From an uncultured Acidimicrobiaceae bacterium (GTDB lineage: Bacteria; Actinomycetota; Acidimicrobiia; Acidimicrobiales; Bog-793), in contig CAWAVB010000002.1 of assembly GCA_963785415.1 (NCBI GenBank), forward strand, positions 13,434 through 77,433: a stretch of DNA of 64,000 nt, read 5' to 3'. The notes beneath the pieces were generated by a model. The model was not told where the DNA came from. It saw nothing but the letters and a program-made list of their open reading frames with translations, and did not search any database. Position numbers and translations under genes: made by a program. This document shows positions 1-64,000 of the stretch, in pieces (the first letter of the stretch is position 1; each line of letters starts with the position of its first letter).

Positions 1-1
1 C

Positions 2-640
2 GCGGCCCCCGGCCCCCGGCTCGCCGAGCACGTCATCGCCTCCGGGGGCAAGGTCCTCTTCTTCCCGGACCAGCACCTCGGCCGCAACACCGTCTACTCG
101 CTCGGTTTCGCGCCCAAGGACGAGCGGGTCTGGGACCCGCGGCTCGCGATGGGCGGACTCAACGAGGCGGACTTGAAAGAAGCGACTTTCCTTTTGTGGA
201 AGGGCCACTGCTCGGTGCACCAGCGCTTCAGCGTCGAGCACGTCGCCGCCTTCCGCGCCGCCCATCCCGGCGGCAAGGTCGTCGTCCACCCGGAGTGCGC
301 CCACGAGGTGGCGGCGCTCGCGGACAAGGTCGGCTCGACCGACACGATCATCCACTACGTGGAGCGGGCCGCCCCCGGGACGGCGATCGGCATCGGGACC
401 GAGATCCACCTCGTCCACCGGCTCGGCGTCGAGCACCCCGAACTCACGATCGTCTCGCTCGACCCGCTCGTCTGCCCGTGCTCGACGATGTACCGCATCG
501 ACCCGGCCCACCTCGCCTGGGTCCTCGAAGGCCTCGTCGAGGGCGAGGTGCGCAACCGCATCGTCGTCGACGAGGCGACGGCGGCCGACGCCCGAGTCGC
601 CCTCAACCGGATGCTCGAGATCGGCGGCTCGAGCTTCTAG
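2..640 (+). CDS. nadA: Quinolinate synthase NadA, 5'-truncated by the window edge
   Basis: Frame is open from base 2. Motifs KVLFFPDQHLGRNT, LWKGHCSVH, VVVHPEC, IGTEIHLV, CPCSTMYRI are NadA-typical. Confidence 0.93.
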   Translation, partial: AAPGPRLAEHVIASGGKVLFFPDQHLGRNTVYSLGFAPKDERVWDPRLAMGGLNEADLKEATFLLWKGHCSVHQRFSVEHVAAFRAAHPGGKVVVHPECAHEVAALADKVGSTDTIIHYVERAAPGTAIGIGTEIHLVHRLGVEHPELTIVSLDPLVCPCSTMYRIDPAHLAWVLEGLVEGEVRNRIVVDEATAADARVALNRMLEIGGSSF

Positions 641-793
641 GTCCGCGGCTCCCGCAGCGCTGGCGTCTGCGCGGGTGTGCGCCCAGCCGCGAGACCAGAA
701 AATTCCATTGGTGACCGTACGCGAACGCGGCTCCTCCGGGCTTTGTAGATGGTGGAGGGGTCTTTTGACCCCACGAGCCCAGAGGTGGAATCG

Positions 794-1972
794 ATGTCAG
801 ACGAAGACGGAGGGCTGTCGCACCTTCTCGATCACCCCGGCGTCCCGGCCTCGGACGCGACGCTCCGCTCGATCGTCGCCCGGTCGCACCGCCGACGCGA
901 GCGGCGGCTGAAGATCGCCACCGCCACGGTCCTCGTCGTCGCGCTCGCCGAGGCGAGCGCCGGAGCGATCACCGCGACCTCGGGCGGGAAGGGGTCAGGA
1001 TTCGTCAACGTCGCGGCCAGATCGGCCGCCTGGACGAGAAGCCACACAGCGCTGGGGGTCGCCCCGGCTGGGCTGAAGTGGTCGGTCGCCTCGAGTAGTG
1101 CCGCCGGCACGAACTCCTCCACGGCCAGAACGCTTCCGAGCGCGAAGGCGGCCATCCCGGCGACGTGCACCGCCGCCCGCTGCTCGGGGATCCTCCCGTA
1201 CCTGGTCGCCCCGCTGCACCGGTTGTTCGTCCGAACGGCGGGCGATGTCACCGTCCGGGCGTTCACGGAATCGCTCGTCACGACGCAGGTGGTGCCGAGT
1301 CTCCCGAATGAGCCGGCCACAAGCCCGGGCAAGTCCGCCGTCGTGCCGGTTGTCTCCCCGGCCCTGAGAAGCACGCCGGTGCTCTCCACCGCGACTGGCG
1401 CGACCGGGGCGTCAGGAGCCAGTGGGGCGTCAGGAGCCAGCGGGGCGTCAGGAGCCAGCGGGGCGACCGGCGCAAGTGGCACAACGGGGGCGAGCGGCGC
1501 AACCGGGACCACTCTCCCAACGATCTCCGCCTGCAGCGCGAGCGAGGAACTCGTCGTCGAGGTGTCGAACCCCGGGGCGGTCGGCGAGGTCACGGTTACC
1601 GGGCCGACCCCTGCTCCCTTGAACCCCACGCAGCCGTTCCAACTCGTCGACAGTGCCGTTGTCGGGGTCGCGGAGTCCTCGCCCATCGAGGTGATCTCGG
1701 TCTACGTCGGGTTGAACGCGAACAGCGTCCAGGCGAACTTCTCCGACGGTTCGTCGGATCAGATGACCGTGACGGACGGCTGGGCTGTCCTCGTCGACGA
1801 CGGCAGCTCGCCACTTCCGGCAACGCTCACAGCCTTCGACGGCTCCGGAAACAGCGTCGGCACCGCCACCGTCTCGAGCGACAACGCCTTCGCAGAGCCC
1901 GAGGCCTGCGCCGTGCCCTTCACGGCGACCTCCGGTTCGACCGTCACGTCCCCGAAGCCCACGTCGAAGTGA
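794..1972 (+). CDS. Single-pass membrane/exported protein with a Gly-X-Y collagen-like linker; anti-sigma-like N-terminus
   Basis: Short cytoplasmic N-terminus, basic RRRERR patch, TM helix, Ser/Thr/Ala-rich extracellular part with Cys pairs. SD-like GAGGTGG before ATG 794 (track starts at 749). Lies directly upstream of an ECF sigma factor. Confidence 0.7.
   Translation: MSDEDGGLSHLLDHPGVPASDATLRSIVARSHRRRERRLKIATATVLVVALAEASAGAITATSGGKGSGFVNVAARSAAWTRSHTALGVAPAGLKWSVASSSAAGTNSSTARTLPSAKAAIPATCTAARCSGILPYLVAPLHRLFVRTAGDVTVRAFTESLVTTQVVPSLPNEPATSPGKSAVVPVVSPALRSTPVLSTATGATGASGASGASGASGASGASGATGASGTTGASGATGTTLPTISACSASEELVVEVSNPGAVGEVTVTGPTPAPLNPTQPFQLVDSAVVGVAESSPIEVISVYVGLNANSVQANFSDGSSDQMTVTDGWAVLVDDGSSPLPATLTAFDGSGNSVGTATVSSDNAFAEPEACAVPFTATSGSTVTSPKPTSK
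1397..1513 (+). repeat. (Gly-X-Y)13 repeat GAT/GAS/GTT, including three 18-bp tandem units GGGGCGTCAGGAGCCAGY (1406-1459)
   Basis: Read directly from the DNA and its translation. Confidence 0.92.
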
Positions 1973-1992
1973 TCGCCGCCGCCGGCTAGTAG

Positions 1993-2574
1993 ATGGGCCC
2001 GAACCGTGCTCAGCTGTCAGTCGTGGAGGCCGCCGCTACGACCGACAGCCAGGGTCATGACTCACCGGGCGCGGGCGCGCCGCGGGCGGTTTACGCCAGA
2101 AAGGCCGGCGGCATCGACGACGACTTCGTCGCGCTCTACAGGTTGCACTACCCGCGCCTCGTCCGCTCCCTCGAACTTGGCGGGGCCGACCCGGCGACCG
2201 CCGAGGACACTGCCCAGGAGGCGTTCGCGCGCACGCTCGGGCACTGGCGCCGCGTCCGACTCGGCACGAACCCGGCGGGCTACGTCTACCGGGTCGCCTT
2301 CCGCCTCCTCACGCGGATTCGCCATGGGAATCTCCCCCTCGAGGACGATGTGCCGTCGCCGGACATCGCGGCCGAGGCAACGCTCGCAGTGGGGATCGAG
2401 CGCGCGTTGCGGGCGATGCCGACGGCACGACGCCGATGCGCCGTGCTCTGTCTCGTCGTCGGCGTGACGACGAAGGACGCGGCCCGGACTCTCCGGATCG
2501 CGGAATCGACGGTACGCAAACAGATCGAACTGGCGCGGAGTGATCTCCGTCTGTCGCTCGGCGAGCATCTCTGA
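1993..2574 (+). CDS. ECF (sigma-24 type) RNA polymerase sigma factor
   Basis: Region 2 (AEDTAQEAFAR..HW..V) and region 4 HTH (DAARTLRIAESTVRKQI). Confidence 0.88.
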   Translation: MGPNRAQLSVVEAAATTDSQGHDSPGAGAPRAVYARKAGGIDDDFVALYRLHYPRLVRSLELGGADPATAEDTAQEAFARTLGHWRRVRLGTNPAGYVYRVAFRLLTRIRHGNLPLEDDVPSPDIAAEATLAVGIERALRAMPTARRRCAVLCLVVGVTTKDAARTLRIAESTVRKQIELARSDLRLSLGEHL

Positions 2575-2736
2575 TTCGGTATCCGATCCAAGGGGCTTCG
2601 CCCGCTTTGCCAGAAGCCCACAAGCGAATTCGGAATGCACCGGTTGGTTCCATGTCGACCTGCCAAATGGCGTCTCATCTGCGACTAGCCCGGTAAGGCG
2701 CTCCGCGGACGTGCCGATCCAAGCTACGTTGGTCAG

Positions 2737-3480
2737 GTGAGATCCTTCGCCCGACCAAGCATCCCGTGCCTCGTTCGTGTGCTCGCGTTCGGAACCGGCG
2801 CACTCGTCGTCTCTGCCGCTCTCGGAGTGTCGGCATCCGCCACGGTCAACACGACAAGCTCTGTTCTCAAAGCCACGAAAGCGGCGATCGCCAAACAGTC
2901 GAGCGTCCACCTCGTGCTCCAGGTGAAGCCGAACTCGACATCGAGCACCGAGAAGGTGACCGGCGATCTGGGGAAGAAGAACGGCGTCGAGTCCGTCTCG
3001 CTGGGCAAGTCAACCATCACGCTCAAGGTGAACTCCACCTTCGGCTACGTCGACGGGAACTCCTCTGGGCTGACCACGCTCTTCGGGCTGACCTCGGCAC
3101 AGGCCAAGAAGTTGGGCAAGGACTGGATGTCCTTGAAGGCCGGCTCGACCGAGTACTCGAACTTCGAATCCGGCCTCACGATCTCCTCGATCACGGGCGT
3201 GCTCCCCGCGGCCAAGGGAACGAAGCTGTCCACCGAGGTCGTCAAGGGGGCCAAGCTGTACGTCCTCAAGTGGACGACCGCAGCCACGAGCTCTACGCCG
3301 AAGTTGTCGGACACGCTGACCGTCTCGGCGGCAGGGGCGACCCTCCCGGTCGAGGTGACCATGACCGCCTCGGGCGGTGGCCTCGAGACGATCACGTTCT
3401 CCAAATGGGGCGAGCCTGTCGTCGTGAGTGCCCCGCCAGCCGGCTCGACGATCGCCTACTCCAAGATCACGGCCAAGTAG
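2737..3480 (+). CDS. Secreted protein, possibly LppX/LprAFG-like beta fold
   Basis: Signal peptide (..ALGVSASA), beta-rich Lys/Ser/Thr composition, C-terminal TITFSKWGEPVVVSAP pattern seen in LolA/LppX-like actinobacterial proteins. Confidence 0.6.
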   Translation: MRSFARPSIPCLVRVLAFGTGALVVSAALGVSASATVNTTSSVLKATKAAIAKQSSVHLVLQVKPNSTSSTEKVTGDLGKKNGVESVSLGKSTITLKVNSTFGYVDGNSSGLTTLFGLTSAQAKKLGKDWMSLKAGSTEYSNFESGLTISSITGVLPAAKGTKLSTEVVKGAKLYVLKWTTAATSSTPKLSDTLTVSAAGATLPVEVTMTASGGGLETITFSKWGEPVVVSAPPAGSTIAYSKITAK

Positions 3481-3627
3481 GTCCGCCGCTGTCGCTCAGC
3501 GAAAACACCTGGATCAACTAAGACCAGCGAAGCTCTTAGCCTCGTGACCGATCCGCACGATGGCTCACTCCATCGTCGGTAAACGCTGTGACGCTGCGTC
3601 CCCGCCCGACAGGGCGTCCTCCGCCTC

Positions 3628-6456
<2,829 letters not shown>

Positions 6457-6472
6457 CTTCGGAGGATACGGC

Positions 6473-8538
<2,066 letters not shown>

Positions 8539-8909
8539 CGCGTCATCGTAACGACGCGGTGCTCGGCGAGATCCCGACCAGGAAGGACACGGAGGGCGGA
8601 CCTTCACCACGGAGAGGAGTTCCGCTCGAATGGCTTGCCGGTCGGCGTGCGCTCGGGTCAAAGGCATGGACGCTCCAGAGGACGGACGTCGTACGGTCTT
8701 TTTCCGTCTGGAGGCCGTTCCGCTCTGAGGCGAGTCCACCTGGCGCGCCGGATACGCAGCGGTCCCGGTCAAGTTTCGGCCCAGATCACAGCCGGTTCCC
8801 TGCCGGGATCGGGCGTGGGGCGTCGCGACGGGCACCAGTTCCTGCCGCGGCAAACGGGCCCCGCCGGACGTATCGTGCGCGCGGTTCGGATATCGAAGAG
8901 GGGGACGAG

Positions 8910-9323
8910 ATGGCTGACACAGTGCGACGCGTTGACTACTACTACCTGACCGTTCCAGACACGCCGGGAGAGGGCGAGCGCGCCCTTGCGGTGCTGAGGG
9001 AAGGCGGCGTGGACATGCTCGCCTTCCTCGCCTTCCCCACGGGAGACGGCCGTTCACAGATTGATCTCGTGCCGAAGGACCCGGCCGCGCTCACCGCGGC
9101 CACCGAACGGGCCGGTTACACGCTGAGCGGGGCGAAGCACGCCCTCCTCGTCGAAGGCGACGACCGCGTGGGCGCGGTCGAAGCCACGACGTCGAAGCTC
9201 GCCGCTGCGGGGGTGAACGTCACCGCCGCAGCCGGTGTCGGTGACGGGTCGGGGCATTTCGGGATGATCCTCTGGGTCGCGGCCGTCGATTACGAGCGGG
9301 CGGCCGGTGCACTGGGCCTCTGA
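8910..9323 (+). CDS. Tandem ACT-domain protein
   Basis: [17 protein letters not shown] and [24 protein letters not shown] are ACT repeats. SD GAGGGGG before ATG 8910. Confidence 0.8.
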
Positions 9324-9412
9324 GCGGCATTGACAACGGGGAGGCGGGTGCCCGACCGCCCGGATCCCCGGAGAGCTGCCCGAACCCGACGGGGCTCGGG
9401 TGGTTCGCGCCC

Positions 9413-10546
9413 TTGGCGCGACCCGGCGAGAAGAGCGGAGCGCGCCATCATGGAGCCGTGGACCGCTCGACCGTGGCCACCCGCTACTGGCACGAGCTGA
9501 GCGACGGTCGTGTCCAGTGCGACCTGTGCCCGCGGGCCTGCAAGCTAAGGGACGGCCAGCGGGGTCTGTGCTTCGTACGATCCCGCGCCAAGAACCAGAT
9601 CGTGCTCACGAGCTACGGGCGCTCCAGCGGCTTCTGCGTCGACCCGATCGAGAAGAAGCCGCTCCACCACTTCCTGCCCGGCTCGGCCGTGCTCTCGTTC
9701 GGCACGGCCGGCTGCAACCTCGCCTGTCGCTTCTGCCAGAACTGGGACATCTCCAAATCCAAGGAGGTCGACACGCTCTCGGAGCGGGCCTCGCCCCGGG
9801 CCATCGCCGCGGCCGCCAAGGAGCTGGGGGCCGCCAGCATCGCCTTCACCTACAACGACCCGGTGCCGTTCATGGAGTTCGCGATTGACTGCGCGGACGC
9901 GGCCCACGAGCTCGGCCTGCGGGCCGTCGCCGTGACGGCCGGCTACATCTGTGCCGCACCCCGGGCCGAGATGTACGCCCACATCGACGCCGCCAACGTC
10001 GACCTGAAGGCTTTCTCCGAGGGCTTCTACCGGCGCGTGTGCGGCGCTGAACTGGGCGCGGTGCTCGAGACGCTGGAGTACCTCCGCCACGAGACCGCGG
10101 TCTGGCTCGAGATCACGAACCTGCTGCTCCCCGGCGCGAACGACTCCGACGCCGAGATCGACGCCCTGACCTCCTGGGTGGTCGGGCACCTGGGGCCGGA
10201 CGTGCCCGTGCACTTCACCGCCTTCCACCCGGACTTCAAGATGACCGACCGACCGGGCACCCCGCCCGGGACACTCTCTCGGGCCCGCCGCATCGCCCTC
10301 GCGAACGGGGTGCACCACGCCTACACCGGCAATGTGCACGGCACCGAGGGCGCCAGCACCTCGTGCTCGGGCTGCGGTGTCCGCCTCGTGGAGCGGGACT
10401 GGTACGAAATCCGTCGCTACCGCCTCACCGACGACGGCCGCTGCCGGAGCTGCGGCACCCGCTGCCCGGGCGTCTTCGAGGGACCGGCGGGTACCTGGGG
10501 CCCCCGGTTCCGCCCCGTGCACATCCCCGAGGTCGTCGCGGAATGA
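9413..10546 (+). CDS. amrS: AmmeMemoRadiSam system radical SAM enzyme (start could be GTG 9458)
   Basis: N-terminal CDLCPRAC..GLCFVR, VDPIEKKPL, radical SAM CNLACRFC, C-terminal CxxC..CxxC; adjacent to a MEMO1-family gene. Confidence 0.92.
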   Translation: MARPGEKSGARHHGAVDRSTVATRYWHELSDGRVQCDLCPRACKLRDGQRGLCFVRSRAKNQIVLTSYGRSSGFCVDPIEKKPLHHFLPGSAVLSFGTAGCNLACRFCQNWDISKSKEVDTLSERASPRAIAAAAKELGAASIAFTYNDPVPFMEFAIDCADAAHELGLRAVAVTAGYICAAPRAEMYAHIDAANVDLKAFSEGFYRRVCGAELGAVLETLEYLRHETAVWLEITNLLLPGANDSDAEIDALTSWVVGHLGPDVPVHFTAFHPDFKMTDRPGTPPGTLSRARRIALANGVHHAYTGNVHGTEGASTSCSGCGVRLVERDWYEIRRYRLTDDGRCRSCGTRCPGVFEGPAGTWGPRFRPVHIPEVVAE

Positions 10547-10591
10547 AGCCCGCAGGGAAAGGGCGCGCCCGACCAAGGGAACTGACCCCGG

Positions 10592-11434
10592 GTGAGTGAC
10601 GACGCGGGCGGTGCGCGCGGCGCAACCCGGCACACGGTGCGAGACCCCGCCGTGGCCGGTCTTTTCTATCCCGCGAGCCCCGACCGCCTGCGCGCAATGA
10701 TCCGAGACGCCCTCGCCGCCGCCACCTGGGACTCGCCCAGGCAGGGGCCGCCGCGACCGGTCCCCAAGGCGATCATCGGCCCGCACGCCGGCTACCTCTA
10801 CTCCGGGTCCGTGGCGGCTTCCGCGTACGCGCGGGTGGCGCCGGGACGCGGCACGATCGAGAAGGTGGTCCTGATCGGCGCCGCGCACCGGGTAGCGCTC
10901 GACACCGTCGCCGCCAGCAGCGCCGACACCTTCGCCACCCCCCTCGGTGAGCTGACCGTCGACGGCGACGGCCGCCGGGCGGTGCTCTCCTGCCCGGGGG
11001 TCACCGTGAACGACCACGCCCACGCCGGAGAGCACAGCCTGGAGGTCCATCTCCCCTTCATCCAGGTCGTCCTCGGTGACGTCCTCGTCCTGCCGCTCGT
11101 GGTGGGAGAGGTGCCGGCGCAGGTGGTGGCCGACGCGCTCGAAGCGGTATGGGGCGGCCCCGAGACCCTGGTGGTGGCGAGCACCGACCTGTCCCACTAC
11201 CACGACCACGCCACCGCCAGCGTCCTCGACGCAGAAACGGCCGCGGCCATCGTCGCCTGCCGGCCCGGGGAGGTCGGCCTCGACCGGGCGTGCGGGGTCT
11301 TCGCCGTCCGGGGTCTATTGACCGCGGCGCGTCGTCACCACCTCGCCGTCGAGCAGGTCGACCTGCGCTCTTCGGGGGACACCGCCGGGAACCGGGACAG
11401 GGTGGTCGGATACGGTGCCTTTGTGCTGACATGA
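10592..11434 (+). CDS. amrB: AmmeMemoRadiSam system protein B (MEMO1 family)
   Basis: PAVAGLFYP, PHAGYLYSG, EHSLEVHLPF, STDLSHY, CG, SGDTAG..VVGYGA motifs. Confidence 0.92.
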   Translation: MSDDAGGARGATRHTVRDPAVAGLFYPASPDRLRAMIRDALAAATWDSPRQGPPRPVPKAIIGPHAGYLYSGSVAASAYARVAPGRGTIEKVVLIGAAHRVALDTVAASSADTFATPLGELTVDGDGRRAVLSCPGVTVNDHAHAGEHSLEVHLPFIQVVLGDVLVLPLVVGEVPAQVVADALEAVWGGPETLVVASTDLSHYHDHATASVLDAETAAAIVACRPGEVGLDRACGVFAVRGLLTAARRHHLAVEQVDLRSSGDTAGNRDRVVGYGAFVLT

Positions 11435-11505
11435 CCCCCGCCACACGCCAACTGAGAGAAGTGCGCCGATGAGCGCTCGAACGCAGCGACGACCGTGACC
11501 CGGCG

Positions 11506-14039
11506 ATGACCACCGCCACGATCAACGGGGAAGCCCGTGAGCTCGGCGCCACGGTGGGTCGCACCCTGATCGCCTATTTGCGCGACGAGCTCGGCCTGAC
11601 CGGCACGAAGCCGGGCTGTGGCGAGGGCGAGTGCGGATCATGCACGGTGCTCGTCGACGGTGCGCCGGCGCTCGCCTGTCAGACCCCGCTCGCCGACGTC
11701 GCCGATCGGTCGGTCACGACGATCGAGGGGCTGGCGGGCGTCGCCGGACTGCACCCGGTCCAGCGGGCCCTCATCGAAGAGCGCGCCTCGCAGTGCGGCT
11801 ACTGCACCCCGGGCATGGCGTTGCGGGCCGCCGCGCTCTTAGAGCGCGACCCCGACCCGGACGACGAACGCATCGCCGCGGCCCTCGACCCGAACCTCTG
11901 CCGCTGCGGATGCTACGTACGAATCGTTCGCGCGGTGCGCCGTGCGGCCGAGCTGGCCCGCGGATCCGGCGCGCCGGCGCTCCCCGCCGCGACACTCCTC
12001 GACGAGCCCGAGCTCGCCCGGCCGAGGGTTCCGTGGGATCTCGCCGAGCCGGGGGACCGGGAATGGTTCGACGTGCTCGGCGACGGGCTCGTCGTCGTGT
12101 GGCCGCCGCCGGCACCGGCGGCCGGGATGTGGTCGACGGGGGGCGGTGCCTGGCTGCACGTCGCGCCCTCGGGCGTCGTGACCGCGTTCAGCGGCAAGGT
12201 CGACGTCGGGCAGGACAACCGCACCGCTTTCGCGCTCCTCGTCGCGGAAGAGCTCGAGGTCGATCCGGCCACCGTCCGTATCGTCCTCGGCGACACCGAC
12301 GTGTGTCCTTTCGACATGGGAACCTTCGGCAGCCGGTCGATGCCCGACGCCGGCGAGGCGCTCCGCCGGGCCGCCGCGGGGGCAAGACAGATCCTGTCCG
12401 CCCTAGCCACGGAAGGGTCCCCCGGCGTGCCGAGCGGGATCCGGCGGGTCGAGGTGCTCGCCGACGAGCCGGCGCTGCACCCGCCTGGCAGCTGGCAGGT
12501 CGCCGGCCGTCCTGGGCACGTTGCCGCGCGCTTCGACGTCGTGACCGGCACCCGGCGGTTCGGCTCCGATCTCGACCGACCCGGGATGCTGCACGGGGCG
12601 GTCCTTCGCCCGCCGGTCGTGGGCGCGACCTTGCACGCGGTCGATCCCGGTCCCGCCGAGCGGTTGCCCGGGGTCACCGTGGTCCGGGAGCGTGATTTCG
12701 TCGCCGCGGTGGCGGGCGACCCGGCGACGGCGCGCCGGGCGATCGCGGCCATCGACGCCGCGTGGGACGTGCCTCCGCCCGGGCCGCGCGACGTCGTCGC
12801 CCACCTCCGGGCGCACCCCGTCGCCGAGCAGGGTTGGAAACGGAGCTTGGACGAGGCCGTCGGCGACGTCGATGCCGCGCTCGCCGCGGCGACGCAACGG
12901 GTCGACGCCACCTACACGACCGCCTACCTCGCGCATGTGCCCCTCGAGACACGATCAGCCATCGCCGAGTGGGACGGTGACCGGTTGACCGTTTGGGTCG
13001 GCACCCAGGTCCCTTACGGGGTGCGCAACCGGCTCGCCGACGAGCTCGGCCTCGAAGAGGGCGCCGTGCGCGTCATCGTGCCGCCCACGGGCGGGGGTTT
13101 CGGCGGCAAACACGACGAAGAGGTCGCCCTCGAGGCGGCCCGCCTCGCCCGGGGCGCCGGCCGGGCCGTCAAGGTCCGTTGGAATAGGGCGGAGGAGTTC
13201 CAGTGGGGCCATCTGCGACCGATGGCGGTGATCGACGTGCGCGCCGGGACAGACGCCAGCGGTTCGATCACGGCGTGGGACTTCCTCGACATCAACGCCG
13301 GGGCCGCCGGCATCGTGCCCCCGTACACGATCGCCAACCGTCGCCTGCGCTACCAGCCCGCGGATTCCCCCGTCGCTCAGACCTCCTACCGGGCGCTCGC
13401 CGCGACCGCCAACCACTTCGCCCGGGAGTCGGCTGTTGACGAGCTCGCCTGTGCCGCGGGCCGCGACCCGCTCGAATTCCGCTTGCGCAACCTCGCCGAC
13501 GAACGGCTCGCCGCGGTGCTCACCACCGCCGCCGAGCGGTTCGACTGGGGGCGCGCCGCGACGACGCGACACACGGCAGCTGGGGCTCGGGCATGGCGGT
13601 CGGGCTGGAGAAAGGCGGGCGCCTGGCGACCTTCGTCCGGGTGCACGTCGGCGACGACCATTCAGTCCGCGTCGCGGAGATCGTCACCGCCTACGAGTGC
13701 GGCGCCGTCGTGAACCGCGACACCGTCATCAACCAGATCGAGGGCGGCACGATCATGGCCCTCGGTGGCGCGCTGTTCGAGGAGATGGTCCTCGAACGTG
13801 GCCGCATCGCCGAGCCCTCACTCGCCGCCTACCGGGTGCCGCGCTTCTCCGACGTGCCGCGCCTCGAGGTCGTCCTTCTCGACCGTCCGGACATCGCCTC
13901 TGCCGGCGCGGGCGAGACCCCCCTCGTCGCGGTGGCTCCCGCCATTGCCAACGCGATCTTCGCCGCCATCGGCCTTCGCCTCCGATCGCTCCCGCTCGCC
14001 CTGGCGGCACGACAAGGGCACGCCGCGCGCGGAACCTGA
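11506..14039 (+). CDS. Xanthine-oxidase-family molybdopterin oxidoreductase with fused N-terminal 2x[2Fe-2S] domain (IorAB-like); frameshift at G5 13547-13551
   Basis: GTKPGCGEGECGSCTV, QCGYCTPG, NLCRCGCY; Mo-binding GGGFGGK. The C-terminal part (..GLEKGG..NQIEGG..GAGETP) continues in the frame of ORF 13593-14039. Confidence 0.85.
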
Positions 14040-14125
14040 TCCGGCGCCGATCCGCCCCAGGTCGGCGAGCAACCGCCCAGGCGTCGCGGCCACGGGCAAG
14101 ATTCCTCCGCACCGCGGCCTTGCCC

Positions 14126-14766
14126 TTACCGGCGCTCCCCGTTCGTCGCCGGTGGCGCGGCCGAGCCGTGCGCGAGGCGCTCGATCCAGCGCCACGCCCC
14201 CTCCACCATCTCGTCGAGCTCCTCGAGCGTTCCGACGTTGAGGATCACGTAGTCGGCGACGGCGATGCGGGCAAACCGGTCGGCCTGGGCGGCGATCCGG
14301 GAGCGGGCGTCGGCCTCGTCCATCTGGCGGTCGTGCACGAGCCGTTCGAGAACCAGGTCCACGGGCGCGTCGACGACGAGCACGCCGTCGAGGCCATAGC
14401 GCATCCGCGCCTCGGTCTCGGCGAGCAGCGGCAGCACGCAGACGACGACGTCGTCCGGCCCGCCCTTGGCGAGCTCCTGGCGCAGCGCGACCGAGACGAG
14501 GGGGTGGACGATCGCTTCGAGGTCATGGAGCGCGGCTTGGTCCGCGAAGACGAGGGCCGCGAGCGCCCGGCGGTCGATCGAGCCGTCCGGGCCGAGGATC
14601 CCCGCCCCGAAGCGCTCGACGACCGCGGCATGCCCCGGGGTCCCGGGGGCGATGACCGCGTGGGAGATGGCGTCGGCGTCGACGACGCGCGCCCCCGGCG
14701 CTCGAGGAGGGCCGCGACGGTCGACTTGCCCGACCCGATCCCCCCGGTGCAGCCGATCGCGACCAC
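14126..14766 (-). CDS. coaE: Dephospho-CoA kinase; frameshift at C5 run 14692-14696
   Basis: IGCTGGIGSGKSTVA P-loop. One added G gives LERRGARVVDADAISH..IDRRALA..LEAIVHP..PLLAE..IAAQ. Position after rpsA is conserved. Confidence 0.92.
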
Positions 14767-14840
14767 GAAAGCCCCTAGTTGGGAGTCGACCCGGGACCGG
14801 TCAAGCCGCCGTCACCGCGGCGCGCCGCGTCAACCGGGCC

Positions 14841-16334
14841 TCAGGACTCGTCAGCTTCGGCTTCGGCGGGCGCGTCGACGACCTGGTCGACGGCCGGTGT
14901 CTCCGGCTCGACGGCCGGGACGGCCTCGGGTTCCGCGGCCGGCTCGGCCCCGGAATCCTCGTCGGATGCGTCCTCAGAGCCGACGTCGGCCGCGAACTCC
15001 TCGGCCCAGGCGGCCTGCGCCTCGGTCTCCGGGGTGAAGGGCGCCGGCGTGTACTCGAAGCCCCCGATGTAGTTGCCCTCGGCGTCGTAGGCGTGCTCGC
15101 CGAACGCCTCGCGGTACTCCTCGGCGACCTCGCCGCCCTCGGCCGCCTGCTTGATCGACAGGCTGATCCGGCGGCGGTGCAGGTCGATGTCGATGATCTT
15201 CACCCACAGCTCCTCGCCGGAGGTGACCACCTGCTCGGGCAGGTCGACGTGGTGCGCCGCCATCTCCGAGATGTGGACGAGACCCTCGATGCCATCGCCG
15301 ACCTGGACGAAGGCGCCGAAGGGCACGAGCTTCGTGATCCGGCCGTAGACGAGCTCGCCGACGTGGTGCGCGCTGGCGAACTCCTGCCACGGGTCGGACT
15401 GGGTTGCCTTCAGCGAGAGCGAGATCCGCTCCTTGTCAAGGTCGACGTCGAGCACCTGGACCGTCACCTCGTCGCCGACCTGGACGACGGACGACGGGTG
15501 GTCGACGTGCTTCCACGACAGCTCCGAGACGTGGATGAGACCGTCCATGCCGCCGAGGTCGACGAAGGCGCCGAAGTTCACGACCGAGGAGACGACGCCC
15601 TTGCGGATCTCGCCGGGCTTCAGGTTCACGAGGAACTCGCCGCGCTGTTCTTTCTGGGTCTCCTCGAGCCAGGCTCGCCGGGAGAGCACGACGTTGTTGC
15701 GGTTCTTGTCGAGCTCGATGATCTTGGCCTCGATGACCTTGCCGATGTACGGCTGGAGGTCGCGCACCCGCCGCAGCTCGACGAGCGAGGCGGGCAGGAA
15801 GCCGCGCAGCCCGATGTCGAGGATGAGACCGCCCTTCACGACCTCGATGACCGGACCCTCGACGATGCCGCCGGACTCCTTGATCCGCTCGATGTCGCCC
15901 CACGCCCGCTCGTACTGGGCGCGCTTTTTCGACAGGACCAGCCGGCCCTCCTTGTCCTCTTTCTGGAGGACGAGCGCCTCGACCTCGTCGCCGACGCTGA
16001 CGATCTCGTGGGCGTCGACGTCGTGGCGGATCGAGAGCTCGCGCACCGGGATCACGCCCTCGGACTTGTACCCGATGTCGAGGAGCACCTCGTCGTTGTC
16101 GACCTTCACGATCGTGCCCTTCACGATGTCACCCTCGTCGAAAGCAACCATCGTCTGGTCGACGGCGTCGTCGAACGACAGCGAGCCGAGGTCGTCCTCG
16201 GTGATCGTGTTGTAGGTGTAGCTGTCGTTCTCGGCGGCGGGGGTGGGCGCGGCAGGCGGCGGGGTGGTGCTCGTCGTGACGGCCTCCTCGACCGGGGTCG
16301 GCTCGGAGGTGGCGTCGGGGGTGGTCTCGGACAT
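14841..16334 (-). CDS. rpsA: 30S ribosomal protein S1
   Basis: Four S1 domains (DIGYKSEGVIP, DIGLRGFLPASL, DLGGMDGLIHVSELSW, EGLVHISEMA). ATG at 16334. Confidence 0.96.
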   Translation of the reverse strand: MSETTPDATSEPTPVEEAVTTSTTPPPAAPTPAAENDSYTYNTITEDDLGSLSFDDAVDQTMVAFDEGDIVKGTIVKVDNDEVLLDIGYKSEGVIPVRELSIRHDVDAHEIVSVGDEVEALVLQKEDKEGRLVLSKKRAQYERAWGDIERIKESGGIVEGPVIEVVKGGLILDIGLRGFLPASLVELRRVRDLQPYIGKVIEAKIIELDKNRNNVVLSRRAWLEETQKEQRGEFLVNLKPGEIRKGVVSSVVNFGAFVDLGGMDGLIHVSELSWKHVDHPSSVVQVGDEVTVQVLDVDLDKERISLSLKATQSDPWQEFASAHHVGELVYGRITKLVPFGAFVQVGDGIEGLVHISEMAAHHVDLPEQVVTSGEELWVKIIDIDLHRRRISLSIKQAAEGGEVAEEYREAFGEHAYDAEGNYIGGFEYTPAPFTPETEAQAAWAEEFAADVGSEDASDEDSGAEPAAEPEAVPAVEPETPAVDQVVDAPAEAEADES

Positions 16335-16508
16335 CAGTTGGTTGGCCTTTGGGTTGTCACGTCGGCGCCGCGTGGAACGCATACGTCGGCGGCGCGGTGG
16401 ATGGATGGGTTGGCCGGCCACCCCGCCGGAGGGCGGGAAACCGGTGGTGTCCCCGGCGTGAAGTCGCCGGGCGACACGTGCTCGCAATGTTACACATCGA
16501 TGTCGGCA

Positions 16509-19235
16509 CTATTTCGCTGCGGCCCAGGTCTTGCCCCACGACAGGTGCACGGCGAGCGGGACGCGGAGCGGATAGGCGTGCTCCATCGACTCGCGCACGA
16601 TCGCCTCGGCGACGTCGTGCTCGGAATCGGGGACCTCGACGAGCACCTCGTCGTGGACCTGCAGGACGAGACGGGAGGCGTGGCCGCCGGACTCGAGCGC
16701 CGCGTCGAGCCGCACGAGGGCGAGCTTGAAGATGTCGGCGGCGAGCCCCTGGATGCCGGCGTTCATCGCCTGGCGCTCGGCGGCCTGACGGATCCGGTGG
16801 TTGTCCGAGACGAGCTCCGGGATGTAGCGGCGCCGCCCGAGCTCGGTGACCGTGTAGCCCCGGGCCCGGGCCTCGGCCACGGAGCGCTCCATGTAGGCCC
16901 GGACGGCCGGGAAGGCGGTGAAGTACTGGCCGAGGATCTCCGCGGCCTCGTCGAGCCCGACGCCGAGCCGCTGGGAGAGCCCGTAGGCCTCCATGCCGTA
17001 GGCGAGGCCGTAGGAGACCATCTTCGCCTTGGACCGCTGGGCGGTCGTCACCTCGCCCGGCTCGACGCCATAGATGCGCGACGCCGTCGCGGCGTGGATG
17101 TCGTGGCCGGCGGCGAACTCCTCGACGAGGCCGGGGTCGCCCGTCAGGTGGGCGATCACCCGCAGCTCGATCTGGTTGTAGTCCGCGATCAGGAACTCGG
17201 TCCCGGCCGCGGGCACGAAGGCCTCGCGGATTCTCCGGCCGTCCTCGGTGCGGACCGGGATGTTGTGGAGGTTCGGGCGGTCCGAGGAGAGCCGCCCGGT
17301 GCGGGCGACCGTCTGGTTGAACGAGGCGTGGATCCGCCCGTCGGTGGCGACCTCGGCGAGCAGCCCCTCGCCGTAGGTGGAGCGAAGCTTCTCGACCTCC
17401 CGGTAGCGCAGCAGGGTTGCGACGATCGGGTGGGCGTCGCGCAGCTTCTCGAGCGTCGCCGCGTCGGTCGAGTAGCCGGTCTTCGTCTTGCGCTGCGGGG
17501 TGAGCTTCAGCTTGTCGTAGAGGATCGTGCGCAGCTGCGTCGACGAGTTCACGTTGAACTCCTCGCCGGCGAGCCCGTGGAGCTGGGCCTCCAGCTTCGC
17601 CGCTTCCTCGGTGAGCTCGGCGTTGATCCCGCGCAGCCGGGCCACGTCGACGGCGATCCCGGCGACCTCCATCCTGGCGAGGACGCGGATGAGCGGGAGC
17701 TCGATCTCCTCGTAGAGCTCCCGCCCCCCGATCCCGTCGAGCTCGGCGAGGAGCCGCGCCCCGAGGCCCGCGACGAGCTCGGCCCGCCGGGCCGTCGCCT
17801 CGACGAGGCCCGTCGCGCTCTCCTCGGCGGCCCCGAGGTCGAAGCCGAGCTGCCCGGCCCCGGCCGGTGGCGCGCCCGTCATCCCCCGCCGCTCGGCGAG
17901 CTCGTCGAGGGTCGCGGCCCCGTCGGCGGGGTCGAGCACGTAGGCGATGACTGCGGTGTCGAGTTCGAGCGCCGTCGTGTCGATCCCCCGCGGCAGCAGC
18001 ACCCGCATCAGCTCCTTCACCCGGTGCCCGACGAGCCGGCGGCGCGGGGCCCGACCGGCGGGGCCGCCGAGGACCGCGGAGAGCGGCGCGGCGAGCTCGT
18101 CCGAGCCGACGAGACCGCCCGCCACGACGACGACGTCCCCGTCCCCGGGCGGGCAGAAGGCGAGCGCCTCGACCGCCGCCCTCCCGGGCACCCCCGCCCA
18201 GGCCGGCTCCAGGCCGATCCAGCCCTCGTCCCGGGCCGCCCGGTCGACCAGCGCGAGTGCCTCGGCGGCGGCCGTGGAGGTGTCGGGCGAACAGACCTTC
18301 CGCGTCGACGGGGCCGCGGGCTCGGGGGTCAAGGTGGGGGTCGCGGCGCCGAGACCGGCGGCGTCGAGGACCGCGAAGAGCCGGTCGCGGGGCGTGCGCA
18401 TCTCGAGAAAGTTGAAGAGCCGCTCGAGGGCCTCGCGGTCGGGGGCGGCGAATCTCAGGGCCGCAAGGTCGAGGCCCAACGGCACGTCGCGCACAAGCGG
18501 CGTCATCCGCAGGTTCGACCGCACCTGTGCCTCGTTGGCGGCGAGCGACTCCCGCAGCTTCGGGGTGCACTCGTCGAGGTGGGCGTAGAGCCCGTCGACG
18601 TCGTGGTAGGACGTGACGAGCTTCGCCGCCGTCTTCTCGCCGACCCCGGGAACGCCGGGCAGGTTGTCCGACGGGTCGCCGCGCAGCGAGGCGAGGAGCG
18701 GGTAGTCGGCGGGCCTGACCCCGGTGCGCTCCACGATCCCCACCTCGTCGTAGAGGGCGTAGTCGGACATGCCGCGCCGGTTGTAGAGCACGCGGACGTG
18801 CGGGTCCTCGACGAGCTGGAACGAGTCGCGGTCCCCCGTCACGATGACGACGTCGGACCCAGCCTCGCGCAGCTGCGTCGCGAGCGTCGCCAGGATGTCG
18901 TCCGCCTCGTAGCCGACGGCGTCGACGGCCGGGACGCCAAGGGCCGTCACGAATTGCCGGATGAGCTCGACCTGCGCGATGAGCGGCTCCGGCGTCGGCG
19001 GGCGGCCCGCCTTGTAGTCGGCGACGAGGGCGTCGCGGAACGTCGGCTCATGGCGGTCGAAGGCGACCGCCATGCCGTCGGGGTGGAAGTCAGCGACCAT
19101 CTTCGTCGTCATGGCGACGAATCCGTAGACGGCCTGCGTCTCCTGGCCCGAGGAGGTCGCCATGCCCGCGTCCTGGAGCGCGAACCAGGCGCGGAACGCG
19201 AGGCTGTGCCCGTCGAGCAGCAGATAGGTCGCCAC
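16509..19235 (-). CDS. polA: DNA polymerase I
   Basis: LLDGHSLAFRA 5'-3' exonuclease; TGRLSSDRPNLHNIP, ADYNQIELR, LQVHDE polymerase motifs. Confidence 0.98.
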   Translation of the reverse strand: MATYLLLDGHSLAFRAWFALQDAGMATSSGQETQAVYGFVAMTTKMVADFHPDGMAVAFDRHEPTFRDALVADYKAGRPPTPEPLIAQVELIRQFVTALGVPAVDAVGYEADDILATLATQLREAGSDVVIVTGDRDSFQLVEDPHVRVLYNRRGMSDYALYDEVGIVERTGVRPADYPLLASLRGDPSDNLPGVPGVGEKTAAKLVTSYHDVDGLYAHLDECTPKLRESLAANEAQVRSNLRMTPLVRDVPLGLDLAALRFAAPDREALERLFNFLEMRTPRDRLFAVLDAAGLGAATPTLTPEPAAPSTRKVCSPDTSTAAAEALALVDRAARDEGWIGLEPAWAGVPGRAAVEALAFCPPGDGDVVVVAGGLVGSDELAAPLSAVLGGPAGRAPRRRLVGHRVKELMRVLLPRGIDTTALELDTAVIAYVLDPADGAATLDELAERRGMTGAPPAGAGQLGFDLGAAEESATGLVEATARRAELVAGLGARLLAELDGIGGRELYEEIELPLIRVLARMEVAGIAVDVARLRGINAELTEEAAKLEAQLHGLAGEEFNVNSSTQLRTILYDKLKLTPQRKTKTGYSTDAATLEKLRDAHPIVATLLRYREVEKLRSTYGEGLLAEVATDGRIHASFNQTVARTGRLSSDRPNLHNIPVRTEDGRRIREAFVPAAGTEFLIADYNQIELRVIAHLTGDPGLVEEFAAGHDIHAATASRIYGVEPGEVTTAQRSKAKMVSYGLAYGMEAYGLSQRLGVGLDEAAEILGQYFTAFPAVRAYMERSVAEARARGYTVTELGRRRYIPELVSDNHRIRQAAERQAMNAGIQGLAADIFKLALVRLDAALESGGHASRLVLQVHDEVLVEVPDSEHDVAEAIVRESMEHAYPLRVPLAVHLSWGKTWAAAK

Positions 19236-19318
19236 ACGTCGATGGTAGGCGTCGTGCCGGAATATCGCCGCGGCCGGCCAGGGACGTCCCAGGTCGGCGA
19301 CCGGTACGATCGAGCAGC

Positions 19319-19996
19319 GTGCCAGAAGGCTTCCATCCTCCGCTCGAGGAGTACCTCGAGACGATCTACGCCCTCGAGGAAGAACACGTCCCGGTAATCC
19401 AGGCGCGCCTCGTCGAGCGGCTCGGCCACACGCCGCAGGCGGTCTCGGAGATGATTCGCCGGCTCTCCGACGAGGGCTACGTCGGCCGTGCCGGCCGGGG
19501 CCTCGAGCTCACCGACAGGGGCCACCGCCGCGCCGAGAGCGTCGTGCGCAAGCACCGCCTCGCCGAGCGGTTCCTCGTCGACGTCGTCGGGCTGCCCTGG
19601 TACGAGGCGCACCACGAGGCGGGCCGCTGGGAGCACGTCATCTCCGAGGAGGTCGAGGCCCGGTTCGTCGCGATCCTCAACAACCCGACGACCTGCCCGC
19701 ACGGCAACCCGATCCCCGGAACGGCCCGCGACCCCGTGCCGCAGCACCCCCTCACCGAGATCGCCGCGGGGACGCCGATGACGCTCGCCCGCATCACCGA
19801 GCTGGTCGAGTCCGATCGCGACGCCCTCGTCTATCTGAGCGACCACGGGCTCGTGCCCGGACGCAAGGGACGGATCCGCAGTCGCGCCCCCGACGGCACC
19901 CTCACCCTCGAGCTCGATGACGACGACACGGCCACGCCGCGCACCGTCGCGGTGGGGCCCGCGCTCGGCGGTCAGCTCTTCGTCACGACCGCCTGA
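19319..19996 (+). CDS. DtxR/MntR/IdeR family metal-dependent transcriptional regulator with C-terminal FeoA-like domain
   Basis: EEYLETIY, KHRLAERFL, HHEAGRWEH, TCPHGNPIP. Confidence 0.92.
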   Translation: MPEGFHPPLEEYLETIYALEEEHVPVIQARLVERLGHTPQAVSEMIRRLSDEGYVGRAGRGLELTDRGHRRAESVVRKHRLAERFLVDVVGLPWYEAHHEAGRWEHVISEEVEARFVAILNNPTTCPHGNPIPGTARDPVPQHPLTEIAAGTPMTLARITELVESDRDALVYLSDHGLVPGRKGRIRSRAPDGTLTLELDDDDTATPRTVAVGPALGGQLFVTTA

Positions 19997-20105
19997 CGAA
20001 GTCCCGCGCCGAGAGCTGCCGGGCGCCGAGCGTGAACTGCCCCGGGTGGTCGCGGCCCTCATCCGCCGCGACCAGCCGGATCGGCCCCGCGACCACAATG
20101 GGCCG

Positions 20106-21272
20106 ATGCGTACGCGCCTTGCCACGGTCGCGATCGCCTGCGCGGCGGTTACTGCGGCCCTGTTTGGGGCCCAAGTCGGTGCCGCCACGATCGCCGCGGG
20201 ATCGGCGGGCCACCGTGGCGCGTCCGGTTTCGATCCGCTCTACACCCAGCGGATCGGATCGTCGTCCGACGTCATCGTCGTCGGGACGCGATCGTGCGCG
20301 AAGGAGCCCTGCCTCGAGGTCCTCCTGACGGCGAACGACGGCAAGACCTTCACGAGACTCGGGTCACCCCCCATCACGGGCGCGAGCAACGGCTCCATCG
20401 GCCCGGGCTCACTCGACGGTCTCGTGTTCGCCAACACCCAAGACGGGTACGCGATCGAACAGCGCACGAGCCTCTCGGCGACGACGCTGTACGCGACCTT
20501 CGACGGCGGTCGGACGTGGCACCGGGAACCCCTCGACCCGCAGGTGTCCGTCGAGGCCGAGGCGGCCACCGCTCACCGCTTCTACTTCGTCCTCGCCGCG
20601 TGCACGGGAAAGGATCAATCGCCGTGCAGGTGGAGCCTCGCGGTCTCACGGACCGGAACGTCCGCCCGGACGACGCGGTCGTTCCCGGACGCCACGCAGA
20701 TCACACAAAACGGGTTTGCCGAGATCGGTCGCGGTCTCGGTGTCTGGGGACGTGACGTCTGGATCTCACTCCAGTCGCCCCGCCAGGTCCTCGCCATCTC
20801 GCACGACGATGGGAACACGTTCACGCTGCAAAGCGACGAGACGCTCGGCAGCGTCGCCGGTTGCTCGCTCACGGCGGAGTCGGCCGACCAGATCTGGGCC
20901 GAGTGCCCGACCGGATCGCTGGTGAGCTTCGCCCGTTCGGGCGACGGGGGCGCGCACTTCGGACTCCTGCGGTTACCGGGCGTCTTCTACGGCACGGGGG
21001 GTGGCGACTTCACGCCGGTGACAGGCTCGGTCGCCTACCTCTACAACCGCGCCACATACCTGTGGGGGAACGTGGTCAACCCCTTCGAGCTCTACCGCAC
21101 GACCGACGGCGGGAGGAGCTTCACGCCCGTCGGCAGGCTCCCCCTGCCGTCGGGCTGGCTCGTCTTCACGAGCCGCGACGACGGCCTCGCCGTCGGCTAC
21201 CCGCCGAGCGGGTCCCGCGTCCTGCTGCGGACGACCGACGGCGGGCGCCACTGGCAGACCGCCTCGACCTGA
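20106..21272 (+). CDS. Secreted BNR/Asp-box beta-propeller protein (Ycf48/sialidase-like)
   Basis: Signal peptide; repeated Asp-boxes (TANDGKTF, TFDGGRTW, SHDDGNTF, SGDGGAHF, TTDGGRSF, TTDGGRHW). Confidence 0.8.
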   Translation: MRTRLATVAIACAAVTAALFGAQVGAATIAAGSAGHRGASGFDPLYTQRIGSSSDVIVVGTRSCAKEPCLEVLLTANDGKTFTRLGSPPITGASNGSIGPGSLDGLVFANTQDGYAIEQRTSLSATTLYATFDGGRTWHREPLDPQVSVEAEAATAHRFYFVLAACTGKDQSPCRWSLAVSRTGTSARTTRSFPDATQITQNGFAEIGRGLGVWGRDVWISLQSPRQVLAISHDDGNTFTLQSDETLGSVAGCSLTAESADQIWAECPTGSLVSFARSGDGGAHFGLLRLPGVFYGTGGGDFTPVTGSVAYLYNRATYLWGNVVNPFELYRTTDGGRSFTPVGRLPLPSGWLVFTSRDDGLAVGYPPSGSRVLLRTTDGGRHWQTAST

Positions 21273-21282
21273 CCGCCGACGA

Positions 21283-22597
21283 TCAGTCCCCCAGTACCCC
21301 CTCCGGGTTGCCCTGGTTCCTCGGGATCGGCGGCGGGTCGCGCGTGAACGCCTTTTTCACCGCGTCGAGACCGGTCGCCGCATGCACGCGATTCGTCACG
21401 CCCTGGCTGAACGACTTGATGATCCCCACGCCGACGCTGCCGGTGAGCCCGAGCGCGCTCAGCGCCGACAGGGGTGCTTGGTAACTCGTTCCAGAAGAGA
21501 CGAGGAAGTACAGGCAGACCCCGAGAGCACCGGACGTAACCGCGCCGACGACGATCTCCGGCAGGTAGAAAGCGAAGATATGCCGGCTGCTCCGCGAACG
21601 CGTCCGCGATTGTCCCGAGATCACCGAAATCCGTGGAATCGGCCGCCATCAGCAGCAGGTCTTTCCATTTCTTGACTTGGATCTTCAGGTCCTTGGCCGC
21701 TTCTGCCCGGAAGGCCTGGTTGCCGTCCTTCTCGTCGGCCTCCCAGGAATCCAACAGGTCCTTCGCGAATTGCTCCCATTTCCCGAGCGCGAATTCGATC
21801 GCGGACGCTGACACCGACGGGAGAACGGTCAACGACAAGCGGTCGAGGAGCAGTCTGAGGGCCGTAGCTCGCTCGCCGCCAAGCAGCTTCTTCCATGACT
21901 CCGGACCGGACCTGGCGTCGGGGTCGAGAGCCCAATAAATCTCCGCAAGCCCGCGGCCGAGCTGATAGGAGCTGGAAGTCCCGTACTCCTGCGCCGCGAG
22001 CTCGTCCTGGATGGCCTCGTCCCAGGCCCAGAGGAAGCCTTCGAGTTGCTCTCTGGCCTCCTCGGCCCCAAGGTTCACCGAGTCGTTCGCCTCATCCGCG
22101 GCGAGGCCGAGGGTGGGGCCGAGACCTTTCCAGTTGAGGGCTCGCAGGTGCCGCCACGTGAGCAGGCGCAACAGGCCGGAGGCCGTCGTCTCGCTTGTCT
22201 TTGGCCGTTCCGTCGGCATCGTCAGCGTGGAAACCTCAAGGTCGAGCCCCGACTGTGTTGCCAGGCTCGCCAGAACCTTCACCGCTTCGACCGCTTGCTC
22301 GCAGCTCGTCCGTTCGCCGGCCGCGTCGAGCGGCAACGTCGGGAATCCTTGGGGCAAGCCGCCGGGGGCCTTGCCCATCCTCAGCAGGTTCCCCCTCGCC
22401 TCCGCCATCATCCAGCCGACGCGGAGAGCCGCGTACTTGGAGGAGTTATCCGCTTTGCCATCCGGCGCGGCTCCGCCACCGGCCGCCTTCGATCCGGCCG
22501 AACCGACGGGTCCCCTAGTTCCGGTGACCTTGGGCGGGGCGTGTCCGGAACCCAACGGATCCGGCGTGGTTCGTTGAGGGCTTTGCTGTCCGCTCAT
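21283..22597 (-). CDS. Hypothetical helical protein with two C-terminal TM helices; 1-base frameshift near 21590-21630
   Basis: ORF 22597-> loses protein-like composition after ~21600, while overlapping ORF 21283-21624 carries two hydrophobic helices (FAFYLPEIVVGAV.., LSALGLTGSVGVGII). Confidence 0.6.
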
Positions 22598-22799
22598 GAT
22601 CCGGCCTTCCCGACATGACGAAGGCGTGAGCGACGGCCCGTGTAGCTGATCGGTTCCCCTTCGTCACCCTCAGCTGATCCGGAGAGGCGAGTCTTCGCAG
22701 CTGCCATCGGCTGGCTCCTCGCGCGTCACCGCAACCATAGGCCGCGCCGTCAGCGGGGTCGGGTGAGTTGCGACCTGCGTCGCCCGGTCCGGCCGCCGC

Positions 22800-24485
22800 T
22801 CAGGGACTGCGCGTCCCGGTCGGTCCGTCGGGCCGGTCGGCAACGAGGCGGACCATCTGCCGCCGCCAGGCGGACCGGGTCCGGGCCGCCTCGACGCTGT
22901 CGGGGTGCACGAGCCGGGTGAAGGTGGGTTGCCCGGGACCGCGGTGGTAGGCGGAAGCGCGGTCCTCGATCGCCATGTCGCCCTTGGTGTAGTGGGCCCG
23001 CTGGAGCAGGTAGCCGTGCCACGACGCGACGAGGAAGGTCTCCAGGAACTTGCCGTGCTCGGTCGAGTCCTCGAACACCCCCCAGCGCGTCCCGCCGAGC
23101 CGTCGTCGCACGATGCGCAGGTCGGCCATCGCGGCGAGGAAGTCGTCGACGTCGTCCTCGTCGATGCGGTACTCGACGAGGACGAGGACCGGTCCGTCGT
23201 CGGGGTGGACGTGCTCGCCAACGGTGAGCGCCGAGTGGGCGACGAGCTCGAGGGACCCCCGCTCGACGACCGGCAATCCGAAGCGCGGGATCACGAGGAT
23301 CCCCGGCAGCAGGGCGACCGCGGCGATGGCGAGCGTCGTGCGCAAGGGCAGGAAGGTGGCGACGACGCCGAAGGCGATCCCGCCCAGCACGAACGGTCCC
23401 TGCAGCACGACGTAGTAGATCGACAGGGCGCGGGTCTGGACCCACTGCGGGACGACCTGGCGGGCCGCGATGGTCAGCGTCGTCGTCGACCAGACCCAGC
23501 TCGCCCCCGTGACGACGAGCACGGGGCCCGCGACCCAGCGGTTCGGCCAGACGATGAGCACGGCGAGGGCGGCCCCGTTGGCGAGGGCCGCCGCCGCGAC
23601 GAGGGCGTCGAGGTGCAGGTAACCCCGCATGCTCGGCAGCGCGACCGCGGCGGCCATCGCGCCCGCCCCGCTCAAAGCGAGGAAAAGTCCGTACCCGAAA
23701 GCCGACGTGTGCAGGTAGTGGTCGGCGAACAGCGGGAACAACGCCCCGAGCGCCGCCGCCGGCGTGACGTAAAGGGCGGTGCGGACCGCCACGGCCCGCA
23801 GTCCCGGCGTGTTGACGAAGAACCGCCACCCCGACGAAACGGAACCGAGGAAGCTCTCGACCGCCGTCCCCCCGGGGGTCGAGAGCCGGAGGTTCGATCT
23901 CCCACGCCAGACATAGAGGAAGCCGACGAGCGGCAGCATGACCGCGCCGCACACCGCGAAGAACGCCGTGCTCCCCGCGTCGTGGACGATCACGCCACCG
24001 ACGACCGGCCCGACCAACTGGCCGATGTTCCACTCGAAGCTGTCGACGCTCATCGCGACGGGGATGAGCTCGGGCCGCACGAGGTTGGAGACCGTCGCCC
24101 ACCACGACGGCGACGACGTCCCGTTGGCGACGCCCATACCGGCCACCCCGATGAGCAGCGTGGCCGGGTTGAGGAGGTGGGCGGCAGAGACGAGGACGAG
24201 GAAGGCGACCGAGGTGACGAGGAGGATCTTCGAGACCAAAAGCACGCCGCGCCGGTCGCGGGAGTCGGCCGCGGCGCCGGACAGCATCACGACGAGGATG
24301 CCGGCGAGCGGGCTCATATCCGTGGCGAGCGCGACGAGCACCGGCGAGTGCGTCAGGCGCTCCATGATGAAGCCGCCGAGGAGGGCGACCATCCAGACGC
24401 CGACGTTGGAGAACATGCCGGTGCCCTCGAGCCAGCGGAAGGAGCGGCTTCTCAGGGGTTCGAGAAAGGCCGGCACCGCCGTCAA
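22800..24485 (-). CDS. MFS transporter (MFS_3 type) with C-terminal soluble extension
   Basis: About 12 TM segments, SGAAADSRDRR motif A variant, C-terminal VLVEYRI..RRRLGGTRWGVFED..FLETF tail typical of this family. Confidence 0.88.
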   Translation of the reverse strand: MTAVPAFLEPLRSRSFRWLEGTGMFSNVGVWMVALLGGFIMERLTHSPVLVALATDMSPLAGILVVMLSGAAADSRDRRGVLLVSKILLVTSVAFLVLVSAAHLLNPATLLIGVAGMGVANGTSSPSWWATVSNLVRPELIPVAMSVDSFEWNIGQLVGPVVGGVIVHDAGSTAFFAVCGAVMLPLVGFLYVWRGRSNLRLSTPGGTAVESFLGSVSSGWRFFVNTPGLRAVAVRTALYVTPAAALGALFPLFADHYLHTSAFGYGLFLALSGAGAMAAAVALPSMRGYLHLDALVAAAALANGAALAVLIVWPNRWVAGPVLVVTGASWVWSTTTLTIAARQVVPQWVQTRALSIYYVVLQGPFVLGGIAFGVVATFLPLRTTLAIAAVALLPGILVIPRFGLPVVERGSLELVAHSALTVGEHVHPDDGPVLVLVEYRIDEDDVDDFLAAMADLRIVRRRLGGTRWGVFEDSTEHGKFLETFLVASWHGYLLQRAHYTKGDMAIEDRASAYHRGPGQPTFTRLVHPDSVEAARTRSAWRRQMVRLVADRPDGPTGTRSP

Positions 24486-24630
24486 CTCTAGGGACGTCCG
24501 CCGGACCCGTGGGGACCGGTCGTGACGGCGTTAGATTCAGTCCCAGATCACCTACTCGGCTCGAACGACTCTCTCGCGGTGTGGGGCCTTTGCTGAACGA
24601 TTTCCCACCAGCAGCGGGGAGACGGAGGAA

Positions 24631-25080
24631 ATGATGGGCAAGTCAACTCGTGATCGCAGGCGTCACCCGCTAGCGAAGTTGGTTCTCGTCGGGACGATCA
24701 GCCTCGGCGGAGCCGTGACGTTCGCCACCGCGACCGGCGCTTCGTCTTCGTCATCGTTCCGCATCACGAAGGTCGTTCCCGCCGTGAGCCACGTCACCCG
24801 CAACGGGCCGCGCGACCCGATCACGATCGACTGGGCGGGCGCCGCGACGTTCCCGATCACCGCCCATTACGCACCGGCGCCGGGCTGCGCCGGTGTCAAC
24901 GACTACTGCGCCTCCGAGACGGACACCTTCACGACCGGGACGCACGCGCTCGTCTGGAAGCAGGCGGCCTGGTGCACGGGGAATGGAGGCAGCAGCTACG
25001 GGACGTGGTACGTGTGGCTCACCGACGCGCACGGGCACCGGACGCCGAAGGTGAAGTGGTCCCTTAGCTGCTCGGGTTAG
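24631..25080 (+). CDS. Small secreted Cys-containing beta-sandwich protein
   Basis: SD GGAGG, signal peptide, four Cys, beta-strand pattern. Confidence 0.65.
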   Translation: MMGKSTRDRRRHPLAKLVLVGTISLGGAVTFATATGASSSSSFRITKVVPAVSHVTRNGPRDPITIDWAGAATFPITAHYAPAPGCAGVNDYCASETDTFTTGTHALVWKQAAWCTGNGGSSYGTWYVWLTDAHGHRTPKVKWSLSCSG

Positions 25081-25313
25081 GTACCACCTCCGGGGTAACG
25101 GTTCCAGGCGGGGGCTATCCCGCAGACGGACCGGAGTCGATGGCCCGAGCCACTACTCGTCCGGGCCCTAGCCGACACCGCGGCACCGTGGGGGACCTCC
25201 GGGTGAGGGACTCGCGATGCGTGTTCGGGCCCGGTTGACGCTCCCTTTCCGGCCGGGCCAGACGACCAGGTCAGCTCGCGTCGCCGCCGCGATCCCGGAG
25301 CCCTGGCGTGTCC

Positions 25314-26420
25314 TCAGGCGTCGCGGGTCATCATGCGCCAAGCGCCGAGGACCAACCAGACGACGATCCAGCCGACGATGACGGCGATCATCGCCCACGT
25401 CGGCATGGCCGGAATCCCGAGCACCGCCCGGCCGCCGAAGGCGGCATGGACACCGGGGCCGCGACCGCCGACGTTGCCGGCCAGACCGGCGGGTCGGAGC
25501 TGGTCCATCGCCACACCGATGATGAGGCGCTGGCCGTTGAGGAAATACGGGATCTCCACCGTCGCGAGGATCGGCGTGATGATGATCTCGAGCACGATCA
25601 TGAGGACGGTGGAAACCGTTCGCTGGCCGGTGAGCGCGCCGAGGCCCAGGCCGACCAGGAACCCGATCACCACGTCGAGCGTGAACCACAGCCCGATCTT
25701 CACCATCTCGTTCATGGGCGGATTGAGGACCGTGGGCTCGATGCTGAGGTAGCCCGCGTAGATCGCCGGCATGTTCTTGTCAACGAGGATCTTCGTCGCC
25801 TGGCCGTGGGAAACGGGGCCATTCCCGAGGGCCATCTCGACCTGCTGCGGGTGATCGAGGAGCCAGGTGTTGAGCTGGGTCTCGCTGAGGTGAACCGGGA
25901 TGTTCATGCCGTTGTCGTTGATCGTCGTCGCCTGGGGGGAGCCCTCGTAGGCGGTCACCAGGCAGACCATCGCGAACGCCACGGCGATGAGCGGCAACAG
26001 GATGGAAAGGCCGGCAGGGATGCGCGCGACGAACAGTGAAAGCCGCGACCGGCCCGTGATCACAAGGTGGCGGAAGACCCCGTCGACGAGGTCGGTCGTC
26101 CCCGCCGAGGCGCCGAGCGTCGCGGCGATGATGAACCCGAAATCGGCCATCGCGTTCGACAGGGCCGAGAAGACGCTCGGGCTCCCCGCCGGCCCGTAGC
26201 TGTTCGGGTCGACCGCGTGGAACAGCAGCCGGAGGCCGAGGACGAGGACCGGCAGGCCGAGTGTGAGAAGCACCGTGACCACGATGAGGCCCCGGCGCTT
26301 GCGCATCTCGAGCCGCTTCGTCCGAATGAGGTCCCACGTCGGGATCCACGATCCGGCGCCGCGACCCCGTGGCGCCGCGACGACGGACGCCGGAACCGCG
26401 GCGGCGGTTTGGTCGGTCAC
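25314..26420 (-). CDS. ABC-2 type transporter permease
   Basis: Six TM segments with one extracellular loop. GTG 26420 overlaps the ATPase stop codon. Confidence 0.82.
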   Translation of the reverse strand: MTDQTAAAVPASVVAAPRGRGAGSWIPTWDLIRTKRLEMRKRRGLIVVTVLLTLGLPVLVLGLRLLFHAVDPNSYGPAGSPSVFSALSNAMADFGFIIAATLGASAGTTDLVDGVFRHLVITGRSRLSLFVARIPAGLSILLPLIAVAFAMVCLVTAYEGSPQATTINDNGMNIPVHLSETQLNTWLLDHPQQVEMALGNGPVSHGQATKILVDKNMPAIYAGYLSIEPTVLNPPMNEMVKIGLWFTLDVVIGFLVGLGLGALTGQRTVSTVLMIVLEIIITPILATVEIPYFLNGQRLIIGVAMDQLRPAGLAGNVGGRGPGVHAAFGGRAVLGIPAMPTWAMIAVIVGWIVVWLVLGAWRMMTRDA

Positions 26421-27727
26421 GCCTGCTCCCCGAAACGGCTCGTCACCGACAAGAACCAGTCCTCGAGCGACGTGCGCACCTCCTGGAGGCTGTAGACGGA
26501 GATCCCGACCTCGACCAGTCGGCGGTTCAGCTCGGCGACGGCCTCCCGATTCGTCCCGGCGCGCAGCGTCACCGTCAGCGACGTCGCGCCCGCGGCGACG
26601 TCGGCCGCGAGGTTCGCCGCACCGATGACGCCGGCGGCCTTCGCCGGGTCGTCGCAGTCCACCTGCACGACGACGCTCGTCGTGCCGTGCAGTAGCTCCT
26701 CGATCGGCCCCTGACGGATGACGCGGCCGCGATCGACGATTGCCACCGCGTTGCACGTGCGCTCGACCTCGTCGAGGAGGTGCGACGACAGCATCACGGT
26801 CCGGCCCTCAGCGACGAGGCTCTGGATCATGATCCGCATGCTCTGGATGCCGGCCGGGTCGAGCCCGTTCATCGGCTCGTCCAGTATCAGCAGCTCCGGG
26901 TCGCCGAGCAGGCACGCCGCGACCCCGAGGCGCTGGCGCATGCCCATCGAGTACGAAGCGACCTTGTCGTCAGCCCGATCGGTGAGCCCCACGCGGGCAA
27001 GGCCCGGCCCAATCCGGTCTTCGGCGCCGGCGCCGCGTGCCGCAGCGAGCAACAGGAGGTTCTGCCGCCCGGTGAGGTGATCGTGGAAACGAGGCTCGTC
27101 GACGATGGCTCCCACACGGGCGAGCGCCCGGCTGCGCTCGCGGGGCACGGGGACGCCGAGGAGCGACATCGTCCCGCCGTCCGCCCGGGTCAGCCCGAGC
27201 AGGGTCCGGATGAGCGTCGTCTTGCCGGCGCCGTTCGGCCCGAGGCAGCCGAAGGCGCTCCCCCGCGGCACGAGCAGTTCCACGTCGTTGACGGCGACGT
27301 TCGTGCCGAAGCGCTTCGTGAGCCCGTGGGTCTCGACGGCCCAGCCTTGGCCGGTGTCCGGAGGACGCCAGGCGGCCGGCGTCACTGCCGGCTCGAAGGC
27401 GGCCCCAGGCCCGCTCGGCGCGGCGAGTCTTGTGCCGACGGGCCCGGCGGGGTCAGCCCGAGCAGGCTCCGACGGGGGTGGTCCGCCCGGGGAGGCCACG
27501 CCGGCGACCCCGGGGGCGGGGGGCGCGACCGCCGTACCCGGCGGTCCGGCTTCCGGGCGGCCCGCGTGCCGACCCCAGTCGTCCTCCTTGTGACTGGCCT
27601 TCCGTCCGCCGCCCCGGCGGAGGGCGACGATGACGATGATGACGACGACGACGAGGACGATGAGCAGCAAGAACCCGCCGTGGCGCCCGTGCGCCACCGT
27701 CGTCGTCGCCGCCGCGAGGGTCAACAC
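26417..27727 (-). CDS. ABC transporter ATP-binding protein with N-terminal TM helix and Pro/Ala-rich linker
   Basis: GPNGAGKTT, YSMGMRQR, LILDEPMNGLD, SSH. The ~120-aa N-terminal extension is in frame. Confidence 0.88.
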   Translation of the reverse strand: MLTLAAATTTVAHGRHGGFLLLIVLVVVVIIVIVALRRGGGRKASHKEDDWGRHAGRPEAGPPGTAVAPPAPGVAGVASPGGPPPSEPARADPAGPVGTRLAAPSGPGAAFEPAVTPAAWRPPDTGQGWAVETHGLTKRFGTNVAVNDVELLVPRGSAFGCLGPNGAGKTTLIRTLLGLTRADGGTMSLLGVPVPRERSRALARVGAIVDEPRFHDHLTGRQNLLLLAAARGAGAEDRIGPGLARVGLTDRADDKVASYSMGMRQRLGVAACLLGDPELLILDEPMNGLDPAGIQSMRIMIQSLVAEGRTVMLSSHLLDEVERTCNAVAIVDRGRVIRQGPIEELLHGTTSVVVQVDCDDPAKAAGVIGAANLAADVAAGATSLTVTLRAGTNREAVAELNRRLVEVGISVYSLQEVRTSLEDWFLSVTSRFGEQA

Positions 27728-27770
27728 CGGGGGCCGCGATGCTCAGAGGGGTTCGGGCGAGCTGGTTCGG

Positions 27771-28367
27771 TCAAGGCAGGAGGGAGCCGTCCGCGACCGC
27801 CTGCGCCGTCCCCCGGATCGTCTGGCCGCGCTCCTTGGCGGATTTCTCGATGAAGGCGAACGCCTCGGGCTCGGTCATGCTGTGGTCGTCCATCAACAGG
27901 CCCTTCGCCCGGTCGACGGCGAGGCGCGTCTCCCGCCGCTGGGCAAGACCGATCTCGTCGTCGCTCAGCGCGGCGAATTCCGCCTCGAGCGCCTGGGCCT
28001 CGGCGAAGCGGCCGAGGGCGACCTCGATCGCCGGCAGGAGCTCCTCACGCTGGAACGGCTTCACGAGGTAGGCCTGCGCGCCCGCGTCACGGGCCCGCTC
28101 GATGAAGTTGCGCTCGCTGAACGCGGTCAGAATGACGACGGCCGTGCGCACCGAAGAGTGGATCGCGGCCGCGGCCTGGAGCCCGTCCATCCCCGGCATC
28201 TTGATGTCCAAGATGACGAGGTCGGGATGCAGGTTGCGAACGAGCTCGACGGCCTCGTCGCCCCGGCCGGTCGAGCCGACGACTTCGAAGCCCTCCTCCG
28301 CGAGGATCTCGCACAGGTCGAGCCGCACGACGGCCTCGTCCTCGGCGATCACGACGGTTCTTGCCAC
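27771..28367 (-). CDS. ANTAR-domain response regulator (PdtaR/Rv1626-like)
   Basis: Receiver domain (IAEDE, LDIKMPGMDG, VKPF) plus ANTAR (VDRAKGLLM..EPEAFAFI). Confidence 0.92.
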   Translation of the reverse strand: MARTVVIAEDEAVVRLDLCEILAEEGFEVVGSTGRGDEAVELVRNLHPDLVILDIKMPGMDGLQAAAAIHSSVRTAVVILTAFSERNFIERARDAGAQAYLVKPFQREELLPAIEVALGRFAEAQALEAEFAALSDDEIGLAQRRETRLAVDRAKGLLMDDHSMTEPEAFAFIEKSAKERGQTIRGTAQAVADGSLLP

Positions 28368-28454
28368 TTGTCACCCCGTTCCCGTGCTGCCGTTACTGGC
28401 GGAATCGACCAACACACAACTGCTTCGACCGATCGCAAAGCTCCGGACCGGACG

Positions 28455-28757
28455 TTAGACGAGGAGTTCGCCGATCAGCTCATCCTGGGCGCGCTCGAGC
28501 TCGGCAATCGACTGGCGCGCCGCGTCGCGGGTGTGCGCCATCTGGTCGGCGTGGCGTTGCGCCTCGGCAAAGACCTGCGTCGCGAGGGGGGTCTCGGCGA
28601 CGATCGCCCGCACCTTCGCCTCGTCGGCCTGCTCGACGAGCGCGTCGAGCTGCGCCTCGATCACCTCGAGCTCGGCTCGCGCCCGGTCGAGGCGCGCCGA
28701 CACGTCGAACAGCCGCCGCTCTGCGCGTTGGCGGCGATCGGTGAGACCCGGCCGCAT
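28455..28757 (-). CDS. Coiled-coil hypothetical protein
   Basis: Heptad-rich 100-aa ORF; TAGACT -10 element 7 nt before the ATG. Confidence 0.7.
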   Translation of the reverse strand: MRPGLTDRRQRAERRLFDVSARLDRARAELEVIEAQLDALVEQADEAKVRAIVAETPLATQVFAEAQRHADQMAHTRDAARQSIAELERAQDELIGELLV

Positions 28758-28767
28758 GGCGGTCAGT

Positions 28768-29892
28768 CTACGACGGCCCGAAGACCCGGCACCTCGCGGT
28801 CGCCGCCTCGACGACCGCGGCGTCGAGCGCGACACCGAGGCCCGGCGACGCCGGGACGCGGAGCCCGCCGTCGACGAGCTCGTGCGGCGCGGTGATGTCG
28901 GGACGGAAGTAGCGGTCGGAGGCGCCGAGATCGCCCGGCAGGTCGAATCCGTCAAGGGCGCCGACCGCGATCGTCGCGGCCCGGGCGAGGCCCGCCTCGA
29001 GCATCCCCCCGATCGACAGGTGCATCCCCGCCGCGACGCAGGCGTCGTGGACTCGAACCGCGGCGGCGATCCCCCCGAGACGGGCGGGTTTCACGACGAC
29101 ACCCGCACAAGCCCGCGCCCGCAACGCCGCCTCCAGCGCGCCCAGCGAGTCGATCGCCTCGTCGAGGACGACGGGGGTCGCGCACTCGGCGACGAGGCGC
29201 GCCGAACCGGCGAGGTCGTAACGATCGAGCGGCTGCTCGATCGCCGCGAGGCCGAGCGCGTCGATCGCGCGCAGCGCGGCGCGGTGACCCGTGTCCGTTA
29301 GGTCGTAGGAACAGTTGGCGTCGGCGACGAGGATCACGTCCGGGAACTCGCTGCGCAACGCGGCGAGCGGGACAACGTCGCGCCCGGGGGCGACCTTCAG
29401 CTTCACCCGTCGGTAACCGGCCGCGACAGTGGAGCGGGCGGCCGCGACGACCGAGGACGTGACGCCCATCCCGAGCGTCGCCCCCGCGGGGATCGTCGGT
29501 CGGGTGGCGCCGAGCGACGCGGCGAGCGACTGCCCGGCCGAGCGCAGCTCGGCGTCGAGCAACGCCATCTCGAGCGCGGCCTTGGCCATCGGGTTGCCGG
29601 GGACCGCGTTCAAGAGCGCGATGGCGTCTTCCGCCGAGCCGAACTCGGCGGGGCGTCCGTCGCCGAGGAGCAGAGGGATGAGATGCTCGGCGAGCACGGC
29701 CTCCGCCCCGTCGGCGTACTCGTCGGTGTAGTTCGGTTCCACCAGCGCGTCGCACTCGCCGTCGCCGCCGCCGCGCTCCGTCTCGACGTGCACGAGGACG
29801 ACGGGGCGGCGCTCATGGGTCCCGTTGGCGGTCGCCAGCGGCGACACGAGTTCGAGCTCGAGCCGACGGAGCTCGACCGTCCGGATCCTCAT
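28768..29892 (-). CDS. menC: o-succinylbenzoate synthase / N-acylamino acid racemase (enolase superfamily)
   Basis: KLKVAPG (KxK), DAN, EQP, LDE, KPARLGG, GGMLE, GDLGASDRYF. Confidence 0.85.
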   Translation of the reverse strand: MRIRTVELRRLELELVSPLATANGTHERRPVVLVHVETERGGGDGECDALVEPNYTDEYADGAEAVLAEHLIPLLLGDGRPAEFGSAEDAIALLNAVPGNPMAKAALEMALLDAELRSAGQSLAASLGATRPTIPAGATLGMGVTSSVVAAARSTVAAGYRRVKLKVAPGRDVVPLAALRSEFPDVILVADANCSYDLTDTGHRAALRAIDALGLAAIEQPLDRYDLAGSARLVAECATPVVLDEAIDSLGALEAALRARACAGVVVKPARLGGIAAAVRVHDACVAAGMHLSIGGMLEAGLARAATIAVGALDGFDLPGDLGASDRYFRPDITAPHELVDGGLRVPASPGLGVALDAAVVEAATARCRVFGPS

Positions 29893-29937
29893 CGCGCCAG
29901 GTTCGCGCCTCGCCCGCGGCGCCGGCGAGCGGCCCGG

Positions 29938-30207
29938 TTATCGCTGGGCGTGCGCGAGCACCTCACCGACCTCGACGACGCCGGCTGTCACGGAGCCATG
30001 GGGCATTCCGTGGACGATGTCGACGAGTTCCTGGGCGGACAGCTCGTTCTCGAACAAGACCAACGCGGTGCCTTTGTCGTGCGACGTCGCGAGCCAGTAG
30101 CCGGCGACGAACCCCGGCATGGCGCGGATCTGGTCCACCAGACCACCGAGCTCCTGGTCGGCGGCAGCCCGGTCGTTGAACGTCGCCGGGATGACGACTC
30201 CGTGCAT
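29938..30207 (-). CDS. Small dimeric alpha+beta barrel (ABM-like) protein
   Basis: IRAMPGFVAGYWL..GTALVLFE pattern; SD GAGGGGG. Confidence 0.6.
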   Translation of the reverse strand: MHGVVIPATFNDRAAADQELGGLVDQIRAMPGFVAGYWLATSHDKGTALVLFENELSAQELVDIVHGMPHGSVTAGVVEVGEVLAHAQR

Positions 30208-30337
30208 GATGCCCCCCTCGTCAGTGCCCACCTTCACCTGCGGGGAGGCTAACGGCGCAGCGACGGAACGCTGTCCGCGAGCGGTCGACGAAGGACGGCA
30301 CGCCGGTCGGTAACCTTGGTTGATCGACAGCCGTCAG

Positions 30338-30422
<85 letters not shown>

Positions 30423-30510
30423 GAGTATTCCCAGGTCAGTCCGATTAAAGTCGCCCAAATCGGGCGCTGTGGTCACAGCTTGGTCACAACCAGCGGGCTG
30501 GTCCTCTCGG

Positions 30511-30822
30511 TCAGTGCTTCCACACGACGGCAGCCACGAGGTTGATCACCGCAGTCGCGAGCGCTGAGACACCGACGACCGCCGCCACAAATCGGCCGCC
30601 TTGAACCCGCTGCCTGGTGGCTCTGGCCCGCCGGGTCTCGGCTGAAAAGGCTTTGGCAGCCTCCTCGCAGAAGAGGACCACGATCACGAGGACCAACACG
30701 AATCCAACCGTCTTAAGGATCCCGTTCCATGGACTTCCCACGTGCCAGATGAACGTTGAACTGGCCGAGACCGCTGCGAGGATCCCGAGAAACAGCGGGC
30801 CGCCGAATGAGCCACCCAACAA
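30511..30822 (-). CDS. Small 3-TM membrane protein, possibly 5'-truncated
   Basis: Three hydrophobic segments. TTG start directly after an in-frame stop, with no clear RBS. Confidence 0.5.
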   Translation of the reverse strand: MLGGSFGGPLFLGILAAVSASSTFIWHVGSPWNGILKTVGFVLVLVIVVLFCEEAAKAFSAETRRARATRQRVQGGRFVAAVVGVSALATAVINLVAAVVWKH

Positions 30823-30895
30823 CTACACGCAGCCCACCGTGACCGACGGGGGGGTCACCTGGGTGCTCGTCGCGTACAACGACGAGTAAGCCGCC

Positions 30896-31066
30896 GTGCG
30901 AACCTTCCCTCCTCGCGCCTACCGGGACGCCGCGGCGCTCGTGGCTGCCGAGTTCCAAGAGGACATGGACTCTTTCGAGACGATCCTCGACGAGGCCGGG
31001 CCGGCTCTCGCCCGCCCGGGCGTCAAGATGCTGCTCGGCGCGCTCGGGCGCGCCGTGATCGCGTGA
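30896..31066 (+). CDS. 56-aa hypothetical protein (not in the ORF track)
   Basis: GTG..TGA encoding VRTFPPRAYRDAAALVAAEFQEDMDSFETILDEAGPALARPGVKMLLGALGRAVIA with high-GC codon usage. Confidence 0.4.
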   Translation: MRTFPPRAYRDAAALVAAEFQEDMDSFETILDEAGPALARPGVKMLLGALGRAVIA

Positions 31067-31084
31067 CACCATACGCTTTGCCTC

Positions 31085-31603
31085 GTGACAGGCACTCGCC
31101 CCATACCGGGTCCGTCTGTCGAGGTGGCGGCGTGGAATCAAATCAAGCACTGGATGCTCGCGGTCGAGACTCAGCACGAGCGCGTTATGGCTGGGCCGCC
31201 CGTCGGCCTTCCACGCGGCGAGGTGCCCAGAGTGCAGGCCGACATGACGCTTTACATCTTGGCCCTCTACCTCCTCCGACGTGCGGTCGTATTTGCGTCG
31301 AGAGAGGCGGCCGGTGGGGAAGCACTCCTCGAGGCAATCTCAGCATTCGACCAAGCGGTGCCGGACCTGATCTACACCCGCGACTTCATCGAGCACTTCG
31401 ATGACTGGGAACGGGGCGAGGGTCGCAGACAGTCTGTGGGCGAGGACTTTATTCGTGGGCTCGGCATGTCAACTATCGACGTGAGTTTCGGCCACGCGGG
31501 TCGCGGCATCGGCACCTTCGTATCGACTCCGGCCGCGCGGACTCTGTTCAATGCTGCCAGGGACGTTCTCGAACTTCTACCGCCTCAGTGGCGCAGACAG
31601 TGA
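31085..31603 (+). CDS. All-helical hypothetical protein with HEPN-like Rx4H motif (RDFIEH)
   Basis: Helical pattern, TRDFIEHFDDW; TACGCT -10 element 7 nt before the GTG (leaderless). Confidence 0.6.
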   Translation: MTGTRPIPGPSVEVAAWNQIKHWMLAVETQHERVMAGPPVGLPRGEVPRVQADMTLYILALYLLRRAVVFASREAAGGEALLEAISAFDQAVPDLIYTRDFIEHFDDWERGEGRRQSVGEDFIRGLGMSTIDVSFGHAGRGIGTFVSTPAARTLFNAARDVLELLPPQWRRQ

Positions 31604-31842
31604 CCACCGGAGCAGGAGAGTTCGAGCGACTGGTCGAGTTCCGAACTGAGCAGCGCGGGTATTTGGGCGCTACGGCGCGCGTGCGCCTACCTGTCCGAAT
31701 TCATCTCGCGATTGTCGGCAGCGAAACAACGCTGTGCGGTCGGAAACGCGCCGAGCTGGAAAAGGCCGAAGCCGAGGTCGGAGGGTACAGAGCGCTTTGC
31801 GTCGTGTGCCGAGGGGCCCGCACACGGATGGAGAATCCCTAG
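31600..31842 (+). CDS. Small zinc-binding-like protein (H..TLCG..CxxC)
   Basis: GTGA overlap with the upstream gene; IHLA..TLCG..CVVC. Confidence 0.6.
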   Translation: MTTGAGEFERLVEFRTEQRGYLGATARVRLPVRIHLAIVGSETTLCGRKRAELEKAEAEVGGYRALCVVCRGARTRMENP

Positions 31843-31850
31843 ACGTCTAG

Positions 31851-33529
31851 CTCTGATCGTTCACGAGACCGTGTGAGCTGACCGGCGCGTATCCGCGAAA
31901 AGGCCCTTCTTGCAGGGGAGACTGTTGTTGACAAAGCAACGTCCACCCCAACAAGAAGGGCACTTCCGAGATGGAAACTACCAGCGCGCGGTCGGTCGTC
32001 GTGGAACCCGGTGGAACGGGTGTCGTCGCTCACGTCGGGCTGCACTCTCTTTGTGCCTTCGCCGACCGGTTGGGCCTCGGTGATTCGCTCTCGTCCGCGA
32101 TCCCCGTTCGCGGTGAGCGCTCTCCGCTGCACGACCGCGGCAAGGTGCTCGTGCACCAGATGGCGGTGCTCGCCGGCGGCGGCGAGAGCTGCGCGGACGT
32201 CGAGTACCTCCGCGCCGAGGAGACGCTGTTCGGGTTCGTCCCCTCGGACTCGACGGTGTGGCGCACCTTCCACGAGATCGCACCGACGACGCGCGCCGCG
32301 CTGAAGGTGTCGCTCGCCGAAGTGCGGGAGAAGGTCTGGCGTCGTTTGGCAGCGACGACTGGGACCGATCCCGTTGTGCTCGACATCGACGCCTCTCTCG
32401 TCGAGGTCCACAATGAGGGGAAGGAGGGCACCGGCCCGAACTACAAGGGCGGGTATGGCTTCCATCCGCTCCTTCTGTTCGCGGACGCGACGGGCGAGGC
32501 GCTGTCTTCGATGCTGCGCCCGGGCAACGCGGGGGCGAACACCGTCGCGGACCACCTCGTCGTTCTCGACGAGGGCGTCGCCCAGTTGCCAGACGAGATC
32601 GCATCGGGGCACCACCTCGACGACGAGCGCTCCCTCGTCGGTCGCGAGGTCGTGATCCGCTCGGACTCGGCCGGCTGCACCGAGGACTTCCTTTCCGGAT
32701 GTCGGGCGCGCAACATCGGCTTTTCGGTCGTCGCGCGGCGAAACGCCCAGGTGGAGGCGGCGATCTTCGACGCGATCGGGATGGAAAAGTGCTGGGCCCC
32801 GGCGGTCCGCCAGGACGGAGAGCTGCGCGAAGGCGCGGCGGTGATCGAGCTCACCAGTCTGGTCGACCTGCCCGCCTATCCCGAGGGCACTCGCCTCATC
32901 GTCCGGCGTGAGCCGCTCCATCCCGGTGCGCAGCAGAGCCTCTTCCCCTCCTTGGAGTTCCGCTACTGGGGCTTCTACACCGACCAGGCCGGCGACCCCG
33001 TCGTCCTCGACGCCTTCATGCGCGCCCACGCGCACGTCGAGGAGCACATCTCGAGGCTGAAGGACTCCGGGCTCTGCCGCTTCCCGTTCTCGGATCTCGA
33101 GGCCAACAGAAACTGGCTCTTCGCCGTGTGCGCCGCAGCCGATCTCGTGCGCTGGTTCCAGCTGCTCTGCTTGGACGGTGACCTCCAGCTCGCCCGGCCG
33201 AAGGCGCTGCGGTGGTCGTTCTTCCACGCGCCGGGCCGCCTCGTCCGCTCGGCGCGTCGTGAGATCGTCCGCATCCTCGATGGCTGGCCGACGGCGGACG
33301 ACCTCCTCGCCGCCTACCGGCGCATCGCGCTTCTCACCTGACCGCCTCCACCCCGACGCGTCGGGCATCGGGTGGTCCTGTCGCGTCCATCCGCCAGCCG
33401 GGAGCGATCTGCACCGGCGAAATGGCGAGCGACTCCACGGCTGAGTTGCCGAAATCAGCAAACCTCGGTCGAGGGTCCGTTGCTCAATGCGCGGACAACC
33501 TGTTCAGGCATTCTCGTGAACGATCGGAG
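31851..33529 (+). mobile_element. IS1380-family insertion sequence, 1679 bp
   Basis: 18-bp IRs CTCTGATCGTTCACGAGA (31851-31868) / TCTCGTGAACGATCGGAG (33512-33529) with 1 mismatch; CTAG target duplication at 31847-31850 and 33530-33533. Confidence 0.92.
31971..33341 (+). CDS. IS1380-family DDE transposase
   Basis: VLDIDASLVEVH..GPNYKGGYGFHPL, IRSDSAG, HAHVEEHI..LKD..RFPF..ANRNW. Confidence 0.92.
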   Translation: METTSARSVVVEPGGTGVVAHVGLHSLCAFADRLGLGDSLSSAIPVRGERSPLHDRGKVLVHQMAVLAGGGESCADVEYLRAEETLFGFVPSDSTVWRTFHEIAPTTRAALKVSLAEVREKVWRRLAATTGTDPVVLDIDASLVEVHNEGKEGTGPNYKGGYGFHPLLLFADATGEALSSMLRPGNAGANTVADHLVVLDEGVAQLPDEIASGHHLDDERSLVGREVVIRSDSAGCTEDFLSGCRARNIGFSVVARRNAQVEAAIFDAIGMEKCWAPAVRQDGELREGAAVIELTSLVDLPAYPEGTRLIVRREPLHPGAQQSLFPSLEFRYWGFYTDQAGDPVVLDAFMRAHAHVEEHISRLKDSGLCRFPFSDLEANRNWLFAVCAAADLVRWFQLLCLDGDLQLARPKALRWSFFHAPGRLVRSARREIVRILDGWPTADDLLAAYRRIALLT

Positions 33530-33573
33530 CTAGGCATTTGCCGCGGCGTAGGCTCGGGACGAAAGGGGACACG

Positions 33574-33894
33574 ATGAAGATCGAATACTCCGGACCCCGA
33601 GGCGGTGCGGTGCAGCTGACCCGACACCTCGCCGACGCGGGGATCGAGATTGTCAAGCAAGAGAAGTCGTCGGGCGGCGGATTCGAGAAGCGCGGCGGAG
33701 TAGGCCCGGCGCCCGAGCCACTCGTGCACGTGACTTACATTCTCGGATGGATGGTCGGCGCGGGAGCAGCGGGAGAGATTGGTCGTCAGCTAATGAGTGC
33801 CGCCATTGAGGGGATAAAGGCGCGGGTCGAATCCGCGACTCATGGACGAGGGAAGATCACCGTGCGCGAGGAGGAGGAAGACGCCTCCGAATGA
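33574..33894 (+). CDS. 106-aa hypothetical protein with a central Gly/Ala-rich hydrophobic helix
   Basis: SD AAGGGG and TAGGCT -10 element upstream; clean ORF. Confidence 0.65.
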   Translation: MKIEYSGPRGGAVQLTRHLADAGIEIVKQEKSSGGGFEKRGGVGPAPEPLVHVTYILGWMVGAGAAGEIGRQLMSAAIEGIKARVESATHGRGKITVREEEEDASE

Positions 33895-33912
33895 CGGGCG
33901 CGCCGCAAAGTT

Positions 33913-33960
33913 CCTAGACGTCTAGGCGATTCGCCGTAGGTAGGCTCGCGGGGGAAGGGG
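33913..33960 (+). promoter_or_regulatory. Palindrome-promoter module CCTAGACGTCTAGG-N13-GTAGGCTCG..AAGGGG (second copy 31838-31850 + 33534-33568, split by the IS)
   Basis: Perfect 14-bp palindrome, TANNNT -10 element and SD, with the same 13-nt palindrome-to-GTAGGCTCG spacing in both copies. Confidence 0.75.
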
Positions 33961-33965
33961 TCACC

Positions 33966-34139
33966 ATGGCGAGATCACTCACGAGTCAGCTCTACCGGGC
34001 TGCGCGCTTTTCGAACAACCTCCGCGCCGCCTCGCGGGGTCCGGGCGCCTACGCGAAGCGGGTCGTGCGCCGGAAGGCTTACGGCCGGTCGATGGGGCTC
34101 ACTGGCTCGATCCTCAAAGCGTTTGGGCTGCGAAAGTAG
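33966..34139 (+). CDS. 57-aa highly basic small protein (not in the ORF track)
   Basis: MARSLTSQLYRAARFSNNLRAASRGPGAYAKRVVRRKAYGRSMGLTGSILKAFGLRK; SD AAGGGG 5 nt upstream. Confidence 0.7.
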   Translation: MARSLTSQLYRAARFSNNLRAASRGPGAYAKRVVRRKAYGRSMGLTGSILKAFGLRK

Positions 34140-34175
34140 CCGCACTCTCACCCCTCGCCCGCCGTTTGCGTCGAT

Positions 34176-34865
34176 CCTGGGGCATCCTGGGGGGAGGTGC
34201 GGCCCGTCGCCTGCACAGACAAGTGCAGGTCAGAGTAGGTAACACGAACGGAGGTCGACCGTTGACGAAGTTCGATGTCAGCGAAATGTCAACGGATGCC
34301 AACGACATCGCCCGGGCGGTCGGTCGCGTTGCCCTGAACTGGGCGCACCTCGAAGCGATGACTTCAATCACTCTGTGGACGCTCGCGAACCTTCCGAGGG
34401 TCAGCCTCGGAACCCTCCTGACTAACGGCGTCCCTGTCGCGACGCAGTGGGATCAGATTCAAGTTCTCCTGCATTCGACGAAGCAGGATGCCCTACTTGA
34501 GTGGTTTACGAGTTGGCGGTGCCAAGCAGCTCAGCTTCAAGGCAGCCGAAACGAGGCCGTCCATTCACAGTGGTTCCCCACCGGGGACCACGCGAGGCCG
34601 TTCGAGGCGTGGGACTTGCTGAGCAGAAAGGCGCGCGCCGACGCCCGACGCAACGTCATGCCGGGGGGCGTGACTGAGGTTGATGCGCTTGCGGACTCGA
34701 TCGCCGTCAGCTTTCGTGACCTGCAGAACTGGCTGCTAAAGGATGTCGCCGCGGCTCTTGGTCGAGTGACCGGTGACGACGAGATCTCGACTGTTCTGAC
34801 GTTCTGACCTCAAAGCCTCCAATTTTCCGAGGCGAGCTCACCCTGGGGCAACTTAGGGGGAGGTG
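34176..34865 (+). repeat. 24-bp imperfect direct repeats CCTGGGGCAwCyTrGGGGGAGGTG (34176-34199, 34842-34865) bracketing one gene
   Basis: 21/24 identical; each copy is followed by GCAGGTCAG (34225-34233, 34866-34874). Confidence 0.8.
34262..34807 (+). CDS. All-helical hypothetical protein with HEPN-like Rx4H motif (RNEAVH)
   Basis: AVGRVALNWAHLE N-terminal helix and SRNEAVHSQW; GGAGG 7 nt before TTG 34262. Confidence 0.65.
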   Translation: MTKFDVSEMSTDANDIARAVGRVALNWAHLEAMTSITLWTLANLPRVSLGTLLTNGVPVATQWDQIQVLLHSTKQDALLEWFTSWRCQAAQLQGSRNEAVHSQWFPTGDHARPFEAWDLLSRKARADARRNVMPGGVTEVDALADSIAVSFRDLQNWLLKDVAAALGRVTGDDEISTVLTF

Positions 34866-34870
34866 GCAGG

Positions 34871-35182
34871 TCAGGGCTGGCCGGTCTCCCGGCCACTGAG
34901 CACTGCGCCGCACGTCTCGCAAAGGGGCACGAGGTAGGGCTGAAAGCCGGACCCAAAATCAAGCTCCGACGAATCCGACAAGCCCGACCTATCGAGCCCG
35001 CATAACGTCTTCTCGTCAGTGCTCCATGCTCTGTGAAGTTTCACCGGGCCGCTCGTCTGGGTCGGATTGAACGTGAGGCCAGCACCACGCCTCACCGCGA
35101 CGAGGGGGCCGATCTTGACAAGGGTGTCGAGGTGGCGCGGTTTCGGGTCGGCTTGCTTGTCACGTTCCCGCTCGTCGCTCAT
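34871..35182 (-). CDS. Small zinc-binding-like protein (H..TLCG..CxxC)
   Basis: LHRA..TLCG..CETC; SD GGAGGGG and an upstream TACGGT -10 element. Confidence 0.62.
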   Translation of the reverse strand: MSDERERDKQADPKPRHLDTLVKIGPLVAVRRGAGLTFNPTQTSGPVKLHRAWSTDEKTLCGLDRSGLSDSSELDFGSGFQPYLVPLCETCGAVLSGRETGQP

Positions 35183-35362
35183 CGCCCCTCCCTTGCAGCC
35201 CGACCGTAGACCTCGAGCGCGTCGTGGTCACAACGCTGGTCACAAACGCGCCGTAATCGGCCGTCACCAGCCGTCACAGTTCCCGCTACGCGGCCCGGCG
35301 ATATGCTCTCTGACCTGCGACGACGGGACAAGGCGACACCAGCCGTCATGGACCTGACGGGA

Positions 35363-35386
35363 GTTCGAATCCCGCTCCGGGCACCG
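35363..35386 (+). repeat. attR-like duplication of the tRNA-Leu 3' end
   Basis: Identical to 30400-30423. Confidence 0.93.
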
Positions 35387-35585
35387 CGTTTTGGCAGGTC
35401 GCCGCGTACTCCACGTGCGCGGTGATGACGACCTTCCCTCCCTCGGCGCCCACAGGGTTCGGCGAGCCGTGAGCGAGACGATGACCGGTTGCGGGTTCGT
35501 GGTCGCCGCGGCCCTTGCCTGGAGGCGGGATCGTGGCTCCGATACCCGCGACGAGGACGGAGATCGCCAGCCTGCGTAGCACCGG
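35387..35585 (-). pseudogene. Frameshifted fragment of a secreted Ig-like protein ending at attR
   Basis: Signal-like VLRRLAISVLVAGIGATIP, then AAATTNPQPVIVSLTA in another frame, then SPNPVGAEGGKVVITAHVEYAATC. Confidence 0.4.
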
Positions 35586-35842
35586 GCACCCCCGGGGTCG
35601 ATGTGACCGAGGGCATACGACCCGATCCACGGTGCGCCGAGGCTGAACTGCGGGATCCGTCTCGGCGCCGACGGCCCGGTGACCGCGGCGAGATGCCCCA
35701 GTGCTGGTCACGTGGTTTCGTTTAGCGTCGGGGGTCTGCGTTCCTTAGAGTTGCCAGGCGTAACCAGCACAGGACGCGGGGAGTCGAGCTCCCCCGGTGC
35801 CTCGCCCGGCGCCGTGGTCCGCGATCCGAAGGGGGCGTTTGC

Positions 35843-37102
35843 TTGCTGGCGTTCACGTTTCCCGGCCAGGGCTCGCAACGCCCCGGCATGGGGGCGAGCT
35901 GGGTTGACCACCCTTCTTTCGAACTCGTCGAGCACGCGAGCGAGGTCGTCGGGCGCGACGTCGCGGCCTTGCTCCTCGAAGCCGATCAAGAGACGCTGAC
36001 GAACACCGCCAACGCCCAGCTCGCCACGTTCGTCACGAGCCTCGTCGTCCTCGACGCCGCTGAGCGGATCGGCCTCGAACCGGCCGCCTGCGCCGGCCAC
36101 AGCCTCGGCGAGTACACCGCCCTCGTCGCGACCGGCGCCCTCGGCTACGAGGACGGCCTCGAGCTTGTCGCCGAGCGCGGCACCGCGATGTCCGAGGCCG
36201 CCGAGCACAACCCCGGGACGATGATGGCGGTCCTCGGGCTCACCGACGAAGACGTCGAGACCGCCTGCGTGCGCGCCGAGGGCGAGGTCTGGGTCGCCAA
36301 CTACAACGCGCCCGGCCAGGTCGTCATCGCCGGCGAGAAGGACTCGCTCGAGCGCGCGGCCCACCTCGCCCGCAAAGCGGGCGCGAAGCGGGTCGTCGCC
36401 TTCCCCGTCGGGGGGGCGTTCCACACGCCGCTCATGGCTCCGGCCCGCGACCGCCTCCGCAAGGCGCTCGCCGCGGCGACGTTCTTCGAATCCGACCCCC
36501 CGGTCGTCGCCAACGTCGACGCCAAGGCCCACCCCGCCGGCGAGGACTGGCCGGGGCTTTTGTCGGCACAACTGTGCGCCCCGGTGCGCTGGCGCCAGAG
36601 CCTCGACACGCTCTACGCGTCGGGAGCGCGCACGTTCGTCGAGCTCGGACCGGGAGGGGTGCTTACCGGCCTCGCCAAGCGGGTGCTCCCCGCGAGGTCG
36701 ACGGTGAACTGCTCGGTGGCGACCCCCGCCGAGCTCGAGGCGCTCGTCGAGGCGCTCGCTGGTGCCGCGGCCCATCGACCACCCGTCGAGCGGCTCGTCG
36801 GCGAGCACTTCTTGATGGTCGAGCGCCTCATCATCTCGCCCGGCACCGGCCCGTTCCGGCCCTCGGACACCTTCGCCGCCGCCGCCCCGAGGCTCCCGGG
36901 GGGCGCCGAGGACGAGCCCGACGAACGGGTCATCCGTGTCGCCGTGGGCGACCTCGTCGGCTGGGCGGGCAAGACCGAGATCCGCTCGAGCTTCGCCGGG
37001 ACGCTGGCGGGCGTGCTCGTCCTTGCGGGCGAACGCGTCCTTCACGGCCAGCCGGTCGCCTGGCTGCGGGCGCTGCCCGACGACGTCGAGGAGGTCCGCT
37101 GA
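35843..37102 (+). CDS. fabD: Malonyl-CoA:ACP transacylase with C-terminal biotinyl/lipoyl-like domain
   Basis: FPGQGSQ, GHSLGEY, NYNAPGQVVIAG, AFHT; ~100 extra C-terminal residues. Confidence 0.92.
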   Translation: MLAFTFPGQGSQRPGMGASWVDHPSFELVEHASEVVGRDVAALLLEADQETLTNTANAQLATFVTSLVVLDAAERIGLEPAACAGHSLGEYTALVATGALGYEDGLELVAERGTAMSEAAEHNPGTMMAVLGLTDEDVETACVRAEGEVWVANYNAPGQVVIAGEKDSLERAAHLARKAGAKRVVAFPVGGAFHTPLMAPARDRLRKALAAATFFESDPPVVANVDAKAHPAGEDWPGLLSAQLCAPVRWRQSLDTLYASGARTFVELGPGGVLTGLAKRVLPARSTVNCSVATPAELEALVEALAGAAAHRPPVERLVGEHFLMVERLIISPGTGPFRPSDTFAAAAPRLPGGAEDEPDERVIRVAVGDLVGWAGKTEIRSSFAGTLAGVLVLAGERVLHGQPVAWLRALPDDVEEVR

Positions 37103-38037
37103 TGGGGTCCGCGATCACCGGGTGGGGATCGGCGCTGCCGGACAAGGTCCTCACGAACGCTGATTTCGAGGCCCACCTCGACACGACCGACCAGTGGATC
37201 GTCGAGCGGACCGGGATCCGGGAACGCCACATCGGCGGCTCGACGCGGGGGCTCGCCATCGAGGCCGGACAGGCCGCGCTCGCCTGCGCCGGGCTCGCCG
37301 GCGCGGACATCGAGCTCGTCGTCGTCGCGACGACGACACCGGACCAGACCCTCCCCGCGGCCTCGGCGACGGTCCACGAGGCGCTCGGATGCCGGGGTGG
37401 GGCCTTCGACCTCAATGCGGCCTGCGCCGGGTTCACCTACTCGCTCGTGCTCACCGACTCGATGATCACCGCGGGCGTGCGCCGCGCCCTCGTCATCGGG
37501 TCCGACACGCTGTCGCGCTCGACGGACTTCGAGGACCGGGCGACGGCGATCCTGTTCGGCGACGGCGCCGGCGCCGTCGTCCTCGAGGCGGGCGCCCGCG
37601 ACGACCTCGTCCTCGCCTACGACCTCGGAGCCGACGGGACCGCGGCGCCGCTTCTCTACGCGGAGATCGGCGGGTTCATCGAGATGGACGGGCGGGAGAT
37701 CTTCCGGCGCGCCGTGCGCGCCGAGGTCGACTCGATCGGCAAGGTCTTCGCCGCGGCGGGATGCACCGCCGATGACATCGCCCTTTTCGTGCCGCACCAG
37801 GCGAACGTCCGCATCATCGAAGCGGTGAACGAGCGGATCGGGCTGCCGATGGAGCGCACCGTCGTCGTGCTCGACCGCATCGGCAACACCTCGGCCGGTT
37901 CCATCCCGTACGGGCTCGCCGACGCGGCGACCGCCGGGCGGCTCGACGAGGGCGACCTCGTCCTGCTCTCGGGGTTCGGAGCGGGCATGACCTGGGCGTC
38001 GGTCGTCATCCGCTGGGGCCGCCGGGGCGTCGCATGA
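37102..38037 (+). CDS. fabH: 3-oxoacyl-ACP synthase III
   Basis: WIVERTGIRER, AACAGF, HQAN, GNTSAGS. Confidence 0.95.
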   Translation: MGSAITGWGSALPDKVLTNADFEAHLDTTDQWIVERTGIRERHIGGSTRGLAIEAGQAALACAGLAGADIELVVVATTTPDQTLPAASATVHEALGCRGGAFDLNAACAGFTYSLVLTDSMITAGVRRALVIGSDTLSRSTDFEDRATAILFGDGAGAVVLEAGARDDLVLAYDLGADGTAAPLLYAEIGGFIEMDGREIFRRAVRAEVDSIGKVFAAAGCTADDIALFVPHQANVRIIEAVNERIGLPMERTVVVLDRIGNTSAGSIPYGLADAATAGRLDEGDLVLLSGFGAGMTWASVVIRWGRRGVA

Positions 38038-38759
38038 GCCGGGTCGTCCTCGTCACGGGCGGTTCACGGGGCATCGGGCTCGCCTGCGCGCGCCGGTTCC
38101 AGGCCGACGGGGACCGGGTCGCCGTCACCTACAAGACCGCTCCCCCGGACCCCGCGGACGCCGAGGCCACGGTGCCGCTTCTCGCCGTCGCCTGCGACGT
38201 CACCGACCCCGGGGCGGTCGACGCGGCGTTCGCCACGGTCGAGGCCGAGCTCGGCGCCGTCGAGGTCCTCGTGTGCGCCGCCGGGATCACCGACGACGGG
38301 CTCGTGCTGCGCATGAGCGAGGAGCGCTGGTCGAGGGTCGTCGACACCGACCTCACGGGAACCTTCCGGGCGGTGCGGCGCGCCCTCCCGGCGATGCTGC
38401 GGGCGCGCGCTGGCCGGATCGTCGTCATCTCGTCCGTCGTCGGCTACCTCGGCAACGCCGGGCAGGCGAACTATGCGGCCGCCAAGGCGGGCCAGATCGG
38501 CTTCGCCCGCTCGCTTGCCCGCGAGGTCGCGAGCCGCTCGGTGACGGTGAACGTGGTCTCTCCAGGCATGGTGGCGACCGACATGCTCGCCGCCCTGAAC
38601 GAGGACCAGACCGCCGCGCTCGCCTCGCGGGTCCCGCTCGGGCGGGTCGCCGAACCGGAAGAGGTCGCCTCGGCGGTGTGTTTCCTCGCCTCGGCCGACG
38701 CCGCCTACATCACCGGCGCCGTGCTGGCCGTCGACGGCGGGCTCGGGATGGGACACTAG
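38034..38759 (+). CDS. fabG: 3-oxoacyl-ACP reductase
   Basis: TGGSRGIG, YAAAK, VNVVSPG. Confidence 0.93.
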   Translation: MSRVVLVTGGSRGIGLACARRFQADGDRVAVTYKTAPPDPADAEATVPLLAVACDVTDPGAVDAAFATVEAELGAVEVLVCAAGITDDGLVLRMSEERWSRVVDTDLTGTFRAVRRALPAMLRARAGRIVVISSVVGYLGNAGQANYAAAKAGQIGFARSLAREVASRSVTVNVVSPGMVATDMLAALNEDQTAALASRVPLGRVAEPEEVASAVCFLASADAAYITGAVLAVDGGLGMGH

Positions 38760-38839
38760 GTATGGTCAGTGGGCCTTCCCGCATGATGGTGTAGGTAGCG
38801 CAGTCCGACCGAACCCCGACAAGGAACGAGGAGCCAGCC

Positions 38840-39079
38840 GTGGGCGATGACGCGACGTTCGAGAAGTTCAAGAAGTGCGCCGTGGACGTGCTCCAGGTGC
38901 CCGACGACAAGGTCGTCCCGGAGGCGAGTTTCGCCGACGACCTGAACGCCGACAGCCTCGACCTCGTCGAGTTCGTCATGGCGCTCGAAGAGGCGTTCTC
39001 GATCACCGTCGACGAGACCGAGCTCGACGGGGTCGATACGGTCGGCCAGGCCTACGAACTCGTGGTCTCGAAGCTGTGA
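38840..39079 (+). CDS. acpP: Acyl carrier protein
   Basis: DLNADSLDLVEFVMALEEAF phosphopantetheine site. Confidence 0.95.
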   Translation: MGDDATFEKFKKCAVDVLQVPDDKVVPEASFADDLNADSLDLVEFVMALEEAFSITVDETELDGVDTVGQAYELVVSKL

Positions 39080-40278
39080 CTGAGCGGGGACCCCGGCGCC
39101 GCGTCGTCGTGACGGGCCTCGGCGTCCTCGCGTCCTGCGGCATCGGCAAGGACGCCTTCTTCGCCGGCCTGTCGGGCTCGGCGGCCGTCGGCCCCCAGTG
39201 GGTCGGCGCCTTCGACCCGGCGGGGTGGTTCGACCCGAAAGAGGCGCGCCAGACCGACCGCTTCGCCCAGTTCTCGATCGCCGCGGCCGCGGGTGCGCTT
39301 GCCGACGCCGGCGAGCTCGGCGCCGACCCGGGGCGCGTCGGCGTCATCTTCGGCACGGGGACCGGGGGCCTGGCGACGATCCAGGAACAGATGATCCTCC
39401 TCATCGCCAAGGGCCCGCGCCGGGTCTCACCGCGGCTCGTGCCGATGATGATGGGGAACGCCGGCGCCGCGGCGATCTCGATCCGTTTCGGCCTGCGCGG
39501 CCCGTGCGAGACGGTCGTCACGGCATGCGCCTCGGCGACCCATGCCATCGGCAACGCCTTCCGCCTCATCGGCGACGGCCGCTGCGACGCCGTGGTCACC
39601 GGGGGGGCCGAGGCGGCGATCTCCCAGGCGGGCGGGCTCGATCCGATCGGGATCGCGGCCTTCGGCAACATGACGGCGCTGTCGACGTCGGGCCACTCGA
39701 GACCTTTCGACCGCCGGCGCGACGGCTTCGTCATCGCCGAGGGCGGCGGCGCCCTCGTCCTCGAGGAGCTCGGGCACGCGGTGTCCCGCGGCGCCCACGT
39801 CTACGCCGAGCTGCTCGGTGCCGCCTCGACCGCGGACGCTTACCACATCACCGCCCCCGCCCCCGGCGGCGAGGGGGCGGTCGCCTGCATGGAGCTTGCG
39901 CTCGACGACGCCGGGATCCGCCCGGCCGAGGTCGCCCAGATCAACGCCCACGGCACCTCGACGCCGCTCAACGACCTCGCCGAGGCCGAGGCGATCGAGA
40001 AGGTCTTCGACCGGCCCGGCCCACCGGTCACCTCGATCAAGGGCGTCACCGGGCACTCGCTCGGCGCCGCCGGGGCGCTGGAGGCCATCGCCTCGGTCCT
40101 CTCGATCGAGGGCGGTCTCATCCCGCCGACGGCGGGCCTCGAGGAACAGGACCCCGAGATCCACCTCGACATCGTGACCGGCGCGGCGCGCCCGTTCACC
40201 CCGGGGCCGGTGCTCTCGAACAGCTTCGGATTCGGCGGGCACAACGGATGCCTCGTGTTCGGCCCGGTAAGCCCCTGA
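39076..40278 (+). CDS. fabF: 3-oxoacyl-ACP synthase II
   Basis: VVVTGLG, TACAS, DAYHITAP, NAHGTST, GHSLGA, NSFGFGG. Confidence 0.95.
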   Translation: MTERGPRRRVVVTGLGVLASCGIGKDAFFAGLSGSAAVGPQWVGAFDPAGWFDPKEARQTDRFAQFSIAAAAGALADAGELGADPGRVGVIFGTGTGGLATIQEQMILLIAKGPRRVSPRLVPMMMGNAGAAAISIRFGLRGPCETVVTACASATHAIGNAFRLIGDGRCDAVVTGGAEAAISQAGGLDPIGIAAFGNMTALSTSGHSRPFDRRRDGFVIAEGGGALVLEELGHAVSRGAHVYAELLGAASTADAYHITAPAPGGEGAVACMELALDDAGIRPAEVAQINAHGTSTPLNDLAEAEAIEKVFDRPGPPVTSIKGVTGHSLGAAGALEAIASVLSIEGGLIPPTAGLEEQDPEIHLDIVTGAARPFTPGPVLSNSFGFGGHNGCLVFGPVSP

Positions 40279-41861
40279 CGACGCCCGGCGCGCCGGCGGA
40301 CCTGTCGGTCGGGGCGTTCTCGGACCATCCGCCCTGGCTCGTCACGCCCGAGGACCTGCCCTGGCGGGTCGGCCTCGACGTCGTGCGGGAATCGGTCCGC
40401 GCCGCGGTCCCCCGCCTCGTGCGGCGGCGGCGGTTCCCGCCGTGGCGGCGGATGCTGCGGGTCTCGGCCATCCTCGGCTGGGCGGTCGCCGGCTGGTGGT
40501 TCGTCGACCGGCGCAAGGGCCAGTCGCGATCGCTCGCCGGCCTCGCCTACCGGCTGCGGCTCGCCTTCCAGCGGCTCGGTCCCACCTTCATCAAGCTCGG
40601 CCAGATCCTCTCGTCGGGCGAGGGGATCTTCCCACCCGAGCTCGTCGGTGAGTTCAAGCTGCTGCGCGACCGGGTCCCCGCCGAGTCGTTCGCCGCCGTG
40701 CGCGAGTGCGTCGAAGCCGATCTCGGGTGCACGCTCGAGGAGCTGTTCACCGAGTTCTCCCCCGAGCCCGTCGCCGCGGCCTCGATCGCCCAGGTGCACC
40801 GGGCGCGGCTGCACACCGGCGAGGACGTCGTCGTGAAGGTCCAACGGCCCCGGGTCGCTGCCCGGGTGCGCGACGACCTCGCCGCGATGAGCTTCCTCGC
40901 GCCGCACCTCGTCGGGCGGATCCCCGTGGCGGTGCTTGCCAACCCGCCGGCGCTCATCGAACTGTTCGCCGAGACGATCGTCGAGGAGCTCGACTTCCGG
41001 CTCGAGGCCGAGAGCATGCTCGACGTCGCCGCCGCGATCGCCGCCTCGGACCAACGCACGATCGTCGTGCCGCGGCCGCACCCCCGGCTCGTCACGCGCC
41101 GCGTGCTCGTGATGGAGCGCCTCGACGGCTTCGACTGGGACGACGTCGCCGGCATGAGAGACGCCGGGATCGCGACCGAGAAGGTCATGCGCGCCGCCGT
41201 CGTGTCGACCCTCGAGGGCGTCATGCTCTTCGGCGTCTTCCACGGCGACCTCCACGGGGGCAACCTCTTCGTCCTGCCCGACGGGCGCGTCGCGCTGCTG
41301 GATTTCGGGATCACGGGACGCCTCGACGAGCACCACCGGCTGGCGTTCCTCCGCCTTTTGATGGGGGCGATGATGAACGACGTGCGCAGCGAGGTCGTGG
41401 CGCTGCGCGACCTCGGCGCGCTGCGGCCGGACGCCGACCTCGACCAGGTGGTCGTCGACCTCGGCCTCGACATGCCGCCCCAGGACATCGCCGAGATGAG
41501 CGCCGAGGAGCTCACCCGCCAGATGCGCGAGCTCACGAAGCACCTCCTCGCCTACGGGGCGAAGCTCCCGAAGGAGCTAATGCTTTTCGTGAAGGACATC
41601 CTCTTTCTCGACAGCGTCGTCGCCGCGTTCGCGCCGGACGTCGACCTGTTGAAAGAGTTCGCCGAGGTCGCGGGGTACTTCGCCACCCGCCACGGCGACC
41701 GGATCGCCCGGGAGATCGGCGTCGACCCGTCGCGCGCCGGGGCCGACCTCGACGCGGTGCGGGCCGCAATCGGCGTCTCGGCGGCGACCGAAAAGATCAG
41801 CTACCGCGAGCTCCAGGCCCGCCGCGAGGCGGTCCGGCGCAAGTTCCGGCCCGACGCCTGA
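40275..41861 (+). CDS. ABC1/AarF/UbiB-family atypical kinase (start approximate)
   Basis: LGPTFIKLGQ, AAASIAQVH, VVKVQRP, EELDF, FHGDLHGGN, LDFG. Confidence 0.9.
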   Translation: MTTPGAPADLSVGAFSDHPPWLVTPEDLPWRVGLDVVRESVRAAVPRLVRRRRFPPWRRMLRVSAILGWAVAGWWFVDRRKGQSRSLAGLAYRLRLAFQRLGPTFIKLGQILSSGEGIFPPELVGEFKLLRDRVPAESFAAVRECVEADLGCTLEELFTEFSPEPVAAASIAQVHRARLHTGEDVVVKVQRPRVAARVRDDLAAMSFLAPHLVGRIPVAVLANPPALIELFAETIVEELDFRLEAESMLDVAAAIAASDQRTIVVPRPHPRLVTRRVLVMERLDGFDWDDVAGMRDAGIATEKVMRAAVVSTLEGVMLFGVFHGDLHGGNLFVLPDGRVALLDFGITGRLDEHHRLAFLRLLMGAMMNDVRSEVVALRDLGALRPDADLDQVVVDLGLDMPPQDIAEMSAEELTRQMRELTKHLLAYGAKLPKELMLFVKDILFLDSVVAAFAPDVDLLKEFAEVAGYFATRHGDRIAREIGVDPSRAGADLDAVRAAIGVSAATEKISYRELQARREAVRRKFRPDA

Positions 41862-41936
41862 CGCGACCCTCCAGCGACACGTTCGGAACGAAAGGCGCCA
41901 CCTCCTCCCGCCGGCTGCTTGACCGCCCGGCCATTA

Positions 41937-41950
41937 AAGTGATATCACTT
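41937..41950. promoter_or_regulatory. Perfect 14-bp palindrome AAGTGATATCACTT (candidate operator) downstream of TTGACC (41919-41924)
   Basis: AT-rich palindrome 30 nt upstream of the SPFH-RHH operon. Confidence 0.6.
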
Positions 41951-41979
41951 GAATATCAGTCAACGAGGAGATGCGAGCC

Positions 41980-42891
41980 ATGAGCGACCACACGTCACAA
42001 TCCCCCGGTGGGCCCGTCGAGCATCAGGGGGCGCGAGTCGACATCGTCCAGCGACGGGCCGTGGCCGCCAGCGGCTGGCTGGGCCTCGTCGTGCTGGGGG
42101 GTGCCATCTACGGGCAGGTGCTGGCCCGTGAAGACGGCACGGTGTGGTTCTGGCTGCCCTTCGCCGTCTCGATCCTGGTCCTCACCGGCCTCGACATCAT
42201 CAACCCGGGCGAGATGCTGGTGGTCGAGTTCTTCGGCCGTTACATCGGCACCGTGGCCCGACCCGGGTTCTGGTGGGTGGCACCGTTGCACCATCGCCAC
42301 CGGCGGCGGATCAGCGTCCGGGTCCGCAACTTCGAGACGGCCCATCTGAAGGTCAACGACGCCGACGGGAACCCGGTGGAGATGGCTGCCATCGTCGTCT
42401 GGCAGGTCGTGGACACGGCCAAGGCCACCTATGCCGTCGAGAACTACCAGAACTTCGTCACCGTCCAGGCCGAGTCGGCCGTTCGGCACGTGGCAACCGG
42501 TCATCCCTACGACGACACCACCGGGACGGGAACCTCCCTGCGGGGCTCGACCGACGTGGTGGCGGCCCAGCTGGCCGGGGAGGTGGCCGAGCGGGTGGCC
42601 GTCGCCGGGGTCGAGATCGTCGAGGTGCGCATCTCCCATCTGGCCTACGCGCCCGAGATCGCCCAGGCGATGCTGCGCCGCCAGCAGGCCAACGCGGTGG
42701 TGGCGGCCCGCTCCCGCATCGTCGAGGGTGCCGTGGGGATGGTGGAGATGGCCCTCAACCGACTCGCCGAGGGAGGAGTTGTCACCTTGGACGAGGAGCG
42801 GACCGCAACCATGGTGAGCAACCTCATGGTCGTGCTCTGCAGTGACCAGCCGGCCTCGCCGGTGGTCAACACCGGCTCTCTGTATACGTGA
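41980..42891 (+). CDS. SPFH/band 7 domain membrane protein
   Basis: Two N-terminal TMs, FFGRYIGTV, KVNDADGNPVE, LAYAPEIAQAMLRRQQA. Confidence 0.92.
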   Translation: MSDHTSQSPGGPVEHQGARVDIVQRRAVAASGWLGLVVLGGAIYGQVLAREDGTVWFWLPFAVSILVLTGLDIINPGEMLVVEFFGRYIGTVARPGFWWVAPLHHRHRRRISVRVRNFETAHLKVNDADGNPVEMAAIVVWQVVDTAKATYAVENYQNFVTVQAESAVRHVATGHPYDDTTGTGTSLRGSTDVVAAQLAGEVAERVAVAGVEIVEVRISHLAYAPEIAQAMLRRQQANAVVAARSRIVEGAVGMVEMALNRLAEGGVVTLDEERTATMVSNLMVVLCSDQPASPVVNTGSLYT

Positions 42892-43157
42892 GCGAGCGAC
42901 GGTCGGTCCTGCTGCGGATCGACCCAGCGGTCCACGATGCGCTGACCCGCTGGGCCAACGACGAGTTCCGCAGCGTCAATGCCCAGATCGAGTTCGCCCT
43001 GCGACGGGCACTCGCCGAGGCGGGCCGGATGCCGAAAAGGGCAGGAGCCATGCCCCGGCGGGGCCGCCCGCCGTCAGTCGAAAAAGAGTTGGGGGACGTC
43101 CCACGAGTTGGTGTAAATCGCGCAGAGGGTCCACCACTTAGTGGACCACCGGAGTGA
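42888..43157 (+). CDS. Arc-like ribbon-helix-helix regulator; C-terminus replaced by IS256 sequence
   Basis: VLLRIDPAVHDALTRWA..RSVNAQIEFAL. The ORF runs into the IS left end. Confidence 0.85.
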   Translation: MSERRSVLLRIDPAVHDALTRWANDEFRSVNAQIEFALRRALAEAGRMPKRAGAMPRRGRPPSVEKELGDVPRVGVNRAEGPPLSGPPE

Positions 43158-44498
43158 ATCTCGACGTGTCCAGCAAGACACGACAAGGAGATCACACCGG
43201 TGGCCCAACATGATTTTGACCCCTACGAGCTACTCGACGCGCTCCGGGCAGGAGACGACGTCGATCTCATCCGTCAAAGCGTCGAGATGGTCCTGCAAGC
43301 CCTGATAGAAGCCGAGGTGACCGGCGTCATCGGCGCCGAGCCTCACGAGCGCACAGAGGACCGCCAGAACTACCGCAACGGGCATCGTCCGCGGGTGCTG
43401 TCGACCAAGGCGGGCGACTTGGAGCTCTCCATCCCCAAGCTCCGCTCGGGCTCCTTCTTCCCTCAGATCCTCGAGCGAAGGCGCCGGATCGACAGGGCAT
43501 TGTTCGCGGTCGTGATGGAGGCCTACGTCCATGGCGTCTCGACGCGCAAGGTCGACGACCTGGTGCGGGCCCTCGGGGTCGGCTCCGGGATCTCAAAGTC
43601 CGAGGTCTCTCGGATCTGTAGTGAGCTCGACAAGGAGATGGAGGCCTTCCGGACCCGCCGGCTCGACCACGTCGCCTTCCCCTACCTGTTCTGCGACGCC
43701 ACCTACGTCAAAGGTCGCGTCCGTGGCCGGGTCGTGTCGAGAGCTGTTGTCGTCGTCACCGGTGTCACCTCGGTCGGCAATCGCGAGGTGCTCGGCTGCG
43801 ATGTCGGGGACTCAGAGGACGGGGTCTTCTGGACGGCGTTTTTGCGCAGCCTTCGCCAGCGGGGACTTCAGGGAGTTCGTCTTGTCATCTCCGACCACCA
43901 CCTCGGGTTGAAAGAGGCGATCGAGAAGGTCTTCATCGGTGCCTCCTGGCAGCGCTGCCGGGTGCACTTCCTACGCAACGCCCTGGCGGGGGTGCAAAGA
44001 CAGAAGGCCCAGATGGTCGCGGCCGCGATCAAGACGATCTTCGCCCAGCCTGACCGGGCCCACATCCACCGCCAGCTCGACGAGGTCGCCGACACGCTGC
44101 GGCCGGGCTTCCCGGAGGTGGCCAAGCTCCTCGAGGAGGCGAAGGCCGACCTGCTCGCCTTCTCCTACTTCCCGATGGCGCACTGGACCAAGATCTGGTC
44201 GACGAACCCCTTGGAGCGCGTGAACGCCGAGATCAAGCGACGCACGAACGTCGTCGGGATCTTTCCTAACGACGCCTCGGTGATGCGCCTCGTGACCGCC
44301 GTGCTCGTCGAACAGCACGACGAGTGGGAGGTGTCAGAACGCCGTTACCTCTCCGAAGAGTCCATGGGACTCATCGACCAACCCGTCGCCGACGAACTCG
44401 GTGGAGAGGGGGTGTCCCTGGCGATCATGGCCTGACAGACTGAACGCGCGTCGAGCACTTCGGTTCGGTCGATTTACACCACCGCGCGGGACGCGATC
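43092..44498 (+). mobile_element. IS256-family insertion sequence, 1407 bp
   Basis: 29-bp imperfect IRs (22/29, inner GGTGTAAATCG); 8-bp target duplication AAGAGTTG at 43084-43091 and 44499-44506. Confidence 0.93.
43200..44435 (+). CDS. IS256-family (mutator-like) transposase
   Basis: YRNGHR..IPKLR, GVSTRKV, LFCDATY, ISDHH.GL, WQRCRVH, STNPLERVN.EIKRR. Confidence 0.96.
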   Translation: MAQHDFDPYELLDALRAGDDVDLIRQSVEMVLQALIEAEVTGVIGAEPHERTEDRQNYRNGHRPRVLSTKAGDLELSIPKLRSGSFFPQILERRRRIDRALFAVVMEAYVHGVSTRKVDDLVRALGVGSGISKSEVSRICSELDKEMEAFRTRRLDHVAFPYLFCDATYVKGRVRGRVVSRAVVVVTGVTSVGNREVLGCDVGDSEDGVFWTAFLRSLRQRGLQGVRLVISDHHLGLKEAIEKVFIGASWQRCRVHFLRNALAGVQRQKAQMVAAAIKTIFAQPDRAHIHRQLDEVADTLRPGFPEVAKLLEEAKADLLAFSYFPMAHWTKIWSTNPLERVNAEIKRRTNVVGIFPNDASVMRLVTAVLVEQHDEWEVSERRYLSEESMGLIDQPVADELGGEGVSLAIMA

Positions 44499-44642
44499 AA
44501 GAGTTGACGTCCCGGTGGGACGACCCCGATTAGATCGAAGGTCATCGGAGATTCGCGGCGATGACCATTCGATTCGCACTACGCCCGGATCGTCCCGGCA
44601 CGGACCGAGGTGGGCGCGGGTTCGGGCCGGATGCCGAGGACC

Positions 44643-46007
44643 TCACCGACTGGGAGTTGGCGCGAGCGAGATCGTCGCGACCGACCCGAGCGAGGACAGG
44701 GCGATCGGCGGTGGGTGTCGGCTCAGCCCCCAGTCGGTCACCTGGAACGTCTTTTGGTCGACGACGACACACAGGAACGAGCCGGTCGGCAGCGGGGCGC
44801 CGGAAGGGGGCGACGCGTCGTAGGCGGTGAACGACCCCTGCAGCAGGATCAGGTAGACGGGCTCGCTGCCGGCCATGGACGGCGTCGAGTCCCCGGGGGT
44901 CGCGACCCGCAGCGCCTGCGCGTGGCTCGTCGCCACGGCTTGCACCGCCTCCACGTGCGGGTCGCCGTTCGCCTTCGCCATGTCCCGGGCGATCGTCGCC
45001 AGCCTCGCCCGCGCCGCCGGCGGGACCCTCGAGGAATGAACCGGCTTTGGTGCGGCCGAGGGATCGCACCCGATCGCCGCTTCGCGCGTCGCCTCGGCCT
45101 CGTGAACGGGCAGCACCTTTACGACCGCGCGCAGAAGCGCGCAGTTCGCGTCGTAGAGCGCGGGCATCGAGCGACCGTGTTCGGTGACCTCGACCTCGGG
45201 CGGGCACTGCCAACCTTCGGCCTCGAACAACGGCGGCGATCCCTTGCTCGGGCGGACGGTGATCTCAAAGAGGAGCACGTCCTCCATGCAGATGCCGCTC
45301 GGCGCGAGCGGCAGCGCGTTCAGCACGCCGATGACCGACCGCGCCCGGGCGGCCGGAACGACGAAGGTCACCGGGCCGCTCGACCCTCGCATCACGGACG
45401 ACCGAGAGAAACCGGTCACCTCGACCACGCCATGGTCGGGCGCGCGTTCGGTCCTCGGCCGGGAGGGCTCCCAGACGGTCTCGGCGTCGACGCGGATCAC
45501 CGCGCCTCCGGGTACGCCCCCGGAGAGGTAGTCGAGGTCCGCTTCAACGTCGTGCTCGCCCGACACCGGGATCGAGTACACGATCCCCGGGAGATCGCCG
45601 TCGGAGGTGTCGGTGATCGCCCCTTCCGATATGAGCTTCGAACCCGGTGGCATGTGCGCCTCGAGGTAGCTCTCGACCGCCTCGGGTGACTCGTCGACGA
45701 AGTAGTACCGGTGGACATCGATCGCGGCCTCGGGGTCGATCGTCTCGAACGGCGCGTCAAGCGGAGCCGAACCCGCCGAGGTCGTCACCCGCGCACCGGG
45801 CGGAAGGATCGCTTCGTCGAGCACGCGGTCGGCGAAGGCCTTACCAGGCGTGGGTTTCGCCGCGCCCGATGCGAACGGTTCGGTGGCCCCCGCCGCCAAC
45901 GACAGCGACGCCGCACCGAGCAACGCCACGACGACGACGACACCCACCGTGCGCGCCCGCTCGGCGGCGGCGCGGAGTCTTGCCGGTTCCCGGTCGTAAC
46001 CCGTCAT
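44643..46007 (-). CDS. Secreted multi-domain hypothetical protein
   Basis: Signal/TM VVVVVALLGAASLSLAAG, several Cys, clean 454-aa ORF. Confidence 0.65.
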   Translation of the reverse strand: MTGYDREPARLRAAAERARTVGVVVVVALLGAASLSLAAGATEPFASGAAKPTPGKAFADRVLDEAILPPGARVTTSAGSAPLDAPFETIDPEAAIDVHRYYFVDESPEAVESYLEAHMPPGSKLISEGAITDTSDGDLPGIVYSIPVSGEHDVEADLDYLSGGVPGGAVIRVDAETVWEPSRPRTERAPDHGVVEVTGFSRSSVMRGSSGPVTFVVPAARARSVIGVLNALPLAPSGICMEDVLLFEITVRPSKGSPPLFEAEGWQCPPEVEVTEHGRSMPALYDANCALLRAVVKVLPVHEAEATREAAIGCDPSAAPKPVHSSRVPPAARARLATIARDMAKANGDPHVEAVQAVATSHAQALRVATPGDSTPSMAGSEPVYLILLQGSFTAYDASPPSGAPLPTGSFLCVVVDQKTFQVTDWGLSRHPPPIALSSLGSVATISLAPTPSR

Positions 46008-46107
46008 CGTCCCGTGGACTCCTTCTTCCGAATCGTAAGCACTGCCGTCAACCGGCCCCTAACGGCGCGAGCCGTGTCGGGCGCATCCCGCCGCGGCGCC
46101 TCGCCGC

Positions 46108-47160
46108 CTAGGCGATCCGTCTGCGGACCCAGGGCCAGATACGGCGCCAGAGCCCGAGGACGATGAGGGCGACGACGACGAACGAAAGTACGCCGAACAG
46201 CAGATCGCCGAGGTGGGCGACGAGTGCCTTCACGCCGTTCACGAAGCTGGAGACCGCCTCGTGGACAGCGTGGCCGAAGCCGTTCGGTGAGCTCGACACG
46301 TGCGGGGACTTCGGGACGAAAAGGTCGACCGTGAGCGCCGAGTAGTCGACCTGGGTGGCGATCGTGCGCTGCTCGCCCTGGATCTGCTGGATCTGGCTCT
46401 GCACGTTCTCGATCTCGTTCTCGACCGAGAGCAGTTCCGAGATCTTGCCGGCACGGCCGAGCAGCACCTCGAGCTGGCTGCGCTCGTCGACGAGCGCGGT
46501 GAGCTGGGCGCCGAGATCGACGACCTTGCCGGTCACGTCGGTGTCCGAGGTCGTGAGACTCCGGACCCTGGCGATCTTCTCGGCCTTGGTGATGAACGCG
46601 GAGAACGACCCCGCCGGCACCTTCACGACGATCGTTCCGCCGGGCCGGGACCCGGTCTCGACGATGTCGGCGGCCGACACGTACCCGCCGAACGAGGCGG
46701 CGAGCGCCTCGAGGCGGGCGACGTCGCCGCGCAGTCGCGCCCGCGACAGTCTGAGCTTTAGCGTGCCGGTCGCGATGATGTCGCGCGCCTCCGCCTTCGC
46801 CGCTTGGGATGTTGCTTTATTCGAGTAGGGCGCGAGAATCGCGGGTCCTGCGAAATCGTTCGTCCCCGACGTCGAAGCCGTAGCCGTGTTCGCGACCCCG
46901 TGGCGGGGAGCCGACGCCGCGAGCGGGGCCGGCGACCCTCCCGACGAGGTGAGCAGCGCGACGGTGAGCGCGACAACGGCGGCGATACCCGTGCCGGCGA
47001 GCACGAGCTCGCGCGGACGGAACCGGGCCCGCACGACGTTCCCGTCGCGCTTCACCGGCGGTGCCGCGGCCGCGAGGATCTCGTCCGGGCCCCGGGTGGG
47101 AACGGCGAAGTCGCCTCCCGCCTCGTGAAACAGCGCCTCGAACTCGTCGTCGGTAATCAT
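46108..47160 (-). CDS. DUF4349-domain membrane protein with anti-sigma-like N-terminus
   Basis: GGYVS, VKVP..F, DVTGKVVDL..L, coiled coil, C-terminal TM. Start overlaps the sigma stop codon. Confidence 0.8.
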   Translation of the reverse strand: MITDDEFEALFHEAGGDFAVPTRGPDEILAAAAPPVKRDGNVVRARFRPRELVLAGTGIAAVVALTVALLTSSGGSPAPLAASAPRHGVANTATASTSGTNDFAGPAILAPYSNKATSQAAKAEARDIIATGTLKLRLSRARLRGDVARLEALAASFGGYVSAADIVETGSRPGGTIVVKVPAGSFSAFITKAEKIARVRSLTTSDTDVTGKVVDLGAQLTALVDERSQLEVLLGRAGKISELLSVENEIENVQSQIQQIQGEQRTIATQVDYSALTVDLFVPKSPHVSSSPNGFGHAVHEAVSSFVNGVKALVAHLGDLLFGVLSFVVVALIVLGLWRRIWPWVRRRIA

Positions 47161-47706
47161 CGGATCCCCTCTTCTGGTGCCGCGCACGCGTTGAGCGCGG
47201 CGTCGGCGCTAAGCAGCCGGCGGGCCTCGTGCAGGCGGGACTTCACCGTTCCCGGACGCCGGTGGATCGCGACGGCGATCTCTTTCTCCGACAGGCCCGC
47301 GTAGTACCGGAGGACGACCGGGACCCGCAGTGCTTCGGGCAGGCGCGCCGAGCGCGGCGCGCACGGCGCTCGCGCGCTCGCCGATGACGGCGATCTCGTC
47401 GGGGCCGGGCGAGACCTCGGCGAGGTGGGCGAGCGAATCCGACGGCCCACGGCGGCCGTCGGTGCTCCACTGCTTGCGCGCCCAGGAGTAGCAGGAGTTC
47501 ACGACGACGCGGTAGAGCCACGGGCGCGCCGCCTCCCCCTCGGGCATTGCGTCACGGAAGCGCCACATCCGCAGGAACGCCTCCTGCACCGCCTCCTCCG
47601 CCCCGGACGCGTCGTTCAGAACGAGACAGGCGGTGCGGTAGGCGGGCGCGTACCACGACCGCATCCACCCCTCGAGCACTTCAGAGTCCGGTGTCACGCG
47701 CCGCAC
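47157..47706 (-). CDS. ECF sigma factor; 1-base frameshift near 47345-47352
   Basis: Region 2 (AEEAVQEAFLRMW..PWLYRVVVN) and region 4 (LPEALRVPVVLRYYAGLSEKEIA..GTVKSRL) are in different frames. Confidence 0.85.
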
Positions 47707-47875
47707 GGCACACCTGGCCGTCGAGTTCTCACGGTCATAAGACTCCCCGGCTCCCCGATCGGTTCGATCCCGGCAATGAGCTGGGCGCGGACAGCGCCAT
47801 CACGACGTTAGGCGGACGGTGGGCGCGAATCGCTGCGCCTGCATGGAAGGATCGCGACCGGTCGGAAGGGGGCCC

Positions 47876-48382
47876 ATGGACATCTACGAACACGTTCCGC
47901 ACCCGCACACCCTCGAACGCCTCGAGCACCGCGACAAGCCGAAGGTGACAGCGGACATGCTCGACACGAGCACGACGATCAAGCGGTTCAACTCCTGGCT
48001 CGCGGTGAAGATCACCTCAGGCGTCGGGACGATGGCCTGCGCCTACCTGTTCGCGATCATCGCCCTGGTGAGTCTGCCGGCGATCCTCATCGAGGCGGGA
48101 GTGCTGCACCGCGACGACGTCCCGCTCTTTTTCACCAAGGCCGGGCTCATCCTCATCGTGGCCTGGATCGCCCAGACGTTCCTGCAACTCGTGCTGCTCT
48201 CGATCATCATCGTCGGACAGAACATCGCCGCGGCGGCGAGCGACAAGCGGGCCGAGGACACCTACAAAGACGCCGAATCGATCCTTTCCGAGGCGCTCGA
48301 GATCCAGAAGCACCTCCAGGCCCAGGACAAGGAGCTCATCACCGCGCTGCAAGCCGCGCTCGGCAGGGCCAGCGCCAGCTGA
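47876..48382 (+). CDS. DUF1003-like membrane protein
   Basis: WIAQTFLQLVLLSIIIVGQN..DKRAEDTY pattern. Confidence 0.65.
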   Translation: MDIYEHVPHPHTLERLEHRDKPKVTADMLDTSTTIKRFNSWLAVKITSGVGTMACAYLFAIIALVSLPAILIEAGVLHRDDVPLFFTKAGLILIVAWIAQTFLQLVLLSIIIVGQNIAAAASDKRAEDTYKDAESILSEALEIQKHLQAQDKELITALQAALGRASAS

Positions 48383-48599
48383 CCCGCGGCATGGCCGCCG
48401 GTCCCGCCTCAGCGACGGGCCGGGTCCGGCGGAGCATGGCGGCGATCGCGGTGCCGCGGTACGTTCGTGCCGTGACCCCGCCGCTGTCGTCGAGGAGACG
48501 GGGCGCGCCCGCACCCGGCCGCGGCACTGCGTCGCCCGGCTCGCCAATGGTGGCGCACGGGCACGTTCACGGCGCGGGCGCCGACCGGGACCCCGTCCG

Positions 48600-49490
48600 T
48601 TGACCCTCGAGTTCCTCGACTTACGGCGCCTATACGGCGATGTCGTCGCGCTCGACGACCTCTCGTTCGAGGTGCCGCCCGGCCAGGTCTTCGGGTTCCT
48701 CGGCCCGAACGGCGCTGGCAAGACGACGGCGATGCGGGCCGTGTTCGGACTCGTCGACCTCGACGCCGGCTCCGTGCGCTGGAACGGCGCGGCCATCGGG
48801 CTCCGCGAACGCCGGCGGTTCGGTTATATGCCCGAGGAACGGGGCCTCTACGCGGGCATGCAGATTCAGCGCCAGCTCGAGTACGTGTGCGAGCTCCACG
48901 GGAGAACCCCCGCCGACGCGGCTCTCGCGACGACGCACTGGCTCGAGCGTCTCGGGATCGCCGACCGGGCGACGCACAAGCTCGAGTCGCTCTCGCTCGG
49001 CAATCAGCAGCGGGTCCAGCTCGCCGCGGCGCTCGCGTTCGAGCCAGAACTGCTCATCCTCGACGAGCCGTTCGCCGGTCTCGACCCGGTCGGCATCGAC
49101 GAGGTGACGGGGATCCTCGACGAGCAGGCCCGTGCGGGACGGGGCGTGCTGTTCTCGAGTCACCAGCTCGACCTCGTCGAGGACATCTGCGAATCCGTCG
49201 CCATCATCGACAAGGGCCGGCTCGTCGCTCAGGGGAACCTCGAGGAGCTCGAGCGGCAGGGTGCCCGGCGGCTCGTCGTCAAGGTCGAGGGCGACCGCGA
49301 CGGCGCCTGGGCCCGCGGGATCGGCGGGGTCACGATCTCCCGCACCGAAGCCGGCGAATCACGACTCGTCCTCGATGACGGCGTCGACAGCCAGGAGCTG
49401 CTCGCCAGGGCGATGGCCGCCGGTCCGGTCGTCCGGTTCGACTTCGAGCGGCGGCGCCTTTCCGAGGTCTTCCGGGAGGCGGTCCGATGA
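48600..49490 (+). CDS. ABC transporter ATP-binding protein
   Basis: GPNGAGKTT, LSLGNQQR, ILDEPFAGLD. Confidence 0.92.
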   Translation: MTLEFLDLRRLYGDVVALDDLSFEVPPGQVFGFLGPNGAGKTTAMRAVFGLVDLDAGSVRWNGAAIGLRERRRFGYMPEERGLYAGMQIQRQLEYVCELHGRTPADAALATTHWLERLGIADRATHKLESLSLGNQQRVQLAAALAFEPELLILDEPFAGLDPVGIDEVTGILDEQARAGRGVLFSSHQLDLVEDICESVAIIDKGRLVAQGNLEELERQGARRLVVKVEGDRDGAWARGIGGVTISRTEAGESRLVLDDGVDSQELLARAMAAGPVVRFDFERRRLSEVFREAVR

Positions 49491-50836
49491 AGGCCACCCT
49501 CATCGTCGCCTTGGCTGTCGTGATCATCGGAATTCGCGTCTGGCGGCACCGTTACGCCCGCAAGAAGCTCGGGACGCCGGCCGGCAGCCCGGACAGATCG
49601 CCCCATGGAACGCGCGTCCGGGGCGACGTGGAGCTGATCGTCCGGCGCGAGGTCCACGAGCGCCTGACGACGCGGGTCTTCCGGATCGGGACGCTCGTCA
49701 TACTCCTCGGCGTCGCCGCGGCGGTCATCATCCCGGTCATCGACAAAGGAGGGACGCCGGTCGCCCGCGTCGGCATCGTCGGTCCGACGACGGCGCTCGT
49801 GCGCCCGACGCTCGCCGCGGCGGGTACCGCGCAAGGTGTCAAGGTCACGATCTCCGACGAGACTTCGCTTGCCGCGGCGAAGTCCGCGCTCCGGTCGGGC
49901 CGGATCGACCTCGTCCTCGTCGATGACCGCTACTTCGAGGTCGCCCAGGGCATCTCGGCGACGGACACCTCGGCGCTCGCGACCTACGCGCGGTCCGTCG
50001 CGCACTATCTCGGTGTCGAGGAAGCCCTCGCCAGACAGGGCATTCCCGCCTCGCACATCGGCGCGCTCACCCTCACGCTCGCCGGCTCGGCGGGCCTGGC
50101 GATCCGGGGCCTGAAGCCCGCCCACCACAAGAACGCCAACCTCGTCACGGCCCTCTACGTCCTCATCCTCACCTACGTGCTCCTTTCCCAGTACGGGACG
50201 TGGCTTTTGATGGGGGTCGTCGAGGAGAAGTCGACCAGGGTCGTCGAGGTGCTGCTCGCCGCGGTCTCGCCGCTGCGCCTGCTGGTCGGCAAGGTCACGG
50301 GCATCGGCCTTGTCGCGGCCGCCCAGGCGGCGGCCATCGTCGCCGTCGCCCTGGCGCTCGGCGCGGCCGTCGGGTCGAACCTCGTGAAAGGCACCGCGCC
50401 CGTCCCCGTCGTCGTCGGGCTCGTCTGGGTTGTCCTCGGCTACGCCTTCTACTGCTGGCTCTACGCCGCCGTCGGTTCGCTCGTCGAGCGGCAGGAACAG
50501 GTGCAGAGCGTCGCCTTCCCGATCGCGCTGCCGATGCTGTTCGGCTACATCATCTCGTTCACCGCGCTCGGCGCCTCGAGCCCGTCGCTTCTCAACCAGG
50601 TGCTCGCCTACCTGCCGCCGACGGCTCCCTTCGTCATGCCGGTGCTCTTCGCCCTCGGCCAGGTCGCCTGGTGGCAGCTCGTCGCCTCCGGCCTCATCAC
50701 CACGGCCGCGTCGGTCGGGATGGCACGGATCGCCGGCACGATCTACCGGCGAGCGATCCTGCGCACCGGGCGGCGCGTGAAGTTCAACGAGGTGCTCCAC
50801 CGGCCGGCGCGGCGGGCCCGGCCGGCCGCGACCTGA
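49487..50836 (+). CDS. ABC-2 permease (NatB-like)
   Basis: GVVEEKSTRVVEVLLA, GKVTGIG, PPTAPFVMP. Confidence 0.88.
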   Translation: MKATLIVALAVVIIGIRVWRHRYARKKLGTPAGSPDRSPHGTRVRGDVELIVRREVHERLTTRVFRIGTLVILLGVAAAVIIPVIDKGGTPVARVGIVGPTTALVRPTLAAAGTAQGVKVTISDETSLAAAKSALRSGRIDLVLVDDRYFEVAQGISATDTSALATYARSVAHYLGVEEALARQGIPASHIGALTLTLAGSAGLAIRGLKPAHHKNANLVTALYVLILTYVLLSQYGTWLLMGVVEEKSTRVVEVLLAAVSPLRLLVGKVTGIGLVAAAQAAAIVAVALALGAAVGSNLVKGTAPVPVVVGLVWVVLGYAFYCWLYAAVGSLVERQEQVQSVAFPIALPMLFGYIISFTALGASSPSLLNQVLAYLPPTAPFVMPVLFALGQVAWWQLVASGLITTAASVGMARIAGTIYRRAILRTGRRVKFNEVLHRPARRARPAAT

Positions 50837-50853
50837 GGCCGCGCTGCCCGCGC

Positions 50854-52182
50854 TCAGCCGGCCCCGAGCACCTCGTCGACGGCGCCCGCGAGCACGTCGA
50901 GACCCTCGCCCAATAGCTCGTCGGAGATGACGAACGGCGGGAGCAGGCGGATGACGTTGCCGTAGGTGCCACAGGAAAGGACGATGACCCCGGCGACGTG
51001 GCAGGCGTCGACGACCTTCTTCGTCGCCGTGGCGTCGGGCGCTTTCGTGCCGGGCCGGACGAACTCGATGGCGAACATCGCGCCCCTCCCACGCACTTCG
51101 CCGATGCCCGGGTGTCTGTCGGCCATGGCGGCGAGGCGTTTGGACAGCACGTCGCCCAAGTGCCGCGCCGCGGCGGGTAGGTCGAGGGCGCGCATCGTCC
51201 GGACGGCGGCGAGCGCGGCGACACAGGCGACCGGGTTGCCGCCGTAGGTCCCGCCTAGCCCGCCGGGGTGGACCGTGGCCATCAGCTCCGCCCGGCCGGT
51301 GACCGCGGCGAGCGGCAGGCCCGCGGCGATCCCCTTCGCCGAGGCGACGAGGTCCGGCACCACGCCCTCGTGCTCGCAGGCGTACCAGTACCCGGTGCGG
51401 CCGAACCCGGACTGGATCTCGTCGGCCACGAAGACGACGCCCGCTCCCCGGCTCCAGTCGGCGAGCGCCGAAAGGAATCCGTCCGCCGGGACGATGAAGC
51501 CGCCCTCGCCGAGGATCGGCTCGACGACGAGCGCGGCCACGTTCGCGGACCCCACCTGGACCTCGATCTCGTCGATCGCGCGGCCCGCCGCCTCGGCGCC
51601 CGTCATCCCCGCGGGGTCGCGGAAGGGGTACGACACCGGCACGCGGTAGACCTCGGGCGCGAACGGCCCGAAGCCCTGTTTGTACGGCATCACCTTGGCG
51701 GTCATCGCCATCGTGAGGTTCGTCCGCCCGTGGTAGGCGTGGTCGAAGACGACGACGGCCGGCCGGCCGGCCGCGACGCGGGCGATCTTCACCGCGTTCT
51801 CGACTGCCTCGGCTCCGGAGTTGAAAAGCGCCGACGTCTTGTCGTGATCGCCGGGGGTGAGCGCGTTCAGCTCCTCGCAGACTGCGACGTACGGCTCGTA
51901 GGGCGCGACCATGAAGCAGGTGTGGGTGAACGCGGCAACCTGCTCCGTCACCGCCGCGACGACCTCGGGCGCGGCGTGGCCAACGCCGGTGACGGCGATC
52001 CCGGAGCCGAGGTCGATGAAGCGGTTGCCGTCCAAGTCCTCGACGATCGCCCCGGAGGCGCGCGCGACGTAGGCCGGGAACGAGGACGAGACCCCGGGCG
52101 CGACGGCGCGCCGGCGCCGGGCGTCGAGGGCGCGCGAGCGCGGACCCGGCAGCTCGGTCCGGACCTCGCGACCCTGGGACAC
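50854..52182 (-). CDS. gabT: 4-aminobutyrate aminotransferase
   Basis: FNSGAEAVENAVKIAR, YHGRT, EPILGEGGF, DEIQSGFGRTG, SAKG PLP lysine. Confidence 0.92.
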   Translation of the reverse strand: MSQGREVRTELPGPRSRALDARRRRAVAPGVSSSFPAYVARASGAIVEDLDGNRFIDLGSGIAVTGVGHAAPEVVAAVTEQVAAFTHTCFMVAPYEPYVAVCEELNALTPGDHDKTSALFNSGAEAVENAVKIARVAAGRPAVVVFDHAYHGRTNLTMAMTAKVMPYKQGFGPFAPEVYRVPVSYPFRDPAGMTGAEAAGRAIDEIEVQVGSANVAALVVEPILGEGGFIVPADGFLSALADWSRGAGVVFVADEIQSGFGRTGYWYACEHEGVVPDLVASAKGIAAGLPLAAVTGRAELMATVHPGGLGGTYGGNPVACVAALAAVRTMRALDLPAAARHLGDVLSKRLAAMADRHPGIGEVRGRGAMFAIEFVRPGTKAPDATATKKVVDACHVAGVIVLSCGTYGNVIRLLPPFVISDELLGEGLDVLAGAVDEVLGAG

Positions 52183-52238
52183 ACCTTCTCGCGCCGGATG
52201 CTCGCGGTCTTCCACAGCCCGTCCCTTCTCCTTTTCGC

Positions 52239-53693
52239 CTACTCGCCGATGTAGTGCATGACGTGCTTGAGGCGCGTGTAGTCCTCGAAGCCGTACACCG
52301 AGAGGTCCTTGCCGTAGCCGGAGCTCTTAAACCCGCCGTGGGGCATCTCGGCGACGAGCGGGATGTGCGTGTTCACCCACACCGCGCCGAACTCGAGCGC
52401 CTTGCTCATCCTCATCGCCCGTCCGTGGTCCCGCGTCCACACAGACGAGGCGAGTCCGTAGCGGACGCCGTTCGCCCGGGCGATCGCCTCGGCCTCGTCG
52501 GCGAAGCGCTGGACAGTGATCACCGGGCCGAAGATCTCGTCCTGGACCATCTCGTCACCCTGGCGGAGCCCGTCGACGACCGTCGGCGCGAAGAGGTAGC
52601 CGCGGCCCCCCACCGGCCCCCCGCCGGCGAGCACCTCGGCGTGGCCGGGCGTGCGCTCCAAGAAGCCCGTAACCCGGGCGAGCTGGTCGGCGTTGTTGAG
52701 CGGCCCGTAGTCGGCGTCGGCGACCTCGATCCCCGCGGTCTTCGTCGACTTCGCCCGTTCGACGAGCGCGGCGACGAAGTCGTCGTGGACGCGCCCACCG
52801 GCGAGCACCCGGGTCGCGGCGGTGCAGTCCTGGCCGGCGTTGAAGTAGCCGGCGAGGGCGATCCCCGCCGCGGCGGCTTCGACATCGGCGTCGTCGAAGA
52901 CGACGACGGGGGCCTTGCCGCCGAGCTCGAGGTGGACGCGCTTCAGGTTCTGGGCCGCGGCGGTGGCGACCTCGATCCCGGCGCGCACGCTGCCGGTGAT
53001 CGAGACCATCGCCGGGGTCTCGTGGGCGACGAGCAGTCGTCCGGTGTCGCGGTCGCCGCAGACGACGTTGAAGACCCCCGGGGGCAGGTGCTCCGCCATC
53101 AGCTCGGCGAGGTAGAGCGTCGAGACGGGCGTCGTGTCCGACGGTTTCAGCACCATCGTGTTGCCCGCGGCGAGCGCCGGGGCCCACTTCCAGACGGCCA
53201 TCATCGCCGGGTAGTTCCAGGGCGTCACCGCAGCGCACACCCCGACGGGCTCGCGCCGCACGTACGACGTGTGGTTCGCCATGTACTCCCCCGCCGAGCG
53301 GCCCTCGAGGAGCCGTGCCGCGGCGGCAAAGAACCGGATCTGGTCGAGAAGCGGCGGGATCTCCTCGGAAGCCGTGAGCGCGAGCGGTTTGCCGGTGTTC
53401 TCGCCCTCGATCCGCACGAGCTCGTCGGCGTGGGCGGCGATCGTGTCGGCGATGCGCAGGAGCGCAAGGCTCCGCTCGGCCGGCGTCGCGTCCCGCCACG
53501 CCGGGAAGGCGGCGGCGGCGGCAACGAACGCCGCGTCGACGTCGGCCGCCCGCGAGAGCGGCGCCGTGGCGTAGGCCTCACCGGTCGAGGGGTTGACGAT
53601 CTCGGTCGTCTCCCCGCTTTCGGCCTCCCGGCTCTCGCCGCCGACGAAGTTCGCGAGTCGCGCTCTTGCCGGTGATCGGGTCGATGGGCTCAC
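52239..53693 (-). CDS. patD: Gamma-aminobutyraldehyde dehydrogenase
   Basis: PWNYP, LELGGKAP, FNAGQDCTAA, EIFGPV, HGGFKSSGYGKDLS; SD GGAGG. Confidence 0.88.
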   Translation of the reverse strand: MSPSTRSPARARLANFVGGESREAESGETTEIVNPSTGEAYATAPLSRAADVDAAFVAAAAAFPAWRDATPAERSLALLRIADTIAAHADELVRIEGENTGKPLALTASEEIPPLLDQIRFFAAAARLLEGRSAGEYMANHTSYVRREPVGVCAAVTPWNYPAMMAVWKWAPALAAGNTMVLKPSDTTPVSTLYLAELMAEHLPPGVFNVVCGDRDTGRLLVAHETPAMVSITGSVRAGIEVATAAAQNLKRVHLELGGKAPVVVFDDADVEAAAAGIALAGYFNAGQDCTAATRVLAGGRVHDDFVAALVERAKSTKTAGIEVADADYGPLNNADQLARVTGFLERTPGHAEVLAGGGPVGGRGYLFAPTVVDGLRQGDEMVQDEIFGPVITVQRFADEAEAIARANGVRYGLASSVWTRDHGRAMRMSKALEFGAVWVNTHIPLVAEMPHGGFKSSGYGKDLSVYGFEDYTRLKHVMHYIGE

Positions 53694-53846
53694 GGCACCT
53701 CCCCTCCTGGTCGGGAGGCGAGTGTATAACTGGCCGTCTCGCCGGTCCCGGACGGCGACGGGTGCCGGGCGGGCGCAGCTGTGGTTGGCTTTGGTCCGGG
53801 CTGGCCGACCGGCCCGCCGGGCGGTCGCGGAACGACGGGAGTGACG

Positions 53847-54959
53847 ATGGCGAAATCGGCAAGCAACCGGACCGCTCCGGAGCGCCACGCCGCCAAGTCC
53901 CGCCGGGCACTCGAGCCCGGTGACCGGGTCGCCGTCACCGGGTCGAACGGCTTCATCGGCTCGGCGATCACCCGCGCCCTCGTGGCGAAAAAACTCGACG
54001 TCGTCGCGCTCGTCGAGCCGAACACCCCGCTCGGGAACCTCGAGGCGCTGGCGGTGACGCGCGTCGAGGCGGACGTGCGCGACGCCGGGGCGATGAAGGA
54101 GGCGGTCGCGGGTGCGCGCGTCGTCTTCCACGTCGCCGCCGTCTACCGCTTCTGGGCGGCGGACCCGTCGGCTTTCTACCGCGTGAACGTCGACGGGACC
54201 CGCAACGTCCTCGAGGCGGCCGACGCCGCGGGCTGCGAGCTCGTCGTCTACACGAGCTCGGTTGGCACGCTCGGGCTCGAGCGCGTCGCCGAGCGCGGCC
54301 CCGCCGACGAGACCTGCGCGCCCCACGTCGACCACCTCTTCGGGCTCTACAAGCAGTCGAAGTACGTCGCCGAGCACGAGGTGCTGCGGGCGACGGCGCT
54401 CGGTGCGCCGGTCACGCTGGTACTGCCGACGACGCCGCTCGGACCCGGCGACCATACGCCGACGCCGACCGGCCGCTTGGTCGTCGACTACCTGAACGGC
54501 AGGTTCCCGGGCTGGTTCAACACCGCCCTCAACATCGTCGACGTCGACGACGTCGCCGCCGGGCACCTGCTCGCCGCCGACAAGGGCGAGATCGGGCGGA
54601 GCTACATCGTCGGCGGCGAGAACCTGGAGCTGCGCGCCATCCTCGACGAGCTCGCCCGGTTGACCGGGCTCCCCGGGCCGCGCTTCCGGGTCCCGCGCGC
54701 CGCGGCGCTCGGCGCCGCCTGGGCCTCTGAGCTCGTCGAGGGGAGGCTCCTCCACCGCATGCCTCACGTGCCGCTCGAGGGGGCGCGCATGGCGTCGACC
54801 CGGATGGTCTTCAGCGACGCCCGCGCCCGGCGCGAGCTCGGCTACGAGTCGCGGCCCGCCGCCGAGGCGATCGCGCGCTCGGCGCGTTGGTTCGTCGAGA
54901 ACGGCTACGTCTCCGACAAACGCGTCGCCGCGATCCGCTGGGCGGCTCCGGCCGCCTGA
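53847..54959 (+). CDS. NAD-dependent epimerase/dehydratase, HpnA/dihydroflavonol-reductase-like
   Basis: TGSNGFIGS, FHVAAVY, YKQSK, PTPTG. Confidence 0.85.
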   Translation: MAKSASNRTAPERHAAKSRRALEPGDRVAVTGSNGFIGSAITRALVAKKLDVVALVEPNTPLGNLEALAVTRVEADVRDAGAMKEAVAGARVVFHVAAVYRFWAADPSAFYRVNVDGTRNVLEAADAAGCELVVYTSSVGTLGLERVAERGPADETCAPHVDHLFGLYKQSKYVAEHEVLRATALGAPVTLVLPTTPLGPGDHTPTPTGRLVVDYLNGRFPGWFNTALNIVDVDDVAAGHLLAADKGEIGRSYIVGGENLELRAILDELARLTGLPGPRFRVPRAAALGAAWASELVEGRLLHRMPHVPLEGARMASTRMVFSDARARRELGYESRPAAEAIARSARWFVENGYVSDKRVAAIRWAAPAA

Positions 54960-54976
54960 CTACGGCGTATCGGCCC

Positions 54977-56365
54977 TTACTCGGCGGACGCGCGCGCCAC
55001 CCTCTCGACCGCGGAGGAGACCGCGGGGACGACGGCGGGGTTGAACACGGTCGGGATGATGTAGGCGGGCGAGAGCTCGTCCTCGCCGACGACCGCGGCG
55101 AGCGCCCGGCCCGCCTCGAGCTCCATCTCGTCAGTGATCTTCTTCGCGCCGACGTTCAGAAGTCCCCGGAAAAGCCCCGGGAAGACCAGCACGTTGTTGA
55201 TCTGGTTCGACTCGTCGCTGCGCCCGGTGGCAACGATCGCCGCGTGCCGCCGGGCGATCTCGGAGTCGACCTCCGGAGTCGGGTTGGCCAGCGCGAAAAC
55301 GATGGCGTCCTTGCCGAGCGTCTTCAGGTGCTTCTCGGTGACGAGGTTTGGGCCCGAGACGCCGATCAGGACGTCGGCGCCCGCGACCGCCTCGTCGATG
55401 CCGCCGACGCGGTGCTCGCGGTTGGTGTGGGTGGCGATCCAGCGCCGCGGCTCGTCGAGTCCCCTCGTGCTCTCGTCGAGGATGCCGCGGCGGTTCAGCG
55501 TGATCACATCGCCGACGCCCTCGGCAAGCAACAGCTTCGTGATGGCGACGCCCGCCGCGCCGATGCCGAGGACGACGACGCGCACCTCCTTCATCTGCTT
55601 GCCGACGACGCGGAGCGCGTTCGTCAGAGCCGCGAAGACGACGATGGCGGTGCCGTGCTGGTCGTCGTGGAAGACGGGGATGTTGAGCGACTCGCGCAGT
55701 CGTTCCTCGACCTCGAAACAGCGCGGCGCGGCGATGTCTTCGAGGTTGATCCCGCCGAAGACCGGCGCGATGCACTCGACGGTGCGAACGATTTCGTCGG
55801 TGTCCTGGGTCGCGAGGCAGATCGGCCAGGCGTCGACGTCGGCAAATCGCTTGAAGAGCAACGCCTTGCCCTCCATGACCGGGAGGGCGGCCTCCGGCCC
55901 GATGTTGCCGAGGCCGAGCACCGCGGAGCCGTCGGTCACGACGGCGACGGTGTTGCGCTTGATCGTCAGGTTGCGCACCGCGGCGGGGTCCTTGGCGATC
56001 GCCATCGAGACCCGGGCGACTCCCGGCGTGTAGGCCATCGAGAGGTCGTCCCGGGTGCGCAACGGCACCCGGGAGGCGATGGCGAGCTTGCCGCCGAGGT
56101 GGAGGAGGAGCGTCCGGTCGCTCATCGCCCGGACGTGCGCGCCCTCGACCGCTTCGACCGCGGCGGTCAGGCTTTCGGCATGCGTCTCGTTGAAGGCGTT
56201 GCACGCCAGGTCCACGACGAGCGCGTCGCCGTGGGACTCGACGACGTCGAGCGCCGTCACGAGACCGCCGGCGTCGCCGACGGTGGTCGTGATCGCGCCG
56301 ACACCACGGGGGTCGCTGAGCTCGACCCGCATCGTGATCGAGAACGAGACGCTCGGGGTATTCAT
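54977..56365 (-). CDS. NAD(P)-dependent malic enzyme with N-terminal ACT domain
   Basis: AYTPGVA, VTDGSAVLGLGNIG, VMEGKA, NLEDI, HDDQHGT, GIGAAG, NQINN. Confidence 0.93.
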   Translation of the reverse strand: MNTPSVSFSITMRVELSDPRGVGAITTTVGDAGGLVTALDVVESHGDALVVDLACNAFNETHAESLTAAVEAVEGAHVRAMSDRTLLLHLGGKLAIASRVPLRTRDDLSMAYTPGVARVSMAIAKDPAAVRNLTIKRNTVAVVTDGSAVLGLGNIGPEAALPVMEGKALLFKRFADVDAWPICLATQDTDEIVRTVECIAPVFGGINLEDIAAPRCFEVEERLRESLNIPVFHDDQHGTAIVVFAALTNALRVVGKQMKEVRVVVLGIGAAGVAITKLLLAEGVGDVITLNRRGILDESTRGLDEPRRWIATHTNREHRVGGIDEAVAGADVLIGVSGPNLVTEKHLKTLGKDAIVFALANPTPEVDSEIARRHAAIVATGRSDESNQINNVLVFPGLFRGLLNVGAKKITDEMELEAGRALAAVVGEDELSPAYIIPTVFNPAVVPAVSSAVERVARASAE

Positions 56366-56595
56366 CGCGACCGTCCCGGGTCCGTCACGCCCGCCGCCAG
56401 GGCACCGATTTGATCATCACCGGCAGTATCCGCCTGACGGCCGCGCTGATCCACGTATCTCAGGCTCATCGTCCCAGGGTAGGACCAAAAGACGCCGGGC
56501 GACCACACGACTTGCCCCACCGGAGCATCCGCCGCGAACCCGGGGCGAAGCCGCGCCGGCGCTTCGCCACCAAGCAGAATTCACGAGGCCACATC

Positions 56596-56623
56596 TTGAC
56601 TATTACGTCAGGCGATATATCCT
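56596..56623 (+). promoter_or_regulatory. SigA-type promoter TTGACT-N16-TATCCT; leaderless start at ATG 56631
   Basis: Both hexamers are visible in an AT-rich patch. Confidence 0.6.
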
Positions 56624-56630
56624 TGGCCGA

Positions 56631-56978
56631 ATGAACTCGACCCGTCTCTTCCCGAGACCCGACCCGGCGCTCCTCGTTCTCACGAGCCTCGCCGACGGGC
56701 CCAAGCACGGCTACGCCCTCATGAAGGACATCGAGGCGTTCTCGCACGTGTCGATGGGGCCGGGAACCGTCTTCGGGTGCCTGGCGCGCCTCGAGGAGCG
56801 GGGGCTCGTGCGGGCCCTTGAAGCCGAGGACCGCCGGCACCCCTACGAGTTGACGGCAACCGGGCTGGCGGTGCTGCACGAGCAGCTCGACGAGCTCGGA
56901 CGGGTGACCGCGACCTCGAGGGCCCGTCTCCGACTCGCCCGCCCGGCGCGCCCGAACGGCGGTCGGACCAATGGCTGA
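56631..56978 (+). CDS. PadR-family transcriptional regulator
   Basis: LTSLADGPKHGYAL..GPGTVFGCLARLE..YELTATG. Confidence 0.9.
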   Translation: MNSTRLFPRPDPALLVLTSLADGPKHGYALMKDIEAFSHVSMGPGTVFGCLARLEERGLVRALEAEDRRHPYELTATGLAVLHEQLDELGRVTATSRARLRLARPARPNGGRTNG

Positions 56979-58086
56979 GGCGGGCCGCACCGTACCGGGC
57001 GCCGGACGTCACGCGACCGTCCCGTTGCTCGGCCGCATCGCGGTCGCCTGCTACCCGCCGTGGTGGCGCGCCCGTTACGGCGACGGCCAGCTGGGCTTCC
57101 TCGCCGATCTGCATGCCGAGGGCCGCTCGGGCGCCCGGGCGCTCCCGAACCTGATGGCCGGGGCGGTGTGGACGAGACTTTCCGGCACCGGCATGCCGCC
57201 GACTCCGTCGGCGTGGCGGAACCGCGCTCGGACATCGGTCACGGCGTCGGCGCTCGCGGCGATGCCGCTCATGATGCTCGGTCTCTACGCGAGCCACCGC
57301 GGGGGCTACTGGTCCGGAAACGGCCGGCTCAGCACCGCGGGACGGGTCGCCGAGGACGCGGGCAACTTCGCCTTCTTCGCTCTCGCTCTCGTCCTTCTCA
57401 TGCTCGCGTTCGGGTGGCGCATCCTCATCAGCCAGGCGCACGAGCTGCGACCGGGGGCGGCGAGGCGACGATACGTCGCCGCCATGGCCACACCTTTCAT
57501 CGCCGTCGCTTCCGGATTGGGGCTGTGGTCCCTCGCCTCCCACATCAGCCCGGGCGGGGTGACCGGCGGCTCGTACAAGCTCTCGCCGACGACGCATCGG
57601 TTCTACGACGTCACCGTTGTCGTCTCGCCCGGTGACCCACGCCTCGTCACATTCCTGCACGCTGCCGCGATCGTTTGCGGCTTCGGCGGTTGGCTCGTCG
57701 CGGCCATGCTCGTCGGGCGGGTGGCCGCGCGCCGCGCGCCCGCGACGGCGCGCGCGATCCGCACTGGCGTGTGGCTCTCACGGATCGGTACCGGCGCCAC
57801 GGTGTTGCTGAGACTCGCCATCAGCGTCTACGTCGCCGCCCTCGCCCTGCAGCCCTGGCACCTCGTCGCGAACCACTCCTGTGATGACCTGCCCCGTGCG
57901 CTCTGGGCCGCGGGCTCGTGCGCCCCGTATTCGGCTCCGGCTGGTCGCGCCGTCCTCACCGGCCCGTTGGAGGGCGCCGCGCCTTTCTGGATCGTGCTCA
58001 CCCTGGCATGCGCGGCACTCGCCGTCGTGGGAACGCGGATCGCCGGCAGGTCGGCAAAGAAGGCGGCACTTCTCGACGCCACGTAG
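56971..58086 (+). CDS. Polytopic membrane protein partnered with PadR
   Basis: ACYPPWWRARYG N-terminal motif followed by multiple TMs; overlaps the padR stop codon. Confidence 0.75.
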   Translation: MAEAGRTVPGAGRHATVPLLGRIAVACYPPWWRARYGDGQLGFLADLHAEGRSGARALPNLMAGAVWTRLSGTGMPPTPSAWRNRARTSVTASALAAMPLMMLGLYASHRGGYWSGNGRLSTAGRVAEDAGNFAFFALALVLLMLAFGWRILISQAHELRPGAARRRYVAAMATPFIAVASGLGLWSLASHISPGGVTGGSYKLSPTTHRFYDVTVVVSPGDPRLVTFLHAAAIVCGFGGWLVAAMLVGRVAARRAPATARAIRTGVWLSRIGTGATVLLRLAISVYVAALALQPWHLVANHSCDDLPRALWAAGSCAPYSAPAGRAVLTGPLEGAAPFWIVLTLACAALAVVGTRIAGRSAKKAALLDAT

Positions 58087-58175
58087 GACGCCGAGATCCA
58101 TCTGGCGCGATCCTCGCCGGGGCGCACAGGATCCGAGCTCTGCTCGTCGCGCCCAAGCAGTGATTCCCGAGTCGT

Positions 58176-59798
58176 CTAGGTGTCGGAGACCGTCGGGAGG
58201 ACCTGGGTCGCCGGGGGGAGCGGTCCGTAGAGCCAGATGGAGATCGGGCTCGCCCAGCCCCGCGTGTAAATCGTCGCCGACGGGTAGAACGTCTCGAGCT
58301 CGCCGGCGAGCCGGAGGTAGGTGCGGTAGTTCCGCTGCGACATCGCTGTCCCGGTCGCCGACCCCTGGTGGCTGACGATGAGCCACAGGCGCGGACAGCT
58401 GGCCGCGACCTGTCGCAGCGCGGCATCCGGCAGCGTCGCGTATCGCTCGACGTAGGGGACGTTCTCCGAGAACGGCGTCGCCGGCAGGACCGGCCGGGGC
58501 ACGTACTGCGTGATCGACACAAAGTGGTCGAGGTAGTAAAGGAACACCATCCGGCCGTCGGACGGGTAGAAGCCGATGCAGTCGCCCGGCTCGGCGTACT
58601 GGAGGACCCGGAGCGTGACGGCGTTCCAGGGCTCGGGCGACACGCCGTAGGACGGCACGAGCTGCGCGGCACGGAACCCGACGAAGCCGGCGACGAGGCC
58701 CGCACTGGCGATCCGCCCGAAGCGGCGGTCGGCCACGACCCGGGCGAGCACGATCGCGCCAGCCGGCAGCGAGACGAGCAGGTTGCGCGCCGTGAAGGTC
58801 GGCTGGGCGACGTGGGATTCGACGAAGGACAGCACAAGCGGCACGACAAGCCAGCCGACGACGACGAGCTCGCCGCGGACCTGGGCGGTCGAGCGGTCAC
58901 GGACGAGGTGGGCGGCGAGATACCAAAGCGCGGCGGCGAAAGCGGCGACGGTCGCGACGGCGAGGAAGATCCCCGTCGCGGTGAGGTGGAAGTTCGGCTG
59001 GAAGCCCGCCGAGGAAAGCGAGACGAGGACCTGGCCGAGCGCGGCGAGGTTCGGTCGCGGCACCCAGAAGAGTTGTCCCGAACCGCGCGTGCGCGCGAGC
59101 ACGGCGAGCGGCGCGCACATCGCGGCGACGACGACGACCGCCGCGACGACGGGGCGTACCCGACGGCGCCGGCCGATGAGCGCGACGAGTTGGGCGGGGA
59201 TGACAAGGACGGCGACGAAGCTCATGTACAGAGCGAGCGTCGTCGTCGCCACGTAGAGAACGAAGGCGCGCCAGCCCCCGCGGGTGCCCTCGGGCTGGTC
59301 GACGAGGGCGCAGAACGAGAGATACGACGCGGTGACGAACGCCATCATCAGCGCGTAGCTGCGGGCGTTCTGCGACCAGTAGACCGCGGGCAGGCTCACC
59401 GCCGAGAACAACCCGGCGACGAGCGCGACCCGGCGGGAGAACCACCGTCGGGCGAGGACGGCGACGAGCGCTGTCGTCACCGCGGCTCCGATCACCGAAG
59501 GCAGGCGCAGCACGAACAGGTTGCTCCCGAACCACCCGACGAGGACGTGGACGAGCGCGTAATAGCCGAGCATGTTGCCGCCGTCGCGGGCCATCGCCGA
59601 CCCGAGTGCCGCGCCGTGCTGGGCGGTGATCGAGGCCGTCGCCGCCTCGTCGAGCCAGATGCTGCGGCCGTCGAGGTCGGCCGCCCCGAGCACCAGAGCG
59701 AGCAGTGTCGGCACGGCGACGAATGCCCAGCGGGCGAGCACGCCGGCGGGATTCCGCGAGGTCGCGCGAGCGAGCCATCGCGACCTCGGAGCCGCCAC
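58176..59798 (-). CDS. GT-C glycosyltransferase (GT39/PMT-like)
   Basis: SIWLDEAA in the first loop, YWSQNARSYAL, about 11 TMs, soluble C-terminal domain. Confidence 0.82.
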   Translation of the reverse strand: MAAPRSRWLARATSRNPAGVLARWAFVAVPTLLALVLGAADLDGRSIWLDEAATASITAQHGAALGSAMARDGGNMLGYYALVHVLVGWFGSNLFVLRLPSVIGAAVTTALVAVLARRWFSRRVALVAGLFSAVSLPAVYWSQNARSYALMMAFVTASYLSFCALVDQPEGTRGGWRAFVLYVATTTLALYMSFVAVLVIPAQLVALIGRRRRVRPVVAAVVVVAAMCAPLAVLARTRGSGQLFWVPRPNLAALGQVLVSLSSAGFQPNFHLTATGIFLAVATVAAFAAALWYLAAHLVRDRSTAQVRGELVVVGWLVVPLVLSFVESHVAQPTFTARNLLVSLPAGAIVLARVVADRRFGRIASAGLVAGFVGFRAAQLVPSYGVSPEPWNAVTLRVLQYAEPGDCIGFYPSDGRMVFLYYLDHFVSITQYVPRPVLPATPFSENVPYVERYATLPDAALRQVAASCPRLWLIVSHQGSATGTAMSQRNYRTYLRLAGELETFYPSATIYTRGWASPISIWLYGPLPPATQVLPTVSDT

Positions 59799-59803
59799 GT
59801 CGA

Positions 59804-62323
59804 TCAGCCGCGCAGTCCCGCCCCGAGTTCGGCCTCGGCGGCGCCGATGCAGCGGACGCGCGCCGTGGCGACGTCGGCGTCGGTGAGCGTGCGGTCCGGC
59901 GCGATGAAACGGATGCGGTACGTGAGGCTGCGCGACCCGGGGTCGAGCGTGGCGCCGCGGAAGACGTCGACGAGGCGGACGCTCTCGCAGTACTTCCCCG
60001 CCGCCGCCCGCAGGACGAACTCGAGTCGTGCCGCCGGGACGGACTCGTCGAGGGTGAACGACAGGTCGATGTCGCTCGAGGGGAACCGGCTGAGCGCGGG
60101 CGGGCGACCGTCCCGGCGGCGGAGCGCGAAGAGACGTTCCGTGTCGAGGACGAGCCAGCCGACCCGCCGGGCACCGAGGTCGTACGCCGCGGCGACGTCC
60201 GGGTCGACCTCGCCGACCACGCCGATCGTGCCGATCGCCTGGTCCGGCGCGGTCGCGCGCGCGACGGCCGTGCGCGTCGGCTGGCAGCCGAACGCTTCCC
60301 TGCCGGCGAGCAGCGTCCGCGACCCGGGTTCGTCCTGGGCGAGCTCGACCGCACCGGGATCGATTCCCAGCCCCTCGACGATCCGGCGCCACAGGTGGAC
60401 CGCGGCCGGCGCGCCGTCTCCGTCGCCGGCGAGCACGACGCCGAGCTGCTCGCGCTCGACGGGCAGCTCGCCGTCGTCGCTAGGCCGGCCGAACACCCGC
60501 CCGATCTCGAACAGCCGCACCGCTGCGTTGCGCGCCGCCGCGTTGTGACGAGCCGCGCCGAGCAGCCCCGGCAGCAAACTTGTGCGCAGGGCTGACTCCT
60601 CGCGCACGACCGGGTTCGTGAGGCCGACCGGCGCCGCGGGGTCGCCGAGGCGCCGCGCCGTGTCGGGGTTGACGATCGAGCTCGTCCAGGCCTCGTTGGC
60701 GCCACAACATGCCACGAGGCCCGCGAGCCGGCGACGGTCGGCCTGGTGCGCCGTCAGCAGCCCGACAGCTGGCGAGCGACGCAGGGTCGGTGGGATGCGG
60801 GCGTAGCCGTGGTGCCGGGCGACCTCCTCGATCACGTCGACCTCGCGTTCGGCGTCGGGCCGGAACGAGGGGACCTCGACGACGAGCGCGTCCTGGTCCG
60901 GCGTGGCGGCGAAACCGATCGGCGTGAGGTAGGCCACGATCGCGTCGGCCGAGATGTCGGTGCCGAGCGTCGCGTTGAGCCTTTCCGGCCGGAGCCGGAT
61001 CGTGCGCCGTGCGACCGGCCGCGGCCAGGCGTCGATTACGCCGGCCGCGACGACGGGCGACGGCGCCCCGGCGGCGGCGGCCGCGGCGACGATGAGCTCG
61101 GCGACACGATCCGCGGCGCGCACCTGGCCCTCGGGGTCGACTCCCCGCCAGAATCGCGTCGAGGCCTCGGTGCGCAGGCTCTGGCGCCGGGCGGTGCGCC
61201 CGACGGCCATCGCCGCGAAGTCGGCGGCCTCGACAAGGACCGCCGTCGTCGTGGCGGCGATCTCGCTCGACTCGCCGCCCATGATCCCGGCGATGCCGAC
61301 CGCGACGTCGTGCCCGTCGCAGATCAGGAGGTCCTCGACGGCGCGTTCAGCACCGGAACGGTGGCGCTCGAGACCGAAGACCCGTGCCTCGCCGTCGAGG
61401 GTCGTGAGTGTCTCGCCGGGCCGGGCGAAACGGACGCGCAGCCCGCGGCCCGCCAGCCGGTCGAGGTCGTAGGGATGGGTCGGCTGGCCGAGCTCGAGCA
61501 TCGCGTAATTCGAGGCGTCGACGACCGAGTGGATCGGCCGCATGCCGCTAAGGATGAGACGGCGCTGGACGTCGGGTGGCGAGGCGACGGCGGTGATCCC
61601 GGTGACCACCCGGGCGGCGAAGCGCCGGCAGGCGTCGGGCGCCTCGATGACGACGCCGGCGAGCGAGCCGACCGGCGGCCCGGTCTCCGCGACGACCGGC
61701 GCCGGGACGGCGAAGGGCAGGTGCCGACGCGCCGCGAGGTCCCGGGCGACCCCCGTCACGCAGAGACAGTCTGGCCGGTTCGGCTCGACCTCGAGGTCGA
61801 ACACGACGTCGGTGGCGAGCCCGAGGTACTCGGCGACCGGCGTGCCGAGCTCGAGACCGGCCGGCAGGGCGGCGTCGGCGGCGCCCGTCGAGGCGAGGAC
61901 GAAGAGCCCCGAGCTGTCGGCGCCGAGACCGAGCTCGGCGGCCGAGCACAACATCCCGTTCGACGTCACCCCGCGCATCTGACGCCGGGTGATCTCGACT
62001 CCCCCGGAAAGGCGCGCCCCGACCGTGGCGAACGGCACGACGTCGCCGACCACGTAGTTCCAGGCCCCGCAGACGACCTCGACCGGCCCGGGTCCGCCGG
62101 AGTCGACGACGGCGAGCCGAATGCGGTCGGCGCCGGGGATCGGCCGGATCTCCGTGACCCGGGCGACGACGACGCCGGGCAGGTCGCCGGCGACGCGCTC
62201 GACGCCCTCGACGACGAGCCCGAGCGAGTCGAGCTCGGCACCGAGCGCGGCGACGCCCGCGGCGTCCGAAGCGACGACACCCAAGGGCGTGAACTCGCTC
62301 AGCCAGGAAAGCGGGACCCGCAC
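59804..62323 (-). CDS. pheT: Phenylalanyl-tRNA synthetase beta subunit
   Basis: MRVPLSWL, VVCGAWN, SNGMLCS, EPNRPDC, LRTEASTRF, C-terminal FDX-ACB domain. Confidence 0.97.
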   Translation of the reverse strand: MRVPLSWLSEFTPLGVVASDAAGVAALGAELDSLGLVVEGVERVAGDLPGVVVARVTEIRPIPGADRIRLAVVDSGGPGPVEVVCGAWNYVVGDVVPFATVGARLSGGVEITRRQMRGVTSNGMLCSAAELGLGADSSGLFVLASTGAADAALPAGLELGTPVAEYLGLATDVVFDLEVEPNRPDCLCVTGVARDLAARRHLPFAVPAPVVAETGPPVGSLAGVVIEAPDACRRFAARVVTGITAVASPPDVQRRLILSGMRPIHSVVDASNYAMLELGQPTHPYDLDRLAGRGLRVRFARPGETLTTLDGEARVFGLERHRSGAERAVEDLLICDGHDVAVGIAGIMGGESSEIAATTTAVLVEAADFAAMAVGRTARRQSLRTEASTRFWRGVDPEGQVRAADRVAELIVAAAAAAGAPSPVVAAGVIDAWPRPVARRTIRLRPERLNATLGTDISADAIVAYLTPIGFAATPDQDALVVEVPSFRPDAEREVDVIEEVARHHGYARIPPTLRRSPAVGLLTAHQADRRRLAGLVACCGANEAWTSSIVNPDTARRLGDPAAPVGLTNPVVREESALRTSLLPGLLGAARHNAAARNAAVRLFEIGRVFGRPSDDGELPVEREQLGVVLAGDGDGAPAAVHLWRRIVEGLGIDPGAVELAQDEPGSRTLLAGREAFGCQPTRTAVARATAPDQAIGTIGVVGEVDPDVAAAYDLGARRVGWLVLDTERLFALRRRDGRPPALSRFPSSDIDLSFTLDESVPAARLEFVLRAAAGKYCESVRLVDVFRGATLDPGSRSLTYRIRFIAPDRTLTDADVATARVRCIGAAEAELGAGLRG

Positions 62324-62374
62324 ACTGCTCCTTTTGCAACCTCTTCCGCCGCAGTCACGCCGCCCGTGGCCATC

Positions 62375-63457
62375 TCAGACTCCGGTGAGGAAGCGCACGT
62401 CGTTCTCGACAAGGGTGCGCAGGTCCTCGATCCCGTGCCGCATGATCGCCACGCGGTCGATGCCGAACCCGAAGGCGAAGCCCGACCACACCTCCGGGTC
62501 GACGCCAGTCGATTCGAGCACCGCGGGGTGGACCATCCCGCAGCCGCCGAGCTCGATCCAGCCGACCCCGGCGCAGGTGCGGCAGCCGACCCCGCCGCAG
62601 ATCGTGCAGGAGATGTCGAACTCCGCAGACGGCTCGGTGAACGGGAAGTACCCCGGCCGCAGCCGCGCCGTGACGTCGGTCCCGAAGATCGCCTTGGTAA
62701 AGGTGTCGATCGTCCCGGCGAGATCGCCGAAGGTGACTCCGGTATCGACGACGAGCCCCTCGACCTGGTGGAAAACCGGGAGGTGCGAGGCGTCGGGCGT
62801 GTCGCGGCGGTAGACGAGGCCGGGCATGACGGCGTAGATCGGCAGCTCCCCCCGTTCGAGGAGGTGGATCTGGACGGGCGACGTGTGGGTGCGGAGCACG
62901 ACGCTCTCCCCGTCGCCCAGGTCGAGGTAGAAGCTGTCCTGCCCGCTCCGGGCCGGGTGGTCCGGGGGCATGTTGAGCGCCGTGAAGTTGTACCAGTCGG
63001 TCTCCACCTCGGGTCCCTCGGCGATCTCGTAGCCCATGCCGAGGAACACGTCCTCGAGCTCCTCGCGCACCCGGTTCACGAGATGGAGGTGGCCGGGGCC
63101 GGGCGCCGGCAGGACCTCGGTGAGGTCGAGCCGGTCCGACTCGAGGACCGTGGCCCGCGCGACTTTCTCGAGGTCAGCCCGTCGGGTCGCGAAGAGCGTT
63201 TCGATGCGCGTCCGGGCCGCGTTGAGGGCCCCGCCGAGCTCCCGGCGCTCGGACTCGGCGAGGCCGCCGAGCGCCCGCTTCCAGACGTTCGGCGCGGCGC
63301 GCCGGCCGAGGAGTTCGGCCCAGGCGGCGTCGAGCGCGCCGAGGTCCTCGGCGCCGGCGACGAGGCCCTCGGCGCGGGTGACGTACGCGGCGATCGAGGC
63401 CGCGCTCGGCGGTCCGGTCGGTTCCTCGTCAGCGGCGACGGGCCTCTTGCGGTTCAC
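62375..63457 (-). CDS. pheS: Phenylalanyl-tRNA synthetase alpha subunit
   Basis: NFTALNMPPDHPAR, LRTHTSPVQI, YFPFTEPS, GFAFGFGIDR. Confidence 0.97.
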   Translation of the reverse strand: MNRKRPVAADEEPTGPPSAASIAAYVTRAEGLVAGAEDLGALDAAWAELLGRRAAPNVWKRALGGLAESERRELGGALNAARTRIETLFATRRADLEKVARATVLESDRLDLTEVLPAPGPGHLHLVNRVREELEDVFLGMGYEIAEGPEVETDWYNFTALNMPPDHPARSGQDSFYLDLGDGESVVLRTHTSPVQIHLLERGELPIYAVMPGLVYRRDTPDASHLPVFHQVEGLVVDTGVTFGDLAGTIDTFTKAIFGTDVTARLRPGYFPFTEPSAEFDISCTICGGVGCRTCAGVGWIELGGCGMVHPAVLESTGVDPEVWSGFAFGFGIDRVAIMRHGIEDLRTLVENDVRFLTGV

Positions 63458-63999
63458 GAGCGCTCATCGTAGGGCCCGCCCACGGCGAGCCCGAGACGAC
63501 GGGCGAGCTCGAAGCCGAGCACCGCGGCGGCCGTCGCGACGTTGAGCGACTCGGTCCCCGCGGCCATCGGGATCGTCACGACCGCGTCGAGCGCCGGTCC
63601 GAGCTCCGGCCCGAGCCCCTGCGCCTCGTTGCCGAGAACGAGGGCGACCTTGGGGCCGAGATCGACCGTCGAGTAGTCGGCGCCGCCCCGGGCCGCGGCG
63701 CCGACGCGCCGGTAACCCGCCGCGGCGAGTTGACCGAGCGCCACCGCAGCCGGCACATCGGCGACCACCGGCACGGAAAAGAGCGCCCCCGCCGAGGCGC
63801 GCACGGTCTTCGGGTTGTAAAGGTCCGCCGTCCCCTCGCAGCAAACGACGCCCCCGGCACCGGACCCGGCGGCGACGCGCACGATCGCGCCGAGGTTTCC
63901 CGGGTCGCGCACGTCGACGAGCACGTAGAGCAGTGGCGCGTGCACGACCGCGCCGAGCTCGGCGGCGACGGTCGCGACGACGGCGATGAGCGGCTGGGG
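63454..63999 (-). CDS. TrmH/SpoU-family RNA methyltransferase, 5'-truncated by the window edge
   Basis: DPGNLGAIVR, VLGNEAQGL, IPM..ESLNVATAA. Confidence 0.92.
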   Translation of the reverse strand, partial: PQPLIAVVATVAAELGAVVHAPLLYVLVDVRDPGNLGAIVRVAAGSGAGGVVCCEGTADLYNPKTVRASAGALFSVPVVADVPAAVALGQLAAAGYRRVGAAARGGADYSTVDLGPKVALVLGNEAQGLGPELGPALDAVVTIPMAAGTESLNVATAAAVLGFELARRLGLAVGGPYDERS

Positions 64000-64000
64000 C

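Follow-up and report, generated by a model that had tools for sequence, protein, structure and literature searches.

The window, a 64,000-nt stretch of DNA from an uncultured Acidimicrobiaceae bacterium, contains a 4.96-kb island at tRNA-Leu(CAA) that is bounded at both ends by an exact 24-nt repeat and split by an IS1380-family insertion sequence (Table 1). The first-pass annotation had described four small genes, here denoted A1, B1, A2 and B2, in a tRNA island, and we confirmed this setting, namely the tRNA gene with a copy of its 3' end 4.96 kb away, along with the coordinates, motifs and arrangement of the four open reading frames. No comparable match to the 24-nt repeat was obtained in 100 shuffles, the G+C content drops to 0.63-0.69 in the island vs 0.71-0.75 in the flanks, and four of the six arm-repeat matches across the 64-kb window make up the two tandem pairs just inside the attachment repeats. 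The island resembles the tRNA-linked integrative elements that have lost their recombinase (cis-mobilisable remnants) in that it sits at a tRNA 3' end, has an exact direct repeat, contains arm-like repeats and a cargo of orphan genes, and is lower in G+C, but no integrase, excisionase or mobilisation gene was found in it, and its mobility is putative. Positions 30423-35386 are probably what is left of a small integrative element inserted at tRNA-Leu(CAA), which keeps its attachment and arm-type repeats, has no integrase and is being invaded by insertion sequences.

Table 1. Features of the tRNA-Leu(CAA) island, in window coordinates
Feature	Position	Strand	Description
tRNA-Leu(CAA)	30338..30422	+	ARAGORN; Rfam tRNA 60 bits; left attachment repeat at its 3' end
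attL core	30400-30423		3' end of tRNA-Leu(CAA); 24-nt exact repeat
Tandem TGGTCACA(G/A) repeats	30470..30489	+	just inside attL; candidate arm-type recombinase binding sites
Hydrophobic orphan ORF	30511..30822	-	103 aa; no significant family match
Orphan ORF	30896..31066	+	56 aa; 18 nt upstream of A1, same strand; GC3 0.86; called in other assemblies
A1	31085..31603	+	172-aa orphan, predicted helical; RDFIEH at residues 99-104
B1	31588 or 31600..31842	+	80-84 aa; H39, C50, C71, C74 (putative zinc site)
Perfect palindrome CTAGACGTCTAG	31839..31850	.	overlaps B1 stop; candidate operator
IS1380-family insertion sequence	31851..33529	+	NCBIfam NF033539 E = 2.4e-80; Pfam PF13701
Orphan ORF	33538..33894	+	106-118 aa; no family match
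Very basic orphan ORF	33966..34139	+	57 aa; no family match
Left direct repeat of A2 cassette	34176..34199	+	24 nt; pair 88% identical
A2	34262..34807	+	181 aa, standalone; TTG start after GGAGG; RNEAVH at residues 96-101
Right direct repeat of A2 cassette	34842..34865	+	24 nt; between A2 and B2 stop codons
B2	34871..35182	-	103-aa B1 paralogue; H50, C61, C88, C91; outside the A2 cassette
Tandem TGGTCACAA x2	35225..35245	+	just inside attR; same pair as inside attL
attR	35363..35386	+	exact 24-nt copy of tRNA-Leu 3' end; likeness reaches 38 nt at 89%

The IS1380-family element encodes a transposase (31971-33341), ends in 17-nt terminal inverted repeats (31851-31867 and 33513-33529) and is flanked by the duplicated target CTAG (31847-31850 and 33530-33533), which lies within the palindrome and outside the element; with CTAG included, the inverted repeat arms span 31847-31868 and 33512-33533. 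A second copy of the CTAGACGTCTAG palindrome is located at 33914-33925, and each copy sits ahead of a similar promoter/RBS-like stretch. In the region of the 103-aa hydrophobic ORF, gene callers applied to other assemblies predict short plus-strand ORFs instead, and the 56-aa ORF that follows is probably the first gene of an operon with A1 and B1. All four genes show the coding pattern GC1 > GC2 < GC3, and their GC3 values (0.68-0.76) are below those of the flanking core genes (~0.92).

The motif shared by B1 and B2, on which the first-pass annotation had remarked, reflects homology: judging from their alignment (37% identity over 46 aa, BLASTP E = 2e-6, Smith-Waterman score of 58 vs a shuffle maximum of 53, with none of 5000 shuffles reaching the score), the two proteins are true paralogues that share a conserved H/C/C/C pattern. 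Six-frame scans covering the window and 17 loci (L001-L017) found H..TLCG..C..C in B1 and B2 alone, and the same scan of phage locus L027 did not detect it. B2, which is preceded by a strong GGGAGGGG ribosome-binding site, was seen solely in this island, on 15 contigs that are near-identical. The databases searched yielded no relatives of B1 or B2, a result to be read with the caveat that B1 was not a direct protein-database query and that small proteins are under-called, so that relatives were possibly missed. The His...LCG...CxxC pattern is similar to that of DUF3039 (PF11238) and of further small zinc-ribbon proteins from actinobacteria, but the DUF3039-like zinc domain that had been suggested was not borne out, given that neither DUF3039 nor any other Pfam zinc domain matched B1 or B2 at E <= 1. 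The two probably represent old copies of a small protein that is specific to the island and carries a putative His-Cys3 zinc site. They could conceivably be zinc-finger DNA-binding regulators or recombination accessory factors of the element, whose targets would be the CTAGACGTCTAG palindromes or the TGGTCACAA arm repeats and not A1 or A2: neither protein occurs outside this element, B2 adjoins attR and the arm repeats, B1 ends in a palindrome, the element retains cis sites without an integrase, and the conserved residues are compatible with a zinc ribbon. This argument is purely positional, however, and no homology to known excisionase, regulator or zinc-finger families was detected, so we regard such a role as unlikely.

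A1 is an orphan. Only near-identical homologues were found among 5.8 billion proteins, searches of families, PDB and phages produced no match, and the AF2 model has a pLDDT of 49.7. The Rx4H motif of this protein, from which it had been labelled HEPN-like together with A2, is within chance expectation and carries no statistical weight: the pattern is present in 28% of the 172-aa windows of real proteins in this stretch of DNA, and the chance expectation for Rx4-6H is 1.1 per 172 aa. At the sequence level, A1 and A2 have no detectable homology (BLASTP E = 2.1, Smith-Waterman score under the shuffle mean, hhalign probability of 0.25% for A1 vs the A2 family), and the A2-family profile did not recover A1 even with hmmsearch --max. 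Hence the HEPN-like label is not supported for A1 and, as set out below, is probable for A2. In the top BLAST alignment between A1 and A2, which is not significant, the two motifs are placed opposite each other.

The overlap between A1 and B1 is present as described, with B1 starting either within a 4-nt GTGA overlap with the A1 stop or at an earlier GTG that extends the overlap to 16 nt; in locus L018, B1 is annotated as an 84-aa gene. A1 would be co-transcribed and probably translationally coupled with B1. This arrangement is seen only in near-identical strains, among which two variants bear on A1: in L019, a single inserted base shifts the frame and fuses A1(1-151) to B1 in one 252-aa ORF, and in L022, an extra IS256-family insertion inside A1 breaks the gene and leaves B1 intact. 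The overlap and the L019 fusion hint at a functional link. A1 and B1 alone, perhaps along with the upstream 56-aa ORF, could form a genuine new two-gene module, such as a toxin plus its zinc-ribbon antitoxin or one two-domain protein split in two, with B2 as a solo paralogue. The operon-like spacing and stop/start overlap argue for it, as does the fusion allele, and the loss of A1 in L022 is compatible with a dispensable toxin. Nevertheless, no homologues were found beyond near-identical strains, the A1 searches and the low-confidence model offer no family or fold evidence of a toxin, alternative frames are often open at 63% G+C, no slippery site is present here, and the L019 indel is possibly an artefact of assembly, considering the second indel 345 nt away on the same contig and the four other assemblies that match the window. 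On balance, we find this module improbable.

A1, B1 and B2 are orphan genes inside a decaying, transposon-riddled tRNA-side island. On a further reading, A1, B1 and the remaining ORFs of the island would themselves be decaying or non-functional remnants of a dead element. The absence of the integrase, the two different IS insertions and the frameshift allele in the population, the orphan status of all these ORFs and their GC3 of merely 0.68-0.76 fit this explanation, but the frames are intact in most assemblies, B1 and B2 have preserved protein-level similarity and their putative ligands after long divergence, and B2 has a strong ribosome-binding site; we rate it as rather unlikely.

A2 falls into a rare family that lacks annotation, recovered as ~75 clusters at E <= 1e-3 in a search of 1.84 billion representatives, whose members are all standalone and ~175 aa long. 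The Rx4H noted in A2 is conserved throughout the aligned family: R96, N97, H101 and W104 (R-N-x3-H-x2-W) are invariant across 49 aligned sequences of 19-40% identity plus one of 84%, the upstream E31 is conserved in at least 90% of the aligned family, and A2 is predicted to be all-helical. The sequence around E31 does not clearly fit Ex3[KR]. Anantharaman et al. 2013 (PMC3710099) define HEPN proteins through an Rx4-6H motif in which the R is followed by N, D or H, together with an acidic residue further upstream, and the invariant residues of the A2 family match this active-site signature. The recurrent, sub-threshold Pfam matches of the family are to HEPN families alone, namely HEPN_Cthe2314 (E = 0.044 and 0.18, in the motif region) and HEPN_RiboL-PSP (E = 0.081). 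No significant match was found in Pfam, NCBIfam, PADLOC or PDB, and no significant profile or structure match joins the A2 family to any known HEPN family; the AF2 models are of low confidence (pLDDT 41.8 and 49.7, the latter value being that of A1) and the best Foldseek match has E = 0.27. From the residue pattern, A2 is probably a HEPN-superfamily RNase and would be expected to act as a homodimeric, metal-independent enzyme. Among its closest known counterparts are the solo or 'Other' HEPN RNases such as Cthe_2314 (PF18730), with which it shares a small helical protein, an invariant Rx4H in which N follows the R, and an acidic residue conserved further upstream. The operon partner of Cthe_2314 is given as 'None detected' (PMC3710099); A2 is likewise standalone, without a fixed operon partner, and has mobile and defence-type associations. 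The differences are that the best family match to known HEPN profiles (E = 0.044) is below significance, that the HEPN fold of A2 is a prediction, and that two features, the additional invariant W at H+3 and the helix-1 motif GRVa.nW..LE, are peculiar to the A2 family. Alternatively, the invariant RN..H..W could serve another role, for example in a helical regulator that binds a ligand or another protein, in line with the insignificance of all HEPN profile and structure matches and the placement of several members among housekeeping-type genes. However, it is exactly R, N and H that are invariant at HEPN spacing, with an acidic residue upstream, the recurrent weak Pfam matches are exclusively to HEPN families, and the gene behaves as a mobile cassette and occurs in a prophage location, so that a non-RNase role appears doubtful.

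The closest A2-family locus outside the species (L010), where the gene adjoins tRNA-Arg, contains an ~650-bp segment ~91% identical to the A2 region. This homology is confined to 34203-34848, that is, it starts just past the left 24-nt repeat and stops 7 nt into the right one. Because it ends exactly between A2 and B2, A2 appears to have arrived as an ~650-bp cassette, self-contained and with a single gene, and its adjacency to B2 would be an accident of cassette insertion. The dN/dS of A2 compared with its 84%-identical homologue is 0.48. In eight Acidimicrobiales genomes, the A2 homologue has no conserved neighbour, and neither a B homologue nor the B motif was detected within +/-6 kb of it; with the phage BillyTP included, none of the nine outside loci has one. 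An A2-B2 system of a HEPN effector and a zinc partner is therefore not supported, considering the boundary between the genes and the lack of co-occurrence in nine loci.

These results undercut the claim that the same pairing occurs twice. It is the B gene alone that is repeated, and A1-B1 are overlapping and co-directional whereas A2 and B2 are convergent over a 63-nt gap and therefore not co-transcribed. Two copies of a HEPN RNase effector with a small zinc sensor or antitoxin would account for the homology of B1 and B2, each beside a helical protein with Rx4H near residue 100, for the A1-B1 overlap and for the pairing of motifs in the A1-A2 alignment. Set against the undetectable A1-A2 homology, the A1 motif within chance, the cassette boundary and the absence of B genes from other A2 loci, this interpretation is very improbable: the four small genes are real, yet they are not two copies of a toxin and zinc-partner system. 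The underlying analogy was with HEPN-MNT (HepT-MntA) type II/VII toxin-antitoxin systems, which A2/B2 resemble in that a small gene adjoins the one for a small HEPN-like protein; by contrast, no nucleotidyltransferase partner is present here, there are no matches to Pfam HEPN (PF05168), DUF86 or NTP_transf, and the A2-B2 partnership is not conserved. We lean towards the view that the locus is a tRNA-Leu(CAA) island remnant with unrelated cargo, in which A2 is a solo HEPN-type RNase cassette, and not one system.

Like other solo HEPN proteins, for example gp57r of mycobacteriophage Butters, A2 may function in abortive infection or another form of defence. Gp57r has been experimentally shown to be a solo HEPN-like prophage defence protein, and its own HHpred links to HEPN families are weak (bioRxiv 10.1101/2023.01.03.522681). 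It is ~190 aa long, has R-D/N-x3-H-S at residues 94-99 (96-101 in A2) and, comparably to A2, is a single-gene system, in this case of a temperate actinophage. The two differ in that gp57r is prophage-borne, whereas A2 is a chromosomal island cassette with a putative defence function; homology between them is not demonstrable (hhalign probability of 2%), although the motifs align. The genomic surroundings of the A2 family are mixed: the homologue in L011 has a bona fide HEPN_AbiU2 gene at a distance of 2 kb and the one in L012 has an IS21 nearby, but the loci L014-L017 sit among ordinary, housekeeping-type genes, so that context does not imply a defence role everywhere. IMG/VR contigs contained no member, and among 50,697 phages searched the family was found in one only, Arthrobacter phage BillyTP. 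There, two tandem A2 paralogues, gp34 and gp33, which match the A2-family profile with hhalign probabilities of 98.0% (E = 1.4e-13) and 97.5% (E = 5.8e-12), the motif being aligned in both, are followed by a small membrane protein and adjoin an HTH gene and a tyrosine integrase. This integrase-side position is consistent with a defence role, and the tandem paralogues would likely form a heterodimer.

The 4.96-kb segment downstream of tRNA-Leu(CAA) is a degenerate tRNA-Leu integrative island with unrelated cargo, and the locus is not a twice-repeated system in which a HEPN effector is paired with a small zinc protein (A1 with B1 and A2 with B2), as the first-pass annotation had proposed. That the genes lie in a tRNA island was correctly recognized, as were the coordinates and motifs of the four genes, the overlap of A1 with B1 and the convergence of A2 and B2 (Table). 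The tRNA gene occupies positions 30338-30422, and its final 24 nt, GTTCGAATCCCGCTCCGGGCACCG, are repeated exactly at 35363-35386, with the likeness running to 38 nt; none of 100 shuffles gave a match as good. The G+C content of the 30-35.4 kb segment (0.63-0.69) is lower than that of the window (0.70-0.75), and tandem pairs of TGGTCACA(A/G) at 30470-30489 and 35225-35245, just inside the two ends, represent four of the six matches to this repeat in the 64 kb. The repeated tRNA end, the inner tandem pairs and the lower G+C content together thus delimit an island whose ends are att-like and carry arm-like repeats. Its integration at the tRNA is evident from the bounding direct repeat and the distinct composition, both of which are present. 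The arm-like repeats, also written TGGTCACAA, resemble arm-type recombinase sites in an island that lacks an integrase: among the island ORFs, Pfam and NCBIfam searches identified no recombinase or integrase gene, and the sole protein assigned to a family is an IS1380 DDE transposase.

Table. ORFs of the tRNA-Leu island other than the IS1380 transposase (window coordinates)
Feature	Position	Strand	Length
Hydrophobic ORF	30511-30822	-	103 aa
Small ORF	30896-31066	+	56 aa
A1	31085-31603	+	172 aa
B1	31588/31600-31842	+	80-84 aa
Orphan ORF	33538-33894	+	106-118 aa
Basic ORF	33966-34139	+	57 aa
A2	34262-34807	+	181 aa
B2	34871-35182	-	103 aa

All the listed ORFs show the coding-type composition GC1 > GC2 < GC3, with GC3 of 0.68-0.86 compared to ~0.92 in the flanking fabD and menC-like genes. 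Apart from the IS1380 transposase, searches of the island ORFs against Pfam, NCBIfam, PADLOC and PHROGs yielded nothing significant.

A word-indexed protein search with A2 retrieved relatives only at 85-99% identity, and a profile search run exhaustively over 1.84 billion representatives yielded 75 clusters at E <= 1e-3, 23 of these at E <= 1e-10. Among 49 aligned members, which are 19-40% identical to A2 (plus one at 84%), only R96, N97, H101 and W104 are invariant; E31, within the helix-1 motif W..LE, is kept in at least 90% of the alignment, with no conserved K/R four residues on, and the consensus reads GRVa.nWs.LE ... WR..a..L..RRN.aVHS.W. The named members are all annotated as 'hypothetical protein', the clusters consist of 1-2 sequences, and no extra domain is present in the longer members. 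According to Anantharaman et al. 2013 (PMC3710099), the HEPN active site combines Rx4-6H with a polar residue directly following the R (in most cases N, D or H) and with a conserved acidic residue further upstream, typically in Ex3[KR]; the authors argue that the families retaining the motif are RNases. Judging from the alignment, the A2 family displays the Rx4-6H signature and the polar residue after R and, arguably, the upstream acidic residue as well. As to the HEPN assignment of A2, the motif is conserved, R96 and H101 being invariant in the 49 homologs at 19-84% identity, and no profile match to a recognized HEPN family is significant. Nothing in Pfam, NCBIfam, PADLOC or PHROGs matched the family significantly, and the only thematically recurrent matches for the 49 members and the consensus were to HEPN families, all under the Pfam gathering scores: HEPN_Cthe2314 (in the motif region, E = 0.044 with a single member and 0.18 with the consensus) and HEPN_RiboL-PSP (E = 0.081).

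Searches of PDB sequences with single sequences and with the A2-family profile detected coiled-coil noise only, and comparison of the profile with an actual AbiU2 HEPN protein gave an hhalign probability of 0.17%, which is uninformative with a single-sequence template. The AF2 model of A2, built from a shallow 3-sequence alignment (pLDDT 41.8), is all-helical, and in it the motif opens helix 98-104; no Foldseek match to this model in the PDB is better than E = 2. The Foldseek matches of the low-confidence A1 and A2 models were discarded as generic helical bundles, with HepT appearing only at E ~1. Because these models are shallow, A2 is considered here a probable HEPN protein on the basis of its motif and not a proven member. 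At this motif level, the A2 proteins probably comprise a new family of the HEPN superfamily, and RNase activity is likewise probable.

The eight genome loci (L010-L017) that encode A2 homologs all belong to metagenome-assembled genomes of Acidimicrobiales/Acidimicrobiaceae, an affiliation that hints at the lineage of the window itself. Within 6 kb on either side of these homologs, neither a B homolog (tblastn, E <= 10) nor the motif H..[TSA][LIVM]CG..C..C in any frame was detected, and the fetched flanks of the Arthrobacter phage BillyTP locus contained neither a B homolog nor the B motif. All-against-all comparison of the flanking ORFs revealed no neighbor conserved across the A2-family loci. 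The closest homolog of A2, in locus L010 from a SPRUCE peat Acidimicrobiales genome, is 84.5% identical to it in amino acids and 91% in nucleotides, and dN/dS for the pair is 0.48. The DNA similarity to this locus is limited to positions 34203-34848, a span bracketed by two copies of a 24-nt direct repeat: it begins right after the first (34176-34199) and stops 7 nt into the other (34842-34865), and the B2 stop codon, at 34871, lies just beyond. In L010 (5822-6590), the cassette is directly downstream of tRNA-Arg(TCT), with a tRNA-3'-like fragment between the two; beyond it lies a membrane-like ORF, convergent and unrelated. Given that the homology is confined, is bracketed by repeats and occurs in another setting in L010, A2 is a single-gene cassette of ~650 bp that was inserted beside B2. 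The adjacency of A2 and B2, which are convergent and have the cassette boundary between them, is secondary. The claim that the same pairing occurs twice does not survive this comparison: outside the species the A2-family loci lack B, the cassette border separates A2 from B2, and the A2-B2 co-occurrence was found nowhere beyond this locus, an outcome that the first-pass annotation itself had named as refuting its proposal.

When the family consensus was used as a tblastn query against 50,697 phage genomes, a single record was retrieved, gene 34 of BillyTP, and no further phage or viral member was found in these genomes or in IMG/VR. The gp34 protein matches the A2-family profile with an hhalign probability of 98.0% over 138 columns (E = 1.4e-13), its QRNSILHSVW falling on the motif; the adjoining gp33 is a diverged second paralog containing ARNGVIHTAW (97.5%, E = 5.8e-12), and gp32, which comes after it, is an 81-aa protein that, from a reading of its sequence, appears to be a two-pass membrane protein. 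The three genes are transcribed together (locus L027, PP978841; 3471-4729), and their neighbors are gp35, gp36 (HTH) and gp37 (tyrosine integrase). In temperate actinophages, prophage-expressed defense genes are commonly found beside the integrase region, and gp34-gp33-gp32 is a candidate three-gene prophage defense cassette. HEPN RNases act as dimers with a composite site; the tandem BillyTP paralogs could pair as a heterodimer, and homodimers would suit the genes that stand alone on chromosomes.

The contexts of the chromosomal homologs are varied. In L011, a HEPN_AbiU2 gene (PF18734, E = 1.8e-9; 3250-4056, minus strand) is located 2 kb from the A2 homolog; in L012, an IS21 element is found nearby; and in L014-L017 the neighbors are ordinary genes, e.g., those for an adenylate cyclase and a LytR-family protein. 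L011 additionally carries several copies of a gene for a Cys/His-rich protein of ~88 aa, with the pattern C..F.VEPG.CW...ATHC...W.C.DH (4310-4576, 5591-5752 and ~6487-6750, minus strand; L012 is a further site); one copy is convergent with the A2 homolog, and this protein has no kinship to B1 or B2. The motif, the cassette behavior and the phage location lead us to infer a likely role of A2 in defense. The nearest functional analog found is mycobacteriophage Butters gp57r, a standalone protein of 194 aa with RDRCAHS at residues 94-99, which is necessary and sufficient for prophage-mediated defense and shows only weak HHpred links to HEPN families (bioRxiv 10.1101/2023.01.03.522681). The motifs of gp57r and the A2 family align, but homology is not demonstrable, the hhalign probability of 2% being uninformative with a single-sequence template. 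The A2 family, of ~75 clusters, is rare and unannotated; its sources identified so far are Acidimicrobiales metagenome-assembled genomes and a single Arthrobacter phage. It combines a textbook HEPN catalytic signature with a 650-bp single-gene mobile cassette and, in the phage, an integrase-proximal location. Should RNase activity and a defense role of A2 be confirmed, a compact solo HEPN system would be added to the defense repertoire of actinobacteria and actinophages, and a BillyTP lysogen would provide a cultivable test bed.

The second protein that had been described as HEPN-like, A1, shows no detectable kinship to A2 or to HEPN profiles. Its only relatives among 5.8 billion proteins are 98-99% identical, and it remained unmatched in phages, IMG/VR, Pfam, NCBIfam, PADLOC and PHROGs. 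Comparison of A1 with A2 gave a BLASTP E of 2.1 and a Smith-Waterman score below the shuffle mean, the hhalign probability against the A2-family profile was 0.25%, and an hmmsearch --max run with this profile against every ORF of the window found A2 alone and not A1. An Rx4H match occurs by chance in 28% of the 172-aa stretches of genuine proteins encoded in the window, and a protein of this length is expected to hold 1.1 matches to Rx4-6H. The single-sequence AF2 model of A1 (pLDDT 49.7) produced only generic helical bundles in Foldseek, with E >= 0.27. A1 is an orphan helical protein whose 'HEPN motif', RDFIEH, is within chance. The two adjacent 'motif pairs' arose from a cassette insertion and a chance Rx4H, which calls for caution in inferring systems from adjacency at a single locus.

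The two small proteins share H..TLCG..C..C. B1 and B2 are 37% identical over 46 residues (BLASTP E = 2e-6), with a Smith-Waterman score of 58 that none of 5000 shuffles reached (mean 24, maximum 53); the alignment preserves P-V-x2-H, E-x-T-L-C-G, R, L, G and L-C-x2-C. By these alignments B1 and B2 are homologous and can be described as orphan paralogous putative zinc proteins. The suggested DUF3039-like zinc domain was not recovered: PF11238 does not match, and neither B1 nor B2 hits any Pfam family at E <= 1. In the 5.8-billion-protein search, run with B2 as the query, B2 matched only itself; neither IMG/VR nor either of two metagenome scans yielded a match to a B1+B2 profile, and tblastn of both proteins against phages and of B2 against plasmids gave nothing real. 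A single weak match in Halorubrum virus Humcor1 (E = 0.1) is antisense to an annotated 922-aa gene and was rejected as spurious. The 15 contigs that carry B2 all contain the same island, from near-identical strains.

A1 and B1 overlap on one strand, and in one strain contig (L019; ENA ERZ25039544 contig_2190) a 1-nt insertion near 31539 joins A1(1-151) in frame to B1, the frame of which is open from 31405, yielding one 252-aa ORF. Since L019 carries a second indel at ~31884, 345 nt off, and four other assemblies agree with the window, this fusion allele may be an assembly error. A programmed -1 frameshift from A1 into B1 was ruled against, the slippery heptamer being absent. Because the two genes overlap, are arranged as in an operon and can be fused, a functional link between A1 and B1 is possible. 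It is quite improbable that the whole locus conforms to a joint reading in which A1-B1 is a new module, with a helical Rx4H effector controlled by or fused to a His-Cys3 zinc-ribbon partner, B2 is a free-standing second sensor or antitoxin, and the A2 family is a new HEPN clade forming a single-gene or, in the phage, tandem-paralog plus membrane-protein abortive-infection system. As a matter of speculation, it is equally plausible that the B proteins are not partners of A1 and instead are zinc-finger DNA binders encoded by the element, for which the positions of two palindrome-plus-promoter-like units (31839 and 33914) and of the arm repeats adjoining B2 offer candidate targets. The palindrome, CTAGACGTCTAG, is a perfect 12-mer present in two copies (31839-31850 and 33914-33925), the first of which overlaps the B1 stop codon. 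In 33548-33576 and 33940-33968, after the respective copies, there are similar promoter/RBS-like stretches, ahead of the orphan and the basic ORFs, respectively, and the combination of palindrome and promoter-like stretch resembles a shared operator-promoter unit. The 57-aa protein encoded by the basic ORF is very basic (MARSLTSQLYRAARFSNNLRAASRGPGAYAKRVVRRKAYGRS...), has its own palindrome/promoter unit and belongs to no matched family.

The segment 31851-33529 is an insertion sequence of the IS1380 family, with a transposase (NF033539, E = 2.4e-80), terminal inverted repeats (31847-31868 and 33512-33533; 22 nt, 95% identity, CTAG included) and a short target duplication, CTAG, on both sides; the element landed in the CTAG of the first CTAGACGTCTAG copy. 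In another strain contig (L022; ENA ERZ25039466 contig_1243), A1 is interrupted at residues ~140-142 by an IS256-family (Transposase_mut) element, whose 8-nt target duplication corresponds to 31502-31509; B1 is intact. Together with the L019 allele, this variant shows an island in decay, or one that can at the least be dispensed with. An Rfam search of the island returned the tRNA only, besides a sub-threshold match inside the IS1380 leader (31859-31968, minus strand). This match is to Ms_IGR-7, an actinobacterial sRNA, scores 34.8 bits (gathering score 45; E = 2.8e-4) and coincides with a 32-nt imperfect inverted repeat at 31896-31968.
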